The notes: generated by a model from the sequence alone, not told the origin. Positions 1 through 64,000 are shown, counted from the stretch's first letter. The stretch is 64,000 bases of DNA from Ranitomeya imitator (GCF_032444005.1 NC_091289.1:16120001-16184000), one strand, 5' to 3'. A program made the numbers and translations.

Positions 1-465
1 GGGGGGCGGTCCTGTTACTGTGTAGAGTGACACTATGTCGCCTTTTTTTCTTCATGTGGTGTAATGTAGAAGTTGTGGAAAATTAAGTAATGTGTTCTGC
101 AAGCGGAGCTCGAGATAACTGTGTTATTTCCTGCAGAAACGAGTCCTGGCTGGAAGAAATGATGGTGGTCTGTGCTGGATGAAAGATGAAGGACTTTACC
201 TAGAGACATCACTGGTGAGTCAGTGTTACCTATACACTGACACTATACACTGTATACTATATACAGAGGTCCTGTGTACAATGTCACCAGTGATCACTGT
301 ATTACCTATACATTATATACAGAGCTCCTGTGTATAATACCACCAATGATCTCTGTATTACCTCTACACAGACACTGCATACTAAGTACAGATCTCCTGT
401 GAATACTGGCACTTATGGTGATAGTATTGTGGTTTTTCTTTTTTATTACTGATCAGTATTGTAGT

Positions 466-794
466 CAGGGCCGGACTGGCCATTGGGCAATTCTGGCAAA
501 TGCCAGAAGGGCCTGTCTGGTCATGGGCTGCCTTGTCTGCTATGTTGTTAGCAGAATCAGTGTTCTCAAGACTCCCATACTGTTAACAGTTGTGACAGAG
601 TACAATGTCACTGACTCCGTCACTTACCCCAGCAGGCCACAGGTATCATTAGAAATATTGGTCTTGTAAATCTTGCTTTCCTCCATCCACGATAATGTTA
701 ATAACATATCCCCATCTGTTGCTTGGAAATGGGACAACATTGGCCTGTGTGATTGCAAATGCCAGGGCTGAATTTAAGTCCCAGTCCGTACCTG
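466..794. mobile_element. hAT-family MITE with 8-bp target-site duplication
   Basis: Termini CAGGGCCGGACTGG and CCAGTCCGTACCTG; identical flanking direct repeat ATTGTAGT at 458-465 and 795-802. Confidence 0.85.
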
Positions 795-838
795 ATTGTA
801 GTATTCAGTCACTATGTGGTGGTAATATGTGGTCTGGA

Positions 839-1232
839 AATGGTGTTGTGGTATTTGTCCCTTGTATGTGCTATTTGGTCACCAAGTGGTGGTAATATGT
901 GATCTTGACATGGTGCGGTGGTATTTGTTCCTTGTATGTGATATTATTCGATCACTCTGGTTGTAATTTGTGGTGTGGTCATGGTGTGGTGGTATTTGTT
1001 CCTTGTATGTGATATTATTCGATCACTGTGGTTGTAATTTGTGGTGTGGCCATGGTGTGGTGGTATTTGTTCCTTGTATGTGATATTATTCGATCACTGT
1101 GTGGTTGTAATTTGTGGTGTGGTCATGGTGTGGTAGTATTTGTTCCTTGTATGTAATATTATTCGATCACTGTGGTTGTAATTTGTGGTCTGGTCATGGG
1201 GCGGTGGTATTTGTTCCTTGCATGTGATATTG
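839..1232. repeat. 71-bp tandem repeat, about 5.5 copies
   Basis: Unit ATGGTGTGGTGGTATTTGTTCCTTGTATGTGATATTATTCGATCACTGTGGTTGTAATTTGTGGTGTGGTC recurs at about 910, 981 and 1052 and onward. Confidence 0.85.
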
Positions 1233-1649
1233 GTCATTTTAAAAATTGAAAAATAAATCAAAATATACCTACATTGTATTGCATATTTTAACTAATATTT
1301 AATAGGTTACAGTAGAGTAGGGCCCGGCCATTTTTCTGGAATAACCTGGTTCAGGTATATCATGACCCCCGTCACAAGACCCCCGTCACATGACCCCCTT
1401 CACATGACCCACCTCACATGACCAGGGGGGCCCACAGTGTCTGAACAGCCCGGGGCCCTGGCTACGCTTAATCCACCCCTGGTCCTCCATATAGTAGAAC
1501 ACACTCCTCCATATATTTAACGAGTCATAAAGCACAAAGTTACACTGTGGCAAAGAGTAAAGTGATATCACTCTTCCATCAAAAACATCAAGACAAGATT
1601 TTTTTTTGTGTGAGAATACTCCCTGATAAATCCAAACCAAAAACATGGA

Positions 1650-2147
1650 GTAAGCACAAAATCTCACAAATCATTATAAAATGTTTCACTTATTTAGTAA
1701 ATATGAAAGAACAAATATATCAAAGAACGTAATACAATACATACAGGAGACATCCGAGGAACAAACTAGTGGTATAACAGAGAGTACATGGGAACAGAAG
1801 TAACATTCTTCATAGTAAAAGCCCAGTTTATGTGCCAATGCACAAGGTGAAAGAGACACAGCTTGTCATTAAATCCATAACACAGTTGCATAGATGAACA
1901 TGTCGCCAGTCCCAAGATGCACCAAAGTAATCATAAAGGCTTACCCATGATTTAGAGTGAATCCCATAAACTGGGCTTTTACTATGAAGAATTTTACTTC
2001 TGTTCCCATGTACTCTCTGTTATACCACTAGTTTGTTCCTGGGATGTCTCCTGTATGTATTGTATTACGTTCTTTGATATATTTGTTCTTTCATATTTAC
2101 TAAATAAATGAAACATTTTATAATGATTTGTGAGATTTTGTGCTTAC
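1650..2147. repeat. Long near-perfect inverted repeat (183-bp arms, 132-bp spacer)
   Basis: 1650-1832 is the reverse complement of 1965-2147, with about 3 mismatches by manual alignment. Confidence 0.9.
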
Positions 2148-3330
2148 ATTCCTCCATATAGTATAATACACTCCTCAGTCCTCCATATAGTATACCGTAA
2201 TACACTCCTCAGTCCTCCATATAGTATAATACACTCCACATAGTCCTCCATATAGTATAATACACTCCTCAGTCCTCCATATAGTATAATACACTCCTCA
2301 TAGTCCTCCATATATTAAAGTACACTGCAATTCCTCCATATAGTATAATACACTCCTCAGTCCTCCATATAGTAGAATACACTCCTCCATATAGTATAAT
2401 ACACTCCTCAGTCCTCCATATAGTATAATACACTCCTCAGTCCTCCATATAGTAGAATACACTCCTCCATATAGTATAATACACTCCTCAGTCCTCCATA
2501 TAGTATAATACACTCCTCAGTCCTCCATATAGTATTATACACTCCACATAGTCCTCCATATAGTATAATACACTCCCCATAGTCCTCCATATAGTATAAT
2601 ACACTCCTCATAGTCCTCCATATATAAAATACACTGCAATTCCTCCATATAGTATAATACACTCCTCAGTCCTCCATATAGTAGAATACACTCCTCCATA
2701 TAGTATAATACACTCCTCAGTCCTCCATATAGTATAATACACTCCTTAGTCCTCCATATAGTATTATACACTCCACATAGTCCTCCATATAGTATAATAC
2801 ACTCCCCATAGTCCTCCATATAGTATAATACACTCCCCATAGTCCTCCATATATTAAAATACACTGCAATTCCTCCATATAGTATAATACACTCATCAGT
2901 CCGCCATATAGTATAAAGTACTGCCACAGTCCTCCATATAGTATAATACACTCTTCAGTCTTCCATATAGTAGAATACACTCCTCCATATAGTATAATAC
3001 ACTCCTCAGTCCTCCATATAGTATAATACACTCCTCAGTCCTCCATATAGTATTATACACTCCACATAGTCCTCCATATAGTATAATACACTCCTCACTC
3101 CTCCATATAGTATAATACACTCCCCATAGTCTTCCATATAGTATAATACACTACTCATAGTCCTCCATATATTAAAATACACTGCAATTCCTCCATATAG
3201 TATAATACACTCCTCAGTCCTCCATATAGTATAATGTACTGCCACAGTCCTCCATATAGTATAATACACTCCTCAGTCCTCCAAATAGTATAATACATTC
3301 CTCATAGTGCTCCATATAGTATAATGCCCT
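2148..3330. repeat. 29-bp minisatellite with 22-bp variant units
   Basis: Unit TCCTCCATATAGTATAATACACTCCTCAG. It accounts for the YYTIWRTEEC-type ORFs in the track. Confidence 0.95.
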
Positions 3331-4181
3331 GCCATTGTCATCCATGTAGTACAATTCACTTCCCATAGTATAATGCACCCCATAATTCTTCATATAGTAT
3401 AATGTATTCCCCATAGTCCTCGATACAGTATAATGCAGCCACCCCACAGAATATATTGTAACCCCTGAGTATAATGAAACCCCCAAGAGAATATAATGCA
3501 GCCCCCTCATATAGAATAATGCAGCCCCTGCATATATAATATATGGTAGCCCCCTCATAGAACATAATGCAGCCCCCCATAGAATATAACGTAGCCCCTC
3601 CATAGATTATAATACAGCACCACATAGAATGTAATACAGCCCCCCATAGAATGTAATGCAGCACAGCCCCCATAGAATGTAATGCAGCACAGCCCCCATA
3701 GAATGTAATGCAGCACAGCCCCCATAGAATGTAATGCAGCACAGCCCCCCATAGAATTTAATACAGTCCCCCCCCCAATTGCCCCACAATCCAGTTATCA
3801 CTCATTGATATATTTTTAAAAACAACACTCTCCTCACCTCTCCTCGTGCCCCGCGCTGCTCCCGGCTCCAGTCTCAGCAGCTGCAGTCTGCCCGCCCGAC
3901 ACACAGCAGGTGCGTGATGATATGATGTCATCGCGCACCCGCAGTGTCAGAGGCAGTGGGGAATGATGGGAGAGGGAGCGACAGCAGACGCTCTCTCCTC
4001 CATCATTGCATTCAACTGTACCGGCATCATAGACGCCGGTATAGTTAAATGCGGTGGCGCTGATGGGGGGGGTGAGTCGGCGCTGGCAGGTAGGTAGGTG
4101 GCAGTCGTGGGCGAGCGGCCCACGACTGCCACCTACCCTTCTGGCATTTGCCAGAAATGCCCGATGGCCAGTCCAGCCCTG
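3331..4181. mobile_element. End of a non-autonomous hAT-like element with degenerate 26-bp subterminal repeats
   Basis: ATAGAATGTAATGCAGCACAGCCCCC repeats at about 3620-3760. The terminus CCCTTCTGGCATTTGCCAGAAATGCCCGATGGCCAGTCCAGCCCTG (ending 4181) is a near-identical reverse complement of the 466 terminus. Confidence 0.6.
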
Positions 4182-5138
4182 CATAACGGCCATCCAAAAG
4201 GAAACCCAACCAGAAGGGTCGATCAGGGGGCCAGTTTGGGTTACCAGTGCTATCTCCTTATTTAAGGTGATCAGTTGTTAATGGAACTTACAACCTTCCT
4301 ACAAGGATTTCATCATTCTACTGTGCAGAGGATTTGGTGCTCTGTATAAGAAAAAGGCTAAACATTATAGGGACTTTATAAAGCGCCACCCTATATGTAG
4401 TGGCTGTGCCTGGTACTACAGCTCAGTCCTGTTAGTCGGCTGCAGTACCAGGCACAGCCACTACAAGGTGTATGGAGTTCATCCAGGAAAACAATTAAAG
4501 GGGACAAATCGCTCAGTTGGGAGTCAGACGGCCAATGGTCCGATATTAATGGCAGATCCTATGTGCATCAGGTGAACCCACAGGTTTTGGAAGGACAGTA
4601 TATTCTTCTAATGTGTGTAGGGGTGTCCGGATTCTCCCAGTGTTGGATAAGGAAGGGTTGGGCATGTTGTACTTTAACATGCCCAATCAGAAGTGTTAGT
4701 CCCTTCTTCGGACTGAGCACACATATGTATTACGGAAGGTTATAACAAGGCATAGTAGTCAGACGGCTAAGTGTTTAACTAACTGTATGACCACCTTAAA
4801 GGGGTTGGCCCATTAACAACACGTATCACCTAATCACCGCATAGATGATACATGTATAATTGATGGAGGGTCCGGCTGCTGAGGCCCCCACTGATCCCAT
4901 GAAAAGGGAGCTCGAAGTTCCCGATGAGACTGCAGCTGTATTGAGCATGTGCGACCACTGCTCCTATAGCCTGGTGGTCGCACATGCTCACTGCCATAAG
5001 ACTTTGGAAGCCATAGCATAAATTTATCACCTATCCTGTGCATGGGTAACACATGTTAAACCTATAAATAGCGCCATAAAGGATATGAATGTAATGGAAA
5101 CCCCCTTTAAGTGTATACACGACGCCACAACCACTCAC

Positions 5139-5201
5139 AGCCGTCACAATAATCACTGAGCTGAAGTTGCATGAAGGAATTTGCACATTCCGCCCCGATA
5201 A
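5139..5201 (-). CDS. IL17RE: Candidate exon 4 of the IL-17 receptor gene (63 nt, phase 1 to 1; VIGAECANSFMQLQLSDYCDG)
   Basis: Strong donor T|GTGAGT at 5138 and an open frame matching the phase of exon 3. The acceptor (attaaccag) is weak, and an alternative acceptor at 5214 with an alternative exon-3 donor gives another reading, so the boundaries are uncertain. Confidence 0.4.
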
Positions 5202-5552
5202 CTGGTTAATACGTCTATAAACATTACTCCGTAACAAAGGTTGCTAAAATTGTCTCGGCCCGATCAATTGCGTCATAGTGTAAACAGGCGCACATGCACA
5301 AACAAACAATAAGTCATCGTGAGATTTGGACCCTGGACCTCAGTGTTGCAAAGCAACAATGCTAACCACTGAGCCATTGTGTGTTAACCACTGAGCCACC
5401 ATACGCTGCCCCTGGAGATTATGAATAACAGCGCCACTCTAGTCTAAAGGCCGTGTGTGGTATTGCAGCTCAGTTCTGGTACACTTAAAGCAACTTGTGC
5501 CAATCTGCCATCACAGTGTAATAAAGAACAGACGGTGCCGTGTGTCACCTAC

Positions 5553-5699
5553 CCGAGGCGTTCACCGAAATGTTAATCCGTATGCACGGTTTACACGACG
5601 GCCCTTCATGCAGAGATACGGTGGATATGGTGAGCGATTCGGGAGGAAGCGTCCAGTATGTGACGGGGGCACTTGAATTTGATTGAAAGTAAAGTGATT
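5553..5699 (-). CDS. IL17RE: IL-17 receptor N-terminal ectodomain exon (147 nt, phase 1 to 1): ESLYFQSNSSAPVTYWTLPPESLTISTVSLHEGPSCKPCIRINISVNAS
   Basis: Acceptor ttttatttctatttttttcctgatcag and donor GG|GTAGGT; only one frame is open. The LPPxxLxxxxV...CxxCIRI pattern aligns by eye with IL17RC LAPTHLQTELVLRC...DCDLCLRV and with IL17REL. RE versus RC is assigned by synteny (first gene after JAGN1 in human). Confidence 0.78.
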
Positions 5700-6159
5700 C
5701 TGATCAGGAAAAAAATAGAAATAAAATTGGTTAATTCTCGTTGGTGTCATGCAGTCATAAACTCTCAGAATATGGCTATGCTTTCATGTACTATATAATG
5801 GCTATGCTTTCATGTACTATATAATGGCTATGCTTTCATGTACTGTATAATGGCCATGCTGTCATATACTATATAATGGCTATGCTTTCATGTACTGTAT
5901 AATGCCTATGCTGTCATGTACTATATAATGGCTATGCTTTCATGTACTATATAATGGCTATGCTTTCATGTACTGTATAATGGCTATGCTTTCATGTACT
6001 ATATAATGGCTATGCTTTCATGTACTGTATAATGGCCATGCTGTCATATACTATATAATGGCTATGCTTTCATGTACTGTATAATGGCCATGCTGTCATA
6101 TACTATATAATGGCTATGCTTTCATGTACTATATAATGGCTATGCTTTTATGTACTATA

Positions 6160-7050
6160 CTAGATTGTGGCCCGATTCTAACGCATCGGGTATTCTAGAA
6201 TATGCATGTCAATGATGATTCCAGAATTCGCGGCAGACTGTGCCCGTCGCTGATTGGTTGAGGCAACCTTTATGACATCATCGTCGCCATGGCAACCATT
6301 ATGACATCTATGTCGATACTGTGCCCGTAGCTGAATCAGAAACGCGGGATTTCTACGTCCTTTATGACATCATCGTCGCTGTGCCCGTCGCTGATTGGCT
6401 GATCGCCCGTCTAACGCATCGGGTATTCTAGATAGAATATGCATGTCCCCGTAGTAGTCCCCCGCCAGGCCTCGACCAATCTGCGACGAGCACAGCGACG
6501 ATGATGTCATAAAGGACGTAGATATCCCGCATCTCTGATTGGTCGAGGCCGCCAGGCCTCGACCAATCAGCAACGGGCACAGCGACGATTATGTCATAAA
6601 GGACGTAGAAATCCCACGTTTCTGATTCAGCGACGGGCACAGTATCGACGTAGATGTCATAATGGTTGCCATGGCAACGATGATGTCATAAAGGTTGCCT
6701 CGACCAATCAGCGATGGGCATAGTCTGCCGCGAATTCTGGAATCATCATTGTCCATATACTACAGGGACATGCATATTCTAGAATACCCGATGCGTTAGA
6801 CGGGCGATCAGCCAATCAGCGACGGGCACAGCGACGATGATGTCATAAAGGACGTAGAAATCCCGCGTTTCTGATTCAGCTACGGGCACAGTATCGACGT
6901 AGATGTCATAATGGTTGCCATGGCGACGATGATGTCATAAAGGTTGCCTCAACCAATCAGCGACGGGCACAGTCTGCCGCGAATTCTGGAATCATCATTG
7001 ACATGCATATTCTAGAATACCCGATGCGTTAGAATCGGGCCACAATCTAG
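6160..7050. mobile_element. Fold-back non-autonomous Helitron with a Helitron 3' end at both termini
   Basis: Arms 6160-6432 and 6778-7050 (273 bp) are near-perfect reverse complements. Each ends in the hairpin CCCGAT-GCGTTAGA-ATCGGG followed by CCACAATCTAG and a flanking T. Confidence 0.75.
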
Positions 7051-7362
7051 TATTATATAATGGCTATGCTTTCATATATTATATAATGGCTATGCTTTCA
7101 TATACTATATAATGGCTACGCTGTCATATATTATATAATGGCTATGCTTTCATATAGTATATAATGGCTATGCTTTCATATACTATATAATGGCTATGCT
7201 TTCATATACTATATAATGGCTATGCTTTCATATACTATGTAATGGCTATGCTGTCATATACTATATAATGGCTATGCTGTCATATACTATATAACGGCTA
7301 TGCTGTCATATCCTATATAGTGGCTATGCTTTCATGTACTATATAATGGCTATGCTGTCATA

Positions 7363-7947
7363 TCTATCTATATATATAATTGTCTAAGGGTTTTTCCGTC
7401 TGTCTGTCTGTCTGTCCTGGAAATCCCGCGTCTCTGATTGGTCGAGGCCGCCAGGCCTCGACCAATCAGAGACCGGCACAGCATCGACGTAGAAATCCCG
7501 CGTCTCTGATTGGTCGAGGCCTGGCGGCCTCGACCAATCAGCAACGGGCACAGCAACGATGATGTCATAATGGTTGCCATGGCGACGATGATGTGATAAA
7601 GGTCGCCTCGACCAATCAGCGACGGGCACAGTCTGCCGCGAATTCTGGAATCATCATTGTTCATATACTACTGGGACATGGCCAGGCCTCGACCAATCAG
7701 CAACGGGCACAGCGACGATGATGTCATAAAGGACGTAGAAATCCCACGTTTCTGATTCAGCGACGGGCACAGTATCGACGTAGATGTCATAATGGTTGCC
7801 ATGGCGACGATGATGTCATAAAGGTTGCCTCGACCAATCAGCGACGGGCACAGTCTGCCGCGAATTCTGGAATCATCATTGTCCATATACTACGGGGACA
7901 TGCATATTCTAGAATACCCGATGCGTTAGAATCGGGCCACAATCTAG
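7363..7947 (+). mobile_element. Non-autonomous Helitron, first unit of a head-to-tail dimer
   Basis: 5' TC(TA)n start, 3' subterminal hairpin and CTAG end, inserted after A, no TSD. Confidence 0.8.
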
Positions 7948-8701
7948 TATATATATAATTGTCTAAGGGTTTTTCCGTCTGTCTGTCTGTCTTTCTGTCT
8001 GTCTGTCTGTCCAGGAAATCCCGCGTCTCTGATTGGTTGAGGCCGCTAGGCCTCGACCAATCAGAGACGGGCACAGCATCGACGTAGAAATCCCGCGTCT
8101 CTGACCAATCAGCGACGGGCACAGCGACGATGATGTCATAAAGGACGTAGACATCCTGCGTCTCTGATTGGTCGAGGCCGCCAGGCCTCGACCAATCAGC
8201 AACGGGCACAGCGACGATGATGTCATAAATGGCTGCCATGGCGACGATGATGTCATAAAGGTTGCCTCGACCAATCAGCGACGGGCACAGTCTGCCGCGA
8301 ATTCTGGAATCATCATTGTCCATATACTACGGGGACATGCATATTCTAGAATACATCAGGATACAGCGCAGAAACTATGCCAGGCCTCGACCAATCAGCA
8401 ACGGGCACAGCGACGATGCTGATTGGTCGAGGCCGCCAGACCTCGACCAATCAGCAATGGGCACAGCGACGATGATGTCATAAAGGACGTAGACATCTCA
8501 CGTTTCTGATTCAGCGACGGGCACAGTATCGACGTAGATGTCATAATGGTTGCCATGGCGACGATGATGTCATAAAGGTTGCCTCGACCAATCAGCGACG
8601 GGCACAGTCTGCCGCGAATTCTGGAATCATCATTGTCCATATACTACAGGGACATGCATATTCTAGAATACCCGATGCGTTAGAATCGGGCCACAATCTA
8701 G
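7948..8701 (+). mobile_element. Non-autonomous Helitron, second unit of the dimer
   Basis: Begins directly after the CTAG at 7947 with TATATATATAATTGTCTAAGGG and ends hairpin...CCACAATCTAG|T at 8701. Confidence 0.8.
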
Positions 8702-9115
8702 TGCTTTCATATATTATATAATGGCTATGCTGTCATATACGATATCATGGCTATGCTTTCATATGCTATATAATGGCTATGCTTTCATATGCTATATAAT
8801 GGCTATGCTTTCATATATTATATAATGGCTAAGCTTTCATATATTATATAATGGCTATGCTTTCATATACTGTATAATGGCTATGCTGTCATATACGATA
8901 TCATGGCTATGATGTCATATACTATATAATGGCTATGCGGTCATCTACTATATAATGACTTTCACGTTGCACAGAAAATGAATATGCGGTCATTAGTACG
9001 GGGTACATGATGTTATATGGCTGCTGATTGATATGTGTTCATATATTACCCACAATAATTACCATTTGTTTTCTCTTTGTAATGGCTAAATAAGGAATGT
9101 AAATAAGTAATTTAC

Positions 9116-9131
9116 CTTTTAGAATATATTC
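9116..9131 (-). CDS. IL17RE: 16-nt microexon (exon 2) of the IL-17 receptor gene: GAATATATTCTAAAAG, EYILK+G
   Basis: Long polypyrimidine acceptor gtttttttttcttcattttcag and donor AAG|GTAAAT. Phase 0 to 1 exactly bridges exon 1 (phase 0) and exon 3 (phase 1). Confidence 0.7.
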
Positions 9132-9470
9132 CTGAAAATGAAGAAAAAAAAACATTATTAGACAAGAAAACAAGAAAAAAACACAAATTGTAAGCAATTC
9201 AGCAAATGACAATATCAGTCTATAGAATGAGGCATCGTTATTACAATAAGAGAACAAAACTAGTAAAATACAATATTCCATGTACCGGCGCTGTATTCAC
9301 TGCACTTCGCAGCCTAACAGCAAAGTTTCTAATACTTTTTCACAATCTCTGCTTGCTGTGATTGAATAGAAATAGTCTTCTTTACATCCGAAGGTTGATA
9401 ACTGTACAAATGTACCAGACTCCCTTTGCCATGGACATGATCAGGACAAATTTACCACTTCTGGATTTAA

Positions 9471-9820
9471 AGGAGACCTGTACCTTGCCATTAATATGTC
9501 CATTTTTGATCTGCCGCTGTTCTCCTGAATCCGGCGATGTTTTTCTTTTCTTCCTGCTCCTCACCGTTGCTGAGATATGGCCCTTTCTTTCCTGCGTGTA
9601 AAGCTAGTCTTTGTAGCCATATGGGCGTGGCCTTCAGAGGTTTCTTAACGATCCCTCCCAGTTGGATAAAAGGACTAGATTTATATACAGGAAAGAGGAG
9701 GCCATATCTCAGGAACGGAGAGGAGCAGGAAGAAAAGAAAAACATCGCCGGATTCAGGAGAACAGCGCCATTCACACCAGGGAATAAAGATATATATTTA
9801 TCACAAGTGACGGTTCCTCT
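9471..9820. mobile_element. Palindromic TTAA-flanked MITE (Kolobok/T2 type)
   Basis: TTAA|AGGAGACCTGTAC ... GTGACGGTTCCTCT|TTAA, with an internal inverted repeat of about 65 bp. Confidence 0.75.
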
Positions 9821-10451
9821 TTAAATGAGAATGATTCCATTTGCTGACAGCAAGGACACTGGCAAAAAATTGATAGGATGAAAAATGTCACATTTCGCTC
9901 TAGAAAATCAGATGTGTACGTTTTCTCTGTTGGAGGACACGATGTTCTACATGCAAATGTGCGAGGTTAATATATAATTACTGTTATGGGTATAATTACA
10001 GCAGGAGAACTGGGCACAAAATGGTGATAATTCATCCATATCACAGCGAGGACAGATTAATATCCAGAGCTCAATAGCAAGAAAACAGGATCATATTCAG
10101 AAAAATTAGAGGAAGAAGGATCCATAGGCTGGATACAAGTAACATTAGCTGTTGGACTCTTTAATCTGCCTGGACATCACTTTCTTTCCTTTTAACGGAA
10201 TAAAATAAATAGCAAATGTTATTTGTATCCGGCCGATGGATCCTTTTTTCTCTCCTTTTTTCTGAATGCATCCAATGGTCAATGGACTTGGATCCTGGCT
10301 GCACTAGTAAGAAGCAACCAACCATACATCACATCACATGAGGCTTATTTAAAAATTTAGACATATTTTTTCCAAACAGGATCGTAGATTGTACTGGGTT
10401 GTGTGTTGGTGCAGACGCTCTGAGGGTGAAGCTCAGCTATGAGCAGACTCA

Positions 10452-12699
10452 GTATGGACACTGGGTATAGCCACTGGGTATGGTCACTGGGTATGGTCGG
10501 TGGGTATGACCACGGGGTATGGACACTGGGTATGGCCACTGGGTATGGTCACTGGGTATGGTCACTGGGTATGGACACTGGGTATGGTCACTGGGTATGG
10601 ACACTGGGTATGGCCACTGGGTATGGTCACTGGGTATAGCCACTGGGTATGGCCACTGGGTATGGTCGGTGGGTATGACCACTGGGTATGGACACTGGGT
10701 ATGGTCACTGGGTATGGCCACTGGGTATGGTCACTGGGTATGGACACTGGGTATGGACACTGGGTATGGTCACTGGGTATGGTCACTGGGTATGGCCAAT
10801 GGGTATGGTCACTGGGTATGGCCAATGGGTATGGTCAGTGGGTATGGACACTGGGTATGGTCACTGGGTATGGTCACTGGGTATGGCCAATGGGTATGGT
10901 CACTGGGTATGGCCAATGGGTATGGTCAGTGGGTATGGACACTGGGTATGGACACTGGGTATGGTCACTGGGTATGGCCAATGGGTATGGTCAGTGGGTA
11001 TGGACACTGGGTATGGACACTGGGTATGGTCACTGGGTATGGTCACTGGGTATGGCCAATGGGTACGGTCACTGGGTACGGTCACTGGGTATGGACACTG
11101 GGTATGGACACTGGGTATGGCCAATGGGTATGGCCAATGGGTATGGTCAGTGGGTATGGACACTGGGTATGGACACTGGGTATGGTCACTGGGTATGGTC
11201 ACTGGGTATGGTCACTGGGTATGGCCAATGGGTATGGACACTGGGTATGGACACTGGGTATGGTCACTGGGTATGGTCACTGGGTATGGCCAACGGGTAC
11301 GGTCACTGGGTATGGTCACTGGGTATGGTCACTGGGTATGGCCAATGGGTACGGTCACTGGGTACGGTCACTGGGTATGGACACTGGGTATGGACACTGG
11401 GTATGGACACTGGGTATGGTCACTGGGTATGGCCAATGGGTATGGTCAGTGGGTATGGACACTGGGTATGGACACTGGGTATGGACACTGGGTATGGACA
11501 CTGGGTATGGTCACTGGGTATGGCCAATGGGTATGGTCAGTGGGTATGGTCAGTGGGTATGGTCACTGGGTATGGTCACTGGGTATGGCCACTGGTTATG
11601 GTCACTGGGTATGGCCAATGGGTACGGTCACTGGGTATGGGCACTGGGTATGGTCACTGGGTATAGCCACTGGGTATGGTCACTGGGTATGGTCACTGGG
11701 TATGGTCACTGGGTATAGCCACTGGGTATGGTCATTGGGTATGCTCACTGGGTTTAGCCACTGGGTATGGTCACTGGGTATGGTCACTGGGTATGGTCAC
11801 TGGGTATGGTCACTGGGTATAGCCACTGGGTATGGTCATTGGGTATGCTCACTGGGTTTAGCCACTGGGTATGGTCACTGGGTATGGTCATTGGGTATGG
11901 TCACTGGGTATGGTCACTGGGTATAGCCACTGGGTATGGTCACTGGGTATGGTCACTGGGTATGGTCACTGGGTATGGTCACTGGGTATGGTCACTGGGT
12001 ATGGTCACTGGGTTTAGCCACTGGGTATGGTCACTGGGTATGGTCACTGGGTATGGTCACTGGGTATAGCCACTGGGTATGGTCACTGGGTATAGCCACT
12101 GGGTATGGTCACTGGGTATGGTCACTGGGTATGGTCACTGGGTATGGTCACTGGGTTTAGCCACTGGGTATGGTCACTGGGTATGGTCACTGGGTATGGT
12201 CACTGGGTTTAGCCACTGGGTATGGTCACTGGGTATAGCCACTGGGTATGGTCACTGGGTATGGTCACTGGGTATGGTCACTGGGTTTAGCCACTGGGTA
12301 TGGTCACTGGGTATGGTCACTGGGTATGGTCACTGGGTATGGTCACTGGGTATAGCCACTGGGTATGGTCACTGGGTATAGCCACTGGGTATGGTCACTG
12401 GGTATGGTCACTGGGTATGGTCACTGGGTATGGTCACTGGGTATGGTCACTGGGTTTAGCCACTGGGTATGGTCACTGGGTATGGTCACTGGGTATGGTC
12501 ACTGGGTATGGTCACTGGGTATAGCCACTGGGTATGGTCACTGGGTATAGCCACTGGGTATGGTCATTGGGTATGGTCACAGGGTATGGTCACTGGGTAT
12601 AGCCACTGGGTATGGTCACTGGGTATGGCCACTGGGTATGGTCATTGGGTATGGCCACTGGGTATGGTCATTGGGTATGCTCACTGGGTATGGCCACTG
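10452..12699. repeat. 13-bp minisatellite, about 170 copies
   Basis: Unit GGTCACTGGGTAT. Three units give 39 nt, hence the MVTGYGHWVWSLG periodic ORFs. Confidence 0.97.
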
Positions 12700-12933
12700 C
12701 TGACCTACAGTATCACCTCTAGGAGGCCGATTCATCAAGACAATTTAGGACAATTTGTGACAGTTTCTGGCACCGTTTGATGGATCCATGTCCAAATTTA
12801 TATCCAAAAAAGATAAACATGGCGCCGATCAAATACCTATGGGAGCTGCTGAATTGCTGGGCATCCACTTATCTCTTGCAATCATCCTGACATGACACCA
12901 TTCTTATCCACAGGCTCAGCGCTAATCATTTAA

Positions 12934-13210
12934 AGGGAACCATACAGCACGTTATACGGCAGTAGTGATATGGCGGCATAGCTGAGCGTCTCCCAATAAA
13001 AAACGATCCCTGTTTTTTGTAAAGATCCGATGTGCCGGTCATGAGAGATCTAGCCTAGAAGCCATATGCAAATCGGAGAGGGTGTCAATGCACTTGGATT
13101 GCTTCTTCCTGACACAACCTCGGGGCAGTTCCATATAACGTTTACACTAGATTTTGCATGACTGGAACATTGGATCTCTACAAAAAAAATATCACTATGA
13201 TAGGTTCCCT
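12934..13210. mobile_element. TTAA-flanked MITE (Kolobok/T2 type)
   Basis: TTAA|AGGGAACCATAC ... ATGATAGGTTCCCT|TTAA. Confidence 0.7.
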
Positions 13211-13921
13211 TTAAGGGGTTAAGCTGCATTACCAGACACAGCCTATGGACAAGGGTGGCGCTGTTTTTTTAATCTCGCATGATCCTTATATTACCAGTGA
13301 AGAGTAGAGGAATTAACCCCATGAGCAGTGAGTAAGTGCCCCCTGCCCAGCTTGTACATAGCCCTCCGGACACTGCCGCATACGGTGGCATACACTTTGT
13401 TTTGGTGTCAGCTCTCCGGATAATTGGCACAGGCGGCCGGGGTGCAGGAAGGAGCAGTTTGTTTTGGAATTGGCTCCGGCATTGTGTACTAATTGCTGTT
13501 TGTTCGCTTTTGCACAGGATGTTCCACTTGTGCAAGAAATAAACGGACTGCGCTCTCCAGATGATCCATCATTAATTTGTATAATTTGTAAGAATTATCT
13601 ATTTGTTTATCTTCCTAATTGGGTAAAATTGCAAAGTCCCTGTAAAAACAAGCAGCTTTCCAACGTACCAGTTATTAAAAACAGCAAAAACCAAGAGATT
13701 TTTTTGTTTTATTGTTTACTGCTCATTGTCTAGGTTACCGGCCACCTCTGCAGTCTATTAGAGGTGGCCGGCTCCTAAGGAAAAAAGTGCAATCTTGCAG
13801 ACTATTGGGTATATACGTTGCAAGAACACCTCTGAAGCGGGCCGGATCCAGTGTCCCTGCGCCGGTGCGTACTGTCAATATTCAGGAGCGGTGACCCAAA
13901 AAAATTGGACAACCGCTTTAA

Positions 13922-14360
13922 AGGGAATCTGTGAGCACTGCAGGTTTTTGCTATGTAATCTGAAAGCAGCACAATATAGGGCAAGAGATCCTGATTCCAG
14001 CAATGTATCACTTACTAGGCTGCTTGTTGTAGTTTTGGTACAATCCCTGTTTTCTCTGCTGTAGATGTAGCAGAGCTTGGATTGCTGAGCCGTGTATAAC
14101 CCCGCCCACACCACTAATTGGTAGCTTCCTGTTTGCTGTGTCAGCAATCTGCCAATCAGTGGTGGGGGCGGGATTACACAGATTAGCTGGACCGTACTGC
14201 ACGTGACACCTAGTCCTGTAGTGATAATCTCCTTCTGATAAAACACTGATTGTAGTGAAACTACAACACACAGTACAGTAAGTGATACATCCCTGGAATC
14301 GGGCTCTCTTTATTATGCTGCTCTAAGATAAAATTGCAAAAAACAGCTGACAAATTCCCT
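13922..14360. mobile_element. TTAA-flanked MITE (Kolobok/T2 type)
   Basis: TTAA|AGGGAATCTGTGAGC ... GCTGACAAATTCCCT|TTAC, with a palindromic interior. Confidence 0.65.
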
Positions 14361-15787
14361 TTACGATTTTTTTTTTTTTTAAAGTTTGGGCAAAAAATAA
14401 TCTGATCACATACTGCTCTGCTCCTGAGGATCTCAACGATCAAGTGAAATCTGCAAGGCCACTTTGCAGCAAGTATTCAATCTCCCTACAGCACCACCAC
14501 TGGGGAATTAAGGCATTACATGGTACCCAGTGATTTTCGATTGATACCTTCTTATCTCTATGGATACCGTCCCTTTAATGTAAGACAGTGCAGGGATCTC
14601 CTGTCACCTGGCAGCCATCTGTCTTGGCCCTGAGCCACCTCTACCACCCCACGAGACTGGTATAACCTATGCCCTGTGCCCGGGCGAGACCAATGGGTGT
14701 GTAGTCTCTTTTGCACAACATAGACAAGTGTCGAGGATTAAATTAGCAACAGATTAAATGAAGAAAAAAATGTAATTGGCTAATTATTCTAGCTGAAGAT
14801 GATGATGACACGCCCAAGAGGAAACATTCATTATTTCTTTGTTATTGTGCAATACGTTTATTTAAAGGGGTTGACCGGGCTTACTGTATGGATGGCCTAT
14901 GACATAGGATAAAGGGTTAATATTGGGTCGGTGGAGGTCTTGTACCCGCCACCCCCGCCGATCAGCCAAAACGCAACAGTGCCATACACCGTATAGTGGC
15001 CAAACTCTGGTACTGCAGCTCAGGTCGTATTTATTTTAAATAGGAGTTGCAGTACCGAGCAATGGCCACTACACAATGAAGGGGGCGTCAGCTTTAAAAA
15101 CAGCACCACCCCAGTCTAAAGGCTGTTAGTGGTATTGCAGGTATTGAAACTCCTCAAACTACCGGAATGAAGTTAAAAAAATTCTAAAAACTTTTTTTTT
15201 TTTTTTTTTAATTCCATGGATGAATGCAATGGATTTTCAAATAAGCTGCCGTTACAATCAAAGCTGCTGCGACAAGAGACAAAGAAATAGAAAAACATGT
15301 CTGCGTTTTTTTAAGAAACAGCGCCACACCTATCCATAGTTTGTTTGCGGTATTGCACTCAGTCCCAATTCATTTCAATAGAGATGACCTGCAATACCAG
15401 ACACAACCCATGGACAGGGGTGGCGCTGTTCCTGGAAGAAAGCAGCTATTTTTTTTGTTTTTTTTCACACTGGACACCCCTTTAGTTTGCTAGTAGTGAA
15501 GCATCTTGTGGTTAAAATCATCCGATGATGCCAACATCCCTCCAGGGGCGCCATAAACCAGGCTCCGACCATAAACTGTACACTTCAATTTCCCGCTTCA
15601 ACTTCCAATCAATTTATGATCATTTTACTGCAGAAGTCGTCGTCTGAACATTCTGACATCCTGATGGAAAGTTCCGTCATGTCTCCTGGTTTTCTATATC
15701 TCGGCAAAAGCAGAGTCAGGATCAAGACACCTAGAAGAGCCTCCTATGCCCCAAAAATGTTTAAGAAGTAGGGAAAAGGAGAGAATA

Positions 15788-16240
15788 GACTATGTCCACA
15801 TGCTGATTTTTTGCTGCATTTATTTAACGTAAATTTTAAGCTGCGTTTTACAGTCTGAGCAAAAGCGATTTCAGAAATCTCATGCACACAAATTGTTTTT
15901 TTTTTTTTTCCTGACTGATTTGGAAAACTGCAGCATGTCACTTCTTTCAGCATTTTTGCAACTTTTTTTCACCCATAGAAAGCAATGAGCAAGTGCAAAA
16001 ACGTAGCAAAAAAACGCAGGTGTCGGGTTTTGCTGCTTTTTTGGTGCAAAAACCTAAGAAGTTGCATCATGTTTTTTTTTTTTTTTTGGGGGGGGGGCAT
16101 TAAACTTTACCAGCATCCATAAGAGACAATAAAAACGCAGCAAAACCTGATTTTTTTAAGTAGCTTCTTTACTGCCAAGAAAGCTGGTTTTGCCTACAGA
16201 AAAGAAAAACGCAGCAAAAACGCAATGTGTGAACATAGCC
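15788..16240. mobile_element. PIF/Harbinger-type MITE, degenerate
   Basis: Termini GACTATGTCCACATG and AATGTGTGAACATAGCC|TAA; interior rich in GCAAAAAACGCAG motifs. Confidence 0.55.
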
Positions 16241-16778
16241 TAAGACTTTGGTCACACGGAGTCTTTTTTTTTGAATGGATCCGCTACAAAATCCGCTTGA
16301 AAACCTCTTTCTATTCATATGAGTTTTGGGGGCTTTTTTTTTTTAAGAGGATATGGAAGAAATGCTGGTGGAAAGGCAAAATGCATGTTACTTCTTTGAA
16401 GCAGGTCCTGAACGAAACCTCTTCAAAATAGGCACCGTCCAATCAAAAGGCTGCAAGGAACGTTTAAGAAAAAGGAAAACTCCTAAAAAAACAAAAAAAA
16501 AAAAAGAGGTTCTTGTAGAAGTTTCTGCTTGGAAACTTAGTGTTTTTGAACCCATGAAAAACCCAGTGTGAACACGCCATAAAAGCTATATATTTCATAA
16601 ATAATACTGCCATATATTACACAAAAAAGGGCTAAATAGTATCCAATTATGATAATTATTATGACGAGTTCAGGGTAACGCCAGTAAAACCAAATTTCCC
16701 TTTTTAATTAGTGTCTAAGGAGTAATTTCTCTCCTTGTGTAGAGAGACATACCTGACATGCCAGTGTAAGGAGACTTA

Positions 16779-16930
16779 GGGTTTGTGCACACGTTGCAGA
16801 TTCCATTGTGGATTTTTCCGCGAGGATTCGGCAGAATCCGCAGGTAAAATGACCTGTGTTTTACCTGTGGATTGCATTGTAATCCTAATGCAAAGGCAGC
16901 AAAAAAAAACGCAACCTGTGTGCACAGACG
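16779..16930. mobile_element. PIF/Harbinger-type MITE, short
   Basis: TTA|GGGTTTGTGCACACG ... CTGTGTGCACAGACG|TAA. Confidence 0.55.
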
Positions 16931-17127
16931 TAATGGGATTTGAGAAAACGTTTTGCTCAATTTGTTGTGAAAAAAAACAGAACTTACCCTCCCCAGGTCC
17001 AAAGCAGTCAAACCACAGACCAGGGCAGGGCCGGAGACACATCACTGGACTGGGGAGGGAAAATAAAATGCAGTTGTGTTGGTTTTTTTTTTTACAATAA
17101 GTTTTTTTTAAAAAGGGACAATCCCTA

Positions 17128-17400
17128 GCATGGTGGCTCAGTGGTTAGCCTTGCAGCGCTGGGGTCCTGGGTTCTAATCCCACCCAGGACAACATCTGCA
17201 AAGAGTTTGTATGTTCTCTCCGTGTTTGCGTGGGTTTCCTTTGGGCACTCCGGTTTCCTCCCACATTCCAAAGACATACTGATAGGGATTCTAGATTGTG
17301 AGCCCCATCGGGGACAGTGATGATAATGTGTGCAAAATGTAAAGCGCTGCGGAATATGTTAGCGCTATATAAAAAATAAAGATTATTAAGATTATTATTA
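17128..17400 (+). mobile_element. tRNA-derived SINE (V-SINE-like)
   Basis: A box TGGCTCAGTGG, B box GGTTCTAATCC, V-domain core GTTTGTATGTTCTCTCCGTGTTTGCGTGGGTTTCC...CTCCGGTTTCCTCCCACATTCCAAAGACAT, and a tail AAGCGCTGCGGAATATGTTAGCGCTATATAA followed by ATT repeats. Confidence 0.85.
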
Positions 17401-18490
17401 AAGGGACGACTGAGCTGTCTGTGACTTCCTTATGACAAGTCTATAAAAAGGCAGAAGGTGATGACATTTCGAGAAACTGCTTTGCATCTGCCTCCAACAA
17501 GGAAAAAAAAGAAAAGAAAATCCTGACGTTCTCCCCTAGAGACGGGCTGTAAACAGAACTGGTGGAACGGGGTTAATTATAGGATGACGCCCGCGCTTTA
17601 TATAAAGGCAATTCGCGGGAATATCTCTCAGCGCAACGATGAGCTGCAACATGTCGGATCCGTCCGATCTCCACCTATAGCCACACGGTGATTCACCGGC
17701 TCATCACTGCATCGTTTGTATCTAGACTACTAATGGAATGCAGAAAAACAAAATCTGGAAACCATCAGCAAGCAGGATAGCCCTAAAGCACCTTATATAT
17801 GGCTTTATTTATTTTTTCAGTATGTCAGCCTCGTATATTAGATATTCACGAGTTAAAAGGAACCTGTCAGCGCTTGGAAGAAGCCATAGAATATTTAGAT
17901 AGATGGCCATAAGACTAGTTCTGTATACAATGCAGCATGCTGACAGGTTTCCTTTAATGAGCAGAACTATAAGGGTATTGGAGGGTTTGTAGGAAATTAT
18001 GGCTGCTGTCTTCTAATATAAGGGCCGCCCTCATCCTCAGGTTGTGTCTGTTATTGCAGCTCACCCCTGTTCACTGGAATGCTGCAATACCTGCCAGAGA
18101 CTAAGCACAGGTGTGGCGCTATTTCTTAAAAAAAAAAAAAAAGCAGACTTTTTTTTATATAATTTCCTTCCACCTTTAAAGTGTTAATGATTCATATATC
18201 ACTAATATATAGATACTATTATAGACACTTTATTTAAAAAAATCAGATCCGTCAACAGCTACTTGTTGATCGTTTCCATGTAAGAATTTTCCTGAACTGC
18301 ACTGAATGCAAACAAGGCTGAAACTGTAGAAAAATGAAGCTACTGAAACAACATATTCCATCCAATGTGTGACCTACAGCTTGTCACGTCAACCCAGACG
18401 GGGTCGCACCGGACTAATCTTGTCTCTTCCTATAGTCCTTGGACGGTTCTTAAACTTTTTTTTTTTTAAATGCTGGAGAATGTTTTAAAA

Positions 18491-18685
18491 CAGGGGTGTC
18501 AAACTGCATTCCTCGAGGGCTGCAAACAGGTCATGTTTTCAGGATTTCCTTGTACTGCACAGGTGATAATTTAATCACCTACACAAATAATGAGTTGGTG
18601 ATTAAATTATCGCCTGTGCAATAAAAGGAAATCCTGAAAACGTGACCTGTTTGCAGCCCTCGAGGAATGCAGTTTGACACCCCTG
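18491..18685. mobile_element. hAT MITE, near-perfect palindrome with 8-bp TSD
   Basis: CAGGGGTGTCAAACTGCATTCC ... GGAATGCAGTTTGACACCCCTG flanked on both sides by TTTTAAAA. Confidence 0.92.
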
Positions 18686-18743
18686 TTTTAAAACCCATAC
18701 CTAGCTGTAATAGTTAAGCAAAGTCCTGAGCCAGATCTCTTGC

Positions 18744-18787
18744 TTTGCACTGATGAGGAGTAAACACCCTGAAACATGTGTCTGGCT
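18744..18787 (+). ncRNA. Degenerate type I hammerhead-ribozyme-like motif (retrozyme or Penelope relic)
   Basis: CTGATGA (18750) - GGAG TAAACA CCCT - GAAAC ATGT GTC has the conserved core in the right order with a palindromic ACATGT stem III. Stems I and II carry mismatches. Confidence 0.4.
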
Positions 18788-19932
18788 TGGCTTCTTATCC
18801 TAAATTTTGTGGCAGGTTTGTTAAAGAACCGACAATTACTTTTAGGATGGCTCCATCTAATACACTACAATTTCTATGAGTTGCAGAATATTTGGACCAT
18901 TCTTAATGTGACTTATGTTCACCCATCCTCAGTTTCTCCATGGTAACAGACAACAGACAAACCCTGTGTAGTCGGATCCTGCAGCCATGTATTCCTCCAC
19001 TTTCCAAACCCCTCTTCTTGCTAACCTACAAACAGTAGAGATGAGCACATCACCACAGGATCAGATTATAGAATTTGTTTTGTTGTCTGTATCCATGGTG
19101 ACCAATAGGTCTGCATAGAAACTGCATACACAAAGGCAAGAGTAGTTTTTCTGTAGTTTTTCCTTGCATTACAAAGGATTGACACTGGAAGATGGTGCCC
19201 ATTTATTGCCTAATATTAGAAGACAGCAAGAAAGGAGCTACATAAAGGATATGCCCCCACCGCCATAACACTGCAGATTTGTGGACAGCCCCTTTGTTAC
19301 CGTATATGAGGTGTGTAAGTGTCGTGCTCAGACACTTACATCCCACTAAATGAAAACGGTAGCCCTTAGTGGCTAAATTAAAAATTAATAAATTAAAAAT
19401 AATTGATTATATAATCAAGAATTATTAATGCAAAATTAAAAAATCGCGGCACCTTCCCTTTAACGAGATCTCAGCAGCGACGGCATAAAAGTGTAAAATT
19501 ACATATTTTAGAATTTACACGTAAACTATGTGAACAATTTCCAGGCACTAGAACCCAAAGTTCCTGAGAAATGCTGAAATATAGGGCAAGAAATGCAGCC
19601 TACATTCACCACCACAAAGAGCTGTTTGCTGTCGGTTGCGGGTTTCTAAGAAAACCCATCTGATGATTCCGCCTAATCTTTCACGCTCCGCGGCGTAGTA
19701 TTAAACACGGCCCTAAAGGGGTTAGGTGACAACCCGAATCATAAAGCCATCACCAAGAGAGAAGGGAAGTTTATGTAACAAGCGATATTTGATAATACAA
19801 AGGTGAAAAAAACATTGTATCACTGTCAGCAAACTAATACCTGTTCTTATGGGGATGCGTCTGGTATTAACACTGTGGGCGCTGGCGGGACGCTTAAATC
19901 CAGTGTCATGTACCATCTAATGCTAAAAAAAA

Positions 19933-20200
19933 GGCAGCAAGATGGCTCAGTGGTTAGCAGTGCAGTGCTGGGGTCCTGGGCTCAAATCCCACCAAGGACA
20001 ACATCTGCAAGGAGTTTGCATGTTCTCTTCCTGTTTGTGTGGGTTTCCTCCGGGGTCTCCGGTTTCTTCCCACATTCCAAAGACATACTGATAGGGAATC
20101 TAGATTCTGAGCTCCAATGGGGACAGTGCAGAGAATGTCTGTAAAGCGCTGAGGAATTAATGGCGCTATATAGGTAAGCATAATAAAATAATAAGGATTT
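19933..20200 (+). mobile_element. tRNA-derived SINE (V-SINE-like), second copy
   Basis: Same head, core and tail as 17128-17400. Confidence 0.85.
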
Positions 20201-20455
20201 TTATACTAAAATAGGGGCACGGATTCCTAAATCCTACCACCAAATTAATAGCAAATATGTCGGCTCCCCACCCCTATTAAGATGAACACAGCAGGTTATG
20301 GCATATTGTACTCCATAAGTGCTATCCTCTGCAGCTGTTGTAGGGACCATACTTTTTTAGCATTGTGTAGTGGGAACCCAAACTGGAGGAATGGGGAATT
20401 AGGCCAAGACAACAGTCCCAATATTACCAGGACAGTCCTCGGAACGGTAATGTAA

Positions 20456-20705
20456 GGCTACGTTCACATTTGCGTTGTTGTGTGTTGCGTACGCGACGCA
20501 ACGCACAACGCATGCAATAACGCATTGTTTTGTGACGCATGCGTCCATTTTTGGCTTGATTTTGGACGGAAAAAAAATGCAACTTGCTGCGTCCTCTGCA
20601 CCCTGACGCGCCAAAAATGACGCATGCGTCACAAAACACAAGACAACGCATGTCCATGCGCCCCCATGTTAAATATAGCGACGCAACGCTAATGTGAACA
20701 TAGCC
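20456..20705. mobile_element. PIF/Harbinger-type MITE
   Basis: TAA|GGCTACGTTCACATT ... AATGTGAACATAGCC|TAA; 3-bp TAA TSD. Confidence 0.8.
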
Positions 20706-20781
20706 TAAAAAGTATGGAGCTTGGACAGTCACTCTTGCTTTGGGGAAAGTCTTACATTTTGGGATTCTTTTCCACCTAGTA

Positions 20782-20967
20782 CAGTGGTCCCCAACTCCAG
20801 GCCTCGAGGGCCGCCAACAGTGCAGGTTTTCAGGATTTCCTTATTATTGCACAGGGGTTGGAATCATCACCTGTGCAGATGATCACATTACCACCGATGC
20901 AATACTAAAGAAATCCTGAAAACCTGCACTGTTGGCGGCCCTCGAGGCCTGGAGTTGGGGACCCCTG
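20782..20967. mobile_element. hAT MITE with 8-bp TSD
   Basis: CAGTGGTCCCCAACTCCAGGCC ... GGCCTGGAGTTGGGGACCCCTG flanked on both sides by ACCTAGTA. Confidence 0.92.
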
Positions 20968-22733
20968 ACCTAGTATGTATGTCCAAGGATAATGGGGGAG
21001 ATAAAAACCCACCATTTAATTGCATCAGGGGTTGCAATACCTGTCTCCAAATCTTATACAATAGGGAAACATTGCAATGCAGTTTGGACAAAATATTGCC
21101 AGGACTCACAGACAATGAAATGTTGCCATGAAGGACAGTAAGGCTATGTTCCCACGTTGACATTTTGGTGACTTTTTGAGAAAAAAAAAAATGCAAGTAA
21201 CCTATTTTACTTAATGGGTGCAGAAAATCTGCAACATCAAAAACTCACCAAACGCTCACTGTGGGAACGTAGACTAATAATAATGTGTGCACAGTCTTTT
21301 TGCTGAGTTTTTCGAGAGATAAAGCCACGTTTTTTGAGGAGTTTTGATTTTGGGGGAATATTTAGAGTTTCCACTCAGTTTTCAGATCATAAATCCCATG
21401 GTATTCATCCAGGCTGTGGTCACTGTTGGCGCAGACTCCATATGCCCAATAGTAGACTGCAATATTATTGCAGGTAACCCTACTACACCTTAGAGCCTAG
21501 AATGCTATGATAACACAGTCAGCTCTGCTACATCTGTATTTTTCATTTCCCAAGTCAAGGTGACATAGTAATCTCAAAGGTATATCTACTATGGACATCG
21601 GCACGGACATGTGGACAGGTAAGGCTGGAATTTTATTTAGACCCTATTATCGTGGAAAAGACCATTAGATAAAGTAACCAAAACCTTCCATCTGTGTATA
21701 ATCTGCGGCGTCTCACATAAGTTTCTAAACTGGTCACATTTCGCAGCACAAGCGGTAACACAATACACACTGGGAATGTAACACGCCACCACGCCAAAAA
21801 AAAAAAAAGCCCCGACTTTTGTTCATTGTGATGGGTGTGAAAATAATCTCCAAAAACATAACATGCCTGAACAAAAAGAAATGAAAATAATATGGAGAGA
21901 AATATCACTATGCGGCTCCCCTTTAATGGTCCGATTATTAGCACATTTACTTCACAACTTCAGATTTACAGGGGATGACCAGAATTAGAAAAAAAAACAT
22001 GGCGTATATCCTCCCGAAATGGCACCGCACTTGCTCATGGGATGTGTTTTTGGTATTGCAGCTCCATTGAAGTGAATGGGTCTGAGCTGCAATACCAGAC
22101 ACAACCTGTGGACAGGGGTGGTGCTATTTTTGGAAGAAACTATGTTTTAAATTCTGATCAACAAGACATTCAGTTTACCATATAATGTACTGAAACAAGG
22201 AAAAAAATTACAAATGGGATGAAATGGTAAAAAATACATAAGCAATTCTGCATTTTTAAAAATTTTTTTTTTTTTTGGGGGGGGGTTGTTTTTAAGCTTT
22301 TGTTGTGCAGTAAAAATGCCCACAATACTGTAATGTGTTTCCCTTAAAGAACAACTAGATTTAGAGCGTTATTGCTGGACAATTAGCTTTATATTGTGCT
22401 CACACAAATAAATTAGATAACAGCACATAAAAATTAAAGTCGAACACGTAACACACCATCTACTTGGCTTTGCCTGTTGGCTTGCCCCAGGAGGAAGCTG
22501 ATAGGCGAAACCCATGTTTTGAAAAAGATGCCGTTCTGCGAGTTTCACATACTTTTTATGTGTTTTTTTTAAATAATTTATTTTTGTATGTCAAACACGT
22601 GGCATAACAGCTTCTACCCAACCAAGGGATTTGTCCGTCAGCTTCTTCCAGGGACAAACACCCACAGGCGAAACCTAAACATAATACAAAGCTAATGTCT
22701 GGCAGCACCGCTCTATGTCTAGTTGTTCTTTAA

Positions 22734-23069
22734 GGCTACGTGCACACGTTGTGGAAAGTCCTGCGGATTTTTCCGGACTAATTTTGGTAATTCCACAGGT
22801 AAACCGCACTGCAGATTACCTGACGAATTACTGCTGATTTACCGCAATTATTTTGCGGTTTTTGTGCGGATTTCACATGCGATTTTACACCTGCGGATTC
22901 CTATTATGGAGCAGGTGTAAACCACTGAGGAATCCGCACAAAGAATTGACATGCTGCGGACATGGCATGTGCACTGCGGATTTTGTTTTCCATAGGTTTA
23001 CATGGTACTGTAAACTCAGGGAAAACCGCTGCGGATCCGCAGCAAAATCCGCAACGTGTGCACATACCC
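22734..23069. mobile_element. PIF/Harbinger-type MITE (TGCGGA-rich family, also at 52411)
   Basis: TAA|GGCTACGTGCACACGTTG ... CAACGTGTGCACATACCC|TGA. Confidence 0.75.
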
Positions 23070-23583
23070 TGAGGCAACCTTTGGCCAATATTGTGGGCGG
23101 TGATTGCTTGTAGAACTACTGATCTCAGCAGGACAGATATCTATATCATTGGATGAATACACCAATACTGGAAGAGGGACAGAGAGGGAGGATTCTGGAT
23201 AATGTGGATTCTGCTCTAAATATCGTCGAGTTGCATTTTATCTGTTTTTACTGTGAAACCTGTTCGACCGCTTTATTGAACCTTGTCTTGCCCAGGTCTC
23301 ACTTGTGCCCTGGCGGCGGAAAGAGGACCTGATGAAATAATTATAAGAGCACCAACATAGCAGCCACGTGGGTCTTCAGCATGTCGAGGTGGCGGTGGGT
23401 GATGGGCACAAAAACAGATGCCCAGGCAGGATCCATGCATCTAAACGGAGCTGTCAGACATTCAGACCTCCCAACTGTCCCGTATCCAACGGGGCAGTCC
23501 TGATTTTGAGAGTCTGTCATGGGCAGTACCTTATTTTTCCCACCCTGCAGAGCCACATATATCTCCACCCACAAAGCCTCACA

Positions 23584-24802
23584 CCAGTCATTGGACGTGG
23601 TATATCTCGATTTTTCCAAAGCGTTTGATACCATGCCGCACAAGAGGTTGGTACACAAAATGAGAATGCTTGGTCTGGGGGAAAATGTGTGTAAATGGGT
23701 TAGTAACTGGCTTAGTGATAGAAAGCAGAGGGTGGTTATAAATGGTATAGTCTCTAACTGGGTCGCTGTGACCAGTGGGGTACCGCAGGGGTCAGTATTG
23801 GGACCTGTTCTCTTCAACATATTCATTAATGATCTGGTAGAAGGTTTACACAGTAAAATATCGATATTTGCAGATGATACAAAACTATGTAAAGCAGTTA
23901 ATACAAGAGAAGATAGTATTCTGCTACAGATGGATCTGGATAAGTTGGAAACTTGGGCTGAAAGGTCGCAGATGAGGTTTAACAATGATAAATGTTAGGT
24001 TATACACATGGGAAGAAGGAATCAATGTCACCATTACACACTGAATGGGAAACCACTGGGTAAATCTGACAGGGAGAAGGACTTGGGGATCCTAGTTAAT
24101 GATAAACTTACCTGGAGCAGCCAGTGCCAGGCAGCAGCTGCCAAGGCAAACAGGATCATGGGGTGCATTAAAAGAGGTCTGGATACACATGATGAGAGCA
24201 TTATACTGCCTCTGTACAAATCCCTAGTTAGACCGCACATGGAGTACTGTGTCCAGTTTTGGGCACCGGTGCTCAGGAAGGATATAATGGAACTAGAGAG
24301 AGTACAAAGGAGGGCAACAAAATTAATAAAGGGGATGGGAGAACTACAATACCCAGATAGATTAGCGAAATTAGGATTATTTAGTCTAGAAAAAAGACGA
24401 CTGAGGGGCGATCTAATAACCATGTATAAGTATATAAGGGGACAATACAAATATCTCGCTGAGGATCTGTTTATACCAAGGAAGGTGACGGGCACAAGGG
24501 GGCATTCTTTGCGTCTGGAGGAGAGAAGGTTTTTCCACCAACATAGAAGAGGATTCTTTACAGTTAGGGCAGTGAGAATCTGGAATTGCTTGCCTGAGGA
24601 GGTGGTGATGGCGAACTCAGTCGAGGGGTTCAAGAGAGGCCTGGATGTCTTCCTGGAGCAGAACAATATTGTATCATACAATTATTAGGTTCTGTAGAAG
24701 GACGTAGATCTGGGGATTTATTATAATGGAATATAGGCTGAACTGGATGGACAAATGTCTTTTTTCGGCCTTACTAACTATGTTACTATGTTACTATGTT
24801 AC
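23584..24802 (+). mobile_element. 5'-truncated CR1 LINE, young: C-terminal half of ORF2 reverse transcriptase plus 3' UTR
   Basis: YLDFSKAFD...[11 protein letters not shown]...FADDTKL...CVQFW...RRLRGDLI, interrupted only by one TAG at 23996-23998 (frame preserved). Ends in (TGTTACTA)n at 24771-24802. Confidence 0.95.
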
Positions 24803-27800
24803 CACATATATGGCTGCTCTGTGCGCACAGGACCTGTGATGAGGTCACAGGAGGGGAGGAGTCGGAGTCAGCAGCATTTAAAGGGTTAAAGAGCGGTCGG
24901 AGCTGCCGTTAGCGGCGGATGCCCTCTGTTTATCACAGCCGACACCCGTTGTGTGTGCGTGCTCAGCTCCTGAGCCTACGCCACACTCATGCACCCAGGG
25001 GTGCTGCTATCATGAAGCAAGTTGAATACTTTGCCTCAGGCGGCAGAGCATCCTTAAAGACAGGGGGCGGCAGAGCGGCAGTCAGAACACGTGGTGCCAA
25101 CTCTCCCTGTAATCCCTGCTCTGACACTTGGTGACAGTGCAGTGTCACAACAACCTAATGTGCGGCGTGCCCGGCAGGTGACTGTTACTTACCCGGGCTG
25201 AGGTGCAGAGGTGCCCAGTCTCCTGACCTGCTGGGACACACACATTGCTGGGAGTCGGACTTGTACTGATTTTACTACGTGTGGGAAGGCACCGTTTTGC
25301 AGTTCACCTCAGGCAGCAGAGAGGCTAGGTTCACCCCTGCATGCACCTGACATAGGATGTGCTATTACGTCCTATGTCGGGAATGGCTTAATGTAGTGCG
25401 TCCCGTAGAACACGCCCTGCTGATAGGAGTGACAGTAACAGCCCGATATAATAGTAACGGTCCATTTCCAGGAGGAACAATAGAGGTAAGGCACCATGGA
25501 GACTTCTGAGAACTAAATATGACAGCTCTGTAATTACATGCAGTTATTTACTGCTGCAGACATAGACGGCTCCTCTTTAAATGTTGTATCTAAGCCTTTG
25601 TTTTAGGATGAAACGCACACCCTATATATAAAGTTCTCTGAAGTAGACGCGACAATCACCAACTCATCATTTATATGGAGGGAAATTCCTCCGCCCTCTG
25701 TGTAACATTTTCTTTATTACACCTCAATATATTTTACACATGTCTGAGACTTCTCAGGGCCATACAGACAGGATATAACAATGCACATAGGCCCTAACAG
25801 CCACAGTCCCCCTAGTAACCAAGACTAGTCCTGTTCTTGGTGCCCATAGCAACCAATCAGAACACAGCTTTCATTTTTCCAGGGCAGATTATGAAATAAA
25901 AGCTGTGCTTTGATTGGTTGCTATGGGCAACGAGGCCTTTACCAAGCAAAATCCTCTAAATACTGCTACAGGTTGCAGCCGTTTGGGTATAGGGCCGGTG
26001 TTCGGCCTACTAAACACTTTTACATTTGTGCCAAAAACTCTGGAAAGTAAAGGGAATATCCCTGTGACAAGCTGCACAGGTGTAATGGCCCCCACTTCCA
26101 GGTGCCATATATAATCCTAATGTCTTGTTATGCGGCAGAGGGGATGTTGGGCCCCTTCTGGCACCGCTGCTATGGTGCAGCTGTACCCATTTTAGCTTAG
26201 TTGAAATGGCAGCCATTTTTCGGCATGTTTTTGACGCCACTTTGTTTATGAGGTGTTTTTTCTGCTTCGATTTATTCAGCAGTCATATTTGGAAGTCTCA
26301 AGGATTGATATCCTAATTGTGGGGGAAAAAAATGGGTGGGGGGGAAATAGCACCATGTGCACCATAGGCCGCGCTACACAGCTGAAATCAGCAAGAAGTT
26401 TATTACAAGAATATTTGAAGTAGATTTTCATTTGGATTTTGAAGCAGAATTCGCTCCAAAATCCACATAAAAAAACCTCACTTCAAATACTCTTGAAATA
26501 AGCATCACTTAATGGGTAAACGCGCATATAATGCGCACGGTGATGTTTTCCCACGTGGAAAAAGAAGCAACACGTCAATTCTTCAGGTGTTTTGGATTGA
26601 GGAAATGCTCCGTATTTGACTAATGAATCAATAGAAGCAGTAAAGGAAAACGCAAGTGAGCAATGATTAATGAACAGGGCCGTTCAGAGGAGAGCATTTT
26701 CATGCAGACACAGAAAGTTGCAGCGTGCGCTCGTCTTCTGTCCATTCAAGTCTATAGGTGCAGTAAAACATAATGTACATCCATGCTATATCCGATTTTT
26801 ACGGATACGTTGTCACTATTAATATACGAAACTGTTTTTGATCGTGTCCATTTTTTAACTATTGATTTATAAAAATGGATGCAATACGGATGTCAAAAAT
26901 GGACACATGGATGGAATACGGGTGAAAATCGGCCATTTTATCTGAATGAAAATAAGACGATTTTTCGTACACTCGCCTAAACCCAGCGTGGACGACCCAA
27001 GTTCACATCTTCATTGGGATAAGCCGAGCCATACTGATCAGCTGCTATGAGGTATTAGGCTATCAGCCGAGCCCTTGGATATTGGCCTTATACGTCCAGA
27101 GAAGTTTACATGTCAGAAGCCCCTCCAGACATTGGACACTGCTCTCAACAAAAAGGTAATAGCGGAACGTCTTGTTTTTAGACCCCCCCTCCCCCGCGTA
27201 ATTCTACATTTTGTGGTAGCATATGCCGTACAGTCATACATAATAATCTCTGTGCAAAACCAGATATATAATATGTCACAAAAATAATAAGCAAATGCGC
27301 TACATATAATGAATAGAACTGATATCTGGCTACTTATTTATCTGTCTAAATTAACAAATAAATTCCATGGTCAGTAACCTGCAGCATTCCAGCTGTTGCA
27401 AAACTACAAATCCCAGCATGCTGGCAGCTCTCTGCTGTATAGATTCTATATAAAAAAAATCTATCAACAGTATCAACAGTATAGCACATCTATNNNNNNN
27501 NNNNNNNNNNNNNNNNNNNNNNNNNNNNNNNNNNNNNNNNNNNNNNNNNNNNNNNNNNNNNNNNNNNNNNNNNNNNNNNNNNNNNNNNNNNNNNNNNNNN
27601 NNNNNNNNNNNNNNNNNNNNNNNNNNNNNNNNNNNNNNNNNNNNNNNNGGTAAGACCCAGATAGATAGCTTTGTTTTTTTTTTTTTTTTGTTTTTTTTAT
27701 AGAATCTTATTTATCTATAAAGCAGGGTCTGACCAGCATGCTGGGAGTTGTAGTTTTATAACAGGTGGACTACGGCAGGTTGTAAAACAACTTGTTGACT

Positions 27801-27891
27801 AAAGGAATCGTGTATGGATAGACAGATTAGATAGATAATAGATGGATCATAGAAAGATAGATAACACATAAATAGATAATAGATAACGTAA

Positions 27892-28084
27892 GGCTGCCGT
27901 CACACTATCAGTATTCGGTCAGTATTTTACATCAGTATTTGTAGCCAAAACCAGGAGTGGAACAATTAGAGGAAAAGTATAATAGAAACATATGCATCAC
28001 TTCTGCATTTATCACCCACTCCTGGTTTTGGCTACAAATACTGATGTAAAATACTGACCAAATACTGCTAGTGTGACGGCAGCC
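27892..28084. mobile_element. PIF/Harbinger-type MITE (near-identical inverted copy at 41088-41279)
   Basis: TAA|GGCTGCCGTCACACTATCAG ... GCTAGTGTGACGGCAGCC|TGA. Confidence 0.75.
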
Positions 28085-28532
28085 TGATAAATAGATAGAT
28101 GATAGATAATAGATATGAGATAGATAGATAATAGATAGATAATAGATATGAGANNNNNNNNNNNNNNNNNNNNNNNNNNNNNNNNNNNNNNNNNNNNNNN
28201 NNNNNNNNNNNNNNNNNNNNNNNNNNNNNNNNNNNNNNNNNNNNNNNNNNNNNNNNNNNNNNNNNNNNNNNNNNNNNNNNNNNNNNNNNNNNNNNNNNNN
28301 NNATGTGATATAGTACAGATAAATACTGCAGCTAGATACATAGATTGATAACTACATACATATGAGGACAGACATGATATACTTTAGATCACGTTTTATT
28401 TTTATAAACTATTTATCTATAGTATTTTACATCTATCCACATTATCTATCTGCACTATATCACATCCGTCTTGGCATCTATCTATCAACACATACTCAGA
28501 CATTCCAAAAAGTTAACAACAACAATTCTTAC

Positions 28533-28679
28533 AAAGTTGGCGGAGACATCTTTCCCAAAAATTTCGACTCCACTTTCCTCCTCGGAGCAAGAATCCTGCC
28601 CTCGGCTGACGTTTAGGAGTAGTAGTCCCAGGGTGAGGAAGACAAGCGAAAGCCAATTCCTTGATCCCAGACTCCCCAT
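28533..28679 (-). CDS. IL17RE: First coding exon of the IL-17 receptor gene: signal peptide MGSLGSRNWLSLVFLTLGLLLLNVSRG-QDSCSEEESGVEIFGKDVSANF
   Basis: ATG with an in-frame TGA 7 codons upstream, a hydrophobic signal-peptide core, and donor TTT|GTAAGA in phase 0. Lies in a GC/CpG-rich island, in the same orientation as JAGN1 as in human 3p25.3. Confidence 0.78.
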
Positions 28680-29105
28680 GGATTCCGGTGGTTTAGCTCA
28701 TTGCGGACTGCGGCTATCCCACCTGGACACAGCGCTCAGGCCCCATAATGTGGGAGCAGCTTAGTGCCCCCTGACGCCTCGGTGTACCCTGTGTGTCCTC
28801 CCTGCAGGCGGCCTCAGTCAGTGGCATGGTGCAGCCGGCCCAGCCACATTTTTGAGTTTGTCACCTTTCTACATCGCTGTCACCACCCTGTGGAGCTGCG
28901 TTTGCTCCTCCTCGGGCTTCTACACCTCCCTCCTGGTACTGAGCTCTTCCACCCACTTCTGCCTGCGTTACGTGTTTTGCACAATACTTTCCTGGCAGCC
29001 GGCCGCTCCCAGAGATGAGCGTTACCTGCTGCCTGTGGCCGCGCTGCCCCCCTAGCTCCATAGGGCATCTGCACAGGCGACAGCCACTCCATCACTTATC
29101 CCAGG

Positions 29106-29276
29106 CAGCTCATGGACCCCAATGCAAAGGTTCCAGCGGGGCCCCAATTATTGCAAGTCTTTAATAGCATTAGTCTTTTTATATAAGCCAAAGGGACTTT
29201 TTGGGCCCCCCTGGCAATAGAGCACTGGAGCCCTGGTGTGATTGCAACCTCTGCACCTATTGTAGTTACACCCCTG
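29106..29276. mobile_element. Internally deleted hAT MITE at the edge of the IL17R promoter
   Basis: Flanked by the direct repeat ATCCCAGG (29098-29105 and 29277-29284). Right end GTTACACCCCTG is intact; left end is reduced to CAG. Confidence 0.7.
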
Positions 29277-32182
29277 ATCCCAGGCCCCCCAAAGTCTTCT
29301 GGTATTAAACTAGCTAAGAGCTTATTATGCAAGAGATATGTATAAAAAAAGAGGAAATGACCCTTGAAAGGGTAAAAAAGTGGCTTCTTTTTTACAGAAC
29401 CAGCGCCACCTCTGTCCGTAGGTTGTGTGTGGCATTGCACTCCAGCTCTATTAAAGTATGTGGTGCAATACCACAAACAACCTGTTCACAAGAGTGGCGC
29501 TGTGGTTTTCTTTTGTTTGTTTTGTTAAGTAGTCATCTTTTTCTAATCCATGTACATCACACCCCGGGTGCTGGTGTATGGAGCAGCATATATTCGACCC
29601 ACTCCCCTTTTTGTAAAATTTAAAAATAAAGAAATTTAAAAAATTCAATTAAAAATTGAACACTCCCCTATAGCTCCTCCGAAGGAGAGATGTAGAATTA
29701 CACAATTTCCAGTAAAATCAATGTAAAGCTTGGACATGTTGGGTTCTCCATAGAGCGTGATGGGAGAGCAAGCGAATGGCAACTGAGGAGAAATCCCAGA
29801 ATTTACAGTCTCCTGCAGTCATCCCATGATGGCTCCTACCCTGGTAGATGTACGGTGAGCAGATGATTAGGTAGATGATCGTGAGGAGAAGAAGCGTTAG
29901 ACATTATTTAGTGCTTACCTATAGCGCCGTATGTGCATCACTACAGGAACTCTGAGCATTGGCCCCACCGTTATTATTATAGGGGGGGGGAAGATTCTTT
30001 ACAACAGTCCCAGAAATGATGTCAGCAATGACCGTAATGTAGTGACCCCAAAGCCAACGTTGTGATGTATTCACTCTAGAAGGGGTAAGAGCCGGTACAC
30101 AGCTAGCACTGCATGACATAACAATGATACGTTGTGTATAGCAAAACGTTATATACGCTTCCAATATACTAGAGAGATTGNNNNNNNNNNNNNNNNNNNN
30201 NNNNNNNNNNNNNNNNNNNNNNNNNNNNNNNNNNNNNNNNNNNNNNNNNNNNNNNNNNNNNNNNNNNNNNNNNNNNNNNNNNNNNNNNNNNNNNNNNNNN
30301 NNNNNNNNNNNNNNNNNNNNNNNNNNNNNNNNNNNNNNNNNNNNNNNNNNNNNNNNNNNNNNNNNNNNNNNNNNNNNNNNNNNNNNNNNNNNNNTAGAGG
30401 GATAATAGATGGATGATAGATAATAGTTATATAATAGATAGATAATTGATAGATATATAACAGATTAATAGATAATAGATAGATGATAGATAGATAGATA
30501 GATAGTAGATAGTTAATAGATAGATGATAGTTGGATAGNNNNNNNNNNNNNNNNNNNNNNNNNNNNNNNNNNNNNNNNNNNNNNNNNNNNNNNNNNNNNN
30601 NNNNNNNNNNNNNNNNNNNNNNNNNNNNNNNNNNNNNNNNNNNNNNNNNNNNNNNNNNNNNNNNNNNNNNNNNNNNNNNNNNNNNNNNNNNNNNNNNNNN
30701 NNNNNNNNNNNNAGANNNNNNNNNNNNNNNNNNNNNNNNNNNNNNNNNNNNNNNNNNNNNNNNNNNNNNNNNNNNNNNNNNNNNNNNNNNNNNNNNNNNN
30801 NNNNNNNNNNNNNNNNNNNNNNNNNNNNNNNNNNNNNNNNNNNNNNNNNNATTCTCCTGTATCAGATGAGTTGCATGCTGTCCTCGTCTCGTCCCCCCGA
30901 TGTGCAGTCTTTGCCCTTTCACCCCAATAGGGTCCCCAGCATCTTTGGTGGTTTGGGGTGGAGCGTGTCTGAGTATTTCGGTGAGAGTGAAGCTTCTGAG
31001 ATCAACTTGGAATGAAAATGTATTTGGATAATTCCTTCTGTCGTAAACATAATGGATTCTGTGTTTGTCAGGACAGGAAATCTCATCTTTGGGGAAAAAA
31101 AAGCATTAAAAATAAGATGGCTTTGAAGGCGCATTCCTCCCACGGCTGACTTTCCGCCTACGCGTTACTTACCTTCTGCTGGTCCAGACATGACCTTTCC
31201 ATCACGTTTAGTGAGAAGTGTAAGACGGTGCTCTGCAACCTGTGAATCTTCAGCTAATGCAAAACTACAACTCCCAGCATGCCCTGACAGCCGCAGGCTG
31301 TAATCAGACGCTCTGTAGAAATGGATCCGTCATTTTCCATCAGCTGTTTTACAATGAAATGTCAAAAGTGTCTATTTAAGGTTCTATTGCACAAATGATT
31401 CTCCATTCACCTCTTTGCTATTTTTTGTGCAGTGCGGGCGAATTATACAAGGAAAATCATTTACGTCTGTGACCGAGCGGGACGTCTGAGCCCAGATAAT
31501 ATTTCCGGGGCCATAAATAAAACCATGGAGCCATTCTCCAACATTAGAAATGACAAAAATGTCAGGTAAGAGGAAGAAGCGTAAATACAATTATAGAGAA
31601 AACCCTCATTATTGACTTCAAGTTTTAGAGGCGAAAATTCCTCCAATCAGCACCTTAGAAGTCAAGAAAAACACAACTGAAGGGGGTAAGTGCCTAATAT
31701 ATATCTAAGCGGGGGCGTACACTAAGTGGGGGAGGGACCTATAGGAACAATGAAAGTTATCTCCACCTTTTAAAGGGCTACTCTATCTGTTAGAAAGGTG
31801 CCGTCGGGGGGGTGGTACCAGCACTCGGTGATCCCAGGCAAGTGCCAGGATCCACTGCACCCGGGGGTCCTACTTGGCCCTATGCCTGCTACATATATGG
31901 AGTGGATTTAGGAGCTGAAGCTGTTCCTTAAGATGCAGGTGCCGGCTGTGTTGTACAGATGGCACCAAGTCAAACTACTGCATTCAGATGTCACTCAGCT
32001 TACAGCAGCTTAACCCTTTAGATGCAGCTTTAATTGTGACAGTGACGTTTAAGGGGTTGGAAAGGGCATGTTTATAGTATTATCCTGGCAGCCAAGGGCC
32101 TACTGAAGGGCCCCCTTGTCTGCCATGTTTGTACACTTATGACACCCAGTTTGGGAGTTTCAGTATTATGATCAGTTAACAG

Positions 32183-32813
32183 TAGGGATGGGCAAACTGG
32201 AACGGTAAAGTTCTGGGTTGGTACCAGACACCTAGTGCCCGGTACTGAACACCGAACATGGACTTCTAAACAGAAGTTTAGAAAAACTGTGGGTTCTTGC
32301 GCTGTCACACAGAGGACAGTGAGTGGACTAGCGGCTGTGACCGGCGGTGACATCAGTAAGCTTACCGCCGGTCAGAGAAGCTGTTTCCCATGCTGTCACA
32401 CAGAGGACAGTGAGTAAACCAGCGGCTGTGACCGGCGGTGACGTCAGTAAGGTTACCGCCGGTCAGAGAAGCTGTTTCCCACGCTGTCACACAGAAGACA
32501 GTGAGTAAACTAGCGACTGTGACCGGCGGTGACGTTAGTAAGGTTACCGCCGGTCAGAGAAGCTGTTTCCCACGATTTCACACAGAGGACAGTGAGTAAA
32601 CTAGCGGCCGTGACCACCGGCGGTAATGTCAGTAAGGTTACCGCTGGTCAGAGACGCTGTTTCCCACGCTGTTACACAGAGGACCACGTGGGAACCGTCG
32701 ACTATTCGGGCCCCCTATTGACTTGAATGGAGTTCGGGATCAAGTTTGGGTACTGTTCTGGCACCCGAACCTAACTTGTTGGACCCGAACATCCACGTGT
32801 CCGCTCATCCCAA
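32183..32813. mobile_element. Non-autonomous hAT-like element with internal 90-bp tandem repeats (about 4.4 copies, 32300-32690)
   Basis: Termini TAGGGATGGGC and GCTCATCCCAA; flanks GTTAACAG and GTTAACGT form an imperfect 8-bp TSD. Confidence 0.7.
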
Positions 32814-34086
32814 GTTAACGTCAGCATTCTGTGGTTATTCTTCATAGGAGAATGATCATTTTTTAATACACTGCAATATTACAGTATTGCAGTGTATTTT
32901 TACAAATGATCGATGGATCAGGTCCCAAGAAGGACTAAAAAAATGTTTAAAAAAAACAACAATGAAAAATAGTTTAAAAAAATGAAAAAATGTATAAAAG
33001 TTCACATCACCCTACTTTTCCCAAAATGTTATTAAAATCTAAAAAAAAAATATATAAACACAAATATTTGGTAACAGCCCAAACTGATAAAATATAATAA
33101 TATTTATATAAAGGAAGGGACAAACCAAAAAATCGAAATGGCAGAACTGACATTTCTTGGTCACTTCATTTTCTCAAAAAAAAAGTTGCACGGACGCTAA
33201 ATTGGCAATGAGAAAAAACTACCGGATGTAAAAAAAAAAAAAAAAAAAAAAAAAAACCTCCATTGACCAAAAATGAAGAAAAGCTATACCTTTTTGATAG
33301 CAAGAAAAATTAAAACAATCTGGGAAAATTCAGGACAGTTTTCATGTATGTTTGAGTGGCAGACCACCCGGCCGCACACCAGTGAGAGCCCCACCGCCAG
33401 CTGTAAGGATATACTATGTCAGGAGGTCGCACTCTCCGTAATTCATGAATCATTTCTCAATCTTCATCTTGGGGTTTCGGGGCCCTTCACCCCAGGACGT
33501 TGTTTTCCATCGCCAGTCATCTAGAGATACCAGATTGGTGTACAGACACCCACATTGATTTATGTGGCGATGGCAGCTTCACATGAAAAAAATCCCACCT
33601 TTGCCACGGTTTCGCCCACACACCAGACTTACGAGGTGCAGCAGTACAAGTGTTTTCCGCAAACCTCCCCGAAATTAAATAATGAGAAAAATAGTCACCG
33701 TCATAGAGAGCGAAACAAATGTAGTCTCAAGGCTCCGTACAGAAAACTGTATTTTCTAACAAGTGTTTTAAGTAGATTCTTCATTCTTAAAGAGAATGTG
33801 TCACCAGGAAATAGCCCAATTTTCAAATGAGATTTTTAGGTGATTTTTTTTACTTTTTATTTTTTTTAATTTTTTTAATTTTTTTTTCGTATCACTATCT
33901 ATAAAAACAGTCAATAAATAAAAGATCTTAATTGTAATTTTCGCAGTGGCCGCTATGCTTAATATTGGAATCCTATTTCCTCTTTTTCACATGGACATTA
34001 CCAGCAATGCTGACCCACTAAGACACTATTTGTTTGCATTGAAGCATTATCTAAGCATGCTCTAATCCGGGCAAAGGTGCTTGTGA

Positions 34087-34870
34087 ATGGAGGAGGAGGT
34101 GAGCTATGACATCACCTATTGTGAATGGTGGATCCTGTGTTATCTACTGTATATAGAGGTGTTATCAGTCATTGTACAGGAGGAGGAGGTGAGCTGTGAC
34201 ATCACCTATTGTGAATGGTGGATCCTGTGTTATCTACTGTATATAGAGGGGTTATCAGTCATTGTACAGGAGGAGGAGGTGAGTTGTGATATCACCTATT
34301 GCGAATGGTGGATCCTGTGTTATTACTGTATATAGAGGTGTTATCAGTCATTGTACAGGAGGAGGAGGTGAGCTGTGACATCACCTATTGTGAATGGTGG
34401 ATCCTGTGTTATCTACTGTATACAGAGGTGTTATCAGTCATTGTACAGGAGGGGGAGGAGGTGAGCTGTAACATCACCTATTGTGAATGGTGGATCCTGT
34501 GTTATCTACTGTATATAGAGGTGTTATCAGTCATTGTACAGGAGGGGGAGGTGAGCTGTAACATCACCTATTGTGAATGGTGGATCCTGTGTAATCTACT
34601 GTATATAAAGGTGTTATCAGTCATTGTACAGGAGGAGGAGGTGAGCTGTAACATCACCTATTGTGAATGGTGGATCCTGTGTTATCTACTGTATATAGAG
34701 GTGTTATCAGTCATTGTACGGGAGGAGGAGGTGAGCTGTGACATCACCTATTGTGAATGGTGGATCCTGTGTAATCTACTGTATATAGAGGTGTTACCAG
34801 TCATTGTACAGGAGGAGGACGAGGTGAGCTGTGATATCCCCTATTGTGAATGGTGGATCCTGTGTTATCT
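34087..34870. repeat. 90-bp tandem repeat, about 8.7 copies (89- and 93-bp variants)
   Basis: Unit GAGGAGGAGGTGAGCTGTGACATCACCTATTGTGAATGGTGGATCCTGTGTTATCTACTGTATATAGAGGTGTTATCAGTCATTGTACAG. Confidence 0.95.
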
Positions 34871-35788
34871 ACTATTTAGCACTAGATAGTGGTTAATATT
34901 TAGGCACTTCATAATACTATGATCTGGATGATGTATGATGGTACTATGTAAGTATTGCATAGCGATATTATTTTGATAATGTATGGCGGTATTTTGTCCA
35001 CTTTTGACAGACACTATTTGAGCACTACATAGAGGATAATATACTAGACAAACCTTAGCAGTATTATTTGGATGTTGTATGGTGGTACTATGTGAGCACA
35101 GTGTAGTGGTGGTATTATTTTTTAAGTATGTTGCAATATTATTTAAGCTCTCCTATGTGTGTGACTGAGATTATATTGTGACCCCATTGGGGACATAGAC
35201 TTATGCACGTAAATATCATGTAGAATTCTGCCAAAAGTAAAGAGTTAATCACTCACACCCGTATATGTGTCATCGGTGGAGGAACTTTTCTAGCTGTGTG
35301 AAACGAGGACATGGTTGTTCTTCTGGTTTCCTGTGTGCTGAAAAGAACGGGGTCTAAGAGATTATGGAAAATCATAGTAATGAAGACGATGACCGGTAAC
35401 AGAATATCTATGATCCATGTATCTATCCCACATACACAAGTGTTGCAATGCCACGAGGCATAAGAGATGGGGGTCTGCGGGTCAGGACGTCGGGCCTGTA
35501 CCATCATAGGTTTACATTCTTATACATTATTTGTGAGATGCCTGAGACATCATTCTTAAAATATCTCACAGCTGCTGATAAATGTCTCTGACGACTGTAG
35601 TGAATGACACACCAACGTCTCACCGACTCTGACCCGGCTCCATGTGCTTCACTGAGGAACATGAATCCTTATGCTGCTCATTATATCTCCCAGCCTTATG
35701 TCTCTCTTCCACCTCCATAGGCCTATACTTCCATCATTTGGCTTCTTTACACCACGATCATCTCTCCTCTTAAAACTGTGTTCACATA

Positions 35789-36069
35789 GGCTACGTTCAC
35801 ATTGGCGTTCCGCCAATGTGCGTCGCTGTTGCGCCGGCGACGCAGCGGCGACGCAGCGGCGACGCGCCCCTATGTTTAACATAGGGGACGCGTGCGTTTT
35901 TAGGGTGGCGTTTTTCGACACTTGCGTCGTTTCCGACGCTAGCGTCGGACGCAAGAAAATGCAACAAGTTGCATTTTCTGTGCGTCCGATTTTGGTCGCG
36001 CGCGTTTTTTCGTGCGTCGCGCGTTGCGTCGCCGACGCAGGGCGGCGCAACGCTAGTGTGAACGTAGCC
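35789..36069. mobile_element. PIF/Harbinger-type palindromic CpG-rich MITE
   Basis: ATA|GGCTACGTTCACATTGGCG ... CGCTAGTGTGAACGTAGCC|ATA. Confidence 0.75.
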
Positions 36070-36139
36070 ATACTGCTGCTATGGTGCAGGGTTTTTTGCC
36101 ACGCATTTTGAAAAAAACAGTTTTTTTCGCATCCATATG

Positions 36140-38340
36140 TTACTACAGACAAGTCCAGGCTGTTATGAGCCGTGTCTTCGTCACCAGTGAAATCTTCCTT
36201 GATTTGAAGACCTTGTCCAGTGACTCTTGTTTATTTGCCCATGGTTATTCGTCGCTGTATCATGATTGATCATCGATCCTTGTAGGTTGAAGCCCTTTAC
36301 AACTTCCAGTTGGTCGCCGTCCATCTCAAATGTGTCCCGATCATAATGGGCAGTAGGCAACATCTTTGTCTTCCTTATATTGAGAAACAGTTTCGTGCTC
36401 AAGCGTTCCATCTTGAGACTCCATAATAAGTCCTTCATTCCATCTACACTTGTTGCTACCAATGTTGTATCTTCTGCGATTGTTGAGGATTCATCCAGCA
36501 ATTTTGATTCCTTCTTTTTCGGCAAGTCCAGCCTTCCTGAAAATAGGTTCTGTATATAAATTGAAGAGAAATGGTGACCGGACACAGCCTTGTCTGACAT
36601 CTCCCTCTACTTTGCACCATGCCGCGTCACCGTTCTCCGTTCGGACTGTTGCTTCTTGGTCGATGTAAAGGTTCCTAATGAGGCTGATCAGATGGTTCAG
36701 CACACCCGTATCCTTCATGGTATTCCAAAGTTTCTGGTGATCAAAATAGTTGAAGGTTTTGCTGTAGTTGATGGAGCAAAAATAGATCTACTACTCTTTG
36801 TTGTATTCTTTGGCAATTTCCATTATTCATCTAATGTTAGAAATCACATCTCTTGTTCCTCTGCCTTTTCTGAATCCTGCTTGTTCCTCTGGCCACTCTC
36901 TGACAAAGTAAGGATGTAGCCATCTTTGTAGGATCTTCAGTAGTATTTTGCTGGCGTGAGGTATGAGCGCAATAGTCCGATAGTTTCCACCATCGGTAGC
37001 ATCTCCCTTCTTCAGAATGGAATAAACACGGACCTTGTCCAGTCCTTGGTCCATTTACCAGTTCTCCATATCGGTTGACACAGGCGGGTGTTGCTTCAGA
37101 AGACTTTATTAGCTTTACTGGAATATTGCCACATGTAAGCATTTTTGTTTTCTTTACAGAACCTTTATCTCTTCATCTTTCAAGATGTTCGGTGCGTTAT
37201 GATTTTCAGTCTCAGTCTCTTCCAGTATCACCGAGTCGTTCTTGTAGAGGTGCTTTGTGTACTCCTTCCATCTTTCCTTGATCTGTTCTGGCTCATTTAG
37301 TTTGTTCCCGGTGGCGTCTTTCAACATTCCCACTCTTGGTTGAAGGTTTCATCATATGTCTTTGATCTTTTGGTATGCTTTCCTGGTGTTGCCCTTCAGA
37401 TGTCCACTTTCTATCACTGTACATATTGTTTGGTAATAAAGGTCTTTGCTTGAATGGCTCTTCTTTAGTCTTTTACTGATGTTGCCTTTGTCCTGTTTGT
37501 TACTTTTTGCTTTCGTCAATTGTCTTTCTTTGATTATCTTTAGAGTCTCTTCTGTTAACAATGGCTCTGGAGAGGTCTCTTCTGCCTCTTTTTTAATGTG
37601 TTTCTGGCTTCTTCAGTAATAATAGTCTTTATATGTGTCCATAATCCATGTCCAGTGCTATAAATCGGTTGTGCAGACCGTTCCAAAAACCTTGAGGTAT
37701 GTTGGTCAAATCAAAGTTGGAAACAACCTGTTGTCTAGTATGTTCCTCCTGGCCTTGTACTTGCGGTAATGATTGATGACCTCCATTGTTGGCTAACACA
37801 TATGTAGCCAATCTGATATTTATAGGCCCCATTTGGTGATGTTCAATTGTCCATGTGTAGAGTCTCTGTTTGTAATTTTGTAAGAATATGTTCATTATAG
37901 ACAATTGATTTGTCATACAAAAGTCAATGAATCTTCCTCCAGCCTTGTTTCATTCAGAGTCAAAAGTTTCCATCGATTCCATATTTGCCACATCCCGCTT
38001 TGGCATTCAGGTCTCCCATAATAATGAGTAAGTCTTGTTTTGGCGTCTTGTTGATTTCTTCTTGAACTTGATTGTAGAATAGTTCAAGGTCCTCCTCCTC
38101 GGATTGTGTCCATCTTAGTTTGCTAATTCCGAGTAAGTTGAGTTCTGTTCTATCGATTTCGGATTGATGATGTTGAGTTTGCCTTGGTTCATTGTTCGTC
38201 CATCCAAGTTCCAAATTTTATATCTTTGCAGCTTTTGATCTTCCTTTTCGACCAAGTGAGATCAGCACCAAGACGTCTTGTGGCTTTGATCCTGGCCCAT
38301 CATGAGCATTGGTCATACTCAGGTCGACCATCGGCTCTTC
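36140..38340 (-). mobile_element. Decayed RTE-clade (BovB/RTE-1-like) LINE: AP endonuclease and reverse transcriptase fragments
   Basis: LIIMGDLNAK (endonuclease), NYRTIALIPHASKILLKILQ, EQAGFRKGRGTRD, LIRNLYIDQEATVRT and VRQGCVRSPFLFNLY, spread across several frames by frameshifts and stops. Confidence 0.9.
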
Positions 38341-38894
38341 CCCAGTGCTTAAATAATACCACCATACAGTGCTCAAATTAATGTTACGCAGTGTCCAAAT
38401 AAATCCACCATTTACCACTCAAATAACATCAACATACAGTGGCCAATAAACCCACCATTTAGTACTAAACATATGCAGCTATACAGTGTCTAAATAATAC
38501 AACCACACAGTGATCAAGTGTGAGCTGCATTCACACATATGTAATAGGCGCTATATAATATGAATATATATTACTGCGATACATGTAATATAAGTATTTG
38601 TGTTGGTTTCAAGCTTTAGAGTCAGGCCCCTGTACAGGTTGCACACCCCTAATGTTTTGCATTTAACCACCTAAACCACATTGTAGCGCACTGGTTTGTC
38701 CGGTCTTCTGCATTGATTTTCAGGCTTTGTTGTATATTTACATTCCTTTCTCCTTTAGCAAAGTAATGACCCAAGAGAAGCTAAAAACGTGAGACAATTA
38801 TACCAGATATAGTCATGTTTGTTATTAGTTGTGAATAGAGTGGATTCATAAAATTATGTCTATCTTTGAACTCCCTTCACAGTTTATAGTACTA

Positions 38895-40750
38895 ACCCTG
38901 AGTTACCTCCTGTATTATACCTCAGAGCTGCACTCACTATTCTGCTGGTGCAGTCACTGTGTACATACATTACATTACTGATCCTGAGTTACATCCTGTA
39001 TTATACCCCAGAGCTGCACTCACTATTCTGCTGGTGCAGTCACTGTGTACATACATTACATTACTGATCCTGAGTTACATCCTGTATTATACCCCAGAGC
39101 TGCACTCACTATTCTGCTGGTGCAGTCACTGTGTACATACATTACATTACTGATCCTGAGTTACATCCTGTATTATACTCCAGAGCTGCACTCACTATTC
39201 TGCTGGTGCGGTCACTGTGTACATACATTACATTACTGAACCGGAGTTACCTCTTGTATTATACTCCAGAGCTGCACTCACTATTCTGCTGGTGCAGTCA
39301 CTGTGTACATACATTACATTACTGATCCTGAGTTACATCCTGTATTATACCCCAGAGCTGCACTCACTATTCTGCTGGTGCAGTCACTGTGTACATACAT
39401 TACATTACTGATCCTGAGTTACATCCTCTTTTATACTCCACAGCTGCACTCACTACTCTGCTGGTGCAGTCACTGTGTACATACATTACATTACTGATCC
39501 TGAGTTACATCCTGTATTATACTCCAGAGCTGCACTCGCTATTCTTCTGGTGCAGTCACTGTGTACATACATTACATTAGTGATCCTGAGTTACATCCTG
39601 TATTATACCCCAGAGCTGCACTCACTATTCTGCTGGTGCAGTCACTGTGTACATACATTACATTACTGATCCTGAGTTACATCCTGTATTATACCCCAGA
39701 GCTGCACTCACTATTCTGCTGGTGCAGTCACTGTGTACATATATTACATTACTGATCCTGAGTTACATCCTGTATTATACTCCAGAGCTGCATTCACTAT
39801 TCTGCTGGTGCAGTCACTGTGTATATACATTACATTACTGATCCTGAGTTACATCCTGTATTATACCCCAGAGCTGCGCTCACTATTCTGCTGGTGCAGT
39901 CACTGTGTACATACATTACATTACTGATCCTGAGTTACATCCTGTATTATACCCCAGAGCTGCACTCACTATTCTGCTGGTGCAGTCACTGTGTACATAC
40001 ATTACATTACTGATACTGAGTTACATCCTGTATTATACCCCAGAGCTGCGCTCACTATTCTGCTGGTGCAGTCACTGTGTACATACATTACATTACTGAT
40101 CCTGAGTTACATCCTGTATTATACCCCAGAGCTGCACTCACTATTCTGCTGGTGCAGTCACTGTGTACATACATTACATTACTGATCCTGAGTTACATCC
40201 TGTATTATACTCCAGAGCTGCACTCACTATTCTGCTGGTGCCGTCACTGTGTACATACATTACTGATCCTGAGTTACATCCTGTATTATACCCCAGAGCT
40301 GCGCTCACTATTCTGCTGGTGCAGTCACTGTGTATATACATTACATTACTGATCCTGAGTTACATCCTGTATTATACTCCAGAGCTGCGCTCACTATTCT
40401 GCTGGTGCAGTCACTGTGTACATACATTACATTACTGATCCTGAGTTACATCCTGTATTATACTCCACAGCTGCGCTCAGTATTCTGCTGGTGCAGTCAC
40501 TGTGTACATACATTACATTACTGATCCTGAGTTACATCCTGTATTATACCCCAGAGCTGCACTCACTATTCTGCTGGTGCAGTCACTGTGTACATACATT
40601 ACATTACTGATCCTGAGTTACATCCTGTATTATACCCCAGAGCTGCACTCACTATTCTGCTGGTGCAGTCACTGTGTACATACATTACATTACTGATCCT
40701 GAGTTACATCTTGTATTATACTCCACAGCTGCGCTCAGTATTCTGCTGGT
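38895..40750. repeat. 86-bp tandem repeat, about 21 copies
   Basis: Unit ATCCTGAGTTACATCCTGTATTATACCCCAGAGCTGCACTCACTATTCTGCTGGTGCAGTCACTGTGTACATACATTACATTACTG; track ORF starts are spaced exactly 86 nt apart. Confidence 0.97.
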
Positions 40751-41087
40751 GCACTTCTGGTATTCTGTTCACCAGAAAGGAAAATCTCGGTGAGAATGTT
40801 AAAGGTCAGTACCAGACTAGAGTGTGGGTGGCTTAAAATATATAGAAGTGGAATATTGGCATTGTACCAAATAGTTAACTGGGTCAATCAGTAATAAGGG
40901 GGAAATATTTTCTCACTGACCTACTTTTATTTGTTTTTCTTTGAGGTTTATAACTGAATCACTGATTTCCCTCTTGAGGAGCGACTCTACAAGGGACCCC
41001 GCTTGCCCCCTGTTGGGACTGTCACTGCCTCCTCTCCAAGAAATCAAAGATCAGTAAGGAAAGTGAGATCATTTCCAATGGTTGGAA

Positions 41088-41279
41088 GGCTGCGGTCACA
41101 CTATCAGTATTTGGTCAGTATTTTACATCAGTATTTGTAGCCAAAACCAGGAGTGGGTGATAAATGCAGAAGTGATGCAGATGTTTCTATTACACTTTTC
41201 CTCTATTTGTTCCACTCCTGGTTTTGGCTACAAATACTGATGTAAAATACTGACCAAATACTGCTAGTGTGACGGCAGC
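41088..41279. mobile_element. PIF/Harbinger-type MITE, inverted near-identical copy of 27892-28084
   Basis: GGCTGCGGTCACACTATCAG ... GCTAGTGTGACGGCAGC. Confidence 0.75.
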
Positions 41280-41415
41280 AGAAGTCTGACATCAGGAGTG
41301 AGTGACGTAGATGACGGCGTCATAAGAGATGAGCTGCAGAGAATAATGACTGACAGCCGCACGGAGTCATGAAGGATAAGTCGCGTCTAATCAACATGGT
41401 GGGTTTCTATGAGTA

Positions 41416-41490
41416 GGTGAGTGCAAATCTGGATGTTGGTAATACGGCCGATGTGATTTATCTGGACTTTGCAAAGGCATTTGATACTGT
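41416..41490 (+). mobile_element. Short CR1 reverse-transcriptase fragment (SANLDVGNTADVIYLDFAKAFDTV) fused directly to the 31-bp array
   Basis: The translation matches the YLDFSKAFD motif of the CR1 copy at 23584. Confidence 0.8.
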
Positions 41491-43899
41491 ACTGGGAGCA
41501 GTGGGGACCACAGAGATCTGTGCTGGGAGAAGTGGGGACCGTAGGGATCTGTACTGGGAGCAGTGGGGACCACAGAGATCTGTGCTGGGAGAAGTGGGGA
41601 CCACAGAGATCTGTGCTGGGAGAAGTGGGGACCACAGAGATCTGTGCTGGGAGAAGTGGGGGCCACAAGTATCTGTAATGGGAGCAGTGGGGACCGTAGG
41701 GATCTGTACTGAGAGCAGTGGGTGGGGACCACAAGGATCTGTACTGGGAGCAGTGGGGATCACAAGGATCTGTACTGGGAGCAGTGGGGACCACAATGAT
41801 CTGTGCTGGGAGCAGTGGGGACCATAAGGATCTGTATTGGGAGCAGTGGGGACCACACAAATCTGTATTGGGAGCAGTGGGGACCACAAGGATCTGTACT
41901 GGGAACAGTGGGGACCACATGGATCTGTGCTGGAAGCAGTGGGGACCACAGGGATCTGTGCTGGGAGCAGTAGGGACCACAAGGATCTGTACTGGAAGCA
42001 GTGGGGACCACAAGGATCTGTACTGGAAGCAGTGGGGACCACAGGGATCTGTGCTGGGAGCAGTGGGGACCACAGGGATCTGTACTGGGAGCAGTGGGGA
42101 CCGCAGGGATCTGTACTGGGAGCAGTGGGGTCCGCCGGGATCTGTACTAGAAGCAATGGGGACCACAGGGATCTGTGCTGGGAGCAGTGGGGACCACAGG
42201 GATCTGTACTGGGAGCAGTGGGGACCGCAGGGATCTGTACTGGGAGAAGTGGGGTCCGCCGGGATCTGTACTGGGAGCAGTGGGGTCCGCCGGGATCTGT
42301 ACTAGAAGCAATGGGGACCACAGGGATCTGTGCTGGGAGCAGTGGGGACCACAGGGATCTGTACTGGGAGCAGTGGGGACCACAGGGATCTGTACTGGGA
42401 GCAGTGGGGACCGCAGGGATCTGTACTGGGAGCAGTGGGGTCCGCCGGGATCTGTACTAGAAGCAATGGGGACCACAGGGATCTGTGCTGGGAGCAGTGG
42501 GGACCACAGGGATCTGTACTGGGAGCAGTGGGGACCGCAGGGATCTGTACTGGGAGCAGTGGGGACCGCAGGGATCTGTACTGGGAGCAGTGGGGTCCGC
42601 CGGGATCTGTACTAAAAGCAATGGGGACCACAGGGATCTGTGCTGGGAGCAGTGGGGACCACAGGGATCTGTACTGGGAGCAGTGGGGACCGCAGGGATC
42701 TGTACTGGGAGCAGTGGGGACCGCAGGGATCTGTACTGGGAGCAGTGGGGACCACAGGGATCTGTGCTGGGAGCAGTGGGGACCATAAGGATCTGTACGG
42801 GGAGCAGTGAGGACCACACGGATCTATACTGGGAGCAGTGTGGACCACAAGGATCTGTACTGGGAGCAGTGGGGACCACAGGGATTTGTGTTGGGAGATG
42901 TGGGGACCACAAGGATCTGTACTGTGAGCAGTAGGGACCACAAGGATCTGTACTGGGAGCAGTGGGGACCACAAGGATCAGTACTGTGAGCAGTGGGGAC
43001 CACAGGGATCTGTGCTGGGAGCAGTGGGGACCACAGGGATCTGTACTGGGAGCAGTGGGGACCACAGGGATCTGTACTGGGAACAGTGTGGACCACAAGG
43101 ATCTGTACTGGGAGCAGTGGGGACCACAGGGATCTGTGCTGGGAGATGTGGGGACCACAGGGATCTGTACTGGGAGCAGTGGGGACCGCAGGGATGTGTA
43201 CTGGGAGCAGTGGGGACCGCAGGGATCTGTACTGGGAGCAGTGGGGTCCGCCGGGATCTGTACTGGGAGCAGTGGGGACCACAGGGATCTGTGCTGGGAG
43301 ATGTGGGGACCGCTGGTATCTGTACTGGGAGCAGTGGGGACCATAAGGATCTGTACGGGGAGCAATGAGGACCACACGGATCTATACTGGGAGCAGTGGG
43401 GACCACAGGGATCTGTATTGGCAGCAGTGGGGACCACAAGGATCTGTACTGGGAGCAGTGGGGTCCGCCGGGATCTGTACTGGGAGCAGTGGGGACCACA
43501 GGGATCTGTGCTGGGAGATGTGGGGACCGCTGGTATCTGTACTGGGAGCAGTGGGGACCATAAGGATCTGTACGGGGAGCAGTGAGGACCACACGGATCT
43601 ATACTGGGAGCAGTGGGGACCACAGGGATCTGTATTGGCAGCAGTGGGGACCACAAGGATCTGTAATGGGAGCAGTGGGGTCCGCCGGGATCTGTACTGG
43701 GAGCAGTGGGGACCACAGGGACCTGTGCTGGGAGCAGTGGGGACCGCAGGGATCTGTACTGGGAGCAGTGGGGACCGCAGGGATCTGTAATGGGAGCAGT
43801 GGGGTCCGCCGGGATCTGTAATGGGAGCAGTGGGGTCCGCCGGGATCTGTACTGGGAGCAGTGGGGACTATAAGGATTTGTACTAGGAGCAGTGGGGAC
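41488..43899 (+). repeat. 31-bp minisatellite (about 78 copies) derived from the CR1 RT motif [10 protein letters not shown]
   Basis: Unit AGCAGTGGGGACCACAGGGATCTGTACTGGG; higher-order periods of 155 bp and 217 bp are visible. Confidence 0.97.
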
Positions 43900-45608
43900 A
43901 GCAAATAAAATTTAGATGAGGGACACGTTACTTCCCTTCAATCTCGGGAGATCTCCAGTGGTCGGACCCCCAGTACATTCTGTACATTGGTCCCGGATCT
44001 TGTGCAATGACGGGTTTTGGACTCTACAAGGAAGTGTCCATTCGTGGGGTTTTCAGGACCAGCAGAGCAGCTCTGTGCAGACATGTCAGAGTTTCCTTTG
44101 GGGAACAATGTGCAGCATTACGTTCACTGTCTTATCTATATGTCAGTGGTTTCTGTTATTTTACTCTTTGTTTGTCTTTGTAACCGGTTAAAATGGCTTC
44201 TTTATCCGCGTGCTGGCGTGACATATCAGACATCATTTTTTTAACTATATCACAGTGTCCGTCATTTTCTATTATATTCTCCTGCCTAATAGAGCCTCTG
44301 ATGCAGATGACAACGCACAAGGATCCTATGAAAAGCTCTGTCATTTATTTACATAGCCTGGAGCCACCTACTTCAAGTGGGGGAAGGAGATCAATTCTGT
44401 GCAGAAGGAATTGGTCCCCTTCCCCCTCTGGTAGCTGACAATATAGTCTCTTCTTTGTGCTTAACCGCAGCACAAAGGGAATCCATGGAGACAAAAAATG
44501 ATGGTGTTTTTTTTAAGACAAGAAACTGCAATTTTTTATACTTTTGTCATATATGGATTTATGGAACAAGCTCTTGAATCGAGGTAATTATGGCTCATAT
44601 GGAGGCTGAGAAGCATAAAGACACCCGGATGAGGCATCCTATTATGTGTAACGCACGGATTGGTTTCATTACCTGGGTGTCATAGCTGCAACGAAGAAGG
44701 AAAAGTTTTGTGTGGCAGTAATCCATGAGCTGGGTGAGTCAGTGATGCACTCGGAAGCTCAGGTCCTGACATACGTTTGCACAATTTTCGATCCACGTTT
44801 GACTTTTTTTGTCTAAAATAAAGGTTAAGTGCTAAAGTAAAGATCATTTTTTTTTACATTGCGCAAAATCAGTCAGCTCCAACTTTTTGCAAAGGGAAGA
44901 GGGAGCGCGCAGAGAAATTGATCATAATTTACTCCACAAAAGTGGGGGAAGTTACGACAAAAATGTAATGCTTCATCTCTCCTGCGGGGGCGCTGCACGC
45001 CCTGTGTACAACGTATCTTCACTGCAATGGGCCCCATTTCTCCCCTGGTATTTCTGTAGCACCTGCAGCTACGCACGGGGGCACAAGTAAGGGACCAGCA
45101 CATTTCTGACATAAGGTGTGACTCCCCAGATATGTGGTCACTCTCGTTCTAGCTCCTACGGCTCATTTCTAGCATATCACTTAAAAAAAACAAAGCCGAA
45201 AATAATAGTTTGTAGATTACAGGGTTTGCATGTTCTAAAATACTTTATTAGGGGGTCTATGCAGAGAGGGGGTCATCCCCAGATAATGTCTCTTTATCTG
45301 GAGGACTCTGCACGTCCGGGTAGTGTACGGTCCGCCCGTAGATTTTGTGTAATACTTCCTCCCTCCTGCGGGGGTGCTGCAGAAGAGATGAACACTTAGC
45401 GCTCAATTCATTATTTCACTTTTTTTTTTCTTTTTATTTATCTTGTGCTATTTGTTAAAGTTCTTCAAAACAGTTGACGTGTGAATTTTGTGTAGAATCA
45501 AAAATGCTTTTTTTGTTTAAACTTTTTGTGCAGTTTTTTAGTGTAAAAAAAATCATATCTTCTACTAAAAAGTTGGAAAATTTGTGCCTGCAGAACACAA
45601 TAGCGCAC

Positions 45609-45755
45609 AAATTAAAAAGGCAGGAAAGAAATATCTGCTGCGCTCGCAGGCAACATGTTTCAGACCTGCATTATCCTTTGTCAAGCCCGACCATGCAGGT
45701 CCGAAACATGTTGCCTGCGAGCGCAGCGGATATTTCTTTTCTGCCTTTTTAATTT
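45609..45755. repeat. Inverted repeat with 63-bp arms and a 21-nt loop
   Basis: 45609-45671 versus 45693-45755, 3 mismatches. Confidence 0.85.
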
Positions 45756-46099
45756 TTTACGTTGTTATGTTCAACCATTTTTTGTGACTTTTATATTATT
45801 GGATCAATAAAGCAATTATTTTAAGAAGATATTGAAGAACTTGTGCAAATAAGAAAAGGGACTTAAAACAACGCAAATGATGAATCCGGCCCGGATTGCT
45901 TGGCGTCGTGAAAGCAATGTCGACCTGTTATTATCTGTGAGAACCTGGTGGATAAACTTGTCCTCAACCTTTGTTGCTGCGCACAACCCGACCCAACCAG
46001 TTATAGCCACCCCACTGGTTCCACCGAGGCACGAGGGAAGGCTACTGGACTGGAAACACAAGGCAGCGCCCTCTAGTGCTCAATTTACTGCACTCAGGA

Positions 46100-46274
46100 A
46101 GCTGGTATAACCTGGGACTCCATTGTATGTAATTCTATATTTACAGCTGGTATAACCTGGGAATCCATTGTATGTAATTCTATATTTACAGCTGGTATAA
46201 CCTCGGAATCCATTGTATGTAATTCTATATTTACAGCTGGTATAACCTGGGCATCTCCTGTATATAACTATGTA
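46100..46274. repeat. 45-bp tandem repeat, split by the Tc1 insertion and resuming at 47897-47939
   Basis: Unit TACAGCTGGTATAACCTGGGAATCCATTGTATGTAATTCTATATT. Confidence 0.85.
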
Positions 46275-47896
46275 CAAAACAGACCAAAAGTTTGGACACA
46301 CCTTCTCATTTCAAGATTTTTCTGTATTTTCATGACTATGAAAATTGTACATTCACACTGAAGGCATCAAAACTATGAATTAACACATGTGGAATTATAT
46401 ACTTAACAAAAAAGTGTGAAACAACTGAAATTATGTCTTATATTCTAGGTTCTTAAAAGTAGCCACCTTTTGCTTTGATGACTGCTTTGCACACTCTTGG
46501 CATTCTCTTGATGAGCTTCAAGAGGTAGTCACCGGGAATGGTCTTCCAACAATCTTGAAGGAGTTCCCAGAGATGCTTAGCGCTTGTTGGCCCTTTTGCC
46601 TTCACTCTGCAGTCCAGCTCACCCCAAACCATCTCGATTAGGTTCAGGTCTGGTGACTGTGGGGGCCAGGTCATCTGGCGTAGCACCCCCATCACTCTCC
46701 TTCTTGGTCAAATAGCCCTTACACAGCCTGGAGGTGTGTTTGGGGTCATTGTCCTGTTGAAAAATAAATGATGGTCCAACTAAAAGCAAACCGGACGGAA
46801 TAGCAAACCGCTGCAAAATGCTGTGATAGCCATGCTGGTTCAGTATGCCTTCAATTTTGAATAAATCCCCAACAGTGTCACCAGCAAAGCCCCCCCACAC
46901 CATTACACCTCCTCCTCCATGCTTCACGGTGGGAACCAGGCATGTAGAGTCCATCCGTTCACCTTTTCTGCGTCGCACAAAGACACGGTGGTTGTAACCA
47001 AAGATCTCAAATTTGGACTCGTCAGACCAAAGCACATATTTCCACTGGTGTAATGCCCATTCCTTGTGTTCTTTAGCCCAAACAAGTCTCTTCTGCTTGT
47101 TGCCTGTCCTTAGCAGTGGTTTCCTAGCAGATATTTTACCATGAAGGCCTGCTGCACAAAGGCTCCTCTTAACAGTTGTTGTAGAGATGTGTCTGCTGCT
47201 AGAACCCTGTGTGGCATTGACCTGGTCTCTAATCTGAGCTGCTGTTAACCTGCGATTTCTGAGGCTGGTGACTCGGATAAACTTATCCTCAGAAGCAGAG
47301 GTGACTCTTGGTCTTCCTTTCCTGGGGCGGTCCTCAGTTTCTTTGTAGCGCTTGATGGTTTTTGCCACTGCACTTGGGGACACTTTCAAAGTTGTCCCAA
47401 TTTTTCGGACTGACTGACCTTAATTTCTTAAAGTAATGATGGCCACTCATTTTTCTTTACTTAGAATTTATATTAGGGCGAGAAAAAAGCAGCTAACAGT
47501 CTATTCAGTAGGACTATCAGCTGTGTATCCACCAGACTTCTGCACAACACAACTGATGGTCCCAACCCCATTTATAAGGCAAGAAATCCAACTTATTAAA
47601 CCTGACAGGGCACACCTGTGAGGTGAAAACCATTCCCGGTGACTACCTCTTGAAGCTCATCAAGAGAATGCCAAGAGTGTGCAAGGCAGTCATCAAAGAA
47701 AAAGGTGGCTACTTTAAAGACCCTAGAATATAAGACATAATTTCAGTTGTTTCACACTTTTTTGTTAAGTATATAATTCCACATGTGTTAATTCATAGTT
47801 TTGATGCCTTCAGTGTGAATGTACAATTTTCATAGTCATGAAAATACAGAAAAATCTTTAAATGAGAAGCTGTGTCCAAACTTTTGGTCTGTACTG
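46275..47896 (-). mobile_element. Full-length Tc1/mariner element (1622 bp) with 272-bp TIRs and a pseudogenised transposase
   Basis: TA flanks; TIRs 46275-46546 and 47625-47896. Motifs GRPR, WSDESKF, FQQDNDPKH and PDLNLIE are present, with a frameshift near 46690 and two premature stops near the N-terminus. Confidence 0.95.
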
Positions 47897-47939
47897 TATG
47901 TACAGCTGGTATAACCTGGGAATCTCCTGTATATAATTA

Positions 47940-48135
47940 CAGTGGATACGGAAAGTTTTCAAACCCCTTTAAATTTTTCACGCTGTTTCATTGCAGCCAT
48001 TTGGTAAGTTAAAAAAAGTTCATTTTTTCCCTCATTAATTTACACTCTGCACCCCATCTTGACTGAAACCCCCCCAGAAATGTTGCCATTTTTGCAAATT
48101 TAATGAAAAAGAAAAACTGAACTATCACTTGGTCA
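47940..48135. mobile_element. Terminal fragment of a different Tc1-like element
   Basis: TA|CAGTGGATACGGAAAGTTTTCAAACCCC..., a typical Tc1 CAGT terminus; no partner end seen. Confidence 0.55.
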
Positions 48136-48720
48136 TCATTTGTCCAGTGCAGTGTGTGCAGCGATCGAGGGCCTAGTGTAGGCCTTCTGGCTAATAGGGC
48201 AGGAAATAAATGTTATCCTTGATGTCTTTAGCTGAAAGATGAAAATTCTAGATGTAATATTTTCTAGCAAGTTGTGTCTGCAGGATGGGGGGCTTGAAGT
48301 TCAATAGAGCCGAACAAATCCATTTACAGGACCGCGGTCCAGCGCACACCAAAAAGGGACCCCTGCAAACTATCTCCTAGATGACGGGATCCTCGATGCC
48401 ACTGCGGCTTAATAGGAAGCATCGTTGCAGTGTGACATGGCGCTGGGCGGACTCATCTGACGAGGTGCAGGGAGGAAGAGGCCTTCAGATGGTCGGGTGG
48501 GCACAGAACACAGCTGGTGTTCACTGCTGCATCTGACACCCAGGACGCCTCTAGGCACCGCTACGCCACAGTATAGGGCCAGAGGTGGTCCGCAGAAAGT
48601 GAGGACCGACTGTCAAGGAGGAATGGACTGGATGACGGACAAGGGCAGCGAGAATCTAATTCTCATTAACATTTTATGAAAATATAAAAGTTCTGGCTTA
48701 GTTTTCATACAAGATATTCA

Positions 48721-48726
48721 TTTATT
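48721..48726 (-). promoter_or_regulatory. JAGN1: Candidate JAGN1 polyadenylation signal (AATAAA)
   Basis: TTTATT on the plus strand about 340 nt past the stop codon. Confidence 0.5.
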
Positions 48727-48899
48727 TTCACATCCTAAAACACAAAGGGAGGCGCTGATGGATTTTCCTTATGATATGGAATATAAACCCTGATATGTGA
48801 AGGCTTGTCAAAGTAAATTCGGCTCAAATCAGCAGCGGCCTCGTGTAGAGGAAGTGACAGGTCACGTAATAAAATACATCATGCACCTTGTGTCGTCCC

Positions 48900-49080
48900 C
48901 ATCATCTCCCCCCTCCGGTCACTTTTCTTTCCCTCCATAGTTCTCCTCATCGTCTCCACCCTCCAGTCACTTTTCCTTCCCTCCATAGTCCTCCTCATCG
49001 TCTCCACCCTCCAGTCACTTTTCCTTGCCTCCATAGTCCTCCTCTTCCTCTCCACCCTCTGGTCACTTTTTCTTCTTCTC
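48900..49080 (-). repeat. 48-bp tandem repeat covering the JAGN1 stop codon (about 3.5 copies)
   Basis: AAG-TGA recurs in frame at 49065, 49017, 48969 and 48921. Confidence 0.9.
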
Positions 49081-49525
49081 CTGAGTACTGGTGAACCACG
49101 AGTCCAGGAGCTTCTTGCTGTAGTAAATCTGCCAGGCGTGAACCTGCACGGCCACAACCATAACCAAGTACATGACGGAGACGGCAGAGAAGCCGAAGAT
49201 GAAGCGGTAAGCTTTGCCGTGGCGGTACAACTGCTGGGCCATGGGGAACATTTCCATGCTGCCGTAGATCAAGGGGGCGATAGAGAAGAGGCCGGTGCTG
49301 ATCATGGAGATCACCAGGTAACTGATGTTGTTCCGAGGGAAGGCGAACAACCCGAAGAGAGAGGGCACGATGCTCAGGAGGTACGGGTACTCCCACTGGT
49401 ACGGCATGGCTACCAGATCGTGGGACACTAGTTTCAGCTGGGCCACAGTTGTCTGAGCTGCGAGCAGCACCCAGATGAAGATGTGAGCGTAGATCAGTTT
49501 CTTGATTTCATTCTTTAGAGACACG
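49063..49525 (-). CDS. JAGN1: Jagunal homolog 1, last coding exon (463 nt)
   Basis: Acceptor ttcctcttatttcag; [13 protein letters not shown]...[12 protein letters not shown]...FPRNNISYL...[19 protein letters not shown]...[17 protein letters not shown]-stop, very close to human JAGN1. 89+463 nt gives 183 aa. Confidence 0.98.
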
Positions 49526-50509
49526 CTGAAATAAGAGGAAGAAAACATTAGGGTGTAAAGGAAACGTTTAATGAGAAAAATCAACAAATAAATTCATTTG
49601 AAAGTTGATTGCAAAAAATAAAAAAAAGTGGCACAGGGATAATAAAAGGCTGGAAAAGAAAGTGGTAAAAATGAAAAACAGCCGGAGGGTCAATGTTCAA
49701 CTATACGACATGAATGTGTATAAAAAGCATCATGGAGAGGCAGAGTCTCCCAGAAGCAAAGATGGTCAGATGTCACCGATTTGTAAACAACGCAACTAAA
49801 AATTGTGAAAAATTAGAAAAATGTTCCTCAACGTGAAATTGCAAAGACGTTGAATATCCACCATCTACAGCACAATGTCATCATTGCACTCTTGTTTCCT
49901 TTACAATTTGCAGAGAGATCCAACCATTACACAGGTCAGGGATCCTCTACTTTTGGAGCTTCCTTGCAGCTTGGCGCTTACTCTCTTAATTGAGGCATTG
50001 TGAACGCAACAATGAGTCTGTTTGTCCCCGGAGGGAGAACGTCACCTTAATATGGTGGTGCTAAAAATGTCCGAAAGCTGCCCCCTAGGCTGCTGCATGC
50101 AAAATACAATATCACTGCAGCGCCACCAAGTGGTATGAAGTAGAATTACACAGCCTAAACATTAAAGGGGCTGACCTATCAATACACAGGATAGTGGGGG
50201 TCTGACACCCAGCACCCCCACCAATCTGCTGCAATCTGCTCTCGCGGATATAAGTGATGCATGGGACAGATCACGGTAGTACCAGACGTTGCTTAGTGGC
50301 CACTGCTGAGTATTTTATCTACTATTGGTCATCAATGCAAGATCAATGGGGTCTCAGATGCAGTGCCAACACTAATTTCATATTGATGACATCTCCATCA
50401 AACAGGTACAGTAGTTACTGTGCCCTGGACAACCCCTTTAACAACCCAAGATATGACAGGCGATGGCTGGAGGAGAAATGACGATAAATCTACTGGCAGT
50501 AACAGATAC

Positions 50510-50598
50510 CTCATCTGATAATGATTGGCCACTCTTTCTCGATGTAGATAATCATTTCCATCCGTCCCGGCCGCCCGAGGACCTGCACGGGAAGCCAT
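50510..50598 (-). CDS. JAGN1: Jagunal homolog 1, first coding exon (89 nt, phase 2)
   Basis: [29 protein letters not shown]; donor AG|GTATCT; upstream NAGNAG acceptor (cagcag) at 50619-50614. Confidence 0.98.
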
Positions 50599-51525
50599 TG
50601 CCGATGTTCACACCTGCTGGAGGTAAACACATGATTATAGCAGACACGGACGAGCGAGAGTAACAGAAGCCCCCGGTGACTGACAGCACACAACCCTGGT
50701 GAATTATTAGCCAACTTCTGCAGCTAAACACACTGTAGGTGGGTTCCTACCCCTTTCATTGACTTGGAATATGGCCCCTGCGTGGTCATAAAATAAAAAG
50801 GAAAAATACTCCAATCCGCCACCAACGTTCTGCTTCTTTATCGGCGCAGGACCGCTTCAGCCAATAAAGGGTAGACTTGGCCTCAGGCTTCATGGTAATG
50901 TTGGTGACCGCGGTCGTGCCATCACGGGACAGGGACAGATCGGTTACATGCGACTGTCTGTGCAAACTTTGATGCCAGTCACTCGCGCCCGACTATTTGT
51001 TTTTACTTCACTTTACAAATGTTGGATCCGTTTTGCTGTGGAGCTTTAGACAGAAAGCAAAAAAGTCACAGCCCCGTGGGAGCCGCGCACAGCGAACACC
51101 GACATTTACCCCAATATCGTGTGTGGGTCGGTCACAGGGAGCGATGCAAACACACTCACCATTAACGATGCCGTGCAGCCCCCCTTACAGAGGATGGGCA
51201 ATGAGGACCCCTTTAGAGCTTGGTATCCCCCATCCCAGCGATCCTACAGACATCTCCCTCCCCAGCAGCTATGAAACATCACAGATTCCCCTGCAGTCCC
51301 ATGCAAAATCACACAGGAAGCCCCTTGAGTGGCTCTGCTACATCTGTGCAGACACTGGATCCTAAGATAAACGCACACAGCACGACAACCCGCACAATAC
51401 GTACTACAACGTCCAGCATGCACAGATTATTATTACAGTGGGAGTATGACGCCCATCCTGCACCCTCCTGCTTCCCATTATCCCGCTTTTCTGCACCAGA
51501 CGCCTCTTCATGCCGCCTGACTCAC

Positions 51526-51600
51526 CTACCACCTTCCTCCCGATATAATGGCTCAGTCAGCGCTGCACAATTACTACTTCCGGTACCAGCACGGCGCCAT
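51526..51600 (-). other. JAGN1: Probable non-coding first exon of JAGN1
   Basis: Perfect donor TAG|GTGAGT at 51525 directly downstream of a YY1/ETS promoter; matching acceptor at 50614. The 5' boundary is unknown. Confidence 0.6.
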
Positions 51601-51655
51601 GTTGCTGCTCCCGGAAGGTCTTTGGGCGCCATCTTGGTTCTCCCGGAAGTAGCTT
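51570..51655 (-). promoter_or_regulatory. JAGN1: TATA-less housekeeping-type promoter: two YY1 and three ETS/GABP motifs
   Basis: GGCGCCATGTT (51593) and GGCGCCATCTT (51625), i.e. AA(C/G)ATGGCGCC on the minus strand; ACTTCCGG (51576), CCGGAAG (51611) and CCGGAAGT (51643). Confidence 0.7.
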
Positions 51656-52410
51656 ACTTTTGTTGCTCATAGGAAGGGACAAAGTGTTCTAGTAGCTGTT
51701 ATGGAGTGAGGGCAAGTAGCATAGGCAACGTTCAGACCTTTTCAGTCTTACAGTAGCTTTTCTGTGGCTGTATGAAACCAGATAGTAATAGCTTACTGAT
51801 TACCTCTGATAATAACTGCTAGAGTACCTCCATAAAAAGTGATGACTTGCATTTATCTTAAAGGGATTGTCACTGTTGCTTTTAGTTAAAGCTGCTATAG
51901 ATGACACAGTGGGAAAGTGAGACCCGAATTAATAGGGCAGCACCGATGAGACGTCTTTAAAATTACACATTTTCGCGCTCGTAGTTTTATTCGCCGCCCC
52001 TTATATGGGCCAGAAGTATTTTATTTTTCTCCCAATATATATCCGGACCAGGGGCTTTCTTCCTGGGACGAGTTGTAGGTTTGAATGACACCAATCAGAT
52101 TACCAAATAATGCACCGAAAAGTGGAAAAACAAAATCCAAGTGCGGAGAAATGGTGAAAACATTGCAAATCCGCCATTGTTTTGTCTTTACAGTGATCAT
52201 TGTGCAGTAAGGAATGACCTGGCAGCAGGATTCTCCAGGTTGGTGTGATTAGGGCGAGACCAAACGTACAAAGTTTTTACATATATATATAATGTATTGG
52301 TGGATGAAAAAAACAAACAAAAAACAATGTTATAAAAACAAAAAAGAAGTTGGTTTGTGTCGTCATTTAAGACTTTTTTTTAAAATTTTTCTGTCAGTGA
52401 ACCCGTGTAA

Positions 52411-52802
52411 GGCCACGTGCACATGCTGCGGATTACTCTGCGGATTTTTCCATACTGATTTTGTTAATTCCGCAGGTAAACCGCACTGCGGATTTCCTGC
52501 GAAATTACCGCGGATTTACTGCAATTTTTTCGTGGATTTTGTGCGGATTCCACCTGCGGTTTTACACCTGCGGATTCCTATTATGGAGCAGGTGTAAACC
52601 GCTGCGGAATCCGCACAAAGAATTGACATGCTGCGGAATAAACAACGCTACGTTTCTGCTCGTTTTTCCGCAGCATGTGCACTGCGGATTTTGTTTTCCA
52701 TAGGTTTACATGGTACTGTAAACTCATGGAGAACTGCTGCGAATTCGCAGCGGCCAATCTGCTGCGAATCCGCAGCAAAATCCGCAACGTGTGCGCATAC
52801 CC
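52411..52802. mobile_element. PIF/Harbinger-type MITE (same family as 22734)
   Basis: TAA|GGCCACGTGCACATG ... CAACGTGTGCGCATACCC|TTA. Confidence 0.75.
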
Positions 52803-52805
52803 TTA

Positions 52806-52981
52806 GGGCGCAATCAGACGACCTTATAAATCTGACCGCAGTACCCAGACTGGCCAGCAGATCTCCCATCCCGAGCATGGCAGCTTCATCTAGTCCTGTG
52901 CAGCTGTCAAGCTCAGGTCAGGAGACCCGCCGGCCAGTCCTTACATTGCGGTCCGATTTATAAGGTCGTCTGATTGCGTCC
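52806..52981. mobile_element. Second Harbinger-type MITE abutting the first and sharing its TTA
   Basis: TTA|GGGCGCAATCAGACGACCTTATAAATC ... GATTTATAAGGTCGTCTGATTGCGTCC|TAA. Confidence 0.75.
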
Positions 52982-54326
52982 TAACAGAGTGGGTTTTTTT
53001 GCTTTGTAAGTTGTAGTTTTTACTGATACAATATTGGGGTACATACAGTGCTTTTATTGCATTTTGGTGTGGGGGCGATGTGCAGAAAGAGCAGGGCAGG
53101 CACCTGACGATCATGCCAGCTTTCTGAAGACGCAATGTCATGGGCCCCATACAAATTAATGGGGCAGCAGTACACATTTTTTACCACCCCTGTACATAAA
53201 GGGACTCCGTCAGCACAAAATGACTGTTCAAACCAAGCACACGCGCTCGGTGCTCCACGGAGGGGCCAGTCATTTAAATTCACCTTTACACCTGCTGGTT
53301 TTCCCTCCCCTCCGCTTTGATTGACAGCTCTGGAATTAAAGAGGCAGAGATAGTGGGAAAACAAACAGGTGGGAAGGGGCATTTAAATGATTGGCTGCGC
53401 CATGATGCACAGTGCACTTCTACTTGGTTTCATCAGTCCTTCTCTGCTGATAAAGAGCTTCTAAAAACAAGAAACTTTGCTATTTATGCGTTTTTAAAAG
53501 TCCTCTCTGTTCTCAAGAACAGAAAGATTTTTCTATCTCTAGTTTGCTGATCATTGCCTGGGTTACAGGACACCGCTGCGGTCTTTCAGGGGTGGCTGGT
53601 CTCCTAGGCAAACACCTCATTGCTTTCATGCTGTTTTCTATAGAGCTTGTAAGCGCTGCTCTGAGGCTGGCTGGGATCCGTGGATGAGGCCTGCTTCAGT
53701 GGCCGCGCTGTCTCATACAGAAGCGGAGTTTGGACCAGCGGTGTGTGAGTAGGTGATGAATATCTTTGGTGGGATAATCCCTTTTAAGTGTGCAATTCTT
53801 CATATCTCCTGTGGGGGCGCCACAAGGAATTTAAAAGCGCTGCGGAATATGTTGGCACTATATAAATAAAATTATTATTATTATTATAAATTTATTATTA
53901 TTATTTAATAATTTATTGTCATGTTTCGTACAGATTACAGCTCGTCTCTGGGATGGTTTTGCAAAAATAATTGCACCATACAACAGGAGTCACATGGGCC
54001 ATTGTGTCTAGCTCTAGATGTGAGTCACGGCTGCGCCCATTTCAGTGATTTATTGCAATCGTTGCCTTTCACCTACATAATCGGCAGCACGTAATGATTC
54101 TTGTACATCGACGCTTCCACTTGCCATCGCTCTGCCTGATATGAGCGCTGTATTGGGACATCATGATAGAAGTGGGGCAGATTTGCACCATGGGTGGGGG
54201 GGACTGCATAAAGCAGGGAATGTGTCTGACCACTAATGACCCCTGCTCCTATTTATTTCCACACTGCTGCTGGGAGTGGGAACATGGCAGCAATGGCCTG
54301 AGGTTACTCCTTACAGTAGAGCAGTC

Positions 54327-54420
54327 TGGGTAAAGGGGAGTGAAACTCTCATCATACACCACATACTCCGACAGGGTCAGTATGTGACAGCCCCGGTGAC
54401 AGCGAGGAGCAGCGGCATCT
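54327..54420 (+). promoter_or_regulatory. Candidate distal CIDEC promoter or non-coding first exon
   Basis: DR1-like TGGGTA-A-AGGGGA at 54327-54339 and donor CATCT|GTAAGT at 54421. Inference only. Confidence 0.3.
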
Positions 54421-56138
54421 GTAAGTAGCTTGCGTGGTATATACCTGCAGCCGCTGGTCATATCATGTGGATTTATAGGTCCCCGTCCTGTACGGGGGGC
54501 GCACAATCCGAAATGCATGACTTCATTGTCTTAAAAAGCGAAACCCTCACAATGGCGCAGCAATTTTTTTTGACTCATGGCATCACCTATAAATGATTGA
54601 CAGCGCGGTCGCATTGATGGGCGTGAAATAATGTAACGGCACAACGGCTGTCAGCAAAAAAAAAAAAAAAAATCAGAATTATTTGTTGCACACGATTTTG
54701 CTATTGTGTTGCAGACCCTAGATCGTGTGCGTCCGACACCCAAATTGCCCCCCCAAAGCAATTGAGCGATCGCACAGTTTTAGGCTACGATCAAAGGTGC
54801 TGTGTAGACCAGACCCACCAAGCAATATTTGGGCTAGCGACCTCTTTTATCTCCCATTGAAAGGAACAGGAGTCTGACAAATTTACTTGTCTAATTCTCT
54901 GAGATAAGTGGCGCCATATTTGTTTATCTCCACCTATTCAAATCGCATGTGGGCCAGGCTGCACCCTAAGGTTATGGGGGAGTTTGGACTCTGTAACGTG
55001 TGACTGTGTAGCAAAGGGTTAAATCTGCAGCAAGTCTGCAGGCAACGCTCATTTATTGACTATGAAATACACCCCTACGCGTCATCAGATATTTATATTT
55101 TTTCTTTCCATATAAGTGTGCTGGATCCGATTTTTCATCCATTTTTGTTACCCTCAGTACGGTATCTGGTTTTCTCGTATGTAGATACTCGGCCCACAAA
55201 CAAGACAAGTGAACAGCCCCATAGACTATAATGGGCACACGTCCTGTCAGTGAAAGCGCGGATAGAAAACATACGTCGCCCTGCATATCTTTATGGCAAG
55301 TGGTAGTTGTGGGCGCCTGTTTAGGATTTTATTTTAGGGCCCATGAGTGACACCTCTGGCACTATTATTGCAGGGTTGTGTCCATACAGACATTAGCTGC
55401 TAAATAATAAAATGAACTTTTATGGCCCTAAAAGAAGTCAACATGGTGTGAGGTAAAACTCTGCGTTTCACATATTGACTGCCTCTCATCTTCCATCATG
55501 GCAACCGTGAGGGACATATATAAATACAGGTATGCAGGAAAAATGGAGTAGTTGCCCATAGCAACCAATCAGATTTCACCTTTCATTTTTAAAAAGTCCT
55601 ATTGAAAATGGGAGCTGGGAGCTGATTGGTTGCTATGGCTGCTTTACCTCTCTTGTGCCCGGCTACCATATAACATATATGTATATAATATTTCATCTAA
55701 TTCCCCTCAGTCCAGCAATGGAGACTGGAGGCCATATTGTTTTGTAAAAATAAAATAAATAAAACTGTAATTGTGGGGTGTGAGCAATGGTGGCCGTACT
55801 GATAATTCAGGATCAGAATGTGAATAGGAGAGAAACGGTCCCTCAGGAGTCAGGTTGCCATTGGGATACGGCAAGAAAATGCTCCTGTTTGTGGGAAGTG
55901 ACACTCGTATATCCATGACAGTCTAGAAGTGCTATAAACAAAGAATGGCTGCCATCGGTGTGCCCAGGAGGCAAGCAATGAGAGGGAGAGACTTGTGATG
56001 TCTTCCTGCCTCTGCCTTTCCAGCTGTCTGTTTATATCTTATTATTATCTATTTATTATGTTGCCCTATAATACTAAATATGACAGAACATGAGATGTTG
56101 GGAGTTATATTTGGTGGCCGCTGATGGACAGCAGTGAT

Positions 56139-57478
56139 TACACATGGAGGGAAGGTAGAGAGTGACAGACCCCACACTAAACATGGAGGACAGGTAGAGC
56201 GTGACAGACCCCGCACTACACATGGAGGGAAGGTAGAGAGTGACAGACCCCACACTACACATGGAGGGAAGGTAGAGAGTGACAGACCCCACACTACACA
56301 TGGAGGGAAGGTAGAGAGTGACAGACCCCGCACTACACATGGAGGACAGGTAGAGAATGATAGACCCCGCACTACACATGGAGGGAAGGTAAAGAGCGAC
56401 AGACCCTGCACTACACATGGAGGGAAGGTAGAGAGTGACAGATCCCACACTACACATGGAGGACAGGTAGAGTGACAGATCCCACACTACACATGGAGGA
56501 CAGGTAGAGAGTGACAGACCCCGCACTACACATGGAGGACAGGTAGAGAATGATAGACCCCGCACTACACATGGAGGGAAGGTAGAGAGTGACAGACCCC
56601 ACACTACACATGGAGGACAGGTAGAGAATGACAGACCCCGCACTACACATGGAGGGAAGGTAGAGAGCGACAGACCCCACACTACACATGGAGGGAAGGT
56701 AGAGAGTGACAGACCCCGCACTACACATGGAGGACAGGTAGAGAGCGACAGACCCCACACTACACATGGAGGACAGGTAGAGAGCGACAGACCCTACACT
56801 ACACATGGAGGACAGGTAGAGAGTGACAGACCCCGCACTACACATGGAGGGAAGGTAGACAGCGACAGACCCCGCACTACACATGGAAGGAAGGTAGACA
56901 GCGACAGACCCCACACTACACATGGAAGGAAGGTAGAGAGTGACAGACCCCGCATTACACATGGAGGACAGGTAGAGAGTGACAGACCCCACACTACACA
57001 TGGAGGGAAGGTAGAGAGTGACAGACCCCGCATTACACATGGAGGGAAGGTAGAGAGTGACAGACCCCGCACTACACATGGAGGACAGGTAGAGAGCGAC
57101 AGACCCCACACTACACATGGAGGACAGGTAGAGAGCGACAGACCCTACACTACACATGGAGGACAGGTAGAGAGTGACAGACCCCGCACTACACATGGAG
57201 GGAAGGTAGACAGCGACAGACCCCGCACTACACATGGAAGGAAGGTAGACAGCGACAGACCCCACACTACACATGGAAGGAAGGTAGAGAGTGACAGACC
57301 CCGCATTACACATGGAGGACAGGTAGAGAGTGACAGACCCCACACTACACATGGAGGGAAGGTAGAGAGTGACAGACCCCGCATTACACATGGAGGGAAG
57401 GTAGAGAGTGACAGACCCCGCACTACACATGGAGGACAGGTAGAGAGTGACTGACCCCGCACTACACATGGAGGACAG
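56139..57478. repeat. 39-bp minisatellite (about 34 copies) just upstream of CIDEC
   Basis: Unit ACATGGAGGGAAGGTAGAGAGTGACAGACCCCGCACTAC; a 351-bp (9-unit) block is duplicated. Confidence 0.96.
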
Positions 57479-57569
57479 TCTCTTTCTAAGCATATAGCTT
57501 TACACATCTGTCAGGATCTGTGGAAAGCTAGGTGGACGTAGCCCTCCACAATGTTACCTAGATATTACC

Positions 57570-57721
57570 GTGCGCAATATACAGTAATAAATTCGCTTTT
57601 TGACCTTCCGCCTGAACCTTGCACCGGAGCGGACCTTGCACCCATGAGTTACACCGTCACCCTGCATTTGGTGACCTCACAGATGATCTGACGGGACAAG
57701 GTACGCCGGGCAGGATATAAG
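57570..57721 (+). promoter_or_regulatory. CIDEC: Proximal CIDEC promoter
   Basis: C/EBP-like GTGCGCAAT (57570), nuclear-receptor half-site TGACCT (57672) and TATA-like GATATAAG (57714-57721), about 65 nt before the upstream ATG. Confidence 0.55.
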
Positions 57722-57784
57722 TGACCCCGCACCCGCCTCTCCTCAGACTTTCTATGAATGCTACAGATTGAGACTTCTGGTAGT

Positions 57785-57795
57785 ATGGCAAATCA
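57785..57795 (+). CDS. CIDEC: Upstream 11-nt coding segment of a longer CIDEC isoform (MANQ...)
   Basis: GTATGG Kozak context and donor CA|GTGAGT. Spliced to the acceptor at 57976 it gives MANQSEEIFLTK in frame with MEYAMK. Confidence 0.65.
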
Positions 57796-58001
57796 GTGAG
57801 TATCTACCCAGACCTTCATGGCAGAATTTATAATGTTTGATTTATTTGTAAAACTATTTAAATGATTTTATTAACTTTAACTATTAGAAAAAAAAGTAGA
57901 ATTCTGTGCAGCACTACAGTTGCCAGCAAGCCCTGGCGACCTGGATTGTAATGCTCTGTAATATGTTTCTTTGTAGATCGGAGGAGATTTTCCTGACCAA
58001 G

Positions 58002-58054
58002 ATGGAATATGCCATGAAGTCGCTGAGTCTTCTCTCCCCCAGGTCTCTCTCCAA
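58002..58054 (+). CDS. CIDEC: CIDEC coding exon: MEYAMKSLSLLSPRSLS(K); exon begins at 57977
   Basis: Near-identical to human MEYAMKSLSLLYPKSLSR; acceptor tttctttgtag; donor AA|GTAAGA. Confidence 0.95.
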
Positions 58055-58497
58055 GTAAGACGTCTTCTAATTCTATTCTACTCCTAAGCTCCAATTATAC
58101 CTTGTGCCCGATCACCAATCTAAGGGCCACCAAGTACTGACGGGGGTGACATATTCTCTCCGTCTAGATGTGGTGGTCTCGGCATGGGTTTTAGGGGACC
58201 CCATTACAGGGATAGTCAGGTCCCGGAGGTGGTTACAGTTGGATCCAGTCTATGGCCGCACTGATGACCGTCCCTCCCTTAATGTCGTTGTCACCTTTAC
58301 CCAGATTTATCGGCCAGACGCTTTCATATTTGGCAATTTCTCTGTCCAAAAGTCGAGTTCTGTGTACAGACAGCACAAAGGTCACGGGGAATTATGAAAT
58401 GTGGCGCAGGCTGATGGCACAGGCCCTACATCGGCCGTTATCACAGGGCAGATTAGGCGTTACCGTATGTTATAATTGTCCGTCCTGGTTATTACAG

Positions 58498-58639
58498 GTG
58501 TGTCTCCGTCAGTGCCACAATGACCCAACAACTCCTTTCCCGGCCGGCGTCCAAACCACGACCCTTTAGAGTTTGCAACTATGACCGAAGTGTCCGAAAG
58601 GGCATCGTGGCGGACAGTCTGGAAGATCTGCTTAACAAG
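58498..58639 (+). CDS. CIDEC: CIDEC exon, first half of the CIDE-N domain: CVSVSATMTQQLLSRPASKPRPFRVCNYDRSVRKGIVADSLEDLLNK
   Basis: 142 nt, phase 2 to 0; acceptor attacag; donor AAG|GTGAGG; RPFRV..DRSVRKGI..SL.DL signature. Confidence 0.96.
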
Positions 58640-58866
58640 GTGAGGACCAAGGCTCGAGATCGGAGGTCGCATGTTGGATGCAGATGGGCTTGACCCTGAC
58701 AATGACAACTCTATCGATCCTCTGGATGTAGTAGGACCCTTGTTCTCAGTTGCATTGGACCTTTTTTCACCCTTTAAATAAATCACGTTGATGGTCCTAT
58801 ATGTAGTGCACTTCCCACTATAATGTTGGGGTCATCGCTCACCAGAAATGTGTCTCTTGTCCCTAG

Positions 58867-59016
58867 ATCCAGGATGCCATGCTCATGGATGAAGCTGTCA
58901 CACTGGTTCTGGAGGAAGACGGCACCGGTGTGGACACTGAAGATTTTTTCCAGTCTTTGGAAAGTGGAGTTGTGTTCATGGCTCTTGTGAAAGGACAGAC
59001 ATGGAAGTCGTCTCAA
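58867..59016 (+). CDS. CIDEC: CIDEC exon, second half of the CIDE-N domain: IQDAMLMDEAVTLVLEEDGTGVDTEDFFQSLESGVVFMALVKGQTWKSSQ
   Basis: 150 nt, phase 0 to 0; LVLEEDGT.VD.E.FF signature; donor CAA|GTGAGT. Confidence 0.97.
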
Positions 59017-59628
59017 GTGAGTCCATCGGGTGCAGAATGCAGAGGGGAGGTCCGGCGGCTCTTAGCAAGTGGCCTTAGAAAAGGGGCAGAAGTTGAAGCT
59101 CCTGGGTACTGATGCCACGTCTGCTCTGCCCCCCTCGCCCCTCCTATTCCTATGAAGACCACCGCTATACTAATGGGCAAGTGACTCCTTTTCAATGGAC
59201 TGCCATCTGCAGCACTACAACTCCCACTGTAGACACCCTGTGACTGTCAGGGCATGCTGAGAGTTGTGGTTGTGCTGCAGATTGCGGGCCCTTACCTTAC
59301 ATTTCCCTGGGACCCTGACTTCACCTAGATTAGGAACATCCTATACAGTTGATCGTGTCGCTCCATGAAGACCCATTCAATAGAACCTCTGCCGGCTGTC
59401 AGTGAACAGAAACTTTTCTTGGTTATATCAGGAATCTAAAAATCCATTTAGTCCAGCTGATTTGTGAAAGCGCGAGCCCTAAACGTAACTTCATGCATCA
59501 GATGGGTTAATATTTTTCGACATACAGTTTCTATTCACTGACAGCTATCGCACATCAAGAAAATGGTGAGAAACTGAAGGTTTTTATAGCAGATTTATAC
59601 ATTTAATAATTTTTTTTTTTCCATCCAG

Positions 59629-59816
59629 AATGCCGGCTACCATATTTCTTTGTCCAGCACGCCTCTGCGGAAGATTGACGTGGCCCAGTTCAGCTTTGAC
59701 CTGTACAAGAACCATCCGCAGGATTTCATCGGGTGTCTGAATATTAAGGCCACCCTATACGGGACCTACTCCGTGTCCTATAATCTGCAGTGCCACAGCG
59801 CCAAAAGGATGATGAG
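59629..59816 (+). CDS. CIDEC: CIDEC exon, CIDE-C domain: NAGYHISLSSTPLRKIDVAQFSFDLYKNHPQDFIGCLNIKATLYGTYSVSYNLQCHSAKRMM(R)
   Basis: 188 nt, phase 0 to 2; matches human KIDVARVTFDLYKLNPQDFIGCLNVKAT...; donor GAG|GTGAAT. Confidence 0.97.
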
Positions 59817-60085
59817 GTGAATATCCGATCCTCCAGGGTCACGGTGCAGGCTTTCTCCTAATGAAAGGGACAACCAATAAAGCTTCTATAGTTGTCACCC
59901 AGCTTTCCTAGTCTACTGAATGGAAAACCTGTCTACTTAGACTGTTATATGAGTTGATGGGGTCTGAGAAAGCTGGGTGACCGCCGCTATGGGAGCTGTG
60001 ATATTGGTGGGCACACGGCTTTTCCAGGAGCAAATATAACTAAGATTGGACTAAAAGGGACTTTTGACATCTTTTTCCATCACAG

Positions 60086-60263
60086 GGAGGCCTTACGCTG
60101 GACGCTGTTCACCATGCAGACCACCGGGCACGTCCTCCTGGGAACCTCATGTTATATGCAGCAGTTTCTGGAGCCCAATAACAAGACTGTACCCGAGGAA
60201 GAAAAACCATCGGCTGCTCTCAGAGACTTCCTCCCTTTCTACCCACGCCGGATGCTCCAGTAA
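60086..60263 (+). CDS. CIDEC: CIDEC last coding exon: EALRWTLFTMQTTGHVLLGTSCYMQQFLEPNNKTVPEEEKPSAALRDFLPFYPRRMLQ-stop
   Basis: Acceptor ctttttccatcacag; matches the human EAFRWALFSMQATGHVLLGTSCYLQQLL lipid-droplet helix; TAA at 60261-60263. Confidence 0.97.
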
Positions 60264-60965
60264 CACCCAATATAGACGAACCAGCGGTACTGGGCGTCCA
60301 AGCCCGGGAGAGACCCTGGACCCCCATAGCTTCACTTGGTGGATACAGCAGAGACGGTTTTATATTACTGCAGTGCTACAAAATACTGTTTCACAAAGTT
60401 TATAGGGAAACAGCAATACTGTGTAGACCTAAAGCTTTCACCTGTCGGGTAGGAAGGGGACGCAAAATGACATGCGGCCGAGCAGAGGCGACGAACGTTA
60501 CGTGGCCCCCCAGACTGAGGGATGGGACATCCTGCAATACTGAATACATTTTTTTTTTTCCCGAAAATCTGATTACTCCCACAAGCTGAGATGGGGATAA
60601 CTTTCGCCTCTGGCAGGATGTTACCATCCAAGTTTTACCTTTTTAGATCTGTCAAACTAGTTACACTGGATTTGGGGGGCATTGAAGCGGCAATAAGTAG
60701 TTCTCAACTCATTTTTTGCCTTATTAACTGTTTTACTAAAAAAAAAAAAAAAAAAAAAAATCTGATAATCGTCCTTAAATGGATTTTTTTCCCTTATAGA
60801 CTTGGGCGTCGGGTAGCACTGGGGGTCTTGAACACCATTTTACGCTAAGATGCAGGCACTTTATATATTTACTGTAAGTAGATAGAGGACATGTAATACT
60901 GACTGTTACCAATGTTATAAAGCTTATTTATGTAACTTCTGTTATAATAATAATTTAAAAAAATG

Positions 60966-60971
60966 AATAAA
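60966..60971 (+). promoter_or_regulatory. CIDEC: Candidate CIDEC polyadenylation signal
   Basis: Tandem AATAAA hexamers followed by GU/U-rich sequence. Confidence 0.6.
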
Positions 60972-61069
60972 ATAAAACACGTTATTTTATTGTGGATGTG
61001 TGTTTTTTCTCCTATGGTGGCGACATAAGGTGCATCCGAAGTGCAAGGTGGGTACTGTATTGGTTCATA

Positions 61070-62520
61070 ATGACAATGGGGTACTGTGGGGGCAGTGTGG
61101 GGGGGTCATAATGTATGAGAGGCATTAGGGGAGGTCATAATATATGGGAGGCACTGTGGGGGTGTCGTAATGTATGTGGGCACTGTTGGTTGGGTCATAA
61201 TGTATGGGAAGCACTGTGGGGGTGTCGTAATGTATGGGAGGCACAGTTATGTATGGGGCACTGTTGGTGTCGTAACATAAGGGGGGCACTGTGAGGGTTT
61301 GAAATATATGGGGGCATTGTAACGTGTGGGGGCACTGTTGGTGGGGTCAAAGTATGGGCGGCACAGTGAGGGGTCATAATGCATGAGGGGCACTGTGGGT
61401 GTTCGTAATATATGGGGAGCTCTGTGGGTGGTCGCAATGTAAAGGAAGCACTGTTGTGGCGTCGTATTATATGGTAGCACGGTGGGGGCATTGTAATCTT
61501 CGGGAGGCACTATGGGGGCTTTGTAATGTATGGGGGCACTGTTGGGGGGTCATAATGTATGGGTAGCATTGTGGGAGTGTCATAATGTAGTACTCGAGCG
61601 TGGGAAAATATTCTGAAAAGTTCCCAGGCTCGAGTTCATATGAGGACATCCAGCAGAGGGCGCATCACCGCAACTGAAGGTAACGACAGTACATTCCCCT
61701 GCTTTCCATTCATTCGCTGGGGTTTTACAGGCAGGAGCACAGCTGCATTAGCAGAGCTCCTGCTTGTAAAATTAGATAACCCCTTCAGATGGATTTACAG
61801 CGTGGGACGAGACTGATCTTCGGAAGGTATGGGATATTGTTTTTTTATTTTACCTTTTTTACAGAGCGAGGGTCTTCAGGTGGATTACCAGTATAATAAA
61901 CTATTCCAACAACCTGTGTATTTATTTCATTAATAGACTTTGTAATAATGTGTGCGTGTTTTTTAACCATTTCATACTATTGGATTAATAATGGAGAGGT
62001 GTCAATAATCGACACCTCTCCATTATTAATCGGGCTTAATGTCACCTTACAATAGCAAGGTGACATTAACCCTTCATTACCCCATATCCCACCTCTACAC
62101 GGGAATGGGAAGAGAGTGGCCAAGTGCCAGAATAGGCGCATCTTCCAGATGTGCCTTTTCTGGGGTGGCTGGCGGCAGATGTTTTTAGCCGGGGGGGAGG
62201 GGGGCAATAACCGTGGACCCTCTCTAGGCTATTAATATCTGCCCTCAGTCACTGGGTTTACCACTCTGGCGCCAATTTTTTCCGCGATTTAACCCTTTAA
62301 ATTAATAGCTAGAGCGCCCAAATTTTGCACATACACACTACTAACATTAGTAGTGTGGAATATGCAAAAAAAATGGGGATATGAGATGGTTTACTGTATG
62401 TAACCATGTCTCATCATGTCGGGTTTGGGAAGGAGATAGCAAAAGCCGGCAATTGAATTACCGGCTTTAAAGCTATCTAGCGCTGCATGCTATATTAATA
62501 TATATATATGTCTCACTGAC
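61070..62520. repeat. Degenerate GGGGCACTGTGGGGG-TCATAATGTAT repeats (61070-61590) followed by an unclassified interspersed repeat
   Basis: The short-period similarity is visible by eye; family not determined. Confidence 0.45.
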
Positions 62521-62525
62521 ATATA

Positions 62526-64000
62526 CAGTTAGGGCCAGAAATATTTGGACAGTGACACAAGTTTTGTTATTTTAGCTGTTTACAAAAACATGTTCAGAAA
62601 TACAATTATATATATAATATGGGCTGAAAGTGCACACTCCCAGCTGCAATATGATAGTTTCCACATCCAAATCGGAGAAAGGGTTTAGGAATCATAGCTC
62701 TGTAATGCATAGCGTCCTCTTTTTCAAGGGACCAAAAGTGATTGGACAATGGACTCTAAGGGCTGCAATTAACTCTGAAGGCGTCTCCCTCGTTAATCTG
62801 TAATCAATGAAGTAGTTAAAAGGTCAGGGGTGGATTCCAGGTGTGTGGTTTTGCATTTGGAAGCTGTTGCTGTGAGCAGACAACATGTGGTCAAAGGAAC
62901 TCTCAATTGAGGTGAAGCAGAACATCCTGAGGCTGAAAAAAAAGAAGAAATCCATCAGAGAGATAGCAGACATGCTTGGAGTAGCAAAATCAACAGTTGG
63001 GTACATTCTGAGAAAAAAGGAATTGACTGGTGAGCTTGGGAACTCAAAAAGGCCTGGGCGTCCACGGATGACAACAGTGGTGGATGATCGCCGCATACTT
63101 AATTTGGTGAAGAAGAACCCGTTCACAACATCAACTGAAGTCCAGAACACTCTCAGTGAAGTAGGTGTATCTGTCTCTAAGTCAACAGTAAAGAGAAGAC
63201 TCCATGACAGTAAATACAAAGGGTTCACATCTAGATGCAAACCATTCATCAATACCAAAAATAGACAGGCCAGAGTTAAATTTGCAGAAAAACACCTCAA
63301 GAAGCCAGCTCAGTTCTGGAAAAGTATTCTATGGAGAGATGAGACAAAGATCAACCTGTACCAGGATGATGGGAAGAAAAAAGTTTGGAGAAGAAAGGGA
63401 ACGGCACATGATCCAAGGCACACCACATCCTCTGTAAAACATGGTGGAGGCAACGTGATGGCATGGGCATGCATGGCTTTCAATGGCACTGGGTCACTTG
63501 TGTTTATTGATGACATAAGAGCAGACAAGAGTAGCCGGATGAATTCTGAAGTGTACCGGGATATACTTTCAGCCCAGATTCAGCCAAATGCTGCAAAGTT
63601 GATTGGACGGATAGTACAGATGGACAATGACCCCAAGCATACAGCCAAAGCTACCCAGGAGTTCATGAGTGCCAAAAAGTGGAACATTCTGCAATGGCCA
63701 AGTCAATCTCCAGATCTAAACCCAATTGAGCATGCATTTCACTTGCTGAAATCCAGACTTAAGACGGAAAGACCCACAAACAAGCAAGACCTGAAGGCTG
63801 CGGCTGTAAAGGCCTGGCAAAGCATTAAGGAGGAAACCCAGCGTTTGGTGATGTCCATGGGTTCCAGACTTAAGGCAGTGATTGCCTCCAAAGGATTTGC
63901 AACAAAATATTGAAAATAAAAATATTTTGTTTGGGTTATGTTTATTTGTCCAATTACTTTTGACCTCCTAAAATGTGGAGTGTTTGTAAAGAAATGTGTA
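62526..64000 (+). mobile_element. Tc1-like element, right end outside the window
   Basis: TA|CAGTTAGGGCCAGAAATATTTGGACA terminus. The inner repeat GGACCAAAAGTGATTGGACA near 62729 has an inverted match near 63945-63966, which implies long IR/DR-type TIRs. Confidence 0.93.
62885..63913 (+). CDS. Tc1 transposase, 342-aa uninterrupted ORF, DD34E
   Basis: HTH region, GRPR motif, WRDETK ... MDNDPKH ... PDLNPIE with 34 residues between the second D and the E. Confidence 0.93.
   Translation: MWSKELSIEVKQNILRLKKKKKSIREIADMLGVAKSTVGYILRKKELTGELGNSKRPGRPRMTTVVDDRRILNLVKKNPFTTSTEVQNTLSEVGVSVSKSTVKRRLHDSKYKGFTSRCKPFINTKNRQARVKFAEKHLKKPAQFWKSILWRDETKINLYQDDGKKKVWRRKGTAHDPRHTTSSVKHGGGNVMAWACMAFNGTGSLVFIDDIRADKSSRMNSEVYRDILSAQIQPNAAKLIGRIVQMDNDPKHTAKATQEFMSAKKWNILQWPSQSPDLNPIEHAFHLLKSRLKTERPTNKQDLKAAAVKAWQSIKEETQRLVMSMGSRLKAVIASKGFATKY

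What the first reader, a model, noticed from the sequence alone, without database searches (positions are those of the whole stretch)
41416..43899. A 2.4-kb minisatellite born from the CR1 reverse-transcriptase [10 protein letters not shown] motif
Seen: the 31-bp unit AGCAGTGGGG-ACCACAGGGATCTGTACTGGG aligns with the CR1 copy in this window at 23771-23802 (ACCAGTGGGGTACCGCAGGGGTCAGTATTGGG) at 26 of 32 positions. Four of the five substitutions are synonymous (CCG/CCA, GGG/GGA, TCA/TCT, TTG/CTG), plus a 1-nt gap. The array starts directly after a CR1 RT fragment (IYLDFAKAFDTV), joined through the microhomology GATACTGTAC/GATCTGTAC, which skips roughly 60 intervening codons. It has 5-unit (155 bp) and 7-unit (217 bp) higher-order periods. 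Established: SGVPQGS is the conserved motif B of non-LTR reverse transcriptases. Inference: a different CR1 subfamily underwent a microhomology-mediated deletion or template jump, then amplified this one motif about 78 times. This would be a direct snapshot of a satellite arising from LINE coding sequence.
Basis: partly seen in the sequence, partly recalled or inferred. Interest (0 to 1): 0.8.

Follow-up and report, generated by a model that had tools for sequence, protein, structure and literature searches.

The report
Minisatellite born inside a CR1 retrotransposon
A 2.4-kb run of 31-base repeats in this frog-like genome grew out of the codons for a conserved reverse-transcriptase motif of an old CR1 jumping gene; other copies of the same element hold 1 to over 100 units at that spot, so it is a clear but ordinary example of a transposon turning into a tandem repeat.

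Summary
Window 41487-43899 is a 31-bp x 77.7 tandem array with 5-unit and 7-unit higher-order blocks. It starts right after a CR1 reverse-transcriptase (RT) fragment ending ...IYLDFAKAFDTV.

Other copies of the same CR1 subfamily carry the unit at that exact codon position, between colinear RT flanks. They hold 1, 2, 3, 4, 5, 7, 9, 15, 19, 40 and 100+ units.

All 29 array loci examined are CR1-linked. The unit junction occurs at least 1,600 times in the 5.96-Gb genome.

The array arose in situ in a CR1 lineage, most likely spread by retrotransposition, and grew locally at each locus. The AFDTV-to-array junction skips 45 codons, not about 60. It is unique in the genome, so it is a later private deletion.

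The 3' junction is also present in a related species (about 95% identity).

Two other first-reader notes of this scan report the same kind of array elsewhere in this genome.

Transposon-derived minisatellites are well documented, so this is a new member of a known kind.

The parts
41282..41490 (+). 5' remnant of an old CR1 LINE (RT motif A region, ...GFYE*VSANLDVGNTADVIYLDFAKAFDTV). It is 78-89% identical to other genomic copies of the array-bearing CR1 subfamily. There is no CR1 homology further upstream.
   Evidence: blastn of family copies against the window; translation; genome search
41481..41490 (+). Deletion joint GATACTGTAC. CR1 codons D-T-V are fused to the unit's GATCTGTAC (6 exact shared bases CTGTAC, 9 of 10 with one indel). 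The joint removes the 135 nt (45 codons) that separate AFDTV from motif B in other copies, plus an unknown number of units. It is private to this locus.
   Evidence: pattern search finds this joint once in 5.96 Gb at up to 3 mismatches
41487..43899 (+). 31-bp minisatellite, 77.7 units. The commonest units are AGCAGTGGGGACC[A/G]CAGGGATCTGT[A/G]CTGGG. This is motif B codons S-S-G-(V)-P-Q-G-S-V-L-G with one T missing.
   Evidence: TRF; unit table; alignment to CR1 motif B
42058..42770 (+). Block with a 5-unit (155-bp) higher-order period (units 18-40). It includes the locus-private variant GTCCGCCGGG.
   Evidence: lag-5 identity 30.1/31, lag-10 30.2/31; variant counts
43236..43886 (+). Block with a 7-unit (217-bp) higher-order period (units 56-76).
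   Evidence: lag-7 identity 28.9/31 against about 26 at other lags
43900..44250 (.). 3' flank. It is single-copy DNA, not CR1. The array-to-flank joint is also present in contigs of independent runs and in a related species at about 95% identity.
   Evidence: own-genome search gives 1 match; no CR1 homology downstream in the window; contigs in X1, X3 and X4
23519..24810 (+). Separate 5'-truncated CR1 copy of another lineage, about 63-69% nt identity to the array-bearing family.
   Evidence: Pfam RVT_1 E=3.8e-23; blastn

Best explanation
The array is a transposon-derived minisatellite with no indication of function.

Origin. In an old CR1 LINE subfamily, the 32 nt that encode RT motif B ([11 protein letters not shown]) were duplicated in tandem. 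One unit lost a T (GGGGTACC became GGGGACC), and that 31-nt unit became the dominant repeat. Either event frameshifts the RT, so the lineage was non-autonomous.

Spread. Copies carrying short arrays were still dispersed to many chromosomes. The most likely route is retrotransposition in trans by intact relatives.

Growth. After insertion, each locus expanded, contracted and homogenised its own array by slippage or unequal exchange. This produced locus-private variants and higher-order blocks.

The window copy. It then lost the 135 nt between AFDTV and the array through a joint at the microhomology GAT(A)CTGTAC. It also lost the whole CR1 3' part.

What is shown and what is inferred. Shown: the in-situ position, the graded series of array sizes, the CR1 context, the private variants, the uniqueness of the joint, and the presence of the 3' joint in a relative. 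Inferred: a single origin, mobilisation in trans, and slippage, unequal exchange and microhomology-mediated deletion as the mechanisms.
For: (1) In-situ series. 23 informative of the 29 other family copies found through the upstream flank show the following at the motif-B position, between ...NGTFSKWDIV and GPILFNLFINDL...ADDTK. Nine are intact single T-bearing units. Three are single T-less units. One has an internal deletion. The rest are arrays of 2, 2, 2, 3, 4, 5, 7, 9, 40 and at least 37 units.

(2) Large arrays. Of the 12 examined (25-110 units, window included), 9 have the canonical 5' RT flank and the window has its deleted version. Three have the canonical 3' flank and one has it distally. 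Two start inside the array.

(3) Transitional forms. These are arrays whose first unit still has the T (L063, L065, L064, L066, L068) and mixed T-bearing/T-less arrays (L062, L067). All lie between both RT flanks.

(4) Shared derived state. Internal units end CTGGG. The last unit before ACCGATTC keeps the single-copy state CTAGG in nearly all loci. This points to one origin.

(5) Subfamily marker AGAGT[C/T]GTC. It is C in 13 of 15 arrays of 5 or more units, against 1 of 9 intact singles (Fisher p=0.0005).

(6) The family is a true CR1. It has a 3' hairpin plus (ATGTAACT)n, followed by different unique flanks in different copies (hallmark as described in PMC4316615).

(7) Local growth. Each array has its own amplified variants: window TCCGCCGGG x10, C1b ACAGCAGGG x19, C10 GCCGCAGGG x17, C2a ACTGCAGGG x25. 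The window also has higher-order blocks.

(8) The joint is unique in the genome and the 3' flank is single-copy.

(9) Abundance. There are 1,600 unit-to-unit junction matches at up to 2 mismatches, against 0 for the reversed control.

(10) Relatives. The 3' junction lies in a contig of organism C at about 95% identity. Organisms C and D have very high depth on the unit, with loose ends that read on into the CR1 downstream sequence.
Against: Retrotransposition of array-bearing copies is inferred, not shown.

Six of the 12 large arrays end in non-CR1 DNA. Target-primed reverse transcription does not produce that, so later rearrangements or insertions must be invoked for these loci.

The C/T marker sits in a CpG, so parallel decay blurs the subfamily signal. 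Short arrays carry both states.

The internal-versus-terminal difference rests robustly on one position only (CTGGG against CTAGG).

The copies sampled were chosen by similarity to the window, so the proportions are not genome-wide frequencies.

No structure-based driver of expansion was found. Hairpin z-scores are about 0, and there is no canonical G4 motif.
Confidence: 0.85

Rival explanations
1. Recurrent hot spot. The motif-B codons are intrinsically prone to tandem duplication, and arrays arose independently in many already-inserted CR1 copies instead of being inherited from an array-bearing master.
For: Arrays clearly keep growing locally after insertion. Array-bearing copies carry both states of the flank marker. 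The G-rich unit gives dense long-loop G4 motifs, 59 per kb with loops up to 9 nt.
Against: Nearly all arrays share the same internal unit type (CTGGG, mostly T-less), while single copies and terminal units read CTAGG. Independent births would start with CTAGG internal units. The 9 intact T-bearing copies sampled are all single. The long-array copies share a flank marker (p=0.0005).
Confidence: 0.1
2. A CR1 copy at this locus first suffered a microhomology-mediated deletion or template jump from AFDTV to motif B. The single motif was then amplified about 78-fold here.
For: The joint lies at a 9/10 microhomology. A template jump during reverse transcription cannot be excluded for the joint itself.
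Against: The same array type exists at dozens of loci with the 45 codons intact. The joint reads GTAC|TGGGAGCAG, which continues into a unit-to-unit junction of the internal type that exists only in arrays. The joint is unique in the genome.
Confidence: 0.04
3. Chance resemblance, or an unrelated satellite that inserted into CR1 copies.
For: None beyond the G-richness of the unit.
Against: The unit is colinear, codon by codon, with single-copy RT sequence in intact copies (29/32 to L054). Both flanks are colinear RT. There were 0 hits for 16 shuffled units against 1 real hit, exactly at motif B.
Confidence: 0.01

Closest known systems
Transposon-derived minisatellites (reviews PMC9659126 and PMC6947457; the first cites 7,276 TE-derived minisatellites in the human genome)
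   Same: A short internal TE segment is duplicated in tandem. The seed array is dispersed with the TE and expands locally.
   Different: Here the seed is the catalytic-domain motif B of the RT ORF of a CR1 in an amphibian-type genome, and the full 1-to-100+ unit series is preserved. In the reviews most listed sources are non-autonomous TEs such as SINEs (Alu, B1) and MITEs.
Tandem repeats from LINE ORF2: chicken HinfI repeat (CR1 3' UTR plus part of ORF2), PROsat of Phodopus (L1 ORF2), Pvc20 of harbour seal (L1 ORF2), all as listed in PMC9659126
   Same: LINE coding sequence is converted into tandem repeats. CR1 is a documented source.
   Different: By the reviews' account those repeats embed or resemble stretches of the element, and the reviews class them as satellite DNA. 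Here the unit is only 31 bp (about 10 codons), the arrays sampled are at most 3.4 kb, and they stay inside the element.
SVA VNTR and mouse L1 5' monomers (own knowledge, not tested here)
   Same: A retrotransposed element carries an internal variable tandem array, so that array length varies between copies.
   Different: Those arrays lie in non-coding parts of active elements. Here the array destroys the RT ORF, and the lineage must depend on relatives for mobility.
G-quadruplex-forming human minisatellites CEB1/CEB25 (own knowledge)
   Same: The unit is G-rich, with G-runs spaced so that a G4 with a 9-nt loop is possible, as described for CEB25.
   Different: There is no canonical G4 motif (loops up to 7 nt: 0 hits), and G4 formation or instability was not tested.

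Membership tests
CR1 LINE (host element of the array) | Reverse-transcriptase domain with motifs A (YLDFxKAFD), B ([11 protein letters not shown]) and C (FADDTK) in order | tested here: met
   Window CR1 ORF matches Pfam RVT_1 at E=3.8e-23. The array-bearing family aligns to it over about 960 nt at 63-69% identity and reads ...YLDFAKAFDTVPH...[motif B or array]...LFINDL...ADDTK.
CR1 LINE (host element of the array) | 3' UTR hairpin followed by an octamer microsatellite (PMC4316615) | tested here: met
   Family copies end GGTTGAAC...TTCAACC followed by (ATGTAACT)n and then unrelated flanks (L054, L043, L056, L042).
CR1 LINE (host element of the array) | Dispersed, mostly 5'-truncated insertions with target-site duplications | tested here: inconclusive
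   Copies lie on at least 10 chromosomes, with homology limited to the element and variable 5' limits. TSDs were not examined, and many copies are also broken at the 3' side.
Minisatellite | Head-to-tail array of a 10-100 bp unit spanning about 0.5-30 kb | tested here: met
   31 bp x 77.7 = 2.4 kb. Other loci hold 25-110 units.
Minisatellite | Length polymorphism between individuals (VNTR behaviour) | not tested
No long reads spanning the array were examined.
TE-derived tandem repeat | Unit colinear with a single-copy stretch of the TE, and arrays at the homologous position inside TE copies | tested here: met
   The largest arrays seen are about 3.4 kb (C4, C1b). All 29 arrays examined are still attached to CR1 sequence. 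Sampling was limited.
G4-forming minisatellite (CEB1/CEB25-like) | Four G-runs of at least 3 within G4 loop limits on one strand | tested here: inconclusive
   No motifs with loops up to 7 nt. 143 overlapping motifs (59 per kb) with loops up to 9 nt, against 0.08 per kb in the rest of the window. No biophysical test was done.

The most novel reading that the evidence does not exclude
A frameshifted CR1 lineage acted as a vehicle. Over a long period it seeded one G-rich 31-bp minisatellite at dozens of loci in several related frog species. The dispersed copies would then form a dated fossil series: 1, 2, 3 ... 100+ units, T-bearing to T-less units, then array-mediated deletions. From such a series, birth, growth and decay rates of a minisatellite could be measured directly. 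Long-loop G4 formation by the motif-B codons would be the possible driver of expansion.
Probability: 0.3. Interest if true: 0.55.

Novelty: new member of a known kind. Interest (0 to 1): 0.4.

Why it matters
The conversion of transposons into tandem repeats is well established. What is rare is to see every intermediate stage. In this genome they are all preserved as separate insertions of one CR1 subfamily:
- the intact single-copy motif;
- a first duplication that still has the original T;
- the 1-nt-deleted unit taking over;
- kilobase arrays with higher-order structure;
- array-associated deletions.

That makes the family a convenient natural system for measuring how minisatellites are born, spread and grow. 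It also flags a source of structural variation and assembly difficulty in large anuran genomes. It does not reveal a new kind of element or mechanism.

Tried and rejected
As a result, TSDs, full element ends and the nature of the non-CR1 3' flanks could not be examined. A smaller request later worked.

2. My first working claim, that all arrays lack the T and that the deletion therefore preceded the duplication, was rejected after pattern searches. T-bearing units occur inside arrays at 7 or more loci. The duplication therefore probably came first.

3. My first estimate of a 180-bp skipped stretch was wrong. It is 135 nt.

4. A hairpin-driven slippage idea found no support. DNA folding of three units gives z = -0.05 and -0.16 on the two strands. 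Canonical G4 motifs are absent.

5. Comparing group ages by pairwise distance is not interpretable, because the groups were sampled by different criteria.

6. Literature searches for the unit sequence found nothing. A 2026 CR1 survey (PMC13343379) does not mention tandem repeats.

7. No direct repeat flanking the original 32-nt segment was seen that could explain the first duplication. This was by inspection only.

Full report
**1. What is in the window**

TRF finds one array at 41487-43899, with period 31, 77.7 copies, 88% matches and no indels. Splitting it on the GCAGTGGGG anchor gives 76 spacings of 31 nt and one of 35 nt.

The commonest units are AGCAGTGGGGACCGCAGGGATCTGTACTGGG and its CpG-decayed form with ACCACAGGG.

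Two higher-order blocks are present. Units 18-40 (42058-42770) repeat with a 5-unit period: lag-5 identity is 30.1/31 and lag-10 is 30.2/31, against about 27.4-28.3 at the other lags from 1 to 8. Units 56-76 (43236-43886) repeat with a 7-unit period: 28.9/31 against about 26.

Immediately upstream, 41282-41490 translates as ...MKDKSRLINMVGFYE*VSANLDVGNTADVIYLDFAKAFDTV and runs directly into the array. This fragment abuts a 68-nt-armed palindromic element at 41089-41279. No CR1 homology lies further upstream or anywhere downstream of the array in the window. The 3' flank (43890-44250) is single-copy in the 5.96-Gb genome.

**2.

The unit aligns to the window's other CR1 copy at 23771-23802 with 26/32 matches, that is 5 substitutions and one 1-nt gap. 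That copy is an RVT_1 reverse transcriptase (E=3.8e-23), and the matched stretch encodes [11 protein letters not shown]. Four of the five substitutions are synonymous.

The match is specific. In the roughly 122 kb (both strands) of window sequence outside the array, it is the only match to the unit with up to 7 errors. Sixteen shuffled units found nothing.

**3. The decisive evidence: other copies of the same CR1 subfamily**

A genome search with the upstream flank returned 29 other loci at 81-89% identity. Reading on from AFDTV in each gave these states at the motif-B position:
- Nine copies have one intact unit, for example AGCAGTGGGGTACCACAGGGATCTGTGCTAGG in L054.
- Three copies have one unit without the T.
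- One copy has an internal deletion.
- Ten copies have arrays of 2, 2, 2, 3, 4, 5, 7, 9, 40 and at least 37 units.
- Six copies are broken before the motif.

In every informative case the unit or array sits between ...INGTFSKWDIV and GPILFNLFINDLVDG...ADDTK. That is exactly where [10 protein letters not shown] belongs.

The distance from AFDTV to the motif is 132-140 nt in nine family copies (five at exactly 135) and 135 nt in the window's own CR1. That is 45 codons, not about 60.

**4. The large arrays elsewhere**

A search with five units found arrays on most chromosomes. I examined 12 large arrays of 25-110 units, counting the window's own:
- Nine have the canonical 5' RT flank.
- The window has the RT flank with the 45 codons missing.
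- Two begin inside the array next to non-CR1 DNA.
- Three have the canonical 3' RT flank, one has CR1 3' sequence about 0.9 kb further on, and two loci end before the array does.
- Six, including the window, end in non-CR1 DNA.

A 35-nt unit-to-unit junction pattern matches 1,600 times at up to 2 mismatches, against 0 for the reversed control. The T-less form matches 488 times exactly.

**5. The host element is a true CR1**

Family copies end with a hairpin (GGTTGAAC...TTCAACC) and (ATGTAACT)n, followed by different unique flanks. A 3' hairpin plus an octamer microsatellite is the CR1 hallmark (PMC4316615).

The family is only 63-69% identical at nucleotide level to the window's other CR1.

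**6. Order of events**

I first thought the T deletion preceded the duplication, because all arrays in the first sample were T-less. Pattern searches corrected this:
- Five loci have a T-bearing first unit followed by T-less units (L063, L065, L064, L066, L068).
- Two loci have mixed arrays (L062, L067).
- All seven lie between both RT flanks.

So a 32-nt duplication most likely came first, and the T-less 31-nt unit then took over.

Nearly all arrays share one derived feature. Internal units end CTGGG, while the last unit before ACCGATTC keeps the single-copy state CTAGG. A flank marker (AGAGT[C/T]GTC) is C in 13 of 15 arrays of 5 or more units but in only 1 of 9 intact singles (Fisher p=0.0005).

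Together these favour a single origin followed by dispersal of array-bearing copies. Because the RT is frameshifted, dispersal would have to be in trans. That step is inferred, since TSDs and empty sites were not examined. The marker lies in a CpG, which weakens it.

**7. Local growth**

Each large array has its own amplified variants:
- the window has TCCGCCGGG x10;
- C1b has ACAGCAGGG x19;
- C10 has GCCGCAGGG x17;
- C2a has ACTGCAGGG x25 and GTCCTGGG x14.

With the higher-order blocks in the window, this shows that most of the length was gained in place, by slippage or unequal exchange. The mechanism is inferred from the pattern.

**8. The window's joint**

The sequence GCATTTGATACTGTAC|TGGGAGCAGTGGGGACC occurs once in the genome at up to 3 mismatches. 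It fuses the CR1's GATACTGTAC to a unit's GATCTGTAC and continues into an internal-type unit junction that exists only in arrays.

The array therefore predates the joint. The joint is best read as a later microhomology-associated deletion, although a template jump at insertion cannot be excluded. The missing CR1 3' part requires at least one further rearrangement.

**9. Other runs and species**

Contigs from run X1 (same species label) and reads or contigs from X3 cover the array-to-unique 3' junction with 1 and 0 differences. A 1,553-nt contig of organism C covers it with 24 differences and 3 gaps, about 95% identity. The locus, with its array end, is therefore shared with a relative.

In organisms C and D the unit has very high summed depth, and loose ends read on into the CR1 downstream sequence. 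Depth from contigs is not a copy number.

**10. Possible driver of expansion**

Three units fold no better than shuffles on either strand (z = -0.05 and -0.16). There are no canonical G4 motifs. With loops up to 9 nt the array has 59 motif starts per kb, against 0.08 per kb elsewhere in the window. This is a lead only.

**11. Comparison with what is known**

Reviews list many transposon-to-tandem-repeat conversions. They include chicken CR1 giving the HinfI repeat and centromeric repeats, L1 ORF2 giving PROsat and Pvc20, and thousands of TE-derived human minisatellites (PMC9659126; PMC6947457).

No paper holds this unit sequence. Two other first-reader notes of this scan describe a minisatellite born from the CR1 SGVPQGS/PQG motif elsewhere in this genome. 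That agrees with the multi-locus picture, but I did not check those loci.

**12. Verdict**

The derivation from CR1 motif B is strongly supported. The proposed sequence of events and the single-locus framing are not.

The feature is a clean, unusually complete example of a known process. I rate it a new member of a known kind, of moderate interest.

Noticed in passing
window 38890-40753: A second large tandem array lies about 0.7 kb upstream of the minisatellite: 86-bp unit x 21.7 copies, 95% matches (also scored with a 253-bp period). Its origin is unknown.
   Followed up: partly
window 41089-41279: Palindromic MITE-like element (68-nt arms, 97% complementary, 55-nt loop) directly abutting the 5' end of the CR1 fragment. 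The same element is inserted inside another copy of the CR1 family (L034, between AFDTVPH and the motif).
   Followed up: partly
G000:C1:1174327736-1174588030 (L062 is one copy): The same 4-unit mixed T-bearing/T-less CR1 array recurs about six times at 43-64 kb spacing. This suggests a tandem segmental duplication carrying the element.
   Followed up: no
G000:C2:206336627-206361840: Three array loci within 25 kb with parallel hit patterns, probably another local segmental duplication of an array-bearing copy.
   Followed up: no
G000:C2:205897081-205900235 (L021) and G000:C2:174942727-174945881 (L013): Here the 31-bp array is followed directly by a different tandem repeat (units like AGGCCTCTCCTATATTACACGGGATGG, and a roughly 47-bp CCCTAGA-type repeat). 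These are composite tandem-repeat loci.
   Followed up: no
large arrays C4, C2a, C1a, C7, C3 (loci L005-L024) and the window: Half of the large arrays end in non-CR1 DNA on the 3' side, which is unusual for LINE copies. Either the arrays promote deletions or later insertions sit at their ends. Flanks beyond about 1.5 kb could not be fetched.
   Followed up: partly
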